Positions 1-64,000 of a stretch of 64,000 nucleotides of DNA are shown piece after piece. Each line of letters starts with the position of its first letter. Position 1 is the stretch's first letter. Source of the DNA: Fistulifera solaris. Taxonomy: Eukaryota. The stretch spans positions 310,001-374,000 of the forward strand of contig AP026131.1 of NCBI GenBank assembly GCA_030295235.1, in the 5' to 3' direction. The notes below the pieces were generated by a model. That model saw only the letters and a program-made list of their open reading frames with translations, had not been told where the DNA came from and searched no databases. The position numbers and the translations under genes were made by a program.

Positions 1-2165
1 AGGAGGAGGAACAAATGCACACGTCGGAAATTCTCACTGGAGGATGCTGGTAGCTGCAAACAAGGAATTGTATGTTTCGCTACCGAAAAAGCAGAAGATG
101 CTGTTGAGCAAGTCGATTGTGAACGCGGTGCGCAGTCAAAATCCACCGGGACGATTTTTGCAAAAGACAATAAAACGAACCTCTGGTACGATGTGGGCGA
201 TCAACGTGCGCAAGAAAAAACATCACAGGCATTGCGGGAGGGTGCACCGGTGATTCGATCGAAGAATAACAAGGAAAGCGGGTCAGATGATGACGACGAT
301 GGCGACGAACATTCGGTATCTCCGGAGAAAAGCCAGGCATTAACAGATGAAAAGAGTCCAAGAGTAGCACGCGTGCACTCCGGGAATATACCCGTTACTT
401 CTCCTGTTGTTCCGGTTCAGCAATACTCAACACAAACGATGCCTTCTGGACCGCCTGTTTACATGAATCCAGCAAGCAACATGGGAATGATGTACAGTCC
501 GCAACCGCCGCAGTATCCGTTCCCTTCTCCACACCCGATAAATCCACTTCCACCGCATGGTGCCCCGCCTGTCTATGCGCCCAATCACACGGTGGGTCCG
601 TATCCTCCTATCATCTTGAATCCACATGGTATGCCGCACGGAATGGTCGCTATACCAGCTCCCGTCCCAGCTCAAGGACCGGTTCCGGATCGAAACCGGA
701 AACAGAAAAGTCCGGCGAAGAAGAAAACAGACAAGGACGGTGACAGCGGTGATGACAAAGAAGTGGAAGCGAAAAAAGTCATCGAAAGCCAATTCACCGC
801 AGCAAGAGTCGCATCCTCCTCCGTCACATCCGCCGCCTCAGCCGAGTCGATCGAGTCACAGCAATAACGGAACCGTTGAGCCAATTTCTTACGTTCGAAC
901 AGACCCGCGATATCCACAACAAAAACCGTACCAACACACTCAGGCACAGAACGTTTATTATGAAGGAGAGCAATCAATACCTATGCCTCCATCACTATTG
1001 GAAGATCAAGTCGGTTGTAGTTTCGGTTCCCTTGCCATGTCCGAGGTAGAGCATGCTCGCTTATTGGATGGATCCGTTTCGGCGTACAATCAAGGAGGAA
1101 TGCCGCAGCAGCATTACAATGGGGCACAAAATCACTACACTCAGATACAACAACAACAATACTATGACAATTATCAATCACCGTACCCGGGTCAAGTGCA
1201 TCAGTACCGGCAAGATTCGTATTCATCTCAACCTCCGCCACGGCCACCTCGACAACAACAGCAGCAACAGCAGGAGATGCCGTCTCAATCTTTAATGCGC
1301 AACGACTACAGGAATGGTAGCGAGAGCAGTGACCTGGCTCCGCTACCAGTAGACGGTGGCTTGGATGGTGGTGTTGGCTTTTCGTTCGGATCCATTATGA
1401 GTTTAGAGGGACCGAAATTGGATGGCGGTGTTGGGCTATCGTTTGGATCTGCCATGTCGTATTCTATGCGAGGAGATATTGCGCCACCGGATGGGGGCTT
1501 GGAAGCCATTGGAACCAGTTTTGGTAGCATGTCATTGATGGAAAGCAGAACACAGCCAGTGGATGGAGGCTTAGACGGAGTTGGGACCAGTTTTGGATCA
1601 TTTACGTTGTCACAAGACAGAGACAAGTTGGTCGAAATACCCCCGCCAGTGCCGGCTGAAGATGAAGCTCTCTGTGCCCAGCCGCCGTCGTTCCGTCAGC
1701 ATAAGTCAAAAGGCAGCTTGCTCGAATGCAGTGATACTGATTCCGACGACGAAGCGTCAGGGAGCGCTAGAAGTGCTCGAAAATCTGCGGACTGGCAGAA
1801 ATTGCAAGACACGTGGGCAGCCCAAAAAATGCCCCCTGCCTCTCATATACCTCCAAATTTCGGTCCAGGGAGCTCGTCACAGAAACAAAACTACTACGAA
1901 GTTCCTCGCCACGTTCCTGCCACCCATTTGGGTCGTGACTTTTCTCAAATGTCAGCGATCAGCGTCGGCGATTTCAACGAGAACGATCATTATCAGGTCA
2001 TGCCCACAGCAGGCTATTCGAACGGAGATAACTCTTATCCGAGCGGTAGCCCGCAGAATGACATGAATGCGATGCCCCACCTCCACCGGCTGTGCGAAAG
2101 CATGACGATGATGATCTTTGGAGAAGCGAAGGGGATCAGTATCAACAATCATTTGGCGGTTTATA
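1..2165 (+). CDS. DUF6824-domain protein (5'-partial) with a long low-complexity P/Q/S-rich C-terminus; broken by apparent 1-nt indels
   Basis: Frame from nt 2 reads GGGTNAHVGNSHWRMLVAANKELY...SKSIVNAVRSQNPPGRFLQK, then after a slip at ~161-166 ...WYDVGDQRAQEKTSQALRE, the typical DUF6824 signature. Further slips at ~772-777 (A run) and ~2074-2078 (C run) join ORFs 44..253, 193..867 and 626..2203. The end position assumes the last slip is real. Confidence 0.7.
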
Positions 2166-3141
2166 ACGGTTCGAAGGGATGGCTTCTGAAGTGTCGACCT
2201 TAGTATGTATTTCATTATTAGTCACCCATTTTAGAATGTTCTATTTGCAACGGACTAACTAGAGAGAGAGCGCGAGCTTGACACTAAGATGTCTGTCCCT
2301 TAACCAGAACCCTAGAGAAATGATGGTACCGGTAATTTTCCTCCCTCCGAATGTTCCTCCAAGGTTCCTCCATAGCCTAGAAAGTAGATTACTTTTTTAC
2401 AACGGACATGAACGGAAAGTATATTTTCTATGTACTCATTCAAGCGGTATTCGGAACATGTATCGAATTTGAATTGTTACTTGTAATTAGACAGTTTACT
2501 GTGCAATAAACTGTAGTCACGTCTAGAGGAGCGCCGGATTGTGGAATGAACTCTCAGTTTATAATTACTGGAGTACTGTACAGCTGTTTGCTTGGGGTCA
2601 CTGACCCACGTCGGTGTGGTACACTTTCTACACTCACTAGAAAATATCGCGTCTTTGCGGCAAAAACTTTTCATGATATTTTTTCATTCTAAATTATATC
2701 AATGAAAAACGATAATTATATGGTTAAATAAAACAAATTAAGAGGAAAAATATAAGTCATTATCGATTTCGACAAAGCAGTTTCCGCGGGCTTGTGTAGA
2801 AAAAAATGTCAGAGGTTCGTCAAAAAGCCAAGTCAGGCACGATAATTACCAATATCATTCCTCTTGAAAATTTGAATTTAGTCATATAAATATCGTGCCT
2901 GATCTCGTTTTGCACAAAAAGATATTTAACATGGGATTTTTATACGATAAATTACACGGTAATGGAAATTAAATTTTTGGCGCTGTGTAGAATTTGTACC
3001 GGGCTACATGAGAATAGTGCCGCTATGCAACCAGCTGTACAAGTTACAAAAGTATTGCACTTTGCACTAAACTCTCCCAAAACGAATGTCGTGCAAGAGA
3101 GTTAATCATGACGTTGGCTTCATAACTTTTACGATGAAGGG

Positions 3142-5025
3142 ATGCTTTCCCTCAACAAAAGGCCCATTTCACACAGTATCGTTACTTTGTTAATGATACT
3201 ATTTGGTTATAGTCGGCGTTGTTGGTCGTTCGTAAGACCTTTCTGTCAACAACAGCACGTTCGTTTCCTTTCACAGCAAGTCAACCCAACTCTTGAATGG
3301 AAAGGCGCAGCACACTCTACTTCTGGTTTCGTATCGCATGTTCTGGTCGAAGAAAAAGGCTCTACGTCTTTCGAGCAAGTATCTCAAGTGTTAACTGAAC
3401 GAAAAAATGCCAATGATACGGTCACCGATTTGAATGCACTTGAATTAATGAGGCTCGGTGCTGTGTGGTTCTTGCCCTTCGATGCTCCACGTGATCCAGC
3501 GAAGGGAATCAAACCAGTGCGCCTTTTTGAGGACCGTGAGCTCCAACCCGGGGATTATTTAAGAGTCCACCATAATCCGAGGAGATTTCCCGCTGTCCAA
3601 AAGTATGATTGGTCGGCATTCAAATCGGATGTTTCATCGGATAAACCAGGAATTATCGTCGCCCGGAATACTACCATGGGGTGGATGGTTATTGATAAAC
3701 CGCCAAACGTTCCAGTTCACATGACAGTGGACAACAGCCGCGAGAATGTAGCGTCCTGTTTAGAGGAAGTCCTATGCTCCTATGTGACGACGCCCCAACG
3801 GCTCGATCAGAATACGTCGGGATTGTTGGTGGTGTCCACTTCGAAAGTTTTTGCAAATTATTACGCCGATCTTTTGCGACACAAAACAGCGCTACAGCTA
3901 GAACTGAATCAAACGCAGGATACCGAGCATTCTCGTGATTATATTCATAAGAAATATCGGTGTCTAGTTTGTTTACGAGAAGACGATAGCAGATCCATTT
4001 TAGAAGCTGCGCGTGAACTCCAACAGCTCCGTGGTTCCATCGTACGTCATTATTTGGAACCTTCAATTCGTGCACCCAAGCATTTTGTAGCACAGACAAC
4101 CGATTCCACGTGGTTGGAATGCTTACTCCGCATTACTGGAACCAGTGATGTGTATGCCCTCGTCGGTCATGGACAGGAACTGGCCAATAATCTGTGGAGT
4201 TGTCCCGCCGAAGACCGACCTCCGTCATGTCAAGCAGTCATTGAGTTGGAAATCGAGTTGCTAACAGGGCGGACACATCAAGTGCGTGGTCAGTTGTCAG
4301 CCATGGGGTTTCCGATCGTTGGTGATACGCAGTATGGCGGTGCCATTCCGAAAAACGCACCGTTGCGTTCCGATATTGTTGATTACCAAGCTTCAGCCCA
4401 ATTAGCTTTACAGTGCTGCGCTCTCGAGTTCGCAGACCCAGATATTGTCGAAAAGAGTGACGGTACAGAAAGTATGAGGCGATCGCGGCGTTGGAATTCG
4501 TTCTATCTCGACGCGGCATGGTGGACTCCGTTTCTCCGCGCGTATGATTCTAATAAAGAAGCGGACGGCGGAAGTCGAATGGGAGCTACAACAAACCTGA
4601 CAGAAGAGAACAAACTAGAGCAAACAATATCGGTATCACCCGTGCAAACAACAAAACGTCCTCGACCCGAGTTGTTGCCCCCACGTGTTTCACTATCTAA
4701 AGGAGCGAACAAGTATGTTCTCATTCGAGCCACACATCCGCTCACGGACACTGTCGAATGGTTTGTAAAGAGTGCGGCACCGTCCGAAAGTGGCGGTCCC
4801 TACCACGGAAATGTGGCACAAGACTTACGAGAATGGATTGCAGCCGCCGGGTACACGGCCGAAGTCACCGGAGGCGGACGTATTGATTATAATGGCGCAA
4901 AAGCTCTCGTGTACGGATTCAGTTACGGCTTTGGGAAAGGTGATCACGCAAAAGCGGCGGAACTCATTCAAACATTTCAGCCGGATATTGATGCAACGTT
5001 CGACAACACCGATGGTTTGTATTGA
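3142..5025 (+). CDS. RluA-family RNA pseudouridine synthase fused to a C-terminal Janus/Ocnus (PHPT1-like) phosphohistidine phosphatase domain
   Basis: Uninterrupted 627-aa ORF with IDKPP, QRLDQNTSGLLV (catalytic Asp) and LLTGRTHQVR...PIVGDTQYG. The last ~115 aa carry KYVLIR, PYHG, GGGRI, VYGFSYGFGKGDH and ...DGLY. The N-terminus looks like an organellar targeting peptide. Confidence 0.85.
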   Translation: MLSLNKRPISHSIVTLLMILFGYSRRCWSFVRPFCQQQHVRFLSQQVNPTLEWKGAAHSTSGFVSHVLVEEKGSTSFEQVSQVLTERKNANDTVTDLNALELMRLGAVWFLPFDAPRDPAKGIKPVRLFEDRELQPGDYLRVHHNPRRFPAVQKYDWSAFKSDVSSDKPGIIVARNTTMGWMVIDKPPNVPVHMTVDNSRENVASCLEEVLCSYVTTPQRLDQNTSGLLVVSTSKVFANYYADLLRHKTALQLELNQTQDTEHSRDYIHKKYRCLVCLREDDSRSILEAARELQQLRGSIVRHYLEPSIRAPKHFVAQTTDSTWLECLLRITGTSDVYALVGHGQELANNLWSCPAEDRPPSCQAVIELEIELLTGRTHQVRGQLSAMGFPIVGDTQYGGAIPKNAPLRSDIVDYQASAQLALQCCALEFADPDIVEKSDGTESMRRSRRWNSFYLDAAWWTPFLRAYDSNKEADGGSRMGATTNLTEENKLEQTISVSPVQTTKRPRPELLPPRVSLSKGANKYVLIRATHPLTDTVEWFVKSAAPSESGGPYHGNVAQDLREWIAAAGYTAEVTGGGRIDYNGAKALVYGFSYGFGKGDHAKAAELIQTFQPDIDATFDNTDGLY

Positions 5026-5430
5026 TCTTAAAAATGGGATGATGATTTAATTTTTCTCAGCAATCGGGTCTAGGGGATAGAGCACCACGGATCCGTATCG
5101 AGAACTAAAGGAGGGGATACCAAGGCAGCAAAAGTACCTTTAGGTAGAGGTTTACTCGTCTTGGACTTTAGAGTGGACGCTCAGTTGACGCTAAAGGAGC
5201 ACGACTCACGAGTCCGTCACGAGCGGAGACTCTAGAAGATTATTACTGTGTGACTGTATGTACCATGTGGCGGCAAGATCTCGCACATCCGCGACAAAAA
5301 AGATCGCGCAATAACTACTCTTCGACTTCCCTTCTCGTCGAAAAATCTTTTATTACAAGAATCAAACAAAATTGATTGATATCTTCTGAAAGACAAACAA
5401 AGACTTTCGAGAGATATAAACAAGACGCAA

Positions 5431-6535
5431 GTGAATCAGCGCATTCCGTGGAAAGACTCGAATCTATCTCTGATTGGCAGTAATCTCGATCACAAAATCA
5501 AAGAAGCCGCGGCGGACGACGAGACCCAATGGGAAGGAATCGGTGAAGCGCCCGGTTTGAAGGTGTGGCGAATCGAAAACTTCAAAGTCGTACCATGGGA
5601 TAACCCGGGCAAGTTCTATACCGGGGACTCGTACGTTGTATTGAATACCTATCAGCGAAACAACAAACTGCTTCACGATATTCACATTTGGATCGGAAGT
5701 GAATCTTCGCAAGACGAGTACGGCACCGCTGCTTACAAGATGGTCGAATGCGATGAAGTATTAGGAGGCGGAGCCATTCAGCATCGCGAGACGCAGGGTC
5801 ACGAAAGTTCTTTGTTTCAGAGCTACTTTGATGACAAACTGGAATACTGGACGGGTGGTTCGGCCTCGGGATTTCATCACGTCGAAGCCACCGACGAGGA
5901 ACCTATTCTGTATTGTGTGAAAGGAACTCAAAAGGGTCTCCGCATGACACAATTGCCGCTGAAGAAAGGCTCGTTGAATCACGGTGATTCCTTCATTTTG
6001 TATGCGAGTACGAGCTCCGTCTGGATTTGGCACGGAAAGTCGGCCAATCCCGATGAAAAAAGCCAAGGCGGGCTCTCTTGGAGAAAAGATGTGCACGCAT
6101 GGGACTGCGGTCGTGTTAGACGACGGCGATGACGACGACGCTATTGATTTCTGGAAGTATCTCGGTTCGGGCGAAATTGCGGAAGCGGATGATAAGGATC
6201 AGACGGTGGAGAGCTTCGTCCCTATCCTCTACAGACTCCGACAAGGCGGAGAACCGGAACAAGTATCAAAGGCGGCAGCTCAAGTAAAGATCCGGTTCGG
6301 AAAAGCCGATCCACCCATTGACAAGAATCTGCTAGTAGAGGATGAAATGCTTTTGCTGGATGCTGGATGGGAATTGTTTCTCTGGATGGGAAAAGACGTG
6401 CAGCGAACTGAAAAATTGCAAGCCATGACACAAGCCGAGGCTTTTAGCAAGAAAGATGCCCGAACGATGAATCTGCCGTTGACTCTAGTCAAGTCTGGAT
6501 GGGAAAGTAGCGATTTCATGAGCCATTTCGGGTAA
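5431..6535 (+). CDS. Gelsolin/severin-family actin-binding protein (about 3 gelsolin repeats)
   Basis: GLKVWRIENFKVV, GKFYTGDSYVVL, IHIWIGSESSQDEYGTAAYK, HRETQGHES, LNHGDSFIL, LLLDAGWELFLWMGK. Frameshift at the A run ~6055-6061 joins ORFs 5431..6132 and 5984..6535. No in-frame ATG; 'caagtgaat' may be 'caagATGaat' with one base lost. Confidence 0.88.
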
Positions 6536-6689
6536 TGTTTATTAGGAAAATGAGCATTGCTTAATTCCATGCATGTTTGAAAGACCCTAAATATTAACAA
6601 AAATTAATTTGAAATGAATTGAACTTCGAATCACAATTCCGTCTTTTCACTCGGACGCTACAGATGCCCTTCACCTACAACCTAGATTG

Positions 6690-8232
6690 GGCACTTTCAT
6701 TCATAAAACAACTTTCCCCCCTTCTCATTCTACACTATAACAAAAGAAATCGAACGACGAGAAGTCACCCAGACAGAATGTCGAACAACATTGTAATATG
6801 TGTGCTATCAAGGCCGAGTTTTTTATTGTTACTGCACGAGGCTGTCGTAAGCGTCTCTTCTACATGCCATCGCGACTCGTCATCCCCACAAAGAACTGAT
6901 CCCGAGCTTGTCGAAATGCTTGTGTGAGCGTCATATCCCCCGGCGCTACACCCGGCGGCAATCCCGGCTGGTGCGACATGTGACCCATATCGTCACTCGC
7001 ACTGGCGTCTTCATCTCGTAACAAAACCGCCGAGGCCAACTTGCGTCCATCCACTTCTAGAATAAGTCCTCCGTCACAGTGTTCATCAATTAACAAGAAG
7101 ACCAATTCCAAGTTATCCAGTACCATGGAACGATCGGTGGATCCTCCCATGAGTTGCGCTAATGCACTGTGCATTCCCTCGCACAAATAAGCCAGCACCA
7201 ATTCCGATTCACTCGGGGAACCCACGTGAACTACTTTCACGTCCGGGCCGTTGCCACCGGTGAAAACAGCCGTACGTCCTTGTACAGTGACTACTTCGGC
7301 AGCATCCGGACGTGCGGAAATCCCGGCAATTTTCTGTTGCAAGGCTTGTTCAAATTGCAAACGCAACGCTTCGACCGTTTGATCACCGCTGGGTTTGCTC
7401 AGAAAGTCGCCGTAATATTTACCCGCGAGGCGATTGCCTTCGTGATCCAAGACAAGAATTTGGCACTTTCATTCATAAAACAACTTTCCCCCCTTCTCAT
7501 TCTACACTATAACAAAAGAAATCGAACGACGAGAAGTCACCCAGACAGAATGTCGAACAACATTGTAATATGTGTGCTATCAAGGCCGAGTTTTTTATTG
7601 TTACTGCACGAGGCTGTCGTAAGCGTCTCTTCTACATGCCATCGCGACTCGTCATCCCCACAAAGAACTGATCCCGAGCTTGTCGAAATGCTTGTGTGAG
7701 CGTCATATCCCCCGGCGCTACACCCGGCGGCAATCCCGGCTGGTGCGACATGTGACCCATATCGTCACTCGCACTGGCGTCTTCATCTCGTAACAAAACC
7801 GCCGAGGCCAACTTGCGTCCATCCACTTCTAGAATAAGTCCTCCGTCACAGTGTTCATCAATTAACAAGAAGACCAATTCCAAGTTATCCAGTACCATGG
7901 AACGATCGGTGGATCCTCCCATGAGTTGCGCTAATGCACTGTGCATTCCCTCGCACAAATAAGCCAGCACCAATTCCGATTCACTCGGGGAACCCACGTG
8001 AACTACTTTCACGTCCGGGCCGTTGCCACCGGTGAAAACAGCCGTACGTCCTTGTACAGTGACTACTTCGGCAGCATCCGGACGTGCGGAAATCCCGGCA
8101 ATTTTCTGTTGCAAGGCTTGTTCAAATTGCAAACGCAACGCTTCGACCGTTTGATCACCGCTGGGTTTGCTCAGAAAGTCGCCGTAATATTTACCCGCGA
8201 GGCGATTGCCTTCGTGATCCAAGACAAGAATT
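6690..8232. repeat. Direct tandem duplication with a 772-bp period (6690..7460 and 7462..8232)
   Basis: The two copies appear identical on reading, and the ORF track shows identical peptides offset by exactly 772 nt (6860 vs 7632; 7169 vs 7941). Confidence 0.95.
6860..7460 (-). pseudogene. 5'-truncated duplicate of coatomer zeta
   Basis: Identical to 7632..8232 but lacks the first ~11 codons (MIPPLLPKIDA) and the upstream region. Confidence 0.7.
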
Positions 8233-8264
8233 GCGTCTATTTTTGGGAGCAAAGGTGGAATCAT
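7632..8264 (-). CDS. COPZ1: Coatomer (COPI) subunit zeta
   Basis: IDAILVLDHEGNRLAGKYY, ESELVL and VLDNLELVFLLIDEHCDGGLILEVD are longin/sigma-zeta adaptor motifs; the C-terminal TLTQAFRQARDQ is typical of zeta-COP. Confidence 0.9.
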   Translation of the reverse strand: MIPPLLPKIDAILVLDHEGNRLAGKYYGDFLSKPSGDQTVEALRLQFEQALQQKIAGISARPDAAEVVTVQGRTAVFTGGNGPDVKVVHVGSPSESELVLAYLCEGMHSALAQLMGGSTDRSMVLDNLELVFLLIDEHCDGGLILEVDGRKLASAVLLRDEDASASDDMGHMSHQPGLPPGVAPGDMTLTQAFRQARDQFFVGMTSRDGM

Positions 8265-8582
8265 TGTCGATAATAGTTAAGGCGAGAACGAGTGGAACTA
8301 TAAATACTTCGGTTTATGCGTCGCTTGCTGCAACCATGGTCACGACAACACGACGAGCGCGTTGCCTCTTTGTGAAAAAAAGCAGCAGATGACTTTTTAG
8401 TACCGAACGGTTATGGCGATTGAATGTCCGATCGCGTTTCGGTTTTTTATATGCTTATCCTTAGTGAAGAATAATTGAAGCAAATGAATGAGGCCAACTC
8501 ATCGCAAAACCAATCGCGCAATCAACACTTATTTATTTGGTGCTCATCATACTAAGCATTAAGCAACAAGGGTCCATCTTTC

Positions 8583-10090
8583 ATGTACTCTCGCATTATT
8601 TGTCTGCCAAGAAATCTGTTAATCGTGTCGTGGTTTCTGGTCCTTTCACAACGAGCTGTTACCGTTCGTTCCTTTCATTTTTGCCGGCCGTTTTCTACCA
8701 CAATCGGCTGTCCCCTCATCAGTAGCATGGCGCCGGCTCGTTCTTCTCCTCGTCGCAGAACAATCACGTCTGTAAAAGAAGACGAGATTTCTGAAATAGT
8801 AATGAAAGAGTCACCGAAGAAAAAAGTAGCAAAAGTGGTGAAAACGAAAAAGGTAACTGCTAAATCTACAGCTACAACCAAATCACCCAAAGGCTCTACG
8901 GCAAAGACGACACAAGAAGAAACAACGCCAAAGAAACAAAAACTTTCCAAAGGTTCCGATACAGTAGAATCACCCACGAAAAAGGTCAAAGCACCGAAAC
9001 ATCAAGTCGTCACGACTCGAGACCCGATTTCCAAACTATGGAATGAAGATCGCGCACGTGAAAATAACTCGTACAGTACGTCTTTTCGTCGGCATTTGCA
9101 TCACTTCCAAGCTTTCGTCGTCTCATTTTCGTTTGCTCTTTGTAATTGACAGCCTTTAAAATTGCAACTTGGAATGTGGCTGGTTTGCGGGGTCTTCTGA
9201 CCAAAGATCCCGAGGCATTGAAACATTTGTGTCAAAAGCATGATCTCGATGTGTTGTGCTTACAGGAAACCAAGTTACAAGAATCACACGTGACGGATCT
9301 CAAATTAAATCTGACACAGCATCATCCCATTGGGTACGATGTGCACTATTCGTGTTCCAAAGCTCGCAAAGGTTATTCCGGAACGGCAGTTTTTGTAAAA
9401 CGACAGACGACGACCAAACAACAAACAACATTGGATTCTTTCTTTCAACCGAAAACGTCGGAAAAGAAAGAAAAGGAAAGCACAAAGCACGTTCCAGCAA
9501 ATTTTGATCGCTCTTTGTTGTCACCCACCGAGGTTCTATTCGATATGGGCATTGAAAAGCACGACCAAGAAGGACGAATGGTCGTTTTGAAGTTTCCCCT
9601 TTTCACCTTGGTCAATGTATACGTTCCGAATTCGGGTCAAAAGTTAGAGCGTTTGTCGTATCGTACCGAGGAATGGGACGTGGATTTTCTCAAATTTATG
9701 CAGTCACAGTCCAACGTCATGTGGTGTGGGGACTTGAACGTGGCGCACACGAACCTCGAAGTCTGGAATGACGGTGCCAAGCACTTGGCAACACAAGCCG
9801 GTGTCACCGAACAAGAAAGGGCTTCTTTCACACAGCAACTGGAAACTGGATTTATTGACGTGTTTCGTCACCTCCATCCAACTGCGGCGGGACACTACAC
9901 GTACTGGAGTCAGCGTGCGGGGAACCGGGAACCGAATAAAGGCCTGCGCCTAGACTATTTCATTTGCCATCCATCGTTACTGGAAGAGTCCTCGAATATA
10001 ATAGTTCGGGACAGTTACATGGACCCAGAGCAAATGGGATCGGATCATTGTCCAGCTATAGTGGAAATAGAAATCAAAGCTACAACGTAG
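8583..10090 (+). CDS. AP endonuclease (exodeoxyribonuclease III/APEX1 family) with a K-rich N-terminal extension; intron 9076..9152
   Basis: Splicing GTACGT...TGACAG gives NSYTFKIATWNVAGLR. Motifs LCLQETK, GYSGTA, NVYVPNSG, WCGDLNVAH, YTYWS, GLRLDYF and GSDHCP. The start could be 8583 or the second ATG at 8728. Confidence 0.92.
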
Positions 10091-10137
10091 ATCGATAAGT
10101 AACTGAAACGCGACCTAAAATAATGTGCTAAGCCTCT

Positions 10138-11236
10138 CTACGGGAGGGCTACGTGCCAGCCAAGTTGACATTTGAAGCATAACATGTTTTCTCTTTTCGA
10201 CGGAGTATTTTTTGCATCGATAATCGATAGCTTACTGCCTTTATGTGCTCTTCAGCACGAACGATATAAATGGTAAGAGCGATTCTTATGACGCAAGACA
10301 AACTTGGTACCCCCTACGTCGATAAATTTCCCTACGGGCGCTACGTGCAAACGACGTAGACTCTCGAAGCATGACACATTTTCTCGTTTGTGTGTTTTCG
10401 CATCGATAATCAATAGCTTGCTGCTTTTCAATACGATTGATCTATGCTATACATGGTAAGAGATGTTTTGGACGCAAAACAGACTTCAAAACTGGTGCGG
10501 TAAAATTTGACTCGACCTCCGGGTACCCCCTACGTCGATAAATTTCCTGAGGGCGCTACGTGCAAACGACGTAGACTCTCGAAGCATGACACATTTTCTC
10601 GTTTGTGTGTTTTCGCATCGATAATCAATAGCTTGCTGCTTTTCAATACGATTGATCTATGCTATACATGGTAAGAGATGTTTTGGACGCAAAACAGACT
10701 TCAAAACTGGTGCGGTAAAATTTGACTCGACCTCCGGGTACCCCCCTACGTCGATAAATTTCCCTACGGGCGCTACGTGCAAACGACGTAGACTCTCGAA
10801 GCATGACACATTCTCTCGTTTGTGTGTTTTCGCATCGATAATCAATAGCTTGCTGCTTTTCAATACGATTGATCTATGCTATACATGGTAAGAGATCTTT
10901 TGGACGCAAAACAGACTTCAAAACTGGTGCGGTAAATTTGACTCGACCTCCGGGTACCCCCCTACGTCGATAAATTTCCCTACGGGCGCTACGTGCAAAC
11001 GACGTAGACTCTCGAAGCATGACACATTCTCTCGTTTGTGTGTTTTCGCATCGATAATCAATAGCTTGCTGCTTTTCAATACGATTGATCTATGCTATAC
11101 ATGGTAAGAGATCTTTTGGACGCAAAACAGACTTCAAAACTGGTGCGGTAAATTTGACTCGACCTCCGGGTACCCCCCTACGTCGATAAATTTCCCTACG
11201 GGCGCTACGTGCAAACGACGTAGAGACTTTCGAAGC
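10138..11236. repeat. Tandem array of a ~216-bp unit (~4.3 near-identical copies plus a diverged leading copy)
   Basis: GGTACCCCC(C)TACGTCGATAAATTTCC recurs at 10306, 10522, 10737, 10953 and 11169; a degenerate copy spans 10138-10305. Confidence 0.95.
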
Positions 11237-11598
11237 GGTTTAACCTTCCTCTTTCCTTTTATTTCATTTCAATTGTTGCCTGTCCAATGACTTTGAATAC
11301 GAATATGCTTAATTATCAAAAAGCGATCGAAGCTTGGTGCAAAAGATAACCGGAAGTTGGTTTCGTAACAAAAAAATCATCTACGTCGACGACGGATTTC
11401 CCACCAAGAGTACGTTCTCCTGTACGATTACCCCTGAAATTTCGTGACTGCGAATCAACGCGAATCTTCCGACAAACCGCAAAAAGCGGTCGGCAAATCA
11501 TACTCACACGACAACAACAAGTCAGTTGCACCTTCCGGTTGCTGAAGATCAAAGACACAAACCACGCTTTCATAACTTTCCGTACTTATCACATAAGC

Positions 11599-12042
11599 AT
11601 GGCGAAGAAATCTGCAAAAGCGCCTACAAAGAAAGCAGCAAGTACGGCGAATTACGAAAAACATGTTGCCGAAGAACCAGCGGCGACAGTTGGAAATGGC
11701 AAAGGACGAGGCCTCACGTTCGTCGGGAAAGTTGGAATATTTATAGGCTTTCCATTATTTTGTGGGTTCATGGGACTCTATATGTGGTATTTCGCTTCTC
11801 TGAAAGACCCTCAAAGAACGGTAGATTTGGATCGGGATTTTATCATGCCTTTTTTACTTGGACTTGCTATGGTCGTCGTCGTCGGCATGCAAACGAATGG
11901 ATTTTCCACAAGAGAAACAAAGCCTTTAGTACAGTGGCCGAAAGTGAAACGAGTTAGAAAGGTTGTTCTGAAAGGGGAGAAAGGCGAAACGACCGAAAGT
12001 TCAGCGGCGCAGAAAAAGAGAACTAGACCCCTAAGTCGCTGA
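11599..12042 (+). CDS. Small basic membrane protein with two predicted TM helices, function unknown
   Basis: ATG at 11599 (MAKKSAKAP...). Hydrophobic segments VGIFIGFPLFCGFMGLYMWYF and FIMPFLLGLAMVVVVGM; K/R-rich tail. Confidence 0.65.
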   Translation: MAKKSAKAPTKKAASTANYEKHVAEEPAATVGNGKGRGLTFVGKVGIFIGFPLFCGFMGLYMWYFASLKDPQRTVDLDRDFIMPFLLGLAMVVVVGMQTNGFSTRETKPLVQWPKVKRVRKVVLKGEKGETTESSAAQKKRTRPLSR

Positions 12043-12188
12043 TGGAATGTTTCGCGACATCAGTGTCTGCCATAGATCATCAAAATAAATGTAAATGAAA
12101 TAGAATTGGTCGCATGTCGGGTTCTTGTCGAGTCTACAGAATACTAACGAAACGATGTACACATGAATGTAAAAATAAGAAATTGAAT

Positions 12189-14534
12189 TTACAACTCATC
12201 GTCACCAAAGTCACCCGAGTCATCGCCGCCGGCGCTGCCTCCTGAGCCTCCCTGCTGGTAAACATTGCGCATGATAGGATTGGACACTTGTTCGACCTCC
12301 TTCAGCTTCTCGTCGTAGTCAGCCTTATCGGCTTCCGGGTTAGAGTCCATCCAGTCGAGAGTTTCATCGATCATGTCTTGCAATTCCTTTTTGTCTTCGG
12401 CGGAAATAACATCGGAGATACCCTTTTCTTCGTCTTCAAGAGTGTTTTTCAGGTTGTATAGGTAGCTCTCAAGTCCGTTGCGGGCGTCAATGCGTTCCTT
12501 GACTCGCTTATCTTCCTCTGCAAACTCTTCAGCCTCGCGCACCATTCGCTCAATATCCTCCTCCGACAAACGTCCCTTTTCAGCAGTGATGGTAATCTTT
12601 TCAGACTTTCCTGTTCCCTTATCTTCGGCAGACACTTGCAAAATACCGTTGGCGTCAACTTCGAAAGAAACTTCGATCTGGGGAACACCACGGGGAGCCG
12701 GAGGAATTCCAGTCAACTCGAACTTTCCAAGCAAATGGTTGTCCTTGGTCATAGAACGTTCTCCCTCGAAAACTTGGATCAACACAACACTCTGGTTGTC
12801 CTGGTGAGTAGAAAATGTTTCTGTCAAGACGAAAAATCAGCAATTTGTGCACAAGTGACTCCTGGAATACATAGCGACACTACTTACGAGACTTCTTGGT
12901 AGGAATGGTGGTTCCTCGGTTGATCAGCTTCGTCATGACTCCACCAACAGTCTCGATACCTTGGGAAAGCGGGGTCACATCCAAAAGAAGGATTTCACTG
13001 GTAGCATCACCACCTTCTCCGGACAGGATACCACCCTGCACAGCAGCTCCGAAAGCGACGGCTTCATCGGGGTTGATACCTTTGGAGGGCTCTTTTCCGC
13101 CAAAGTATTCAGAAATGAGCTGTTGAACCTTGGGAATGCGGGTAGAACCACCAACTAGAACAATCTCGTCGATTTCGTCCTTGGAAAGGTCGGCATCCTC
13201 CATAACACGAGCAACAGGACCCATCGTCTTCTTGAACAAATCGTTGTTGAGTTCTTCGAAACGGGCACGAGTCAAAGTCTCGGAGAAGTCAAAGCCATCG
13301 GCCAAGTCTTCAATTTCCAAACGAGCTTGCTGCTGAGTGGAGAGGGCACGCTTGACACGTTCAACCTCCTTTCGCAGTTTCTGCAAGGCACGCTTGTCGT
13401 TGCTAATGTCAACTTCGTTCTTTTTCTTCATCATCTTAATAAAGTATTGCATGACACGCTGATCGAAATCCTCTCCACCCAAGTGAGTGTCTCCGTTGGT
13501 CGCCAAAACTTCAAACACACCGTTGTCAATGGTCAAAAGGGTCACATCGAAAGTACCACCTCCCAAGTCAAAGACCAAGACGTTCGATTCTCCTCCCGTC
13601 TTGTCCATACCGTAGGCAATGGCGGCAGCGGTGGGCTCGTTGATGATACGCTCCACCTTCAAACCAGCAATCGTACCGGCATCCTTGGTCGCCTGACGCT
13701 GAGCATCGTTAAAGTAGGCGGGCACCGTGACGACCGCATGCTTGATTTCCTTGCCCAAAAATGTTTCGGCCGTGAGCTTCATCTTTTGCAAAATCATGGC
13801 GGAGACTTCTTCGGGCGCAAACGTGGCCGTTTGTCCGTTCTGCTTGACTTGAATGACGGGCTTGTCCTTGTCGGAAACGATTTCGTACGGAACTAGCTTT
13901 TGTCGGCTTGTACGGATTTGTCGGAATATTTTCGACCAATCAAGCGCTTGACGTCGAATACAGTGTTTTGTGGGTTGATGGTGGCCTGGTTTTTGGCGGC
14001 ATCACCGACGAGACGCTCACCGTTCTCCATAAAGGCGACATAGGATGGCGTAATACGGTTACCCTGGTCGTTGGCAATAATCTCGACACGTCCATTCTTA
14101 AAGACACCGACGCAGGAATAAGTGGTTCCAAGATCAATACCGATGACCGTTCCGATCTTAGATGTTTCTTCTTCCTCGGCGTAAATGGGGCGAGCCAAAA
14201 GTGCCACTGGAAATGGGAATAAAGGGACGGCAGAGGTGAGAAAAACATCAACGACCGAAATCCGAGTGAAGGACGCGAGACATCGAATGCAAACAACACG
14301 AGATACAGAGTAAAAGAGGCCTGTATGTATAAACTTCCTCTTCTTCTACTGCTTTCATGTTGCAAGGAGGGAAGCAGAACCGCTAGACCTGGCTTTCATA
14401 GCCTTTTTCGGTCATTTTCAAACCGCACACACACACCCATCAGAACATTTCGCGCCCTCTGCCTTCACTCAGACGACAAGAACGCCTCAAAAAGAATACT
14501 CACAGGCTGCAACTGCGAATGATTTGAATAACAT
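12189..14534 (-). CDS. BiP: ER luminal HSP70 (BiP); introns 14207..14503 and 12821..12887
   Basis: Exon 1 (14504..14534) splices via GTGAGT...CCAG to give signal peptide [20 protein letters not shown]. Motifs [26 protein letters not shown] and [12 protein letters not shown]-terminal DDEL ER-retention signal. One-base slip at ~13897. Confidence 0.96.
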
Positions 14535-14675
14535 GTTTCTTCTTCACTTGTATTATTATTGTTGTTTGTTTCCTTGCAATGCGATGATGGAAATGAAACT
14601 CGATAGAGATTCAATGACAAAGTGTACGGTAGAAGCGAATTAACGCGATCGGTGCTGGACGGTGGACAAACGTCA

Positions 14676-14735
14676 AAAAAGTTCCACGTGTGCGGTTTTT
14701 CCATCAACCGGAAGTGGACACACGTGGAACTTTTT
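14676..14735. promoter_or_regulatory. Perfect 17-bp inverted repeat with a CCACGTG G-box-like core in each arm, upstream of BiP
   Basis: AAAAAGTTCCACGTGTG (14676-14692) and CACACGTGGAACTTTTT (14719-14735), ~140-200 nt upstream of the BiP ATG. The repeat is seen directly; a regulatory role is inferred. Confidence 0.55.
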
Positions 14736-15357
14736 CAAACGATTGCACCACACGATATCATACCGGTAATCGAAGACGGATTTCGATTAGACAAGGAATT
14801 CGGTCATTCTTTTTGGTTCGAGATTGATCGTCAACTTCTGGGTCATTCAGTCGTGCTCGCGAGAAGGATTTGGCTACAAAAACATGGATAGTCTGCTGAT
14901 ACTACGTTCAAAATGTAGGATCTTATTTCAAACTTCATAGTAAAAATCTAATCTTGAATCAACTTCCTCCTTCTCCGGTTCTCATTTCCGCCTACTCTCT
15001 AATGTACTCCTGTATCGTCCCTTCGATGAGATGACGTCGACATATCCTTCACTTCTCCGCTTCAATGCGTGGCACCAGCCACGTCGCACACTCCAGCTGA
15101 CTTGACTTCAGAAAGTCCGACGATGACCTTGCGTTTTCACTGAAAACGCCGTAACGTTGCCACGAAACTCAACGCCAAAACGAGGATAAGACAGCGAACA
15201 CCAGCAGTTTTTGAGCTGCTCGTCGCACAATTTCTCACGACACGTGCCTGGTTCACAACGGCGCTGACGACATACTTTCCCCACTGCCTTATTTTGCACC
15301 TTCCTTTCTGTAACAACACCATCTTGGTTCATTTTATCTCTTCTAATAGCATTAACA

Positions 15358-16070
15358 ATGGATATCATCGAAGAATCACACGCCAACACGGAAGCTTCTC
15401 GTCCTCCGAATTCCGATCTCTCGGAAGAGACCAAAAAGCGAACAAGCGAACAAGCTCAGCTACAAGACGACCCCGAGAGCGATCGAAAGAAGCTTCAACA
15501 ACGACGAGAAGCCAACCGAGTTCATGCGTTCAAGTCACGTCAACGCAGTAAGCACTTGCTATCCGAGTTGCAAACGACGGTGAACGAACTAGCCAAAGAC
15601 AAGTCCGAGCTCGAACGTCACAATGCTGTTCTCCGAGCACAAGTCGAAGTACTTCAACAGCAAAACCTCTCCTTGCTGCAAAATCAACAGCAAATGATGC
15701 TGCAACAAAGGGCTCGCCACAGATTCCGGCGTCGCTGGCGGGTCCTACGGCCGGCTTCAATTTCGCCTCCAATCCGTTCATGGCGGCCGCGGCGGCTGCA
15801 GCGGCAGCCTCGGGGATGGGAAGCTCGCCCTTCGGCAACAATGCTTCTCTCGCCATGCTGGCGACAATGATGGGAGCCGCCGCCAATCCGACGCCCAACG
15901 CCGCGGCATTGGCCATGATGAACTCGTTGGTGGGTGGACAAGCGCCACGCGCGAATTTAGGGGAAGAAACGAGTGCGGAACATTCCGTGTTGCCGCCGCA
16001 GTCGGCGCCTCCGGCGGTAGCCGACCTTTCGCCGGCCCGGGGGGCCGAAGCGGGGGCGGGAAGTAGTTAG
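15358..16070 (+). CDS. bZIP transcription factor with an A/M/Q-rich C-terminus
   Basis: Basic region RKKLQQRREANRVHAFKSRQRSK followed by leucine heptads (LQTTVNELAKDKSELERHNAVLRAQVEVL). A frame slip at ~15707-15712 joins it to the frame of ORF 15780..16070. Confidence 0.88.
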
Positions 16071-16770
16071 GTTATATTGTTGTTGTTCGGTCGAGACTCC
16101 TGTCAACCAGTCACTCGTAAATATATATCAAAGTAACTGTTTATTTTATGCTATTCATTACAGTGTGTGTAAACGCTTAGAGAATGCTTTGTATTAGTCT
16201 GCCTCTTTTGGAGGATTAGTTGAATGGATAGAGGTAGTGCAGCGCCGATGATTCGGTTTGGTGAATGTTTGCATTGCAACATCGATAATGAGCAGTACAT
16301 TTCCGTTCTCGTCGATGTTGCGACTTGTTCAAGCCAGATCCAAATAGCACACGGCATGTCGATTTAAGCGTCCAACATAATGGCTATGCTTTGTCGTGCA
16401 CGGTGAAAAGCGTTAAAAGTTCAAAGTTAATGCAGACTATGCCATTGCCTTGTGCAAAACGATAGCTTTTAAATTTACTGGTTACGGTTATTTCCGAACT
16501 AGAACAGTTAAACGCAGTTAACCCGTTCGTGAAAGAAACAAGATTCATGTCATGCTCTCTCTATTACGGAGTATTTCTTGTTTTGTGGTAATCTTCGAAA
16601 ATTCATTATGCTAAAAAGGCTTTTGCTTTGACTTGACTTGACATTCTAGAAAATGTGGCACTGAATGCCCAATGATCGGCGCTTACTACATTTTCGATGA
16701 TCTCATACTTTCTTCAGAAAATCACCAAGCTGCCGACACATATCATACTCTTTGAAGTTTGCGACACAGC

Positions 16771-17448
16771 ATGAATGCGTTAGCCATGTCTAGGATCTCT
16801 GCTAGTGGGCGGTCGTTTAAGTCAAGCCAGTCAAAACCGGGACCTGGTATTTCCAAAAATGACAAAAGATCGGTCGCAGCTCATCCGGAAGACGACTTTA
16901 CAGAATCAACCTCCACTTTGTCCTCGTTTTCGAGCAGTAGATCGACGTCCGTAAGCTTTGGGAGCGTTCTAGTCCACTATCACCCCATCGTTCTCTCAAA
17001 CAATCCAGCGGCCAGAGAAGGTCCTCCGATCGAATTGGCGTGGGAAGCTTTGTACTCGGAAGTCTTTCATGTTGATGAGCTCACCGTCGATGAAAAGCGA
17101 ACTGCGGGTAATGTGAAGCGGATTCTCGGAGAAGAACGCGAAAAATGGTTACGGGAAAAGGGATTTTGCGAACATTGCCTTCAAAAAGTATTGGCAGAAG
17201 TGGAAGCCATCAAACAGTCACGCAGTGAGGAGGCAGCGATAGCTAAAGAAATCGAAGCGCTCGATCGGTACAAGCAAATGTCAACGGCATCGCATCGTGC
17301 GGGCAATCGCGAAATGCGTCGCTCGTTGCACAAAACATCCAACGCGGGGCTCGTGGAAAAGGTAGAAGAAATGAGACAAAGTCAATTGTTGACACGGCAG
17401 CAAAAGTCTATCATGCGTTGTTTGCTTCGCAGGAAGAGCGCGACATAG
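16771..17448 (+). CDS. Hypothetical protein of the diatom-type 'V.FG.V.V...L.NNP...GPP..L.W' family
   Basis: SVSFGSVLVHYHPIVLSNNPAAREGPPIELAW...EREKWLREKG; the same motif occurs in ORFs 32513 and 33374. Confidence 0.75.
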   Translation: MNALAMSRISASGRSFKSSQSKPGPGISKNDKRSVAAHPEDDFTESTSTLSSFSSSRSTSVSFGSVLVHYHPIVLSNNPAAREGPPIELAWEALYSEVFHVDELTVDEKRTAGNVKRILGEEREKWLREKGFCEHCLQKVLAEVEAIKQSRSEEAAIAKEIEALDRYKQMSTASHRAGNREMRRSLHKTSNAGLVEKVEEMRQSQLLTRQQKSIMRCLLRRKSAT

Positions 17449-17894
17449 ATCAGTGTAGTGGGATGCGAGGAGAAGGGCTTGACCGGATCGAAAAAGAACA
17501 CCTAAACTTAGTAGAAGAACTTGTCATGTAATCCGAAATGATATGCGCCCTGCCATAGTTCTCATCGTAACGTTTCCATCACTTTTCGATCAGCTTATCA
17601 GTAAGCTTAATGTCACTGTTGCGATATATGTAACCTTACCATTTGCATCATTTTCAAAGCTCCCACACTTCTCATCGACTGCGTTTGTCGAAAATTCTTG
17701 GGCGGATCGTTGCTTATTGTGTTTCCGTTTTTCGACACGACGGCATCTCAATCATAAATCATTTTTTCTGCTAGCTTGGTGACCAATTACTTGTCTAATT
17801 ATATAAAACGATGCAATTACCATTACCACCATCATTACTCTATTATTTTGTTACGCACGCCCCAAAAAAGCCTTGGGAATATATTCAAAAATTT

Positions 17895-18000
17895 CACGTG
17901 TCCAGAAAATGTGGGAGTGTGATGTTTGCACGTATGCAGAAAATGTGGGAATGTGATGTTTGCACGTATGCAGAAAATGTGGGAATGTGATGTTTGCACG
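17895..18000. repeat. 34-bp minisatellite, ~3 copies
   Basis: CAGAAAATGTGGGA(A/G)TGTGATGTTTGCACG starts at 17903, 17937 and 17971. Confidence 0.9.
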
Positions 18001-18224
18001 TTAATTTATGTTGTGGGCGTGCGGCAAAACCAAAGGGTGGCAAAACCATCCCTTCAACAGCAAACACAATCAACTAAGCGATCGAAGCGACGAAATAATT
18101 GTATACAATATTAACTCTGAGTGTGCTAGTTATCGTTGTTGTTCATACAAGAGAATTTCGCAACGCGCAGGCTCTACGAGCAGGTAATAACGTTTTACAG
18201 ACGCAGCAGTGACACACACTCAAG

Positions 18225-21112
18225 ATGACTTCAACAACTGTCGAACTTCCGCAGACGGATACGCGAAAGTATCATCACTTGATTCTGCCGAGCAACGGTT
18301 TAGAAGTGATGCTGGTTCAAGACATTGCTGCGGAGACGTCGGCTGCTGCCATGACCGTGGCGGCTGGACAATTTCAAGATCCAATCGATTTTCCCGGACT
18401 GGCGCATCTAGTTGAACACATGGTCTTTTTAGGATCGCGCGAGTTCGAAGTGGAAAATGAATACGATCAATTCGTTTCGACGCATGGTGGTCACACGAAC
18501 GCTTACACGGATCTCGAGCTCACTTGCTTTTATTGCAACATCAAGTCGGGGAATTTGGAAGGAGCCCTGGCGCGTTTTGGGGCGTCATTGTCGTCTCCGT
18601 TGTTTGCGGCTAGCTCGCTGGAACGTGAAATCCAAGCCGTCGATTCGGAGCATTCCAACAACCGACAGTCGGATGCTTGGCGCTCGAATCAATTGTCGCA
18701 TTCGTTGATCGGAGGTCGCTTTCAGGACAACGGAGTGCATCACGTGTTTGCGCATTTTGGAACGGGAAATATGGACGTTTTGTTACCGGGCGATGACAAA
18801 AATGACCGCTTGGCATTGTTGAGAGAGCAAGTGGTAGCATTCTACGAACGTTACTATAAAGCTTCCGCGATGAAACTAGTGATTCTTGGTCCGAATCCGC
18901 TGGAAGAACTGGAGGAATGGGCGAACAAATACTTTGGGCGTATTCCGGCTGGTGAAGTCCTCAAGGAACCTTTGTCACCTTTACCAAAGCAACCGTGCAT
19001 GGCTCTACAATGGGTGCCAGTTCGGGACAGTCGTACGCTGACATTACAATGGATACTTCCCGAACTGAGATCGCACTATCGATCGAAACCAGGGCACGTA
19101 TTAAGTCACGTCTTGGGACACGAAGGACCGGGCACCTTGTTGTATGTTTTGAAAGAAGAGTTGCATTGGGCTCACGAGTTGAGCGCCGACAACATTTCGT
19201 CCATGACGAGTGCGTTCACGGTTTTTAACTTGATCATTGAACTCACACCGGCTGGATTGGACAACGTTTCAGAAATCATCGCCGGAGTGTACAAGTATAT
19301 TTCATTGATGCAAGATTTACCGGACTGGGTCTATGATGAACAGGAGTTGACAGCGGAACTGCAATTCCGCTTCCTATCCAAAACGGAGCCTGAGGACACA
19401 GCGAGTCAATTAGCCGTGAATTTGCAATACTATGCGCCAGAGCATGCTATTTCGGGTCCCCACAAGATTTATCAGCACGAGCCGGCTCTTGTACGACAAT
19501 GTCTCGATTGTTTCACTCGCGATAACATGTTCATTCTACTTTCCAGTAAAATTTCGAAACGGATCGAGTGGATCCGTGGTATGGCACTCAATTCAAAGTG
19601 CTCAATAAAGAAGATGCTACCGAAACGTTTTTTAGCACCGAGGTCGAGGCAGAGTGGTTTTCACTGCTCAGTTTGCCAACTCCAAACGATATGCTAGCAA
19701 ATCACTTTGATCTTGTGGCATCGCCTGACCAATGGTTTGAAAATCCTGAGGCAACACCACGTTGCCTACTAAATAGCGACATCTGTCGGCTGTGGTACAA
19801 GCCGGATCTAACCTTTCGTATGCCCAAGGTGAATGTCATGGTCATGTTTCGGACGCCCTTGGTTTACAACAGTCCACAAAGTGCACTTCTGTCAGCAATA
19901 TGGACAGAGCTGATTCAAGAGTTTTGCAACTCCTTTTCCTATGTCGCTTCCATGGCCGGTTTGCATTCCTACTTTCAAGCCAGTACTAAAGCGATTGAAA
20001 TGACCATTACAGGATACAACCACAAAGTTGGCGTTTTGATTGAACGTGTGGTGGATACGATTAAATGCTTGCCCGAGAAGATTTCTGATCCTGTTTTCGA
20101 AAGAGTTACCCACAAGCTCGAGCAGCGCTATCTAGCGTTCATGATGGGCTCCCCGTATCGACGTGCTATGAATGGTGCTGATTTGTGTCTCGATGCGGAA
20201 AAGTGGAATGTCGAGGACCGACTCAACCTTCTACAGAACAAAAGCTTGTCTCCAAACGACATGCTACACTTTCACCGACAGCTTATGGGAAGCTTTTATT
20301 TAGAGGCCTTTGTCCATGGAAATGCGGAGCCTTCGACAGCCTTAGAATGGATGAACAGAATTGTTGATGTCTTTCAGCCAAGCGTTGTCTTACATCACCC
20401 ATCGAGTCGCGTAGTCAAAATCCCAAAAGGAGAAACTCTTTATGGTTTTCCTTGCCACAATCCAGATGACAATAACAACAGCGTCTTAAGCTATTACCAA
20501 GTGGGAGTTCTCGACTTGAGGGGCGCGGCGATATTGAAGCTTACTCAGCATCTCATGCAAGAACCGGCTTTCTTTCAGTTGCGCACATCCGAGCAGCTAG
20601 GTTATTTGGTACACACAAGTGTCAAAACAAATGGTGAGCACGTAAAAGGTTTGATGGTGCTCATACAGAGTGAATCGTTTCATCCAGATCATTTAAATGA
20701 AAGGATTGAGGCGTTTTTGCCTCAATTTCGAAAATCAGTTGTTGAAATGACTGCGGTAGATTTTCAGAAGAACGCACTGGCAGTACGCCAGGGTTTATTG
20801 GAACAACCAAAGAATCTTGGGGAGGAATCGTCAAGACATTGGGATGCCATCTCGAATAAAACGTACTACTTTACTCGGTCAAAAGATCTTGCTGCGCTCG
20901 TAGAAGAAGTTGGCAAACAGGATATACTGCAGTTTCTTGACAAGTACATCTTGCCATCGCCATATCGTCGAAAGTTATCAGTTCGAGTCTACGGGGCAAG
21001 CAACCGAGACATGATCCCCAACGTCACCATTGATCCAAAGCAATTCGGCCGCTGTCAAGCTCTGTATCCCACGCACCATGACGTAGATATTTTATCCATG
21101 ATGACGAACTAA
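18225..21112 (+). CDS. Insulin-degrading enzyme-like M16A metallopeptidase
   Basis: PGLAHLVEHMVFLGS (inverted zincin HxxEH), GGHTNAYT, REIQAVDSEH, HVLGHEGPG and FFQLRTSEQLGY. A slip at ~19547-19551 joins ORFs 18225..19697 and 19568..21112. Confidence 0.92.
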
Positions 21113-21176
21113 GCTATAGAACAACGGACTGGGAAGTGGGATTAGTTTGTTTTATCTTGTCTACTTTCTATGGTAA

Positions 21177-24100
21177 TTACATGCTGGATCCGGTCCGGTC
21201 ATAATATCTTCTGTTTGGTTTAGGTGCCCTGCGTGAGCGGTTTTGTGAGGTATTGTTTGAGGTATCGTGAGAGTATGGATAATCAATTCCTGAGCTCGTA
21301 GGGGCTGGATGTGGTATAGGCCCGTGAAAGTTTTGAGACGGATCTAACACGGCCATCGGTTGCAGCAATAACGGTTGTCCCGTCGCCGATGTTGTCACGT
21401 AATAGAATGATCCGTCGGGAGCTGTGGCCAAGTACACCTGTTGCTGAGGCACCGCATATGCCATTGTTTTCACTTGTTGTTGCTGAAGCAGCAACTGTTG
21501 CAATAACTGCTGCTGCTGAATAGGATGTATCTGCGGCAAGTTCAAAATGCCATCCCTTGGTCAACCTCCATTGTAACACTTGATGCGACACTGTCATTAG
21601 AGTAGTAACTCTGAGGCCCGTTGTACCCGAAAGCGCTTGAGGAATCACCGAGATTTGCGTGGGGATCGTGGCTACGGTGTAGAGGAGCAAAATGGCCAGG
21701 AACCGATGACGCGTGTTGCCCCGGAAAGGACACTTGTCCTCCTGGCAAAGTATTACGTTGTACATATTGGACACCCCCGAGTTCACAGATTGCGCTGAAG
21801 GATTCCCTGCAAAAGTGGAGGATTGCTGTTGCGTGGACGCAGCAGTCGTTCCTGTCACACTCGAACCCCAAATTGACTTCGAAGAAATAGAGGCAGTGTC
21901 AAGTCCTGGCACATTTCCTGGTCGCTGAAGTGCGTATGCGAAATCGGCACCTGGCCTTGAGTTGGAGGAACTGAGATCCATTGTTCTAGAGTAACTGGAA
22001 GGCCCGGCGACGTTGGGAAGATGAGTTTGTCGCTGTGATAAACCCGTAGCTCCCCCAATAACTCCAGAACCCGCTTCGACCCTTGCGACGCGCGGTCGCT
22101 GAGCGCGATACTTGCTCTCGCCGTTAAAACTTGTCGTTGCGGCTATCATGCCCGACGAGTTTCGATTGGAATTAAAGGAAGTTGCTACGTGCTGCGGTGG
22201 TGTAGACGCCTGATAAAAGGCCTGTCTCCAGTCCCCATGATGCGAATCGGTTTCCTCAGTTACCGTAGATGGCGTAGGAACCTGTGAATCCGTCGGAGAT
22301 CTTTGCTTTGGAATATCACCCAGAGCGGAACCACTGTTGCGACTCGATGAACGGCGCATACTTTGTTGTTTTTCTCGCATCTTTTGAACATTAAGAAGTT
22401 TCCGCCGGCATATAGATGGATCCCATGGTGTCTCCCATCGTACACCGAGTTCACGATTTGCTTGACTCTCTTCTCGAATATCATTGTCCTTTGCAGGTTG
22501 GTATTGTATTAGTTTATCGAGGTCGTCAGTCAAGAACGGATGCTGTGCAGCTTGAAAAGCCGTCAAACGTTTCCAAGGATCAGGGTCGAGTAACCCGTAG
22601 AGAAAGTGAACGAACGCAGGCAGCAGATCTTTGTCCTTGCCAACTGTAGATCGCCCATGCAAAAACAAGATATCAGTTAAACGCGTTCTTCGAAAGTATC
22701 GGTTTCCCGGCTGCTGCTCCAGTCGAGTCAATCCTCCCTTTTTCTCTACTTCGGCATGCGACAGCGAAGATATATATTCTTTCTGTGTCTTTAGTCGCCA
22801 TTGAGGAATGATTGGGGAATTTGTGCGGTCTTTAGGCAAATACTTCACAAAATACTTTGTGGCTTTCGACCCTTGGTCTAGCATCCAATCAGGCAATGAA
22901 CCGATCATTTCTACAATCCTACCCAGCTGGTCATGCTCGTGAATACCAGGTAGGATCGGAAGCCCAAGAAAGAGTTCCGCTGCCACACACCCCAATGACC
23001 ACATATCTATAACTGAATCGTAAGGAACCCCTATTAGCACTTCAGGACTTCGGTAAAAGCGAGACTGGATATATGTATGTGCCGTGTAACCTTCGAAGCA
23101 TGCGGATCCAAAATCTATTAATTTGACTTTCGTGCACTCATCATTGGCCTCGTCGTCAGACGGCAGCAGGGTTTCTGTATTTCTATGGGCAGCAGTCGTC
23201 CCGGTCGCACAACTCTTATCCGAACTCGATCGCGATTGCGCGACGTCCGTAGAAAATTCGCGATCTTTTGTATTATCGTTGGGTATCGAATTTGATTGAT
23301 TCAAAGTACTCTTTTCGGCAGGTCGAGCCCGTCCTTCTCCAAGCAGCACTAACTCATTTGCTGCAGCTTCGGAGACCAGCAACACGTTTTCGGGTTTAAT
23401 ATCACAGTGAACAATATTCTTTTGCGATATATCCCGAACACATCGTATTGTTTGTAGCAAAATTTGCCGCACTGCAGTAAGCGGTAATCCTCGAAACTGA
23501 CGCTTCTTCAAAATTTCATACAAATTCGGTCCCAGCAACTCAAATAGTAAACAAAGATGCCCGTGATACATAAAGAACCCCAAAAGTTCCACTCGACTTC
23601 CTTTCGAGGACGTGTTTTTATCCAACTCTCGAAAAACATCGATTTCGACAGTGGCTTGACGTGTGTAGTCGGGCCGATTTCTCACAATCTTCAGCGCGAC
23701 CCACTGCTGCGTAGCCTTGTGCCAGCATTTAAATACTTGCGCAAACGTCCCTTGTCCCAATAAGCTATGAACTGTAAAGTCTACCATTTTGTGATCCATC
23801 GCACCGGCAAATGCGTGCATTTGTTTCCGTTGTATCTTTATGACATCGTTCTCGTATACCAGCAAATTGCCTTCGGCATTGTCACGCCCTTCGTTAGCGA
23901 CCGGCTCTGATGGCTTGGTTAAACATTTCCCCCGCGGTGGACCGGTTGAAGCAGTTTGACATCCAGTGTCAAAAGTTGAGTGACTTTTTGTGCTTATGGA
24001 AGCACTATTATGCGATTGACTTTGCATCGTTCTTTCTCCTGTTTGTGTGGTGGCACTATCCGACGCTCCTTCCAATACAGCGGATAGTAATCCTTTGTTC

Positions 24101-24690
24101 CCATGCAAATGTGTACCGGCAGTAGATTGCTGAGCTCCACTTCCGTGTGAACTAGCTGCCGCTTTCAGCATCTCTTCGGTGGATATTCTATTTTTGCGGT
24201 TGTACGAGCCATGTGATGGCTCGCTCCCCAGATCTAGTTGCGCAAACGCTTGACGCTGTTGCTCTTCCCACTCTCGGAACGAATCCTTAGCATTTATTGT
24301 CAAGTTCCGCACAATATTTCCCTCCGTAGGCTGATGTTCTCCGTGGTCTTTATAGGTTGTTTTCGGAACTTTGCGGTATCGTGGCGACCCCGACAAAGAA
24401 TGAGACAATTGTCCCTTATATTGAACAAATGAACTGTTTAGTGAAGCCCGAATAGAAGAAACAGTTTCAGGCAAATTTATTTGTCCTCCATGAGCCTGTA
24501 AAGAAAGCTTTTGCCCCACTCTGCGGTATGCTTCATCCACATGACTTCGTTGATGTCTTTGACGTTGCCTTGATCGTGGTGAAACATCGCGGTGCTGACC
24601 GGGCGATTTCGTCGAGTTACCCGACTTTGTCGACGACTGGCTCAGCGTTTCGAGTAATTCCTGAGGTCCAAAAGTTGGATTAACATCCAT
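21177..24690 (-). CDS. YAK1/DYRK-family dual-specificity protein kinase
   Basis: LLGQGTFAQVFKC, VALKIV, HCDIKPEN, IDFGSAC, HTYIQSRFYRSPEVLIG (activation-loop tyrosine) and IDMWSLGC. The low-complexity C-terminus continues through slips at ~21775 and ~21545. Confidence 0.9.
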
Positions 24691-25636
24691 GATGAATCAA
24701 AGCAAGTTTAAAATTTCTGCGCGCTCTTCTTCCTCCAACACGATGATTTCAACTTTCTTATCGTCTTTCACGTCTACACGAGATCCTTCCTCCGCTTTTT
24801 CAAATGAAGAGTATTCTTTCAAAGTTTATTTACTTGTCTCGAGCATGTAACAAAAGCCAAGGTCACCAAGTCAGAAGGCTTCGGAGGAACGGGTTGAACC
24901 GAAGGACGAAACAACACAAGATTCTCCACGCTAAACTTCTTGGCGGCAGCTGTTGCGGACGAAAGTGGCAGAGGGGCAAGTCGTCAAACATCAAACCCCC
25001 TTGCTTCTTCACTATCAGACAGATGGGAGAATGGACTTTCGACACCATACTCAAAAATCCTACTAAGAATTATTGTACTTGACGGTTTTGCAAGTATTCT
25101 TTCACAGGAAACAGGTTACAGAACATTGGATACTCGCAAGCCCACAATCCTTCAAGTAGTACTGTCTACACGTCTTGCATTCTACGAGCAAGCGAATGGT
25201 TGGTTTTGACAAGAGACATGGAAATCGGGAATGGATAATGCGACCATGAGAATGGGACCCAACAAGTCAACGAAGACCGAAAACCCAAGCAATCATCGCT
25301 GGCCCAGTTCTCAATCGGAGTAAAATTAAATACTCCGTGACGGCAACGGCAGACCATCTATTTGCCGGTTTTTCGTTAGAGTTCCACGACTGCACTAAAG
25401 GGCTAAGTGGCTTGAAGCCTATTGGCGATTTGTCATGCCACGCCTTCTTTTGAAAACGTAATGCATTAGCTAAGCTCTAACAAGCTAGCAATCTAGCACA
25501 GCTGCAAATGCCGTTGATGGAGAGATGACGAAGCAACTGCCAGTTCGGGCTCGAAACTGTGTTCTTGGCGGACTGGAGTCGAACAACATTCGACGGTTAG
25601 CTTTCACCGCGACTTTATCCATAGAGAGGATTATTA

Positions 25637-26875
25637 CTATTTGAGTTCGACATCATGCCGCTTCAAAGCTGCATCGATTGCCCAAAGAACACGCTGTCGA
25701 TTTTCCCAATACAGCTCACCTACCGGTCTTATGCGAAAATGAAAGTCAACAGTGGCCTCCACAAAACCGGGGCCGTAATTGGTCAAGGTTGCCAGAAAGG
25801 GACGACTACCGTCCGTCACGATTTCCGGACAAGCCAACTGTACTTCTTCTTTGATCGACTCCATGACATCTCGTAGGATCGCTCTGTCTTTTAACGAAAA
25901 TCGTAGCACTTGCTTCACTTGCGAGTAGCGAATGCGGCTCAGATTGCTTATCGGTGTCGATATCAAATCCGTGTTGGGTATGTTTACCGTAATTTCGTCC
26001 GATCCCCTTAATACTGTTTCCATCCATCCCAGCTTTACAATTGTGCCCTCCTTGCCATTACCAAATCGCACATAGTCTCCCTCATAAATTCGATCACTCG
26101 AAACCAGAAGCAACCCGTTGATGACACTTTTGGCGATGCCTTGCGACGCCAAACCAATCGCCAAGGTTCCAGCGCTGCCCAAAGCAAACAAAGAGCTCAT
26201 GGCGATACCCATCTTCACTTGCAGAATGCCCATGATGACCGTAAGCGTTATCCCTCCAATTGCAGCATCTGCGAGTCGATTGATGATCTTCATTCTACCA
26301 AACGAATCGGGATGTTCACTGATGAAGCTTCGGATATAGTATTTCTTTATAGTCGATATGCGATTCGCACCCCAGAGGAGGTAAACGACTTGCGCGAATG
26401 CGATCGGAAACTCTGCATTATTGAACGACTCAAATCCCATTCCAGTGAGGACAATCTTCACAATATCCACAAAATAGACAAGCAGTGCGAGTTTGGCGAC
26501 TTGCTGCACATGTACCAAGAATAGTCGAATGAGATGATAGTAATCCGCCAAGGATTCTCTCGCACTCAGTGGAAGCTGCGAGTACGGCAAGTTCAAAGCG
26601 GGGACAAAGATCCAGCCCGCGCATACCAAGAATAGTATGTCTTCTATATGAACACTTTCGCGCAAGGCACCATGAATTACGGTTCGATCCAAATGTAGTA
26701 CTTTTCGAATCAAAGGTTTTATTTTGCCCGCTAGAATATTTCCAGAAACCATCCCTCGAATTGAATCCCCCATATCATGCAGCATGGAGTGTCCGTTCTC
26801 TCCATTCGCTGATGCAAGCGCAAGAATTAAGTTTAGGATCGACACAAATAAGGCCTTTTTCATGGTGTATGTCAT
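25637..26875 (-). CDS. Small-conductance mechanosensitive channel (MscS family)
   Basis: Several TM helices, then ALGSAGTLAIGLASQGIAKSVINGL, IYEGDYVRFG, GTIVKLGWMETVLR and IPNTDL...ISNLSR. Confidence 0.88.
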   Translation of the reverse strand: MTYTMKKALFVSILNLILALASANGENGHSMLHDMGDSIRGMVSGNILAGKIKPLIRKVLHLDRTVIHGALRESVHIEDILFLVCAGWIFVPALNLPYSQLPLSARESLADYYHLIRLFLVHVQQVAKLALLVYFVDIVKIVLTGMGFESFNNAEFPIAFAQVVYLLWGANRISTIKKYYIRSFISEHPDSFGRMKIINRLADAAIGGITLTVIMGILQVKMGIAMSSLFALGSAGTLAIGLASQGIAKSVINGLLLVSSDRIYEGDYVRFGNGKEGTIVKLGWMETVLRGSDEITVNIPNTDLISTPISNLSRIRYSQVKQVLRFSLKDRAILRDVMESIKEEVQLACPEIVTDGSRPFLATLTNYGPGFVEATVDFHFRIRPVGELYWENRQRVLWAIDAALKRHDVELK

Positions 26876-27229
26876 TATCTCTGTGATCTAGAGCCATCGG
26901 TGTAAAGGCAACAATGCAATGGGCAAAGATACGGCGGCGCGAGAGCGGTAAACAAAAATAATGTGCGCGCACCCTCAAGTACAAACACTCTACGCTCTTC
27001 CACGTAGGACAATACAATGTACCTTAACGCAAAAATCTTCCAAGAAATTCGAAAACTAAGGCCAGAAAAGCATGCCACATAACTAACGTGATGCATCGAA
27101 CGCTCTATTTCCTAAAGATATTACCGACAGCAACTATCGATTTGCTTAAAGACAATTAGGTTTCTTATTAGCGAATTCGCGACAGCCGCTCCCTCTCAAC
27201 CTTATCACACAAACTACGCAATTGCCCCA

Positions 27230-28812
27230 TTAAGTACTCATGTAAGTCGACATGTCAATTTCATCCGGCAACTCGGGAATGTTAACTTCAAAGCGGCTTT
27301 GAACCTTCTCCAAGATCTCTTTGTCAGCTTCGCTACTGATAAAGCTAATAGCGATACCTTTGGTGCCGAATCGTCCAGCTCGACCCACGCGGTGCAAGAA
27401 TTGGTCGCTATCGTCCGGGAAATCGTAGTTGATCACCACGTTCACACGCTCGATATCAATACCACGTCCGAACAAGTCGGTAGCGACCAGAATACGGGCG
27501 TTGAAATCCTTGAACGACTTGTACTTCGTGATGCGCTCGTCTTGTTTCATTCCAGCGTGGATGCAGATACTAGGGAAGTTGCACTCGGTCAACAATCGGT
27601 TCAGTTCCTTCGCACGAGCCACTTTAGAGACAAAGATTACAACTTGATTGAATTCCAATGCATCCAACAGATCGTTCAACTTGCGGTTCTTCTCTGCCTC
27701 GGCCAACTTCGCATAGTAGAGTTGCAGACCGTGCAAAGTAAGTTTTGTCTCGTCGTCGACATAAATTTCCATGGGATCTTGACAAAACTTCTTACAAACG
27801 GGACGGATTTCTTTCGAGAGCGTGGCACTGAACAGCAAGACCTGCTTTTCGTGAGGTGTCATTCGGAAGATCTCCTGTACATCGCGACGCATGTCAAGGG
27901 CTTCCAACACGCGATCGCATTCATCCAAGACAAAATGCTTCACGGCGCTCAACTTCAACGCCTTCTCACGGGCAAGTGCGAGGATACGACCGGGTGTTCC
28001 AACAACAATGTGGGGATGATCATTGGAAAGGATCTCACGGTTCTGTTTGATGCTCACACCTCCGTAAAAGACAGCGGTCTTGATCGAAGGCAAGTATTTC
28101 GAAAAGCGCTCGTACTCATGGGCAATCTGGAACGCCAGTTCACGGGTATGACACAGTACCAAGACCTGCACATCTTGACTTTCATCGGAAGCGTTCAACT
28201 GATGAAGCGTAGCCAAAACGAAAACCGCGGTCTTTCCCATACCGGACTTGGCTTGGCATACGATATCACCACCCAAAACAGCCTGCGGAATCGACTCGTG
28301 CTGTACTTCGGAAGGATGCTCAAAACCTGCATCGACAATGGCACGAAGTAACTCAGGTTTCAACAAGAAATCTTTGAAACCAGAGGCATGAATACCAACA
28401 TAGTGACCTTTCTTGCTGTCTTTCGCCTTTCCAGCGTCTTTGGCAATATCGGCTACCTCCTGTATTAAAAAAATACAACCGTAAGCTTCAATGGCTCTTT
28501 TAATACAAAACACTCTCGTGCACAACGTCAAACATCCGTTCGGTAAGTATCTTTTCAGGATCGAGCGATTGATAATTATAAAGCGAAAAGCGACTAATCG
28601 CAGCATATGACCGCGAATAAACACTCGTTTTCTTTTATTCAATACATCAGTATTCGTATGCTGCTTCGTCCTTGTCGTCAAATTGAATCATCGAGTCAAC
28701 ACACAGGCCAAGGACTCGTCTTTGCCGTAGCGGCGCACGCATGGATATCTTCGCCGCCGAGACGCACCTCTTCTTCGTCGTAATCAACGAGTTCTTCTTC
28801 GTTATCCGCCAT
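27230..28812 (-). CDS. UAP56: UAP56/DDX39B (Sub2) DECD-box RNA helicase; intron 28460..28767
   Basis: Exon 1 [15 protein letters not shown] (28768..28812) splices GTGCGT...TACAG. Motifs [26 protein letters not shown] and [10 protein letters not shown]. Confidence 0.96.
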
Positions 28813-29604
28813 GGTTATGTTTATATAAGACCTTGTTGAGGAAGCGTTGTATCAGAGTCAATGCTGCAGCAAAGGCAATTGTGTAATAGCCGCACAGAGC
28901 AGCAGCCAACATGGCGGCATCGGTTTGCTCGCCGTGCGCCGTTGAGAAACGCGAAACGGAGAAAAATAATCGCGGGTCATCGGCGGTGCGCCCGTCCTTC
29001 ATCCGTAGTTACTTCGACTATAGTGGCAAAGTGTCGAAGACTGACTTTTCAGTCACGAAACTTGACCATGATATTATTATTCCTTTGTCTTTCATTGTCT
29101 ACCGTGCTACCTGGCATCGTTCGTCATACTCTAAAAAACTATACGTTTCAAAGATACCAGTATGATTTCAATGCTCGCTTGCAGTCACAGTGCACCACTT
29201 GATCATTATTACATAATCTAGACGATCTACTACCTGGTATAGTCGATATTGTAGATTACGTTTTGCTTGACTGCATTTAGTCACGAGCTCTCAGTTTGTC
29301 TTTCCGGCTGCATGTCTTACTAGCACACAACGGACACGTTTTGTACTATGTTCACGTTTCACGTTACGTATCGGACATTTGCATTCGGGCTTTTCTCTTT
29401 CTCCCCCTTTTTTATTGTTGACACCTTCATAGAACTTCGTGATCACCTCGGATGTGACGCGACGATAATCAATCTTACCTTCTTTTGACACGATAAACCT
29501 TGACAAAAGACTTCTTTAAAACTCATAAGACGGCTCATTATCTTAACCGAAGTTTCAATTTTGATCCTTTACAAGCCAAGAACTTTCGGTAATTTAGCAA
29601 CAAG

Positions 29605-31940
29605 ATGATTATTCCGCGCCAAACCCGTTTTCTTCTTTCAAAAAGATCTCAACTGGGTCCAGCGCGTGCGTTATCGTCCGTGGCGACAGCCACTATCGAA
29701 GATGAGGCCTCCTCTAACTATGAACATTTGTTTCAGCCTTTGGATTTGGGTCCGCACATTGGCATTCTACCCAATCGGGTTCTCATGGGGAGTATGCACT
29801 CCGGATTAGAGGGACACTCATTGCCCCGATGGATGCTCCCCGTCGCAAATTTCGCGTTCAGAAGTAACTACAAAGAACATGACATGTCACAAATGGCCGA
29901 GTATTTCGCTACAAGGGCTCGAGGCGGAGTTGGATTGATGGTGACGGGAGGAATTGCCCCAAACAGAGAGGGATGGACGGGTCCGTTTAGTTCGCAGTTA
30001 ACGAACGAATACGAAATGGAACATCACAAAGTCGTCACAGAGGCAGTCCATGCTATTCAGGTCCCAATCATTGGTGGTGGCTCTGTAAGATCGCGAATTG
30101 TTATGCAAATTTTACACACGGGTCGATACGCGTATCATCCCTGGGCCGTCTCGGCTAGTAACACAAAGTCCCCCATCAGTCCCTTCCCAGCAAAGGCTCT
30201 AGACAAAACCGGTATACAACGTACAATAAAAGACTATGTCAATACTGCAGTTCTTGCAAAGAGAGCCGGCTACGACGGCGTAGAGATCATGGGCAGTGAG
30301 GGGTATCTTCTTTCTCAATTCTTGGCACCGCGAACGAATAAACGAACCGACGAGTACGGAGGAAGTCTGGAAAACCGAGCGCGCATGCCCCTCGAAATCA
30401 TTCGTCAAACCAGAAAAGCAGTCGGAGAAGACTTTATTATAATCTTTCGTTTGTCACTGCTAGATCTGGTGGAACAGGGGCTTTCCTTCGAGGAAAGTGT
30501 CGAATTAGCGCAAAGGGTACAAGACGCGGGATGCACCATAATCAACACTGGTATTGGATGGCACGAAGCTCGGGTCCCTACGATTGCCACATCTGTACCT
30601 CGAGGCGCGTTTGCGTTCCCCACGAAAAGATTGAAGGAGGCTGGCGTTGTGGATATTCCACTCGTTAGTACCAATCGTATCAATGATCCACTCACGGCAA
30701 ATGATTTACTGGAGCAGGGTGCTAGTGATATGATCAGCATGGCGAGACCTTTTTAGCGGATCCTGAATTGTTACTGAAGGCTCGCGAAGGTCGTGCTGAT
30801 GAAATTAACACTTGCATTGGGTGCAATCAAGCTTGTCTCGACCACGTGTTTGTGGGCAAGATCGCTTCCTGTCTTGTAAATCCGGTTGCATGTCATGAAG
30901 GAGAGTTCGATTTTAGTGTTTTACCAGAAGCGCAACGCTTGAATATAAGCGTTGTAGGGGCAGGCCCAGCTGGGTGCGCTTTTGCTATCAGTGCGGCTCG
31001 GAAGGGGCACAAAGTTACCTTGTACGATCAAGATGACAAAATAGGCGGGCAATTCAATATGGCGAAGCGTATCCCTGGTAAAGAAGAATTCTACGAGACG
31101 CTACGATACTTTGACGCAATGTTGAAAAAATACAATGTGAATGTAAAGCTTGGGACAGAAGTATCGAGGGAAGATATGGAGAGAGACGCTTCAACCCACA
31201 AGTGGATCATATCGACTGGCGTTGACCCTCGCGATCCGAAGATTCCCGGTCAAGATCACCCAAATGTGTTGTCTTACATTGATGTTTTGAAAAGACAGAA
31301 ACCAGTAGGAGAAAAGGTTGCCGTCATCGGAGCTGGGGGTATTGGATTTGATATCTCAGAGTATTTATTGCACTATGAGCGAGATAAGAGGGCCAGTGAC
31401 GTTTCTCACCCTGACTTCTGGAAGGAGTGGGGAATTGACGATTCATTAATGGAGCGTGGAGGGCTTACTCAGCCTCGGCATTCTGCACCGAAGCGTAAAA
31501 TTACTTTGTTGCAGCGGAAGAAGGGGAAGTTGGGCGCTGGACTGGGCAAGACGACGGGCTGGATTCACAGGGCTACGCTGAATCAGTCAGGAGCTGTTCA
31601 CATGATAAATGGCGTATCTTACGAGAAAATTGACGAGAATGGACATTTACATGTTAAAAATTCGAAAGGGGAGATTGATGTGCTAGATGTTGATACCATC
31701 GTTATATGCGCTGGTCAAGTCGAGAAACGCGATTTAGTGTCGGAAAAGATGTCTGACAAGCTTTTTCTCATTGGTGGTGCGTATGCCGCCGGCGAGTTGG
31801 ACGCGAAACGAGCTATAGATATGGGCACGCGACTGGCCGTGAAAATCCATGAAGCTGGTGTCGTTCCTGGTAAGCATGTCTTCTCTGCCCCCGTGGGGAT
31901 CGAAGAGAAGATGTATGGCCTTTTAAGAAAGATCTCATAA
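29605..31940 (+). CDS. fadH: FadH-type NADPH-dependent 2,4-dienoyl-CoA reductase (OYE barrel + 4Fe-4S + FAD domain), probably organelle-targeted
   Basis: NRVLMGSMHSGLE, GYDGVEIMGSEGYL, GIGWHEARVPTIATSVPR, CIGCNQAC...C cluster motif, VVGAGPAG, GLGKTTGWIHR and ELDAKRAI. A slip at the T run ~30750-30754 joins the two ORFs. Confidence 0.92.
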
Positions 31941-32525
31941 ATGTTAACGCTGCCTATTTCAACGTTTTTTGTGTTTTTCATGCGCTGGCTTTGGTCAGGA
32001 AACGCGGGAACTATTAATTGTTGTTGTCTACTGATTGAAACACAAGGGTTTTCTCGGTTATCGAAGATATTTTTGAACTTGATCATAGACTGAGGCAATC
32101 TTTTCAAAACAAAAGTCAAATGATTAAGTCGGCCTAAAGAGCAATCAACTACAAAGCGGGACCTCTATGGAATATCGTCGCACCCTCTCCATCCACGATC
32201 ATGATCTACACATCCAAAGCATCTATTTTACCAAATCGTTTGTAGTTTATACCAGTAGAGCTCTCTCTATAGAGTCTATATACCTATACCTGATATCGAA
32301 AGAGCTCTCTAGAGTCTCAAGTCTTGAGTCTCGAGTGACTTAGTCTCGGGCTCTTGAGTTCTCCGACTCCGACCACTGATTTTTACAGAATTTCTGCGCA
32401 TTTATTATTCCTTCGGAACACGGAGTATTTTTTTTTTGACCTCACGTCTTCTTATTGATCTTGAACTCCGTTGCTCACACAATAACAACCGCAAATCAAA
32501 AATATTGAGACTTTGTTACAAAGTA

Positions 32526-33121
32526 TGAACTCGACGAAAGAACCACAGCGAAGATATCTTCGACGCAATGCCTGTCTAAGAATTTTCAAACAAGACGATC
32601 CTGACCTTTTTGTATCTGAGCTCAAGCTTGATGATGCTGAAGATATCACGGAATCTTCAATGGATTCCGCGAGTACGCATTCGGCTCCAGGGTCAGCAAG
32701 GATGAAAGGGGCAGCTGCTAGTTGCAATGTCAACACGCTTGACGATTCCCTAGTTAAAAGCGGGGTAAAGTTTGGAACTGTCCATGTACGCAGCCATCAA
32801 AATGTTCTGGGGAACAATCCGTCTTGTTCCAGCGGATTGCCAGTGGAGTTAGACTGGGATCACTGTCATTCTGAGGACTTTCTTGTCGACGTCTATGAGG
32901 AAATGAGAAGCGGGGTCCCGAAACGTGTGATCAGAATCCACCCCAGCGACCGTGAACGTATCCTGCGATTGAAAGGACACTCGCGTGGTAGTTTTCAAAA
33001 TGTTCTCTTGGAGATTGAAGTAATCAAGCAGTCGCGGGAAGCTTCTGCTCAAGAATTCGACGCGACAGAAGACTATATCATGATGTTAGGGGCAACGATC
33101 ACGTCACAAACGAGCAAATAA
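32526..33121 (+). CDS. Hypothetical protein, same family as 16771..17448
   Basis: GVKFGTVHVRSHQNVLGNNPSCSSGLPVELDW...DRERILRLKG. Confidence 0.75.
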
Positions 33122-33373
33122 TGGGCGAGGAGAGGCATTTCGATCTTAACACGAATGATATGGAAGAGTATCTTTTGATGGCTAGCTATAGAAGGGAACG
33201 TAAAAGTCGCGACAACCGAACTTCCGCGACTCGAATTCAGTCGAAAAGTCCTATTCGAAAAGTCTTTCATTGGAAATAGATACAGCTCAAGAGAAATAGG
33301 TATTTTACAAGAGACTCTAAAGATACTTTTGCGTGAACGTAAGTCACCTTAGGTGAACATCAACAGCACGCAT

Positions 33374-35010
33374 TCATGAAGCTTCAGGTGTTGCGCGAGT
33401 AGCAGACGATCTCCGGGGCTTCCTGGTGCACAACATGGACCCGAGCGAAATCCACCACCGTCGGGAAACCGGTGTTGCCGTCGATGCGCTAGGTCCATCT
33501 GATGATAGAACTATATTTTCCTTCTCTGTTGCCGCTTGTTTGACTTCATTCTTGTCTACTGTTGGCTGAAAATCCGACAGATGCTTAGGCTTTCTCTGTG
33601 ACTGCTGCTTCCCGCTCGCAAGCTCAGCTTCGGCTGCGATTTGACGGGCTGTTAAGCGAGCTTCTCGTAAAGTGGTCGATGATAGCAATTTGTACATGAC
33701 TAAATCGTATTCCTTCTTCTTGTCCTCTTTGACTGCCTTTCGAGACGCTTTGATTTCCTGAACTTCGAACTCAATTCTTGAAAGAGAATCGTCAGAGACT
33801 CCCTTTGTACGTAAAAGTTCTTCTCGTTCCTCTCGACTAATCTTTTGGGCCTTTTGTCGGTCTCCGGTGATCATTTCGTAATCCTCCAAATCGAAATGCT
33901 GAGACGACATATACGACCAATCCAGCGCCACCGGAGGTCCCTGAGACACACAGGGATGATCGCCGAGCGTAATTTTGTGTCGTCGCACTCGCACATCACC
34001 AAAACTGACACGGCTCGAAGAGCTTCTATCAGATCGTCCCGAAACGTGAGAGCTGTAATCCTCCTCCGAGGCCTCCTTGCACGGCTGCAAAATGGCAAGA
34101 CTACCAGCTCTGTGTTTCCCTTGTGTCTGAACACTGCTATCTTCCGCCGCTAAGTCATCTGGTAGATTATCGCTCGCTGCACCAGGACTTGATGCGATTT
34201 TCTGCTTCGACGCCTTTCTTTGTGCTTTCTTCTTCTCGAACGACTTTCTCTCATAGTCATCCAATGGAAAACTCTCCGAGTTGTTTCGATGTTCCCAATC
34301 AAGATTTTGCCCTGAATCAGTTACATCATGCGTCCGTACGCGGATCTTACCGAACGTTAGGTTCTTTTTGTTGCCGCTCTCGGGGTTTGCATTCCCGCAA
34401 TCGTCTGGGGGTTGCGAAACTTCGACATTTGTTGCTGTTGTGGTTGTACTATGAACGATGGTGCTATGTGGTATATGTGCAGCGGTAGAAGAAGGGACAT
34501 TTTGTGATGTACTTTGAATGTCATCAGGTTGAAAGAGGTCTGTCAAATCCAGTGATCGTTCGTTCGAACGATTCAAGGATGACAGAGAGAGATCGTGTCC
34601 CGGACTTGCGGCTAAAAAGTTGGAAATGTGAAAGGTATGACGAGCAATCGAGTCTTTCACTCTCCCTTGACCGGGAGATAGCTTCCGTATCAGAAAATTG
34701 TTGCGGGATAGAGTTCTTTGAGCGGCTCGTACGGGGCTGGTTTCGCCTTCCGCATGATTTTGGTCGTGACTCTCCTCGGGGAGTTCTGCATTTATTCCGG
34801 TATGACTTTTCTGATCAAATGATCTCTCTTTCGTAACAGGCTGTTTATCCAGCTTCGAATCGAGAGGCGAGGAAAGAAAAGGCAATAGAGAATCAGACGA
34901 CTTCCGTGACTCTATAATGAAAGCCGATTCAAGCTTTTTTTGATCCTCGTCGTCATCTGAAATTGATCTGTTCAGTTTGATTGCGTTGTTTACGTCCATT
35001 GAACACATGA
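33374..35010 (-). CDS. Ser-rich hypothetical protein with one intact and one degenerate copy of the same family motif
   Basis: RVSFGDVRVRRHKITLGDHPCVSQGPPVALDW...EREELLRTKG, and a degenerate NLTFGKIRVRTHDVTDSGQNLDW. The start codon is uncertain (first ATGs at ~35000-35010). Confidence 0.72.
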
Positions 35011-35381
35011 TGCATTCTTTGAGTAAACAAACAGAATTGAAACGTATTCGAAAGGGGTGATAATGATGAAAGGCTTTGCTTTTTTTAACAGCATTATTCA
35101 AACCGGCCAAAGAAGCTGTTGCGTTTTATTGCATGGTAAATTTTCGGAGCAACTCACTCGCACTTGATCTTTGAGGTGAAAGTGTGAAAGCAAGGACAAA
35201 AACGGGGGCTAAAAACAGTACCAGTACTCAATGTGCGTCGAATGTAGTACAGAACGGGACTTAACGTACTATGTAGCCCATAAGTTCTCCTGAGATTTAA
35301 CGTCTCGGTGGGGAGTGGAAAGCGAGAGGTGCGGAGCGCGGAAGAGCGAAAATAACGCGCGACTCCAATTGTTTCCGGGTT

Positions 35382-35419
35382 CTCTCCGTCTCTCCGTCTC
35401 TCCGTCTCCGTCTCCGTCT
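35382..35419. repeat. (TCTCCG)-type microsatellite
   Basis: tctctccgtctctccgtctctccgtctccgtctccgtct. Confidence 0.7.
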
Positions 35420-35968
35420 GAAGTCTGAAGACCATGCTAACTTGTGCTAACTCACTCTCATTAACTGCTCGTCTCTCACAGAGCGAGAGACAAACATTAT
35501 GATCAAGCAAAGACACAATTGACAAAAATTTGCCGGTCTGTTCAAGCGATGACATTTCACACAACTTACAGAATTACTGTCTGATTAGACCTACTGGTAA
35601 AAGCTCTAGACATACTCAGGTTTTCTGTGGGAGAAAAAACACATACAGCAGAAATTCCGTTTGACTCAACATACCTGGTAATGCTTTGATTTTTGTCACG
35701 CAAAACAAATAGTAGACAGAATATCCGTCCGATTCAAATTGCTTGCACTCCGATCGAAATGCTTCCGTCATCATCGCGACAAAAATCGACTTCTCCTCTT
35801 CTTCCTTCTTCGAGAAGTATCGATCCAATGATTCATTCGTTTGATTCGAAGTGACAACAATAGAAAGCGAGACAAATACATCAGTTTACTCGCACCAGAC
35901 AAGGTTATTCATTTTTGGCCTTGTCGGTCCTTAAATCACCTTTCGTATAGCAAGATTCTCTCTCTTTC

Positions 35969-37678
35969 ATGTCAGCATCGATTGCATTGCTGAAACGGTC
36001 GCAACGGTGTATCTCGCCGATAGGACGGAGGACACCGTTTGGAGGAGTTTCAGTGCTTCGCCGAACACCAGCGACCTGTCGAATTGCCGGTAATGTTGTT
36101 TTATTAGCTGCTGCACACATATATACCCTCAAACATGGAAGTCACACACTATGTTCATCGGAACCTCCAGTCTTAATACGAGATGATATCGAACCAGAAT
36201 TCTTGATATCGGATACCGATGACAAGACTGTGGCGTCGAGAGCTTTGAAATGGCTGGAAGGCATTATCCGAAAGTGTTATGATGTGGTCATGGTTACATT
36301 TCGGGCGACGGAAATATCGTTGTACTTGAGCCCATTGTTGATATTGACTCCGACCAGCATGTTGATTTCGGGTCTGGGATTCAATTTCTTTTCAGAGATG
36401 ACTTGGAGGTATACCTTATACGCCGTCCAGCACTTGGGTCCCTCGTCTGTAAAACTTTGTCAGTGGATGGCGACGCGAAGAGACCTGTTCCCATCACATA
36501 TTTGTGATAGATTGTCGGTTTTGCATGACAAAGCGTTTCCTCATTCATGGCATCACACAGTGGCGACTCTTAAAGAAGCATTCGGTGATGACTATCAGGA
36601 AAATGGACTTTTAATAAAAGAAGAGGATATTTTAGGATGCGGTTCTGCGGCTCAAGTTTATCAAGGAGTGTTAATGCAGCGCGATAAACGTGGCAATGAA
36701 GTCGAGCGGCCGGTGGCAGTCAAGGTGCTCCACCCTAACATCAAGCGGAATGTCCATCGAGATATCTGGCTGATGGAGGCAGTCGCTGGTCTCGTACATT
36801 CCATACCCCTAGAAAGAATTCGCATGCTGAATCTTCCACGGGCGACGCGAACTTTTGTAGATATTCTTCGTCGCCAGACCGACTTGGGTATCGAAGCGCA
36901 GAATCTTCGTCAATTCCGGGCAAACTTTTACGAAAATGACGATCACGAGTCGCGTTCAGAAATCATTTTTCCTCGACCAATGGAGGGGTGGGTGCACGAA
37001 AAAGTGTTGGTGGAAGAGCTCGCACAAAACGCTCATCCTATTGCAACGTCACTAACGGACGACTCCTTGGAGGGACACAAAACGCGACGGCAATTAGGGA
37101 AGCAACTCTGTCGAGCATTCTTCAAGATGATATTCTGGCATAACTTCATTCATTGCGATCTGCATCCAGGTAATGTTCAAGTGAAACGTTTGGAAAAGGA
37201 AGAACAACGAACGACGTTCTTTGGTCGGGGCCTACAGAACAAGATTGTCTTGTTGGACGCTGGAATTGCTTTCTCTCTCGACCCCAACGATCAAAGGAAT
37301 CTACGCGACCTCTTCCGTGCCGTGGTGTTAAACGACGGAGAGACTGCCGGCCGGCTCATGGTCGAACGTGCCAAGTATGAAAGATGCAGTGAGATGGAAG
37401 GTGGAATTGAAGCGTTTGCCGCGGAAATGCAAAGTATAGTAGAAGAGTTTCACAACCGACGGAAAGGGGGCGGACTGACATTTGGATCCGTACGCATTGG
37501 CTCATTGTTGAACCGAGTTCTAGATGTCTGTCGCATTTACGGCGTCGAAATTGACCCAAACATGTCCGCCGTAGTTGTTAGCTGCCTAGTTGTAGAAGGC
37601 TTGGTGCGGTCCTTAGATCCCAACCTGAATCTAATTGACGCTGCTATTCCGTTCGTCATCGGCATCGGAGGTGTCTAG
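35969..37678 (+). CDS. ABC1/UbiB (ADCK) atypical kinase
   Basis: GPSSVKLCQWMATRRDLFP, GCGSAAQVY, VAVKVLHP, FIHCDLHPGN, LLDAGI and VEGLVRSLDP. Confidence 0.9.
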   Translation: MSASIALLKRSQRCISPIGRRTPFGGVSVLRRTPATCRIAGNVVLLAAAHIYTLKHGSHTLCSSEPPVLIRDDIEPEFLISDTDDKTVASRALKWLEGIIRKCYDVVMVTFRATEISLYLSPLLILTPTSMLISGLGFNFFSEMTWRYTLYAVQHLGPSSVKLCQWMATRRDLFPSHICDRLSVLHDKAFPHSWHHTVATLKEAFGDDYQENGLLIKEEDILGCGSAAQVYQGVLMQRDKRGNEVERPVAVKVLHPNIKRNVHRDIWLMEAVAGLVHSIPLERIRMLNLPRATRTFVDILRRQTDLGIEAQNLRQFRANFYENDDHESRSEIIFPRPMEGWVHEKVLVEELAQNAHPIATSLTDDSLEGHKTRRQLGKQLCRAFFKMIFWHNFIHCDLHPGNVQVKRLEKEEQRTTFFGRGLQNKIVLLDAGIAFSLDPNDQRNLRDLFRAVVLNDGETAGRLMVERAKYERCSEMEGGIEAFAAEMQSIVEEFHNRRKGGGLTFGSVRIGSLLNRVLDVCRIYGVEIDPNMSAVVVSCLVVEGLVRSLDPNLNLIDAAIPFVIGIGGV

Positions 37679-38017
37679 ATTCTAGATGTTTAAAGTGTAA
37701 AGGATAGAGCGTGAACGAAAGTGACTTGCAGATAAACACATAACCTTCTTTGTAAATAAATTGACCATTCATCACAATTTTATCTTTGGTTCAGCCTTAG
37801 GTCGTTACAAATAATGATTGCTATAGCTAGAAGAAATAAATCGTGCTTGTTGCGTCATCAGGTAATGAGTCTGCTTCCTCCGATCTTGTGAATTTTCGCC
37901 GACCCGTCTTTCGTCAACCATGCGTCACCTTCACAACCACAAAAAAAAAAAGAAACCGTTCTTCGCTTTTCGACATCAACAGCTTGACATTCCCTACAAT
38001 ACCAAGTGCTTCTCACC

Positions 38018-39362
38018 ATGATTTCCAAGCAATTCATTTCTCGTCTAGGACGACAGTCTCAAAGAATGTCGGCAAGATGGCAGAGTACCAGTCCATTTGC
38101 GGCGTACGAGATGGCGCCCTTAGATCCGATTATTGGCTTGAACGAAGAGTTTCAACGCGACGACTTTCCTCAAAAGGTCATCGTCGGCGTCGGTGCCTAT
38201 CGTGACGACGCCGGCAAGCCATACGTACTTCCGTGTGTTCGCGAAGCAGAACAAAGACTCGTCGAACAGAAACTAGACATGGAATATTCCGGAATTGTAA
38301 GTTGATGCGTCGTGTCGATCCGTCGTTTTTCGATATTGTCAGAGCACTCACAAACACATCGACGCTTTATAGGCCGGAGACCAGAAGTTTGTGGACCTTT
38401 CCCTTAAATTCGGATACGGAGAAGACTCGAGCGCTTTGAAAGAAGGACGAATTCAAGGTGTTCAGGCCCTTTCGGGCACCGGTGGTCTCCGCGTTTTCGG
38501 TGAATTGATTCGTCGTCATGGACAAAAACACATTTACGTACCCAACCCAACATGGGGCAATCACATCCCTATCTTTCAAAATTCTGGCCTTGAAGTTCGA
38601 AAGTATCGATACTACGATGCCAGTAATAGCAGTTTAGACTTTGACGGCATGATCAAAGATATTCAAGATATCCCTGCCGGAAGTTGTGTTTTGTTGCATG
38701 CCTGTGCCCACAATCCTACCGGAATGGACCCTACACTGGAACAATGGAAGCAGTTGTCGGAACTTTTCAAGAAAAAGCAACTTTTCCCATTCTTTGACGC
38801 TGCCTACCAGGGTTTTGCTTCGGGTGATGCTATTCTCGACGCTGCGTCGTTGCGCATGTTTGTCGACGACGGACATCTTTTGGGTACAATTCAATCGTTC
38901 TCGAAAAATTTCGGATTGTACGGTCATCGTGTTGGTACTCTCTCGGTGGTGGGTAGCAATGCGGACGAAGCCGCGCGTGTGGTGTCACAGATGAAAATGG
39001 TGATCCGTCCCATGTACTCGAACCCGCCTCGCCACGGTGCCCGCATTGTCTCCACAATTTTGGACGACCCAAAATTGAAGAGTGATTTCTATGAACAGTG
39101 CAAGGGGATGGCCAATCGTATTAATACTATGCGCACGAAACTGCGGGATGAATTAGAAGCAGTCGGGTCGACTCGCAACTGGGATCACATTGTGAAACAG
39201 ATCGGCATGTTTGCCTACTCGGGTCTGAACAAAGAGCAAGTAATGGAAATGCGGGCCAAACATCATCTGTATTGCACAGCGGACGGTCGTATCAGTATGG
39301 CCGGTGTCACGACTAACAACGTTTCATACATTGCGAATGCTATGCATGATGTATCCAAGTAA
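38018..39362 (+). CDS. GOT2: Mitochondrial aspartate aminotransferase; intron 38297..38372
   Basis: R/S-rich presequence MISKQFISRLGRQSQRMSARWQS. Motifs GVGAYRDD, QALSGTGGLR, HACAHNPTG, FFDAAYQGF, QSFSKNFGLYG (PLP lysine) and GRISMAG. Confidence 0.95.
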
Positions 39363-39443
39363 ATCTATTGTCATACTTTACGCGTAATAAAGCGATTAGT
39401 TAATAGACTTCTAATTATATTTTGCTGTAATAAACGCTGTATT

Positions 39444-41048
39444 CTATGTATGTGTATCTATGCACGACGATGCACACCAACCTAAGCCGCCTTTGAGCGA
39501 TTTTTGGTGCGATTCGAAACGTTCCGTAATAGTATCGAGGGTGTCATGAAAAGCCTTTACATCATCTTGGTCAAGCTCGAGCTCGTAGCGAGCAACTACG
39601 GAAGGTCTCTTTAGATCCATACGACGAGCAATATCACTCGGCGTGCCGAATATAATGGTGTCGCACTCCACAGCATGGATGGTTGCTTCTAGATCCTTCA
39701 CTTGCTCCTTTCCATACCCCATGGCCGGAAGAACATTCTTCAAATGAGGAAACTTTTCAAACACTTTCTTCAGAGAACCGTGCGCACTGGGACGGGGATC
39801 TACAATTTCAGAAGCACCAAGGTCTTTGGCTAGGACATAACCTGCTCCATACGCCATTCCACCGTGAGTTAGTGTCGGCCCGTCGTCGATCACGAGGACG
39901 CGCTTGCCCTTAACCAAATCAGAAGCCTCTTCAGTTGTAAGATCCTGGCCTTCAGCTGTGACCACAGACCCCGCCAAGAAGATTGGTGCGTCGGGCTTGG
40001 TGACATTCTTTAGTTTTTCGGCCTGCTTATGTGCTTTCTCCTTATCGGCTGGGCTATTGACTTTGCAGACTAGAACTACATCTGCCATTCGGACGTTGGT
40101 TTCTCCGGGGAAATAACGAATTTCATCGGACGGGCGCAACGAATCCACTAGACAGATGTGTAGGTCGGGCTTGTAGAATGGCAGATCATTGTTTCCTCCA
40201 TCCCAAATGATAATATCAGCATCCTTTTCCGCCTCGCGAAGAATCATGGGGTAATCAACTCCAGCGAAGAGAAGAGTACCTTGCTCAATATGACGGAAGT
40301 ATTCTTCGCGCTCCTCAATGGTGCAGTCATATTTGTCCATGTCTTCCATCTTTTCGTATCTTTGGCATCGTTGATTGAGCAAGTTCTTGTCGTAAGGCAT
40401 AGGGTGCCGAATAGCAGCAACCTTCAAGCCCTTGTCTTTGAAGTACTGCAAGCAAGAAAATAGTTTATCAACAGTGAACAGTACATTCGACTTAATCAAC
40501 CGTAAAGACGACGGAGCATTCGACGTACCTTTGCCACATATCGTGTCGCTTGTGATTTGCCCACACCCGTGCGACTGGCGCAAACCGAGATGACGGGCTT
40601 GCTCGATTCCACCATGGTTAATTGAGGAGGAAGTTGGACGAATTTACATCCCGCAGCGTTAGCCCTCGAAGCCAAAGACTGTACCGTGTCGTAACTCAAG
40701 TCCGAGTACGCCATGACGACCGATGTGGCACCGAAGCGCTCGACGAGTTCTTCCAACTTGTCCTCGGGAAAAATTTTGACTCCGTTGGGATAACGATTGT
40801 TGTTCAGATCGTTGTTACACATTTCATTGGGAAACGTACGGTCGTCAATGCCTGGAATTTGAGCAGCCGTGAAGCACACCACTTCGACGTTCGGCTGTTT
40901 CGACCAGTAGGTAATGAAATCGTGAAAGTCTCGTCCTGCTGCTCCCAAAATAATGACCTTCTCTGTCACCTCATCCTTATGATGACCAAACGTTTTCACC
41001 ATAGGGGCGAAGCTCTTTTTTTACGTGTTGTACTGCTCCAGAAAGCAT
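39444..41048 (-). CDS. Arginine-synthetase-like P-loop enzyme (ArcE/COG2403 family, often annotated 'cyclic 2,3-diphosphoglycerate synthetase-like/predicted GTPase'); intron 40446..40528
   Basis: KVIILGAAGRDFHDF, FTAAQIPGIDDR, AYSDL, Walker-A-like SRTGVGKS; the splice gives ATRYVAK|YFKDKG; then IRHPMPY, TIEEREEY, AGVDY, WDGGNND, PGETN, DGPTLTHGGM, VDPRP and LPAMGY. In-frame ATG at 41002; an upstream ATG at 41048 joins if the A run at ~41016-41022 is miscalled. Confidence 0.82.
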
Positions 41049-41611
41049 GTTGAGTGTGTGTTGATGTTTTTCTGATGTTTTCAATTTGTGAGATGATGAT
41101 GAAGTATACAGAACCGTCCATGTATGACATCACGACTCATTATGCGAACCCCCTAACTCATTGTGACATCAAGATGTTGACCTTTTGATTATTTGATTGA
41201 TTGTTTTCTTCTTCGATGGAATAGCCGTCTTCATAGCTCTTCTTCGGCAAGGTCGTCGTCGATTGTTTTGCACGTCGTTTTGTCAAACGCACGATTGACT
41301 CAGCGGTACTTCTTCACTTGAAGTAATATAGTCTTGTCATCTATTTGTAAACCGTCATATGCGAACTCGAACAGGAAACGCGAACTCAGCCATCACAATC
41401 ACAATCACAACCACCATCATGAATCATGAAAAATCAACATCATGATGTTGGACGAGAGACCGTTCTGCGGTAAGAAAGAATGTCGGCTTTACGTTGCTGT
41501 ACTAGAGTGTCGGGCTATTTAGAAAGCGGAAGCGACAAGCTTGCTTCTCATAAATTACGCGATTTCTTTTTCGAATAATTGAACTGAGAACATCGGCGTT
41601 TGCCATACATC
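41049..41611. promoter_or_regulatory. Putative bidirectional promoter with two ACATC-N2-GATGT palindromes
   Basis: ACATCAAGATGT at 41166-41177 and a perfect 16-bp palindrome CAACATCATGATGTTG at 41435-41450; also TGACATCA (~41125) and TGACTCA (~41296). Confidence 0.5.
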
Positions 41612-42715
41612 ATGCTTTCCCGATCGTTGCGACACATCAGCCGATTCATGAGCCGTGCAGAAATTCCAGCGGTAACTACCAGATACATGTCGTCCAATAT
41701 GAATGATCATATTGTAATTGCGCTGGGTGGGAACGCTTTGTTAAAAAGAGGAGAAAAAATGACAATTTCCTATCAGCGACAGAACATCCGAGACGGCATG
41801 CAATCCTTGGCAGGCATAGTACGCAAACACAAAACGACGATTGTGCATGGAAATGGTCCTCAGTAAGTGTCACCTAGCTCTTTTCGTGACTTGCCGGAGA
41901 AGACTCATATTGAAAACCATTATGTATTCAGGGTCGGCCTGCTCATGTTAGAAAGCGATGCATATGAACGACAGACAGGTTTGCAACAGATATCGCTGGA
42001 CGTCTTGGATGCCGAGACAGAAGGAATGATCGGATACATGATTGAACAGGAGCTACAGCCATACCTTTCTCAACACCAAGGTATGGTGACAGTTTTGAGC
42101 CAGATTGTCGTGTCACCCAAAGACCCATCCATGTCGAATCCAACGAAGTTTGTAGGCCCCGTGTACACCAAAGAAGAAGCGGATAAATTATCGGTACCGG
42201 TCAAAGCTGACGGGAACTATTTCCGGCGGGTCGTACCCTCGCCGCAACCGATTAAGCTGGTTCCGCACCAGCTTCGAGTAGTCCAGCAACTTACTGACGC
42301 TGGCTGTATTGTTATTTGCGGTGGAGGCGGGGGTATACCGGTTGTCGAGAAAGATGGCAGGTATGAAGGTATCGAGGCCGTCATAGACAAAGATCGTGCA
42401 GCAACAATGATCGGGAAAGAGATTGGAGCGCAAGGTCTCTTAATTCTGACCGACGTTCCAGCGGTAGCCATCCATTACGGAACGGAACAACAAAAGTACA
42501 TCAAAACAATATCTCCCAATCAGCTTGAGACTCTGATGGATCACTTTCCCGCCGGTTCCATGGGTCCAAAGGTAGAATCTGCCATTGATTTTGTACGACA
42601 AACAGGTGGCTGGGCAGCCATTGGCTCCTTGCAGAATGCTGATGAAATCATAGCGGGCAAGGCGGGAACTACGGTTCGTGACACCCCAACAGATGATCCC
42701 GTTGTATTTTTATGA
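41612..42715 (+). CDS. arcC: Carbamate kinase with a mitochondrial presequence; intron 41863..41931
   Basis: Presequence MLSRSLRHISRFMSR...TTRYMSS. Motifs IVIALGGNAL, spliced HGNGPQ|VG, AETEGMIGY, PTKFVGP, RRVVPSPQP, GGGGIPV, EAVIDKD and GSMGPKV. Confidence 0.95.
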
Positions 42716-42845
42716 GAAAGGCGACATTTAATGATAGTTCAAGATGCTCAGCATCCGAACCAATAGACACATAACGTTTACAGTCGTCATTGCGTAGTTT
42801 GTTCGTTTTGTACGTCAGTCAAATTCAATCGCATCCATCACGAGT

Positions 42846-43690
42846 TCAAGCCATTGTCTGGATGACCCCGCAACACTGACAAGACACGGGCCACATTTCG
42901 TCGACAAAGAATCGTTCTTCATATAATGTACGAGACGAAGGAAAGGCTACGTGTATTGTTTGAGCTGTATATCGATGTAAATGGCAATTGTCCGCGACCA
43001 CTTTCTGAAGCGGATCCAAAAGCTGTTGTTGAACACCAAAGAAGGGTTTCCCATCACCCGGTTCAGTCGCTACGTGTTCGACGTATCCCAACGTTCCGCC
43101 TTGGGGTCTCAACAAACGCTTCATTTCTTGCAGCGCAGCAATGGGATCATTAACACTGCATAGCATAGTACAAAACACAATCGAATCAAAAAGCCGTCTG
43201 GAAACGGCAACGAAGTAGTAATATCCCCAGAAATGAACTGTAAGTCCACGGGAAATTTCTCCAACTTTGACTTGGCATCTTCTTGCACTTTATTGCTGGG
43301 TGTTTTCAAGTCTAGACCCACTAATTCCATCGGTGTAGAGACACGCTGGAAACCTTGATTGTACAAACCGCGCCGAAGGAGGCGACAATCCGACCCCATG
43401 CCGACCTCCAAAATTCGCAAGGGACGTGATGCACCATCATTGACGACGATATTCTCCAGTGCAGTCGTTAAAGTCGAGATGACTCTTCTCTCATGAGCCT
43501 CTGGATAAATGAGATTGCTGATTTGGTTGATCTTCTGAAACGTCGTTCCGTAATAATATGCCGTTCCTGCGGCGAGCGGCGCCTTCCATAGCCAGTCGCG
43601 CCGCATCTCTGGCTGCGAGAGAGCTTCGACTGTCGCTCGTGATGATGTTGCCGTAAGAATGATCCAAAAGAAGACGATCGTACACACCAT
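42846..43690 (-). CDS. Class I SAM-dependent methyltransferase (METTL7/Methyltransf_11-like) with a signal or targeting peptide
   Basis: RILEVGMGS (motif I), LVGLD, LPFPDG(F|D), LCSVNDP..ALQEMKRLLRPQGG...EHV and NCHL. Slip at ~43187-43191. Confidence 0.85.
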
Positions 43691-44480
43691 TTGGAAAGAT
43701 TAATTACAATCGGAATGATTTTTACCGCTGGTATGGTACAGTACCTGGTACCTGGTACCGCATTCTTGCGTAACTTGAAGCCTACTATGAAGCAAGGTGT
43801 AGGTTATCCAATTAAAATCACTTCCAGTTTGCAGTCCAGATTTTCCGTCTGCATAAAAATAATACAACTGTATTTACTATAGGCCAAAGTGTTGGTTCTA
43901 CGACTGCAACAAATTAACAAAAATGAACCAATATTCTTTCGAGCAACAAAGCTGCCAACATTTCATTCATTCAGCATAATTATTGGAGCTCTATTTTTCG
44001 TTGTTGCTATGCAATAGTCTTTGGCAGCGTTTGCATTACACGCCTTGATTTTTGATGCCGAAAATCCTGCGAAACGTCGTTTGCCGTATTTTACTATGGT
44101 TCAAAGTGTTGTCCGGATTTCGCACGACTGCTACCTAAAATCTGCTCGTCTAGCAAAATTTTTGAAGCTCCGTTACATTCAAATAGACTAGTCTTGCGTT
44201 ATCAATGAATGCGATGAGGACGACTCCTTAATCTAATTTCACGGTATTTGGATACGACTAAGGTTACGAACATTACGCTCTACCTAATAGAATATCGTAC
44301 CGTTACTAAAAATAAACATCGTCTACCGTCACAATTTTACGACGACGCCTATCATCATGAAAAGCAGGTCGCCGTTTTCCTTTCATACTCTCCTCAAAGC
44401 GTTTGGTCTTCGCATTACAGGCAATTCTTCTTTATTATTTATCAACCGATTACGAAAAGAGTAGTTTTAGCCGATAACAC

Positions 44481-46132
44481 GATGCGATCATCATTATTTG
44501 AATTCCCTTTCATTGCCGTCGTTGCTTGGTGGGGAGTCGTTCAAGCCTACACCTTTCCCTCATTCGGTCGCAAACCGTTTCATTTATACGCTTCCCTGTC
44601 GAACGAAGAGACAAAGAAGAAAACATGGATGAATAAATTAGGCTTTCGACGAGCGTCGCGTGATGGACGTGTCGCACGTGAACTGTACAAGTCGAAACGA
44701 AGCAAAGACATCAAACACCGCATCACCGACCGAGCTGCACTGGAGGACTATTTTCAAGACACGAAAATGCAATTTCGGGATGATAAAGGGGAAATTGACT
44801 ATTCTGCTTTACTCGGGGCACTCGATGTCCGTGGCGACACGCAAATCATTGGTACCGCCAATTATACGCACCCAGTGTTGCAATTGTTGCACGAACGAAG
44901 ACGGAGTCTACAAGACGGTGCCGCGTCAGTGAATACTACGACACCAACCAAAGTCGCTCTCGCCATTGAAGGCGGAGGTATGCGTGGATGTGTATCGGCG
45001 GGAGCCATATGTGCGATCTATCATCTCAATTTGACAAATTGCATTGATGTTGTTTACGGAGCATCGGCCGGTTCACTGATAGGGTCGTATTTGATCACCG
45101 ACCAGCTGCCGTGGTTCGGTCCGGAACTCTATTATGATAAACTAACTACTGCGGGGCGACAATTTATTGATACAAGACGGTTGTTGCGAGCGTTGGGATT
45201 TGGCCTGTTGGATCCTCGCCTGCTCAAAGACGTACTCACTCGACGGGCGTTTGGAAAGCCGGTATTAAATCTGTCATTCTTGTTACAAAAAACGATGCAA
45301 GAAACGAAACCTCTCGATTGGGATACTTTCGTTGCAAAGCAAAGTACGATACCGCTCAAGGTTGTTGTATCGGATTTGAAATCAGAACGCTCGAGGGCGC
45401 TTGACATGGCAGGAGGATACTTTCAGACCCTCTCCGAACTATCACAATGTATGCATGCATCTTGCTTATTACCAGGAATCGCCGGACCCTTAGTGAATAT
45501 GGACATGGATGTTATCAAAGGTCGCAAGAAAGGGGAGAAATTCATTCTCGGGAATAATTTGAATGCCGATGCCATCCATCCGATGGCGGATGCACTGGTA
45601 TACGAGCCCCTTCCGTACCATTCAGCGATTGATGAAGGAGCCACGCATGTGATCGTAGTACGATCTAGACCGGACGGTGTCGATGTCTCGGGAAAGTCAA
45701 GTTTCTTCGAAAGCCTTATTTTTCGCAGATTCTTTCTGCGAAAAAACCGTCTACCCTCATATATTCGAGTTGTTTCGGAGACAACAGCACAAAAAGATTT
45801 ATGCAAGAGACGTTCTCGAATTGAACGAACACGCCAACAGCCAGCAACATTATTTAGACACATCGAAGCCCCATATTTTGACGATTGCGGCGCCGCCAGG
45901 TTCGCCCGAGGTATCTCGACTCGAAACGGGACGTCAAGCTATTTTTGAAGGTATCCGACGTGGCTTCGCCAGAGTTTATGACTGCCTCGTCGAGGACCCT
46001 TCTCAACGAGGCAAAGGAATGGAAGTCGCCTTAGAGTTTTTCCCCGACGACATTCTGGATTACGATCCATTGCTCATCGACACTAGAGATGAGTCAGCTT
46101 ATGAATATTATCTGAAACAGAAGCAGATATAG
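44481..46132 (+). CDS. Patatin-like phospholipase
   Basis: LAIEGGGMRG (oxyanion motif), VYGASAG (GxSxG), ASCLLP and ADAL (DGA/G variant). Signal-like N-terminus MRSSLFEFPFIAVVAWWGVVQA. Slip at ~45755. Confidence 0.88.
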
Positions 46133-46444
46133 AATCGAACTGAACATAAAAACACTGCACCTTCTCTAGATAATCGAATTACTGATTACGCCTTAGCTTT
46201 CACGACAAATACAATCCCAACTCGTCACTTCTACCAGGTACTGGTAGTACTGGAACTCAAAGCCCTTGTTGCTTCAGAAAGTTCGCACGGGTTCACCTTG
46301 CTTTCCATGGAATTGTATTCTTACCATTCTTTTCATATTGAACCTCGACAATGCAAATAATAAGCGTCAAGCCGCTTTCACGTAACACCGGTGTTTACCG
46401 AAAATAATAGATCTGACCTTTCTCTTCATAAAAATATCCACTCA

Positions 46445-46700
46445 GACGATATTCTGGATTACGATCCTTTCCTTATCGACACTACAGATGAGTCAGCCTA
46501 TGAATATTATAACATAACTTATTACACTTTTCAAAGATCATCGAATGTCTGATAACATTGTAGCTTTCACGAAACAAACTATCTCAATTCGTCAATTCTT
46601 GTACACAAAGCTCTTGTAGCTTTAAAAAGTTCCTACGGGTTCACCTTGCTTTACAGAAAAGTGTTCAAATCATTCTTTTCATATTGGATCCTGACGATGC
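46445..46700 (+). repeat. Diverged duplicate of the patatin 3' end and downstream spacer (copy of ~46046..46350)
   Basis: GACGA(C/T)ATTCTGGATTACGATCC...GATGAGTCAGC(T/C)TATGAATATTAT, TAGCTTTCACGA and CGGGTTCACCTTGCTTT occur in both places. Confidence 0.8.
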
Positions 46701-46726
46701 AACCCATTAGCGTCTAGACACCTCAC

Positions 46727-47269
46727 CGACCGTTCTTAAAACAGAAGTATCCACTTTGCTTCACGGTGATTCACCTTGTTTGCTATCCGAGCGTGGATGT
46801 TCTAGAGAAGGAGATTCTCGTTTCAACAAATCCGCCTCACGACACCCAAACCACGCAGGCCAGTTCGTCGGAATCGGTGCTACGAACGTGCGCTGCGAAA
46901 AATTCAGCACAATCACGTCTTCTAGTAAGTGCAGCCTCCATGCATGCAACGCGACAGACGCATCGGGAAGAGCGCGAGGCGCTCCGTACCGCAGATCACC
47001 CACCAAGGGACATCCGTGACCAGCAAACAGTGAACGAATGACATGATTCGAACCGTTGTTCGTTTCAACTTCTAAAACCACGACTGGCGATTGTTTGGAG
47101 AGGAAGCATGTCCGATACCGCAATGCCGAAATCTCTTGCCGCGTGTCATGCAACGACGAAGCTTTGCTCGACAAAATTGGTTTCATAATGACCGATGCAC
47201 CTTTCGATGGACCAGTACGACTGGTTTCTCGTCGATTGGGACTATTTCTCCGTTGTTCTGCGCCTCGCA
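46727..47269 (-). pseudogene. 5'-truncated copy of the RluA gene at 52530..53482
   Basis: Aligns with 52497..53038 (peptide ...GCPLVGDLRYGAPRALPDASVALHA... in both) but lacks the N-terminal half carrying the catalytic HRLD motif. Confidence 0.8.
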
Positions 47270-50200
47270 GTGGCACGTAAAAATATCCGGATACTTGCCC
47301 CGGTAAATAACACCCGCATTGCATCACATCAACATTCATTCGCAACAGAAAGAGGGAAACGACAACTGCATTTCTCATCGTGCCATATTTCCACGACCAA
47401 CATTGATGCCATCGTCGAAAACGCAGACAGAGTTCTGCACTTCCCATTACCAGGTATTAGGATACGATCTGGCTATCAAGAATTCATGAATAATGACGAT
47501 CTCAGTTGACGAGCCAAATCGAGAATATTCTCTCCCTTGTGCTTGGAGATGTTGGGAAACGAGTAGATGAATTCTCGACGCGACGAACGTGAGAACCGCG
47601 AGTTTTTTTGGGGTATTTGTCATTTATTGTCTATCGTCGTCGCTCGTTTTTCTGTGCGTATTTTCGTTTACCCACGTTGTTTGTTCTCGTGCATACATTG
47701 CTAGTCAGTGTCGACAACAGCATAGCGAGCCTCTTCGTCTAGCGACAAATTGTTGAAAACTTACATTAGAGCAAGTAGTCACTGAAAAGCAACTTTGCGG
47801 TTTTTTGTATAGTTTCTTCATCCACTTTCACTCAACGTTCAATATCTCTCTTCCACCGGAGTGTGCTCCGGCAATGACTTACAATACGCAAAAGCCACGC
47901 GAGCGGCCCATAGAACGCTGCATGATAGGGAGTCTTCCCTCATTAAACTATCGAACACCAGGTTTCGGTCGGCTCGCAAGCGGCATTGTCAAGCACGAGT
48001 TCAGTTTCTTGTCGTTCTCTATCATTCATCGTTGGCCTTTAAAATATGCTTTAGTGCATGAATGGCGCGTAGACGCCGAAAGACACGCCTTCATGGAGTA
48101 GTATTGTGCCAGTTAACTATGATCTGCTCTTTTATGACGAGGCCGATGCTATTATTTGCTGCTCGCACAGCACAGTGAAAATCCATCATCGTCTCATCAT
48201 CATTGCGTCGTTTCTTTTCCTCTGCTCGACCCGCCCGCTCAAAGCGAACGCTCTCCATGCTGACGTCGACTATAGTCTTTGTAGTAGGAGATGAACGAGT
48301 CACAGGCTCTTATTTTGGTCACGAGTTTGAGTGAGGGTGCAGTCTGCCCGTGCGTCCTGAGGACATTTTCGATACGCGTTCCGACATGTCGCAACATCAA
48401 AGTACCGCTACGAGGTCGACAATACTTGAACGACTTACACTGCATCCAATACTACTTAAAACGGCTATTGTAGCAAACCGTGCTTTTTGCTCCAAAATGC
48501 AAGGGGTTGCCCATGATCGCAAAAATCGATTTTAAGACGAGGGGCCTTCCATTTCATGGCATTTCTATATAAATTAGTATAACTTCTCATCAATAAGATG
48601 GTATAACGGCGGAAAATTCGCGAAAGGCGTTCAGTTCAATGTTTAATGCGCATAATTTGACAGGCCTGCCGTCAATACGTGTCGACCGAGGCTCTTTGAT
48701 GTGACAAAGATCGCTCGCATTAAAGTCGACTTGCGTGGTTCATCGTCACTCCACAATCTTCTGTCCTTTAGACTTCCCAAAACATGCGTTCAGGACGTTG
48801 ATTGGATAGTCAGGCCTGTCTCGGGATCTATTCAAAAGATTAGATTAGCAGGAGGGGTCGAAGATAGAGGATCCACCCTCAACAAAATGAATATTTAATG
48901 GGAGTGACAAGGCGAGCTTGCAGCAAGCGGGTCCGATCAAGGAATAAATCCAGAAAGATTATTCCCTGGAAAGCAAGGTGCCAACCCGCGCGAAGAAACC
49001 ACATACCCAGATGTTCTGAATACGTGAAGACACTTCGATCTGGCGAATCCGATGACTATATTTTCCAGCAGAAGAAGCAGCATTTTACGAGCTCTACAGT
49101 CGCATGTCATCCGACCTTGCTTCGCTGTTTCAACAGTTGTGGAACGAGTGTCGCCGTTGCGAATACGCAGCAAAACCCAACTATGATGAGCTCGACACGA
49201 AGTTTGGTCAGCTTGTTCTACGACTTCCGATTCAGAAACGAAAAATTGGCGCAGCAGAGCCCTGCCGCTGCCGGTGCCACCAGTAAGAGCCCGCGTCGTC
49301 GCGTCCTCCAAGCGATGATTGTGCAGGCCACGCTTTTGCGCCTCTCCCGTGTTCACGTTATGTACGACACGTGTATTTAGACAGCGGGACGTTTTTGTGG
49401 ATCAATCTTAACAGAGGGTACGCTTTTACGAAAGAATGGAGGGGATAGAGACGAGGGCTCGAAATTGCAACGAGTTATATGATGATTTTTAGTTGAAATG
49501 AATTTGGAAAGAAAACGGCGATGGAAGACGCGCAGCAATTATCGCGTATTAGATTGTCGGTGTCAACTTTTATCTACGACGACTTCTCATCTAGTCGATA
49601 TAACAGCCGCTGTTACGCTAAAGTACCGAAGTAAGGACGGCGTTTGAGGGCCGGACCGGAGCAAAACTTTCGTCGACCTCAAACTATGTACTAGATGCTT
49701 TGCTGATAATAATTATAGCAGTTACTGAAAGTTTAAGACTTTTTCGTTTGAACTACTTCCATCTAGAGTCCACTGACAAAGTAGTGTCGTTCATTCGGCG
49801 TTACTTGCTGTGCATTCTACATTTCAACCACATTGTTCGGTAAGTCCCTTCCCCGCCGAAGGCCACTCCGCAAATGGCTTCGGCCATGCGAGTTCCATAA
49901 ACTCTGCACTACCAGCGCATCATCCTGCGAGAACAGAGGGGACCCGCGAGAACAGAGGGGTCCCTTGCCCATTTGTTGGTGCGGTCCCTTGCCCAACGAT
50001 GCTTTTCTGCAACCAATTGGTGAATTGTAATTTTCTTCGTATTGCTCATCAACATATTTTCTTTTTCATCATATTGCGCTGTAAGGCGGGTTAGATAAGA
50101 GTTGGGAAGAATGTGGGGATTTAGCAGATCATACTTCTCACCTAGAGGTAGCCTTTAAGGACACCGTCACACGTGTGCTGATAACATGCCCCATCGGAAC

Positions 50201-50559
50201 ATGTGAATTGGTGCGCGCGTGAGCCGGAACATTCGTGGTGCGGCAAGTATTTTGCCGCCCGTGCCAGAACCAGGCATATCTGTTTCTCTCTACATAATGA
50301 CATTTGGGGCATCAACACGTCTGTCCACTAACTGGCTGCACGAAGTTGCGCACAAACGACCATATGACATCATCCATTTCCAATTCGTGCACTACGAAGT
50401 CCATGCAGCCGAATTGAAACATAAGCAAAGATAATTCTTCTGTTTTTTTTGGTGGACACAATGTGCGTACATCACATTTTCTTCCACGCGTTTGACAATT
50501 GCCTTGACTGCCCCGAATTCGGCCTCCGGCGTTTCCAAGTTGATATCCTCACCCATGTT

Positions 50560-51008
50560 GGGACCCACTTCAACATCGTCGTTAGAATCGATTGCATTCG
50601 CATCCCCTTCAGCATTGTCGTTAAAATCGGTTGCATCCGCATCCCCTTCAGCACTGTCACTGGAGTTGATCGAATCCGCATTCCCTTAAGCACTGTCACG
50701 GGAGTCAATCGAATCCGAATCCCCTTTCAGGGTTGTCGTCGAAACCGGTTACAACTACATACACTTCAGCACTGTCGTCGGAATCAATTGCATCCGCGTC
50801 CCCTTTGACATTGTCATTGGAATCGATTGCATCCGCCTCCCATTCAGGAACATCGTCATCGATTGCATCTGTATCCCCTTCATCATTGTCGTTGAAAGCG
50901 ATTGCATCCACATTTCTTTCAATACTGTCCTTGAATTCAATCAAATTTGCGTCCCCTTCAGCACTGTCGTCGAAACGGTTTACATCCGCCTCCCATTCAG
51001 CAGTGTCA
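50560..51008. repeat. Degenerate 39-bp tandem repeat encoding acidic 13-aa units on the minus strand
   Basis: GCATCCCCTTCAGCA recurs at 50600 and 50639, with further degenerate copies; minus-strand peptide units resemble DADAIDSDDSAEG. Confidence 0.8.
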
Positions 51009-51463
51009 TGCAAATAATCAGCAACAAACCATACAACATGTTCGCAAGCTTTTTGCTCTTTACCTGTATGCTGTCGAATCCGATCAGCTGTATCTTTGCC
51101 AGCGCAGAGAATCAGTATGGCTGGGGTACGAACAACATGCGAAATCCGCAGGGGCTTTTGAGTTGGCGATATCCGATGTCTGTTTGCTTACTCTGCTGTT
51201 CCTTTCTATCTTGCTTGCCATTTTTGTGTGCATTCTCTTACTTGCACGTGGATGGAACCTCTGTGCTATCCACGTGCAAATAAGACAATGTACACAAAAA
51301 AAGGCCAGCAAGAGAGAAAGGAACAGCAGAGCAAGCGAAAGCGCCTGCGGATTTCCACTGATTCTCTGCGCTGGCAACGATACAGCTGATCAGGTTCGAC
51401 AGCATACAGGTAAAGAGCATAAAGCTTGCGAACATGTTGTATGGTTTGTTGCTGATTATGCGC
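51008..51463. repeat. ~450-bp imperfect foldback palindrome centred near 51260
   Basis: ATAATCAGCAACAAACCATACAACATGTTCGCAAGC (from 51014) pairs with GCTTGCGAACATGTTGTATGGTTTGTTGCTGATTAT (to 51459). Inner stem TTGCACGTGGAT / ATCCACGTGCAA closes a ~14-nt loop. Confidence 0.92.
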
Positions 51464-52529
51464 ATCAGCACGTCTTAGGATACTTTGTACTGAAAAATGA
51501 ATGCTCGCGCTCGCGTCGAAGCGCTGAATTTTTTTACGGAGTACTTGTAGTTTTTTTACAGTACAAGTACCACAGTTTTTACGGAAGGAGCTGCAGTGTG
51601 TGTGACGTGTGACGTGCGTGTTACGTGTGACTGCCTCTCCTTGTTCTCCCACAAATTATTGTAAAATTGTGGTAACTAGCCGCCCGCGGTAGGCTAGCCC
51701 TGCAGGGAGCTTTTTAGTAGTCTAGGAGGTATTAACCTTGAAATAAAGGCATCGCAGCTGCAGGCAAGGGCAGCAGCAGGCCTTTTCCCATTAATTGACT
51801 AATTTACAATACTGTAGTCGATCACATAGACTTGTATCGTCATTATTCGATAAGCACATTGAGTTTATCCAGAGAGCTACAACACTCGAAGAGGTTCAGT
51901 TGATTAAAGTTAGATTATGTCCCGCTTAGTTTCGCCCTCAATTGTTATCAAAATACTACTACATAGTCTGGCACGGAAGGCTGGAGCCCTCGTCTCTATC
52001 CCCTCCATTCTTTCGTAAAAGCGTGCCCTCTGTTAAGATTGATCCACAAAAACGTCCCGCTGTTTAAATACATGTGTCGTACATAACGTGAACACGGGAG
52101 CGGCGCAAAAAGCGTGGCCTGCACAATCATCGCTTGGAGGACGCGACGACGCGGGCTGCTTCTGGTGGCACCGGCAGCGGCAGGGCTCTGCTGCGCCAAT
52201 TTTTCGTTTCTGAATCGGAAGTCGTAGAACAAGCTGACCAAACTTCGTGTCGAGCTCATCATAGTTGGGTTTTGCTGCGTATTCGCAAGGGCGACATTCG
52301 TTCCACAACTGTTGAAACAGCGAATCAAGGTCGGATGACATGCGACTGGGTATGTGGTTTCTTCGCGCGGGTTGGCACCTTGCTTTACAGGAAATTGCGC
52401 TTTTAGCATTGTCTTCGTCTTGAAACCTGACGATGCAATAAATAGCACCAAGCCGCTTTCACGTAACACCATTATTTACCGACAAATAATAGATCTGACC
52501 GTTCTTTAAACAAAAGTATCCACTTTGCT

Positions 52530-53482
52530 TTACGGTGATTCACCTTGTTTGCTATCCGAGCCTGGATGTTCTAAAGAAGGAGATTCACGTTTCACCAGAT
52601 CCGCCTCACGACACCCAAACCACGCAGACCAGTTCGTCGGAATCGGCGCTACAAACGTGCGCTGCGAAAGATTCAGCACAATCTTGTCTTCTGGTAAGTA
52701 TAATCTCCGTGCATGCAAGGCGACTGACGCATCGGGCAGTGCTCGTGGCGCTCCGTACCGCAAATCACCCAACAGGGGACACCCATGACAAGCAAGCAGT
52801 GAACGAATGACATGCTTCGAACCGTTGTTGGTTTCAACTTCTAAAACAACAACTGGCGATTGCTTCGAGAGGAAGAGTGTCCGGTACCGCAGTGCTGAAA
52901 CCTTTTGCCGCGTGTCATGCAACGACGAAGCTTTGCTCGACAAAATTGGTTTCATAATGACCGATGCACCTTTCGATGGACCAGTACGACTGGTTTCTCG
53001 TCGATTGGGACTGATTCTCCGTTGTTCTGTGCCTCGCAATTCCGTCCATGCCTGTTGCGATGGCGACAAGTTCTTTGCCAGTCGTCCCGTGCGACCACGA
53101 CAAAATAAGATTTGTGCACTCGTTGCCATTGCGATTGAATCCGACTCGCACTTTTGCTCGATTTTCCATACAGCAAGACTCCCGTACACGGCTGATCGAG
53201 ACGATGCAAGGGTCGCAGAAAGGTGTGTTGTTGTAAACAATACTGCAGCAGGCATTTACCATCATCTTGTCCGTCGTTGGGTATCGAACGCCATCCGGCC
53301 GGTTTGTTGAGAGCCAGTAAATGATTACTTTCAAAGATAACACTGGGTTGCGGAAGAGAGCGCTTTTTACCCGCAGTGCTGTAGGCGTTGACCGAAAAGC
53401 GTCTTAACCTGTTGTGCAGCAAGAAGCCAAGCACAATGAATTGTCTTGCTCGTGTCAGAGACAACTTGTGTACTTGCAACAT
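52530..53482 (-). CDS. RluA-family pseudouridine synthase
   Basis: LLALNKPAG, LHRLDQPCTGVLL, GSKHVIR, PLLGDLRYG and ALHA. A slip at ~53070-53076 joins ORFs 52952..53482 and 52530..53255. Confidence 0.88.
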
Positions 53483-53870
53483 GATCTCGCACGCGCGATA
53501 CTGCTCTATTTGCCCCAGCAGAGTTTATAGATCAGATGCGGGATATCACTTTTACAAACGAGTGTTTTCTACCGACCGAAAATAAAATAATTATCGCATC
53601 GCATCGCATCGCATCACTCACCTCATTCGAACGAAAATGCGGACACGATGCGAAAGCACACGGAGCGCATTACGGACGCAAGTGGGGATGTTATTACGGA
53701 GTTTTTTTTTTCATCCGAACCTCGCTTTTACACTACGATCATGACACCCGGAAAAGACAAGTCTACTTAGTTCGTTTTTGATTAAATGAAATTTTTACTT
53801 GGATCAATCATAACAAACTTTCTGATTCTTATGATCGAAAAATACTAAGGTTTGTTGACCTAGAGTACCG

Positions 53871-54930
53871 ATTCCAGAATTTCTGGAACGCTCACAAAAT
53901 CTTAGTTTAACCGAAAACAACAAACAGAAATTCTGAACAATCTGGACCAGGTGTTTTCATCTCACAGAAAACATGTGCAAGTTCAAGGAACTCGGGAACT
54001 CGTTGTTAGGTATCATACCGGTAGTCTGTGATGTTTCCAGAAAGTCTGGACGTTCCGTTTTTCATCAAACAGCGTGTCTGTGTGAATTCCAGAAATTCTG
54101 GAAAATGCGATCTCATCATACAGAAATTCTGTGGCAGGTCCAGAAATTCTGGACCAGGTGTTTTCATCTCACAAATAACATGTGCAGGTTCCGTTAACTC
54201 TGGACCACGGCATTATTGATCATACCGATATTGTGTGATGTTTCCAGAAAGTCTGGATGTTCCGTTTTTCATCAAACAGCGTGTCTGTGTAAATTCCAGA
54301 AATTCTGGAAAATGCGATCTCATCATACAGAAATTCTGTGGCAGGTCCAGAAATTCTGGACCAGGTGTTTTCATCTCACAAATAACATGTGCAAGTTCAA
54401 GGAACTCGGGAACTCGTTGTTAGGTATCATACCGGTAGTCTGTGATGTTTCCAGGAAAGTCTGGACGTTCCGTTTTTCATCAAACAGCGTGTCCCAGAAA
54501 TTCTGGAAAATGCGAATTCTGTGGCAGGTCCAGAAATTCTGGACCAGGTGTTTTCATCTCACAAATAACATGTCCAGGTTCCGCTAACTCTGGACCACGG
54601 CATTATTGATCATACCGATATTGTGTGATGTTTCCAGAAAGTCTGGATGTTCCGTTTTTCATCAAACAGCGTGTCTGTGTAAATTCCAGAAATTCTGGAA
54701 AATGCGATCTCATCATACAGAAATTCTGTGGCAGGTCCAGAAATTCTGGACCAGGTGTTTTCATCTCACAAATAACATGTGCACGTTCCGTGACCACTGG
54801 ACTTCGGTATTATTTACCATACCAAAAGTCTGGGACGTTTCCAGAAAGTGTGGATGTTCCGTTTGTCGTCAAACAGCGTGTCTGTGTAAACTCCAGAAAT
54901 TCTGGAAAATGCGATCTCATCATACAGAAA
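53871..54930. repeat. Satellite-like tandem array, ~207-bp unit with alternating variants
   Basis: TCTGGACCAGGTGTTTTCATCTCAC at 53941, 54148, 54355, 54538 and 54745 (spacing 207, 207, 183, 207). Units carry CCAGAAATTCTGG motifs. Confidence 0.95.
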
Positions 54931-55268
54931 TCCTTTGGATGGTTTATGGCTACGCCCGCCCTGAGTCACTATACCAGATACTGTATCCATTATCCACGCC
55001 ATACCTGGTACCCTGATCAGTGATCAGGGATTGAGTCACGCTCGCCAAAACCGCCAACCCGCAATGATTGCCAACCCGTTCTCCACCGAAAAGAAACTTC
55101 CGAGCCATCGAATGAAAGAAGAGTAGACTAAAAAAAGGCTGAGCCAGAATGTTCTTTTTCGTTCATTCATTCATTATATTTCTTTATTTCGGTTCCACTG
55201 CACAGCATGAGTCTTCCTCATCGGAGGCTGAGAACTAGGTTAAGAAAAAACGTTTAATCGTTGTAACT

Positions 55269-57847
55269 ATGAGAAGAATAAATAGTCTGCTAGTTTTGTT
55301 GGCATTCCGAGAAGCGGCGGCTTGGCTTAGATGTAACACGATGAGGACACGACCAAAGATGACGCAATTACAGCACGCAAGGCAAACAATTTACACGCAA
55401 AGGCACGAGATAGCTAGGAAGAAGTCAGTTGTAACTGCTGCTACAACAGTACAATCCGCCGTCGCAACCGAAGAACCGCTTTTGGACCTCAATTTGTTGT
55501 TGATTGATTACTACGATTCGTTTACTTACAATCTGGTTCACATGCTGGCGAAGCTGTGTCGGAAGCCGCCTTTGGTTCTCGCGGCCGACTGTGCCGATAC
55601 GTGGGACGAGCTTATGAAACAAATTAACTCAATGAATATGACTTCGATTGATGGAGTCATTTTATCCCCCGGTCCGGGCCATCCGTGTCACGCGCCTCCG
55701 CTGGGGGCCGATATCATCCAAAACAATCCTCATCTTCCCATATTGGGTGTGTGTTTAGGACACCAAATACTTGGGCATGTGTACGGAGCCAAAGTTCAAA
55801 GTGCACCGGCGCCCATTCATGGTCAAGTCTGGCCGGTGCGTGTCGTAGACAAAGACGATGATGTTTGGCGAAACATATCATCGCCCGTGTCCGTGACGCG
55901 CTACCACTCATTGTGTGTCACCGACTTGCCTCCGATACTCACAACAACAGCCGTATCCGATGATGACGATCAGTTGGTCATGGGACTCCGTCATAACGGA
56001 TATCCTCATTATGGAGTGCAATTTCATCCCGAATCCGTCGGCACTCCGTGCGGTCGAGAATTGTTACGAAACTTTTGTCAAGTGGTGGCGCAAAGGAAGG
56101 AGACATCATCTTTGGGCAATAAATTGAAGGACGAGAACATCAGGCATCAGCCCTTGACGATTAGCATTGAGCATGATGACAGGACGCGTGATTCTGTTTC
56201 TGAGAACGAAGTGTTTGTGTTGCAGCTCCCGAGAGTAAACGCAGAGCCAGAGGATGTCATGAAAAAGTTTTTCCTCGGAGATGAGTATTCGTTTTGGTTA
56301 GATTCCTCTGACATTCGTGCGGACCCTTCTATCTCTATTCTGGGAAGTAGTAAAGAGCGTATTGAATATTGGGGAAAAGAAAAGCCATCGCATCGCCAAG
56401 GACTGTATCATTGGCGCGATAAAGAAGTGGAACATTTCCGAAACCTTGATATTTTGACTTACATGGAGCAGCAATATGCGGCCACGACAAATTCTGTGTC
56501 CATAGCGTCCGTCGATGAAAATGGCAATTTGAATTTGGAAAAGAAAGGGAAATGGATTTGAGTCTTCCTTTTCGATTCCGTGGAGGACATGTCGGTTATT
56601 TGGGTTATGAAGTCCGACATGATACGCTTCGATTCCTGGAACAGCAAGACCACGGACAACACGTTGCTGGGCGTATCACACCTGATGATTCCACCAATAT
56701 CCCAACAGCAGCTTTTCTCGTAGCCGATCGCTCGTTTGTCTATGATCATTCTGCTAATTGCTGGTACCTAGTTGGGACAAGTGACTCGTCTAGGTCACAC
56801 GAAGAGGTCATTATTTGGCTGAAGGATACCTTCGATAAATTACGGAGCTGGACTCCCGCCGACAATGATGACGAACTTGATCTTGATCTGCGAAGCTTGA
56901 AGCGTTCATCCACGGATTCTCCATTCTTTCGTCCGCATCGGTCACAAATTACTTATAATATCAATTTTGATGATTGTATAAAGAGCATTCACCGCGGCGA
57001 TTCCTATGAGCTGTGTCTGACCAATCAATTGGAAGCTAAGGTGTCTCCTGACCTCGATCCCTTTCAGCTCTATCGACGGCTCCGTCGTCGTAACCCTGCT
57101 CCATACGGGGCTTTCTTCCATTGGGGAGAGCAATTCTCCATTTGCTGCTCGAGCCCTGAACGTTTCCTCTCGGTGACACGCGATGGGGATGATTTTCGCG
57201 TCGAGACCAAACCTATCAAGGGCACCATTGCGCGAGCTCTGCCTGCTATTACCAAAGAGGAACGAGAAGCCGATCAAGCGCGGGCTCGTGAACTGCAAAA
57301 TTCAGTGAAAGATCGTGCAGAGAATCTCATGATTGTTGATTTGTTGCGCAACGACTTTAGTCGCGTCTGCAACGACGTGCATGTCGCTAAGCTGATGGAG
57401 ATTGAATCGTTTGCGACTGTACATCAGATGGTATCGACCATTCGAGGAACGTTGCAGAAGGACAGAAATGTGGTTGACATACTAAAAGCCTGTTTTCCGG
57501 GAGGAAGTATGACCGGGGCACCGAAACGAATAACGATGGAGATTCTGGACGAGCTGGAGGAGGGTCGTTCAAGGGGTCCGTATTCGGGTAGCTTGGGATA
57601 TTTGAGTCGCAATGGATGCATGGACATGAACATAGTAATCCGAACGGCTGTAGTGGAGGGATCGAAGGTAACTGTTGGATCCGGCGGTGCTATTACTGCC
57701 TTGAGTCAACAAACGGACGAATACAAGGAGCTCATGTTGAAAGCAAGAGCCGTTGTCAACGCCGTCGAGGAATGGGCCGGAGGACCCTCCGACGACGCAG
57801 CAAAGTCTGACTGCCATAGTTCTACACTCGAAGCCACTCGGAAGTAA
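55269..57847 (+). CDS. Bifunctional aminodeoxychorismate synthase (PabA-PabB fusion), folate biosynthesis
   Basis: GATase domain LIDYYDSFTYNL, SPGPG, LGVCLGHQ, RYHSL, GVQFHPES; chorismate-binding domain GDSYELCLT, SSPERFL, PIKGT, ENLMIVDLLRND, FPGGSMTGAPK, RGPYSG. Slip at ~56538-56552. Confidence 0.93.
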
Positions 57848-57989
57848 AGATGAATAAAGTAGACGAATTTTGAGCTGTAAATGAATGAAACTTATTGGGT
57901 AGGTTTTTTACCACCGTTGGTGATCGAAGCAACTCTTTTCATTTGTATGATAGAGAGTAAGTTCGGAAAGCCAGTTTAGACTGCTCTTC

Positions 57990-58510
57990 TTACAAGCAGA
58001 AGAAAGGCAGGACGAATAAAAGAGGCAAGAGAAGCGGAATCGCTAACAAACTCAACCCGCAGGTGCAGCAAGACGTGCACACGGCGGCTAAGATCATCAT
58101 GAGAATACTGAAAGACACCATGAAGCAGCCTCCCCTGTTCCTGTACGAAACAGAAATCGTGCCTTTGGAGTATCCGTAATCTCTCAACGTCGCATCTTCC
58201 ACAAGGGGCTTTCCGTTCCAGATTAAAAGAGATCGCGGCTCGCCCAAACAAGGCTCGCATCCTCTTGCGTCTTTTGTTTGTGCACAACAAGAGCTTCTTT
58301 AATCGACGCAATATCCATATCAGGGTCTAACCACAAGCAGAGGGTCTACCATACGTGTGATGACGTGAGACGAAAACAGCTACATCGTATCGACTTTCGC
58401 GCACTCGAAATACTTACTTGACCGTCCACGAAACGAAAGAAGACATTCACATGTTCAAGCGAAGCATGCGGAACTGTCTCGACAAGGCGGGGAGTAGAAA
58501 CTAAAGCCAT
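57990..58510 (-). CDS. Ubiquitin-like domain protein with a Cys-rich hydrophobic C-terminal tail; intron 58346..58417
   Basis: Exon 1 MALVSTPRLVETVPHASLEHVNVFFRFVDGQ splices GTAAGT...GTAG to TLCLWLDPDMDIASIKEAL. After a slip at ~58226 it reads LIWNGKPLVEDATLRDYGYSKGTISVSYRNRGG, then CFMVSFSILMMILAAVCTSCCTCGLSLLAIPLLLPLLFVLPFFCL. Confidence 0.75.
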
Positions 58511-58979
58511 GGTGGAAATTGAGTTATTACAACGTCACGATAGATGGGAGAGAAGAAATAAAATGGTCCAATGCTCTAGCACCTATTCTTTGCCGTTTCT
58601 GTTCGAATGGGCACAAAAAGATCGACGCGTCCTTTTTTGCGCTGTATCCTTTTTATAGGGGGAGAAAACGAAAAGTTCGAATTATTTCGCTTAATGTCCG
58701 GTACTCGATACATTTTCTCCTCTTATGCATTCAGCTATGTAGAAAACAACAAAACTACACCTTATGCTTATAGACTTGAGTGGGGTGGAGAAAAATATTT
58801 GCGAAAATGAAACGCAAAACGACAACCAACGAAAAAAAGTACTCGTAACGTTTTTCAAAGATAGACAGCTTAGAAACATAAAGTCTTTACCAGGTAACGA
58901 TCTTATCACCAACATATCCCCCTTCAGCATTTGGAATAAACAAAAGTTCCACGCAACAACAGATATTCAATCATCTAAC

Positions 58980-59716
58980 ATGCCGAAACGCCGCAAAGCA
59001 GTTCCTCTCATTCCTCCCAACCATCCTTCTCGAAAACAAGCACGGCGCATTACGACACTCTTTCACAAATATACACGGCAATTAGATGCAGCTCGTGCAA
59101 ATGGAGACCAAGAGAAAGTTGAAATTCTGGAGCGGGATATTATGGAAATGGGAGGTCGTCCGGCCTATCAACGCGCGAGTCAAGTGAGTACGTCCTACTT
59201 TTCGACCAGCAAAAGTGGGTACTCGGGGTATTGGGCCGTAACGGGTGGCTTCATGGAATCAAGGTGAACGAGGATGTTACGAACGCTGAACGAAAGAAAC
59301 CTCGACGAGTGACTCGTTTACTGGAAGTTGGTGCCATCAACACGGATCTTGTTGTGGATGCGACGCAAAAGTATCCTCTCCTTTCAGTTCGAGCGATCGA
59401 TCTCAACTCTATGCATCCGGCAATTGAAGAAGCAGACTTTTTGCAGCTACCTTTGGAAGCGGCTTATGATGTTCTGGTTTGTAGTATGGTATTGAATTGC
59501 GTCACCACTGCGTCTGATCGAGGAAGGATGATGTTGCGACTCTCTTATTTTCTGGAAAACGATGGTATTCTTTTCTTGACAATTCCGAAGTCGTGTCTAA
59601 CGCTGGCATCGTACATGAGCATAGAGAGATTTCAGGAGATTTTAAAGGACTGCGGCTTTGAAATAACAGAATCGAACGAAACACCCAAGATATCTTTCTT
59701 TCAATGCAAAAGGTAG
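58980..59716 (+). CDS. Bmt2-like rRNA adenine-N1 methyltransferase
   Basis: ARRITTLFH, MGGRPAYQRAS, TSK(K)WV, RLLEVGA, VRAIDLNS, IEEADFL and CSMVLNCV...RGRM. Slip at ~59211-59214. Confidence 0.8.
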
Positions 59717-59908
59717 CAAATCCATCCGACAACATTGTTACGAAATGGAATGTTGCGACTCCAATCTACCGCGGAAAGAAATATAGGAATGATTTTGCAG
59801 TCACTTTCAACACAAAGGATCTACAAGTCACAGCAAAGACGTAGTGCGGGCTCTATCTACTTTTCATATTCGATCTACGATTACGAGTTGGTTCAGTGCT
59901 CAGGCATC

Positions 59909-61184
59909 TTAGACAAGCAGGAGCAGTGCAACGCTGGCAAATGCTAAGGAGCTCAAAATGCCGCGCGTGCCGCTAGTCTCACCGCTTGCTTCCGTCACCG
60001 GCATTAAAGAGGCGTCTGGATAATTATTAGATGGGAAATCAGTCGGGGAATCGAAGTTGATTGATTCAGTGGGAACTTTCGACGGCATTTCAGCTGGTTT
60101 GACGGTCGGTGTACCAGTAATTAAATCGACTATCGGCACAGGTGCTAAGAAGGGAGCGCGGGTCGGCGCATTGGACATCACTTCGGTATCCGTAGTAGGA
60201 ACAATGGATGGCAGGCTGGAGATTGCTGCGGAAGGAAATTTCATAGTTGGGGTTACAGAGGGCATGGTGATTGTCGTAGAAGGTGCCTCTGTAATTGGGG
60301 CCGCCGAGGTAATGGTGATCATTGTCTCTGCAGTCGCTCCAGGGATCAGAGTTGGGGCTAGAGAGGGAACAGCGGTTTCTTCTATCATTGGTGCTGACGA
60401 AACGACTTCTTGCGGATCAGGCGGTGGGGTCATCAATTCGCAACGCCACCGTGCCACAGGAAGGGAGTTGAATACGCCGTTTGAAATCATATGAATCGAT
60501 CGGGGCACAGGAGTTTCCGGTATGGGTTTATCAGTATACGTAAATCCTGTGCTTGTCCCCGCATCGAGAGCCCACGTTTCGATGACAAAGTCGCTATACC
60601 AGAATCCATTTTGTTGTGTACTGAATGCATTGAACCCAGTGAACCAATCTGGACTTGGCGAAAGACGAGCAACAGCTGTAACAAAATGACGCGACTTGTC
60701 TGCTTTGAGTCCATTCAATCGGAAGGTAATGAGCTGTTTTAAGGGCATGTCGACGCCCTTTTGACATCTTTGATTGCGTTTGTCTTGTCGTATACGGCAA
60801 TAATATCCATTTCGAGGTCCTGTGTCACTCCAATCTAAAGGCTCAAGCTTTGTTGAGTGTTTTGATACGCGCGGTGAAGATGAAACAAGTTGTATAATAC
60901 AAAAGTAACGAGACGCTTACCTCTGCATATTTTTGCAAACCCGTTGATGCTGTTTCGTTCAGAACAAACATGGCGTATGCGGTACCATGTGAAACGATTA
61001 TGGGTACTTCAAACATAGCGTCGGAAGGATAGTCTCGAGGATGGCGCTCCGGGGTCCAAAGACTCGTGATCCGACAATCAAATGATGCAGGAACGGTGAT
61101 TGGGAGCGACGAAGGCATCGACGAAATCACATCGTAAGCGGCAACCGACGCTAACAACAGCGCTGAAAGGATTAGTCCTTTCAT
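59909..61184 (-). CDS. Secreted Spondin_N-domain protein with a mucin-like P/T/S stalk and a hydrophobic (GPI-type) C-terminus; intron 60835..60920
   Basis: Signal peptide MKGLILSALLLASVAA; WTPERHPRDYP, ASTGLQKYAE, LSPSPDWFTG and DAGT; C-terminus SSLAFASVALLLLV. Slip at ~60760. Confidence 0.85.
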
Positions 61185-62136
61185 TTTACGTTTATGCGTG
61201 TTTTTTGTATGAAAGTATTTGAAAGAATGATGCAATCAACAAGATTCATTGATCAACATTTCTTTATCATTGTTTCATCGTTGGTTCGTTTCCCGCAAAG
61301 CTTGTGCTTTCTTATTCGTTTATTGTTCTTTTTGAAACGAGTACCGCTTGAATGTCGGAGGAGACGTGAAAACGTACTCTAAGTACGACTCTTTATTTTT
61401 GTCGGACAGCCGCTTTCGACTTTCTGTCAACGAAAAATGCGGGAGTACTCCTTGTATGAAATATTTAGTGTCGTGATTCTCTAGATTGTCTGATGCTGAT
61501 CAATGATGGATGATGGCTGATGTTTGATGTTTGATGTTTGATGTCTTGCGTACCATGTCCTGGTACAGTACGTAGTACTGTACTTAGGTCTACGTCCTAC
61601 GTAGTGCAATGTGCAATGTTCAAGTTTCGTTTCCATACATTTACAGTACGTAGTATCTCTTCTTTTGCATTGGGAGTCGTCGTCATGTCGTCATCCGTTG
61701 GGCGATTGTGGCCTATGGAGTAGGATTTCGCATTGCTCTGCGCGTTGCTTGGAGCAAAGAACATCCCAATCAACGTCTCTAACCATCCATTTGCTGACTG
61801 TATCTAAAAATGTAGTCCCAAGTGCCAGAAGTCTATAAGAGCGGTGGAGTCGACATAGGGAAACAAAAAACTAATAAGAAGATGACGCATGCTCAATGCT
61901 CGATGCTAAAGGTGAAGGATGCTAAATGCTAAGCGCTGAAGCTGAAGCGCCAATTTCTGGTACCTGGGTGCTTGTCGGAAGTCTCTCCGTGACAGAATAT
62001 GTACACTTAAAGCTTATATGACATGATTTTTACCGATAACGTTGAACTCCTACAGAACTGTATCAACAAACATCCGGTTTTTAATCACGTTTTATCTCCT
62101 AAATATAAATTTGGTTCATTCCTATGTAATTATCCT

Positions 62137-63293
62137 TGTTGGCGTAGAGAGAAATTTCTCACTGTAGAGAGAAATTTCTCACTATAGAGAAAGAAATTGC
62201 TATCTCAAAAGTGCATTTTCTCCCTATAGAAAGAAATTGCTCTCTATAAAGAGAAATATCTCTCTAGCTCGATTGAGTAAGTAACGAAACTCAACAGCAA
62301 TAACACGCTTTTCAATTAAGGTTTTTGCGTTTCAACGGAATCCGACGCAAACTCTCATCGCTCATCGCTCATCGCGTTCACATAATTCACAACACTCGCA
62401 AATCTCACTCGTTCAATCTTTTATTTAGAAAAAGGCCCATTTAGACTATCCAAACAAGATAATCTTGAAAAATATCTATTGGGAATTCATAGGCAAATGC
62501 TGGTTCATGAAATCAGTGCGAAATGAAGATTGGGTTCTTTGACGGGCTCTCACACCGACGGCTCGTGGATGCGACCGTGAGTTTTCTATCGACCCAGCAT
62601 CCAAAGCCAACAGGATAGACCTCTTGTTGGTCCTTTCCTTTCTTCTTTGCAGCAGCGTAACGTTCTTTCTCCCACTCCTTCGGTCAAAGAATCTTCTGGC
62701 TCTAAAGCTGCAATTTTTTCGAGTAAGAATCAAGTATTGCTGCTGATAAACGAAGCAGCCCCGGACCGCGTAAATTTGCCAGACTTCAGTCAGCATGGAA
62801 ACAACACGCTTTGTTCAAGATGAGCCTCGGATCAAAAGTGCGCTTGTCACAATAAAACAATGGTGGTGGTGAAATTGGCTCGTCGTAACCAGCACATGAA
62901 GCCAAGAATGGCACTCGGCCTGCAAACGCGCCATCCTTCTTTCCAGAGCTAAGCCCCAACAATCCTGTTGAAGGAGGTTGATTGATAATAAGTAATTAGA
63001 AGTGTTTGTGTAACTCCGAAGCCTTGTTTTTGTGTTGCGGTCGATTGCGGTCGCGATGAGAATTTTCGGTGATGCTTCATTTTTGGAAAAATCATAACCT
63101 TAATTGAAACCACAAGTAAGACACGGTTAAAATTTTGAAAAGAGAGATTTTTCTCACTATAGAGAGAAATTTCTCACTATAGAGATTTTTCTCTCTAAAG
63201 AGAGCAAATTCTCTCTATAGAGAAAATGCTCTCTTGAGGGAGCATTTTCTCTCTATAGAGAGAAATTTTTCTGTGGCTAATAAAGTACCAACA
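62137..63293. mobile_element. MITE-like element with ~110-130-bp imperfect inverted ends built from CTATAGAGAGAAATTTCTC subrepeats
   Basis: 62144-62267 aligns with the reverse complement of 63141-63270. The outer ends read TGTTGG...CCAACA. The interior has no intact recognisable ORF, and no TSD was seen. Confidence 0.55.
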
Positions 63294-63599
63294 CGTTTTA
63301 AGGGCTAAGTAATTTAACCGTTTCGAACGCTCAAAGTAAACATTTATCGCCGATAGCTATTTTTACTGTTACAATAAATTATATCAATACGACATGAATG
63401 CCCTCTATTCTGAAACCGGTCGGACGTAGCAGTTTCCGCCAAGCTCCCTGGTACTGGTACATTTCCTACGGATTCCTTTCACTGGACTACGAAATAAGAA
63501 GAAACAAGAAACCCGCAAGCGTTTCTTGGCTTTCGACATCTTTTTGGACCGCGCTCTTCTCATACTTCTCCAAAAATCCTCCGATCGGCCGAGAACAAC

Positions 63600-64000
63600 A
63601 TGAACTGTTCTATTGTTTGCAATGCCATCGGATGTCGGACCAGAGCGAAATACCGCTGCAGCGATTGTCAAAAAGTATGGTATTGTTCACAGGTCTGTCA
63701 AGAGAAGGACTGGAAGCTACACCACAAAGACCTCTGTCCGATTTACAAGATATCGGATGATGAGGGGCCCGCTGGGCTCCTCATGTTAACCGAGATGCTA
63801 TTCGGAAAAGTTCCGTGGCATTGCATTTTTAGTGACGAGGCAAGACTGCGGCGCTTTGCCAAAGGATCCCTTGATATGGGAATCATCGTTGAAGACAGCG
63901 ATGGACGTCCTCTCACGATGGATATCTACGACAACGAACTGTCTCCAGAAGAACGTCACGCAGCTATGGTTGGCCTTGTCATGTCTCGCATGACTGACCT
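63600..64000 (+). CDS. MYND-type zinc finger protein (3'-partial, absent from the ORF track)
   Basis: ATG at 63600 opens MNCSIVCNAIGCRTRAKYRCSDCQKVWYCSQVCQEKDWKLHHKDLC, and the frame stays open to the end of the window. Confidence 0.85.
   Translation, partial: MNCSIVCNAIGCRTRAKYRCSDCQKVWYCSQVCQEKDWKLHHKDLCPIYKISDDEGPAGLLMLTEMLFGKVPWHCIFSDEARLRRFAKGSLDMGIIVEDSDGRPLTMDIYDNELSPEERHAAMVGLVMSRMTD

What the first reader, a model, noticed from the sequence alone, without database searches (positions are those of the whole stretch)
39444..42715. Head-to-head arginine-synthetase-like gene and mitochondrial carbamate kinase: candidate ATP-conserving arginine pathway cluster in a diatom
Seen in the sequence: two intron-containing (so nuclear) genes diverge across ~560 bp. 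One is an unambiguous carbamate kinase with an R/S-rich presequence. The other is a P-loop protein with GAAGRDFH, TAAQIPGI, RTGVGKS, RHPMPY, TIEEREEY, WDGGNND, DGPTLTHGGM and LPAMGY. Established knowledge, from memory: these motifs mark the COG2403 family that contains arginine synthetase (ArcE), described in the archaeon Thermococcus kodakarensis. ArcE interconverts arginine + ADP + Pi with citrulline + NH3 + ATP, and with ornithine transcarbamylase and carbamate kinase it forms an energy-conserving variant of the arginine deiminase pathway. Diatoms have an ornithine-urea cycle with mitochondrial OTC and carbamate kinase. Inference: this alga may run arginine -> citrulline -> carbamoyl phosphate -> CO2 + NH3 with two substrate-level ATP steps (for example in darkness, anoxia or N remobilisation), or make arginine directly from ammonia without ASS/ASL. 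An operon-like pairing of these two genes in a eukaryote would be unusual.
Basis: partly seen in the sequence, partly recalled or inferred. Interest (0 to 1): 0.92.

Follow-up and report, generated by a model that had tools for sequence, protein, structure and literature searches.

The report
Diatom arginine synthetase beside carbamate kinase
A diatom nuclear genome carries a spliced, expressed copy of the recently discovered archaeal enzyme arginine synthetase head-to-head with a mitochondrial-type carbamate kinase gene, which suggests that diatoms may break down arginine in a way that yields ATP.

Summary
On the minus strand lies a two-exon gene (41002..40529, 40445..39447). Its product is 51% identical over its full length to the Thermococcus and Pyrococcus members of the arginine synthetase (ArcE) family, and only remotely like cyclic-diphosphoglycerate synthetase. 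Diverging from it, 609 bp away, is a two-exon carbamate kinase gene with an arginine/serine-rich presequence.

RNA-like contigs show the kinase intron spliced and poly(A) ends for both genes. The proteins match Fistulifera solaris GAX16706/GAX16707.

The two genes are neighbours in both F. solaris subgenomes and in Mayamaea. They share a contig in 13 cases (0.2 expected by chance), but are apart in Nitzschia and Thalassiosira. In prokaryotes the same family often precedes arcC in one operon.

The ArcE identification is therefore well supported. The ATP-conserving pathway is inferred, and three points weaken it:
- This copy has no clear mitochondrial presequence.
- No OTC gene was found in the window.
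- Enzyme activity is untested.

The 2024 ArcE paper already says that a few eukaryotes have homologs. The new points here are that this is a native diatom gene and that its pairing with carbamate kinase is conserved. Verdict: a new member of a known kind, of moderate interest.

The parts
39447..40445 (-). ArcE-like gene, exon 2. It encodes residues 159 to the end, including RHPMPY, CTIEEREEY, WDGGNND, DDGPTLTHGG and LPAMGYG. In the window's frame the stop is 39444-39446. With the read-supported 4-T run the stop is 39482-39484 and the protein ends ...HQNRSKAA.
   Evidence: (1 base left out at 39501 in all four runs)
40446..40528 (-). Intron of the ArcE-like gene: 83 nt, GTACGT...TTGCAG.
   Evidence: One search gives the splice sequence, and the joined frame equals GAX16706.1. 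Cluster member P0248 (493 aa, 1547-nt contig) leaves no room for the intron. No splice joint was listed in the laid runs.
40529..41002 (-). ArcE-like gene, exon 1. It starts MVKTFGHHKDEVTEKVIILGAAGRDFH and includes TAAQIPGI and the Walker A motif RTGVGKS.
40977..41048 (-). Upstream ATG (MLSGAVQ...) that is out of frame in this window. It opens a 23-codon uORF that overlaps the main start codon. In the other F. solaris homeolog it is in frame and adds 15 residues. The difference lies in the T-run 41016-41022.
   Evidence: ORF 40977..41129; P0006; DNA-like contig 40991-41812 matches the window with no gap.
41003..41611 (.). Divergent intergenic region between the two start codons (609 bp). It includes the carbamate kinase 5' UTR, because RNA-like contigs start at 41415-41438. 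It is presumed to be a shared bidirectional promoter.
   Evidence: records 14, 19, 29. That the promoter is shared is an inference.
41612..41862 (+). Carbamate kinase, exon 1. It holds the R/S-rich presequence MLSRSLRHISRFMSRAEIPAVTTRYMSSNMND, followed by HIVIALGGNALL.
41863..41931 (+). Carbamate kinase intron: 69 nt, GT..AG.
   Evidence: joint 41862->41932 in runs X2, X3 and X4, and not in the DNA-like run X1.
41932..42715 (+). Carbamate kinase, exon 2. In the window's frame the stop is 42713-42715. With the 4-T variant the protein ends ...VVFYEKGDI and the stop is 42729-42731.
   Evidence: (1 base left out at 42707 in part of X1 and X3)
39420..39420 (-). Poly(A) addition site of the ArcE-like mRNA.
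   Evidence: loose end of 21 T before 39420 in X2.
42789..42789 (+). Poly(A) addition site of the carbamate kinase mRNA.
   Evidence: loose end of 22 A behind 42789 in X3.

Best explanation
The minus-strand gene encodes a native diatom ortholog of arginine synthetase (ArcE, the ATP-forming arginine deiminase). This P-loop enzyme most likely catalyses arginine + ADP + Pi <-> citrulline + NH3 + ATP.

It shares a 609-bp divergent control region with a carbamate kinase gene whose product carries a mitochondrial-type presequence. With the diatom ornithine carbamoyltransferase, the two would form the 'arginine synthetase pathway': arginine -> citrulline -> ornithine + carbamoyl phosphate -> CO2 + NH3, with up to two ATP per arginine. 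That would give diatoms, in which no ADI pathway has been reported, a use for their otherwise orphan carbamate kinase.

Shown: gene structures, transcription, family membership by sequence and fold, and recurrence of the pairing.
Inferred: the reaction, its direction, the coupling to carbamate kinase and OTC, and the compartment.
For: Family membership
- BLASTP of the product (P0245, which equals the window's spliced translation for 472 of 478 residues) gives 224/435 identities (51%, E 2e-162) with the Thermococcus chitonophagus homolog. It gives 222/436 (51%, E 3e-163) with the Pyrococcus furiosus homolog.
- Michimori 2024 (PMC11032458, Discussion read) says arcE homologs occur throughout Thermococcales and in a few eukaryotes.
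- All 78 invariant columns of a 32-sequence alignment, including the Walker A motif and WDGGNND, are kept in the diatom protein.
- CpgS is only a remote hit: phmmer E 0.0015, and Foldseek 16% identity.
- The AlphaFold model (pLDDT 90.2) hits LpxK 4ehy, the structure the authors superimposed on their TK2200 model.
- The family is single-copy in 130 of the 132 archaeal genomes that hold it.

Link to carbamate kinase
- Among prokaryotic loci with at least 2.5 kb on both sides, a carbamate kinase gene lies within 5 kb in 12 of 35 metagenome loci and 9 of 54 genome loci. It is mostly immediately downstream on the same strand. OTC lies within 5 kb in 5 of 35 and 5 of 54.
- L026 carries arcE-arcC-arcB in a row.
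- In diatoms the two genes have consecutive accessions in both F. solaris subgenomes and in Mayamaea.
- 13 contig lengths are shared between the two hit lists, against about 0.2 expected by chance.

Native and expressed
- Both genes have introns. The kinase splice joint and both poly(A) ends are seen in RNA-like runs.
- The neighbouring genes are ordinary eukaryotic ones.

Direction
- The published K = 10 favours citrulline + ATP (abstract).
Against: - TK2200 itself could not be fetched, so orthology rests on congeneric homologs.
- Only one family member has ever been assayed.
- This copy has only 16 residues ahead of the core. About 35 of the 54 diatom-clade proteins also have fewer than 19 residues there. 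By contrast 76 of 85 carbamate kinase homologs have an extension of 20 residues or more. The two enzymes may therefore sit in different compartments.
- The pair is separated in Nitzschia inconspicua and Thalassiosira profunda.
- The kinase beside it belongs to a eukaryote-wide clade: all 120 best hits look eukaryotic at 50-94% identity. It is only 32-41% identical to the kinases encoded next to prokaryotic arcE, so the pair was not inherited as an operon fragment.
- Diatom OTC groups with the anabolic metazoan-fungal type (PMC5052871, passages), and its reverse reaction is unproven.
- No OTC was found in the window by tblastn with one bacterial OTC query.
Confidence: 0.55

Rival explanations
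1. The enzyme is the same but acts alone. The ArcE-like protein works as an ATP-conserving arginine deiminase, probably in the cytosol. It releases NH3 and returns citrulline to argininosuccinate synthetase/lyase or to storage. Its position next to carbamate kinase is then a leftover of genome history or a shared promoter without metabolic coupling.
For: This copy, and about 35 of the 54 diatom-clade proteins, have fewer than 19 residues ahead of the core, while the kinase nearly always has a long extension. The pair is broken in Nitzschia and Thalassiosira, which keep both genes.
Against: The pairing recurs in raphid lineages and in a Gedaniella-like araphid lineage, far more often than chance. 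The same two families are operon partners in prokaryotes.
Confidence: 0.2
2. The route is anabolic. Carbamate kinase makes carbamoyl phosphate from carbamate for one ATP. OTC makes citrulline. The ArcE-like enzyme makes arginine from citrulline, NH3 and ATP. This would be a cheap way to capture ammonia, for example photorespiratory ammonia, that bypasses CPS and argininosuccinate synthetase/lyase.
For: TK2200 runs in both directions and supported arginine formation in vivo (abstract). The authors propose a biosynthetic role in some bacteria. The Parmales genome paper describes diatom carbamate kinase as a producer of carbamoyl phosphate.
Against: The published equilibrium favours citrulline + ATP, and Ks for NH3 is 3.7 mM. 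The authors argue that where argininosuccinate synthetase/lyase are present, ArcE probably works in degradation. That diatoms have those two enzymes comes from my own knowledge and was not tested here.
Confidence: 0.15
3. The diatom clade has taken on a different, unknown substrate, and the family resemblance misleads.
For: The diatom proteins carry clade-specific insertions: 5 residues in the CNNDxNxN stretch, and 8-14 residues ahead of DDGPTLTHG. Only one family member has been characterised.
Against: Identity to the Thermococcales homologs is 51% over the whole length, and every family-invariant residue is kept.
Confidence: 0.08
4. The gene is bacterial contamination or a dead gene.
For: The closest non-eukaryotic relatives are prokaryotic at 47-58% identity. 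The window's frames are disturbed at both 3' ends.
Against: The genes have spliceosomal-type GT..AG introns and poly(A) tails and eukaryotic neighbours. The gene is present in both F. solaris homeologs, with 18 differences in 469 residues. The 3' end disturbances are 1-base homopolymer differences that are absent from the reads.
Confidence: 0.02

Closest known systems
Arginine synthetase ArcE (TK2200) and the ArcE-ArcB-ArcC arginine synthetase pathway of Thermococcus kodakarensis (Michimori et al. 2024, PMC11032458; PMC13260591)
   Same: Same protein family: 51% identity to the Thermococcus and Pyrococcus homologs, with the same invariant motifs and the same LpxK-like P-loop fold. The gene is linked to carbamate kinase, as in many prokaryotes.
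   Different: This one is a nuclear eukaryotic gene with an intron and a poly(A) tail. It is arranged head-to-head with carbamate kinase, not in a co-directional operon. The kinase carries a mitochondrial-type presequence. There are diatom-specific insertions. No OTC lies nearby. The activity is untested.
Cyclic 2,3-diphosphoglycerate synthetase (CpgS, PDB 8oru/8ork), the name NCBI gives to many homologs
   Same: Distantly related P-loop fold. It is the best structural match in the PDB (Foldseek E 1.4e-16).
   Different: Only 16% identity; phmmer E 0.0015 over part of the protein. The annotation 'cyclic 2,3-diphosphoglycerate synthase' on relatives is most likely a misnomer.
Classical arginine deiminase (ADI) pathway of anaerobic protists and bacteria (ArcA-ArcB-ArcC; Novak et al. 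2016, PMC5052871)
   Same: The same overall conversion of arginine to ornithine, CO2 and NH3, with ATP formed by carbamate kinase. Eukaryotic examples exist.
   Different: The first step would use a P-loop enzyme that yields a second ATP, in place of hydrolytic ADI. Diatoms are not among the 16 protists that paper lists as holding the full ADI set.
Diatom ornithine-urea cycle and its laterally acquired carbamate kinase (Allen et al. 2011, recalled; Vancaester et al. preprint 10.1101/2020.01.24.918219, passages read)
   Same: The carbamate kinase here is the known diatom enzyme. It belongs to the clade shared with dinoflagellates.
   Different: Those accounts name no enzyme that converts arginine to citrulline. 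The ArcE-like neighbour would add that link.

Membership tests
Arginine synthetase (ArcE) family | Full-length sequence similarity to the characterised enzyme TK2200 or its orthologs in Thermococcales | tested here: met
   51% identity over 435-436 residues, E 2e-162 and 3e-163, to the T. chitonophagus and P. furiosus homologs. TK2200 itself could not be fetched.
Arginine synthetase (ArcE) family | Distinct from cyclic 2,3-diphosphoglycerate synthetase, which the authors use as outgroup | tested here: met
   CpgS is matched only at E 0.0015, 21 bits, and at 16% identity by fold. Prokaryotic family members match at 47-58% identity.
Arginine synthetase (ArcE) family | P-loop (Walker A) and the other family-invariant residues | tested here: met
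   78 invariant columns in a 32-sequence alignment are all kept in the window's protein. They include R144-T-G-x-G-K-S150, RHPM-Y, T-EEREY, WDGGNND, DGP-TH-G and PA-GY.
Arginine synthetase (ArcE) family | Fold with an LpxK-like nucleotide pocket, as reported for the TK2200 model | tested here: met
   Model pLDDT 90.2. Foldseek hits LpxK 4lkv, 4ehx and 4ehy at E 1e-8 to 1e-7. The paper names 4EHY.
Arginine synthetase (ArcE) family | Gene next to arcC and/or arcB | tested here: inconclusive
   arcC is met: it lies head-to-head here and is adjacent in F. solaris and Mayamaea. arcB (OTC) was not found in the 64-kb window with one bacterial OTC query. No whole genome is held.
Arginine synthetase (ArcE) family | Catalyses arginine + ADP + Pi <-> citrulline + NH3 + ATP | not testable with these tools
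   This needs an enzyme assay.
Arginine synthetase (ArcE) family | Occurs in place of arginine deiminase in organisms that have carbamate kinase | not testable with these tools
   No genome is held for the window. Novak 2016 lists diatoms with OTC and carbamate kinase but not among the holders of the complete ADI set (passages only).
Carbamate kinase (ArcC, amino acid kinase fold) | Match to curated carbamate kinase models over the whole length | tested here: met
   NF009008 gives 66.9 bits (exon 1) and 296.2 bits (exon 2) against a cut-off of 361. The full-length Mayamaea ortholog and a metagenome ortholog score 366.8 and 370.2. Pfam AA_kinase also matches. TIGR00746 stays below its cut-off (about 320 against 358).
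Mitochondrial presequence proteins | N-terminal extension that is basic, acid-poor and Ser/Thr-rich, with an R-x-[FYL]-S type end | tested here: inconclusive
   Judged by composition only, since no predictor was available. The kinase has 32 residues, MLSRSLRHISRF...TTRYMSS, and 76 of 85 homologs have an extension of 20 residues or more. The ArcE-like protein has 16 residues here and 31 in the other homeolog. About 19 of the 54 clade members have an extension of 19 residues or more.

The most novel reading that the evidence does not exclude
Pennate diatoms run a eukaryotic, partly mitochondrial version of the two-ATP arginine synthetase pathway. Its first and last genes have been kept as a divergent, co-regulated pair since before raphid and araphid pennates split. 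The pathway would let benthic diatoms draw ATP from stored arginine in darkness or anoxia. It would also explain why diatoms keep a carbamate kinase beside a complete urea cycle.
Probability: 0.3. Interest if true: 0.75.

Novelty: new member of a known kind. Interest (0 to 1): 0.55.

Why it matters
Arginine synthetase was described only in 2024, and only the Thermococcus enzyme has been assayed. Showing it as a native, intron-bearing, expressed gene in diatoms would add a new node to the much-studied diatom ornithine-urea cycle. Diatoms are major primary producers.

It would also give a concrete role to the laterally acquired carbamate kinase, whose function in diatoms has never been settled. 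And it points to a possible substrate-level ATP source for dark or anoxic survival.

All of this can be tested directly with a recombinant enzyme assay, GFP fusions and knockouts. Databases currently label these proteins 'GTPase', 'cobalamin synthesis protein P47K' or 'cyclic 2,3-diphosphoglycerate synthase', so the link is invisible in current annotations.

Tried and rejected
- Direct comparison with TK2200 was not possible. I used named Thermococcus and Pyrococcus homologs found by searching with a thermophile-like metagenome protein.
- No whole genome is held for the window. The presence of OTC, ADI, argininosuccinate synthetase/lyase and arginase was therefore not tested.
- The metagenome-contig scan gave 78 prokaryote-like loci and only two short transcript-like diatom loci.
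- The viral-contig scan found no relative.
- No listed holder is on record as RNA. The RNA nature of runs X2-X4 is inferred from the splice joint and the poly(A) ends.
- No splice joint was listed for the ArcE-like intron. RNA-like contigs do not cover 40510-40630 or 41115-41356. Neither gap is used as evidence.
- Contig depths were not used to compare expression.
- The prokaryotic donor is unresolved. In a FastTree of 269 sequences the 65-tip diatom clade (support 1.0), plus two unnamed sister sequences, attaches near Planctomycetota-like sequences with support of only 0.33-0.48.
- Pfam and NCBIfam hold no model for the family. The only hits were sub-threshold (UPF0004 and CbiA for the diatom protein), and cobW matched the Thermococcus homolog only.
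- The ESM Atlas returned only 'putative GTPase' and 'CpgS family' clusters.
- Literature searches found no paper that links arginine synthetase or CpgS-like proteins to diatoms. SI Figs S10 and S11 of Michimori 2024, which name the eukaryotes, could not be seen.
Full report
**What is there.** On the minus strand a gene starts at ATG 41002 (MVKTFGHHKDEVTEKVIILGAAGRDFH...). It runs to 40529, is interrupted by an 83-nt GT..AG intron (40528..40446), and resumes at 40445. The spliced translation equals Fistulifera solaris GAX16706.1 (FisN_21Hh147, P0245) for 472 of 478 residues.

On the plus strand a second gene starts at ATG 41612. It has a 69-nt GT..AG intron (41863..41931) and continues to about 42715. 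It matches carbamate kinase models: NF009008 gives 66.9 and 296.2 bits for the two exons against a cut-off of 361, and full-length orthologs score 366.8 and 370.2. Its first 32 residues are basic and serine-rich. The two in-frame start codons are 609 bp apart. The neighbouring genes are ordinary eukaryotic ones: a class I aminotransferase, an ABC1 kinase, a DEAD-box helicase, a patatin-like protein and a protein kinase.

**Transcription.** I laid four coded runs of one study on 39300-42900.
- One run (X1) behaves like DNA: it covers all 30 bins, including introns and the spacer.
- Three runs (X2-X4) behave like RNA. Each has a contig that skips exactly 41863-41931.
- X3 has a contig ending in 22 A after 42789. 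X2 has one with 21 T before 39420, which is the poly(A) end of the minus-strand mRNA.
- The kinase contigs begin at 41415-41438, so its 5' UTR is about 175-197 nt.
- No joint was listed for the other intron. That splice rests on the reading frame, on the GenBank model, and on cluster member P0248 (493 aa, 1547-nt contig), which leaves no room for the intron.

**Sequence quality.** All four runs lack one base of the T-run 39501-39505, and part of X1 and X3 lack one base of the T-run 42707-42711. With those corrections the proteins end ...HQNRSKAA and ...VVFYEKGDI, exactly as the GenBank proteins do.

**What the P-loop protein is.** Pfam and NCBIfam have no model for it. Several lines place it in the arginine synthetase family.
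- It is 47-58% identical to single-copy proteins in 132 of 301 genomes of one archaeal phylum, and to thousands of prokaryotic proteins labelled 'GTPase' or 'cyclic 2,3-diphosphoglycerate synthase'.
- It is 51% identical over 435 residues to the homologs of Thermococcus chitonophagus and Pyrococcus furiosus.
- Michimori et al. 2024 showed that TK2200 of T. kodakarensis is arginine synthetase. They state that arcE homologs occur throughout Thermococcales, widely in bacteria, and 'in a few eukaryotes'. They also say the family resembles CpgS only weakly (PMC11032458: abstract, Discussion and three Results sections read).
- The window's protein matches solved CpgS only at E 0.0015.
- Its AlphaFold model (pLDDT 90.2) finds CpgS at 16% identity and then LpxK, including 4ehy, the structure the authors compared with TK2200.
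- All 78 invariant columns of a 32-sequence alignment are kept.

I could not obtain TK2200 itself.

**Context in prokaryotes.** I counted loci with at least 2.5 kb on both sides. A carbamate kinase gene lies within 5 kb in 12 of 35 metagenome loci and 9 of 54 genome loci, usually immediately downstream on the same strand. OTC lies within 5 kb in 5 of 35 and 5 of 54. L026 carries arcE-arcC-arcB in a row. Earlier notes of this scan reached the same reading for many bacterial operons. None of them concerned a eukaryote.

**Context in diatoms.** In a FastTree of 269 sequences, all eight named diatom proteins fall in one clade of 65 tips (support 1.0). It has two unnamed sister sequences and no well-supported prokaryotic sister.

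The two genes have consecutive accessions in three places:
- F. solaris subgenome L: GAX10449 and GAX10450.
- F. solaris subgenome H: GAX16706 and GAX16707.
- Mayamaea pseudoterrestris: GKZ00846 and GKZ00845.

Thirteen 'longest contig' lengths are shared between the two hit lists. Six of them are contigs of 4.5-13.5 kb. About 0.2 shared lengths are expected by chance among contigs of 4 kb or more. These cases lie in the raphid clade and in a clade that contains Gedaniella sp., an araphid pennate.

In Nitzschia inconspicua and Thalassiosira profunda the two genes are on different contigs or far apart. Orientation in other species could not be read.

The kinase belongs to a eukaryote-wide clade: the 120 best hits are 50-94% identical and include a dinoflagellate. 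It is only 32-41% identical to the kinases encoded next to prokaryotic arcE. The pair is therefore not an operon fragment transferred whole.

**Compartment.** Of 85 kinase homologs with an intact N-terminus, 76 have a basic, acid-poor extension of 20 residues or more, often ending R-x-[FYL]-S-S. Of 54 ArcE-like clade members, about 19 have such an extension of 19 residues or more. All of these are in the raphid group near Fistulifera and Mayamaea. The rest start 4-16 residues before the core.

This window's copy has 16 residues. An upstream ATG (41048) is out of frame because of a 7-T run. In the other homeolog it is in frame and gives 31 residues. No targeting predictor was available, so this rests on composition only.

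**Reading.** The identification as a diatom arginine synthetase ortholog is strong. The reaction is inferred from one characterised relative. The published equilibrium (K = 10 towards citrulline + ATP) and the authors' own argument suggest the degradative direction wherever argininosuccinate synthetase and lyase exist.

For the coupled pathway: the recurring link to carbamate kinase in two domains of life. The literature also indicates that diatoms have OTC and carbamate kinase but are not among the holders of the full ADI set (PMC5052871, passages).

Against it: the uncertain compartment, the anabolic type of diatom OTC, the loss of linkage in some diatoms, and the absence of OTC from this window.

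**Novelty.** Searches of the paper library for arginine synthetase or CpgS together with diatoms, and for F. solaris with carbamate kinase, found nothing relevant. The 2024 paper's supplementary figures, which name the eukaryotes with homologs, could not be seen. The family and the pathway are known. A native diatom gene and its conserved divergent pairing with carbamate kinase appear to be undescribed.

Noticed in passing
window 39501-39505 and 42707-42711: The window has one base more in two T-runs than the laid reads and the GenBank proteins. This shifts the last codons of both genes: the window reads ...HQKSLKGG...THT and ...VVFL, where the reads and GenBank give ...HQNRSKAA and ...VVFYEKGDI. 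It looks like a homopolymer error of the assembly.
   Followed up: yes
window 40977-41048 (minus), T-run 41016-41022: In this homeolog the upstream ATG (MLSGAVQ...) is out of frame and opens a 23-codon uORF across the main start codon. In the other F. solaris homeolog and a close relative it is in frame and adds 15 residues. The two homeologs may therefore differ in targeting or translation.
   Followed up: partly
window 41612-41862: The GenBank carbamate kinase models of F. solaris (300 aa, GAX16707 and GAX10450) start at an internal Met. They lack the first 49 residues, which hold the presequence and the ALGGNALL motif. RNA-like contigs run from 41415 through the spliced exon 1, which supports the longer protein.
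   Followed up: yes
window 38373-39362 (plus): A class I (aspartate/aromatic) aminotransferase gene converges on the ArcE-like gene. About 58 nt separate its stop codon from the other gene's poly(A) site. I did not examine whether this nitrogen-metabolism neighbour is conserved.
   Followed up: no
proteins P0010, P0011, P0012, P0014, P0022, P0023, P0245 (C-termini): Raphid-clade ArcE-like proteins end in small residues after a basic or histidine-rich stretch (...HHAA, ...HKAA, ...SKAA, ...FAAA, ...KRVA, ...NVRA). Prokaryotic homologs do not. The meaning is unknown.
   Followed up: no
alignment A3, columns about 140-146 and 408-415: There are diatom-specific insertions: five residues in the CNNDxNxN stretch, and 8-14 residues before the DDGPTLTHGG motif. 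The glutamate of the prokaryotic EDGPT motif is aspartate in diatoms.
   Followed up: no
proteins P0087 and P0089: Two unnamed transcript-like proteins (487 and 507 aa) with long acidic C-terminal tails are the sister of the diatom clade. They may come from another eukaryotic lineage.
   Followed up: partly
L026 13213-15456: In a bacterial arcE-arcC-arcB operon, the next gene on the same strand encodes a 748-aa protein with no NCBIfam match. Earlier notes of this scan mention similar unknown partners.
   Followed up: no
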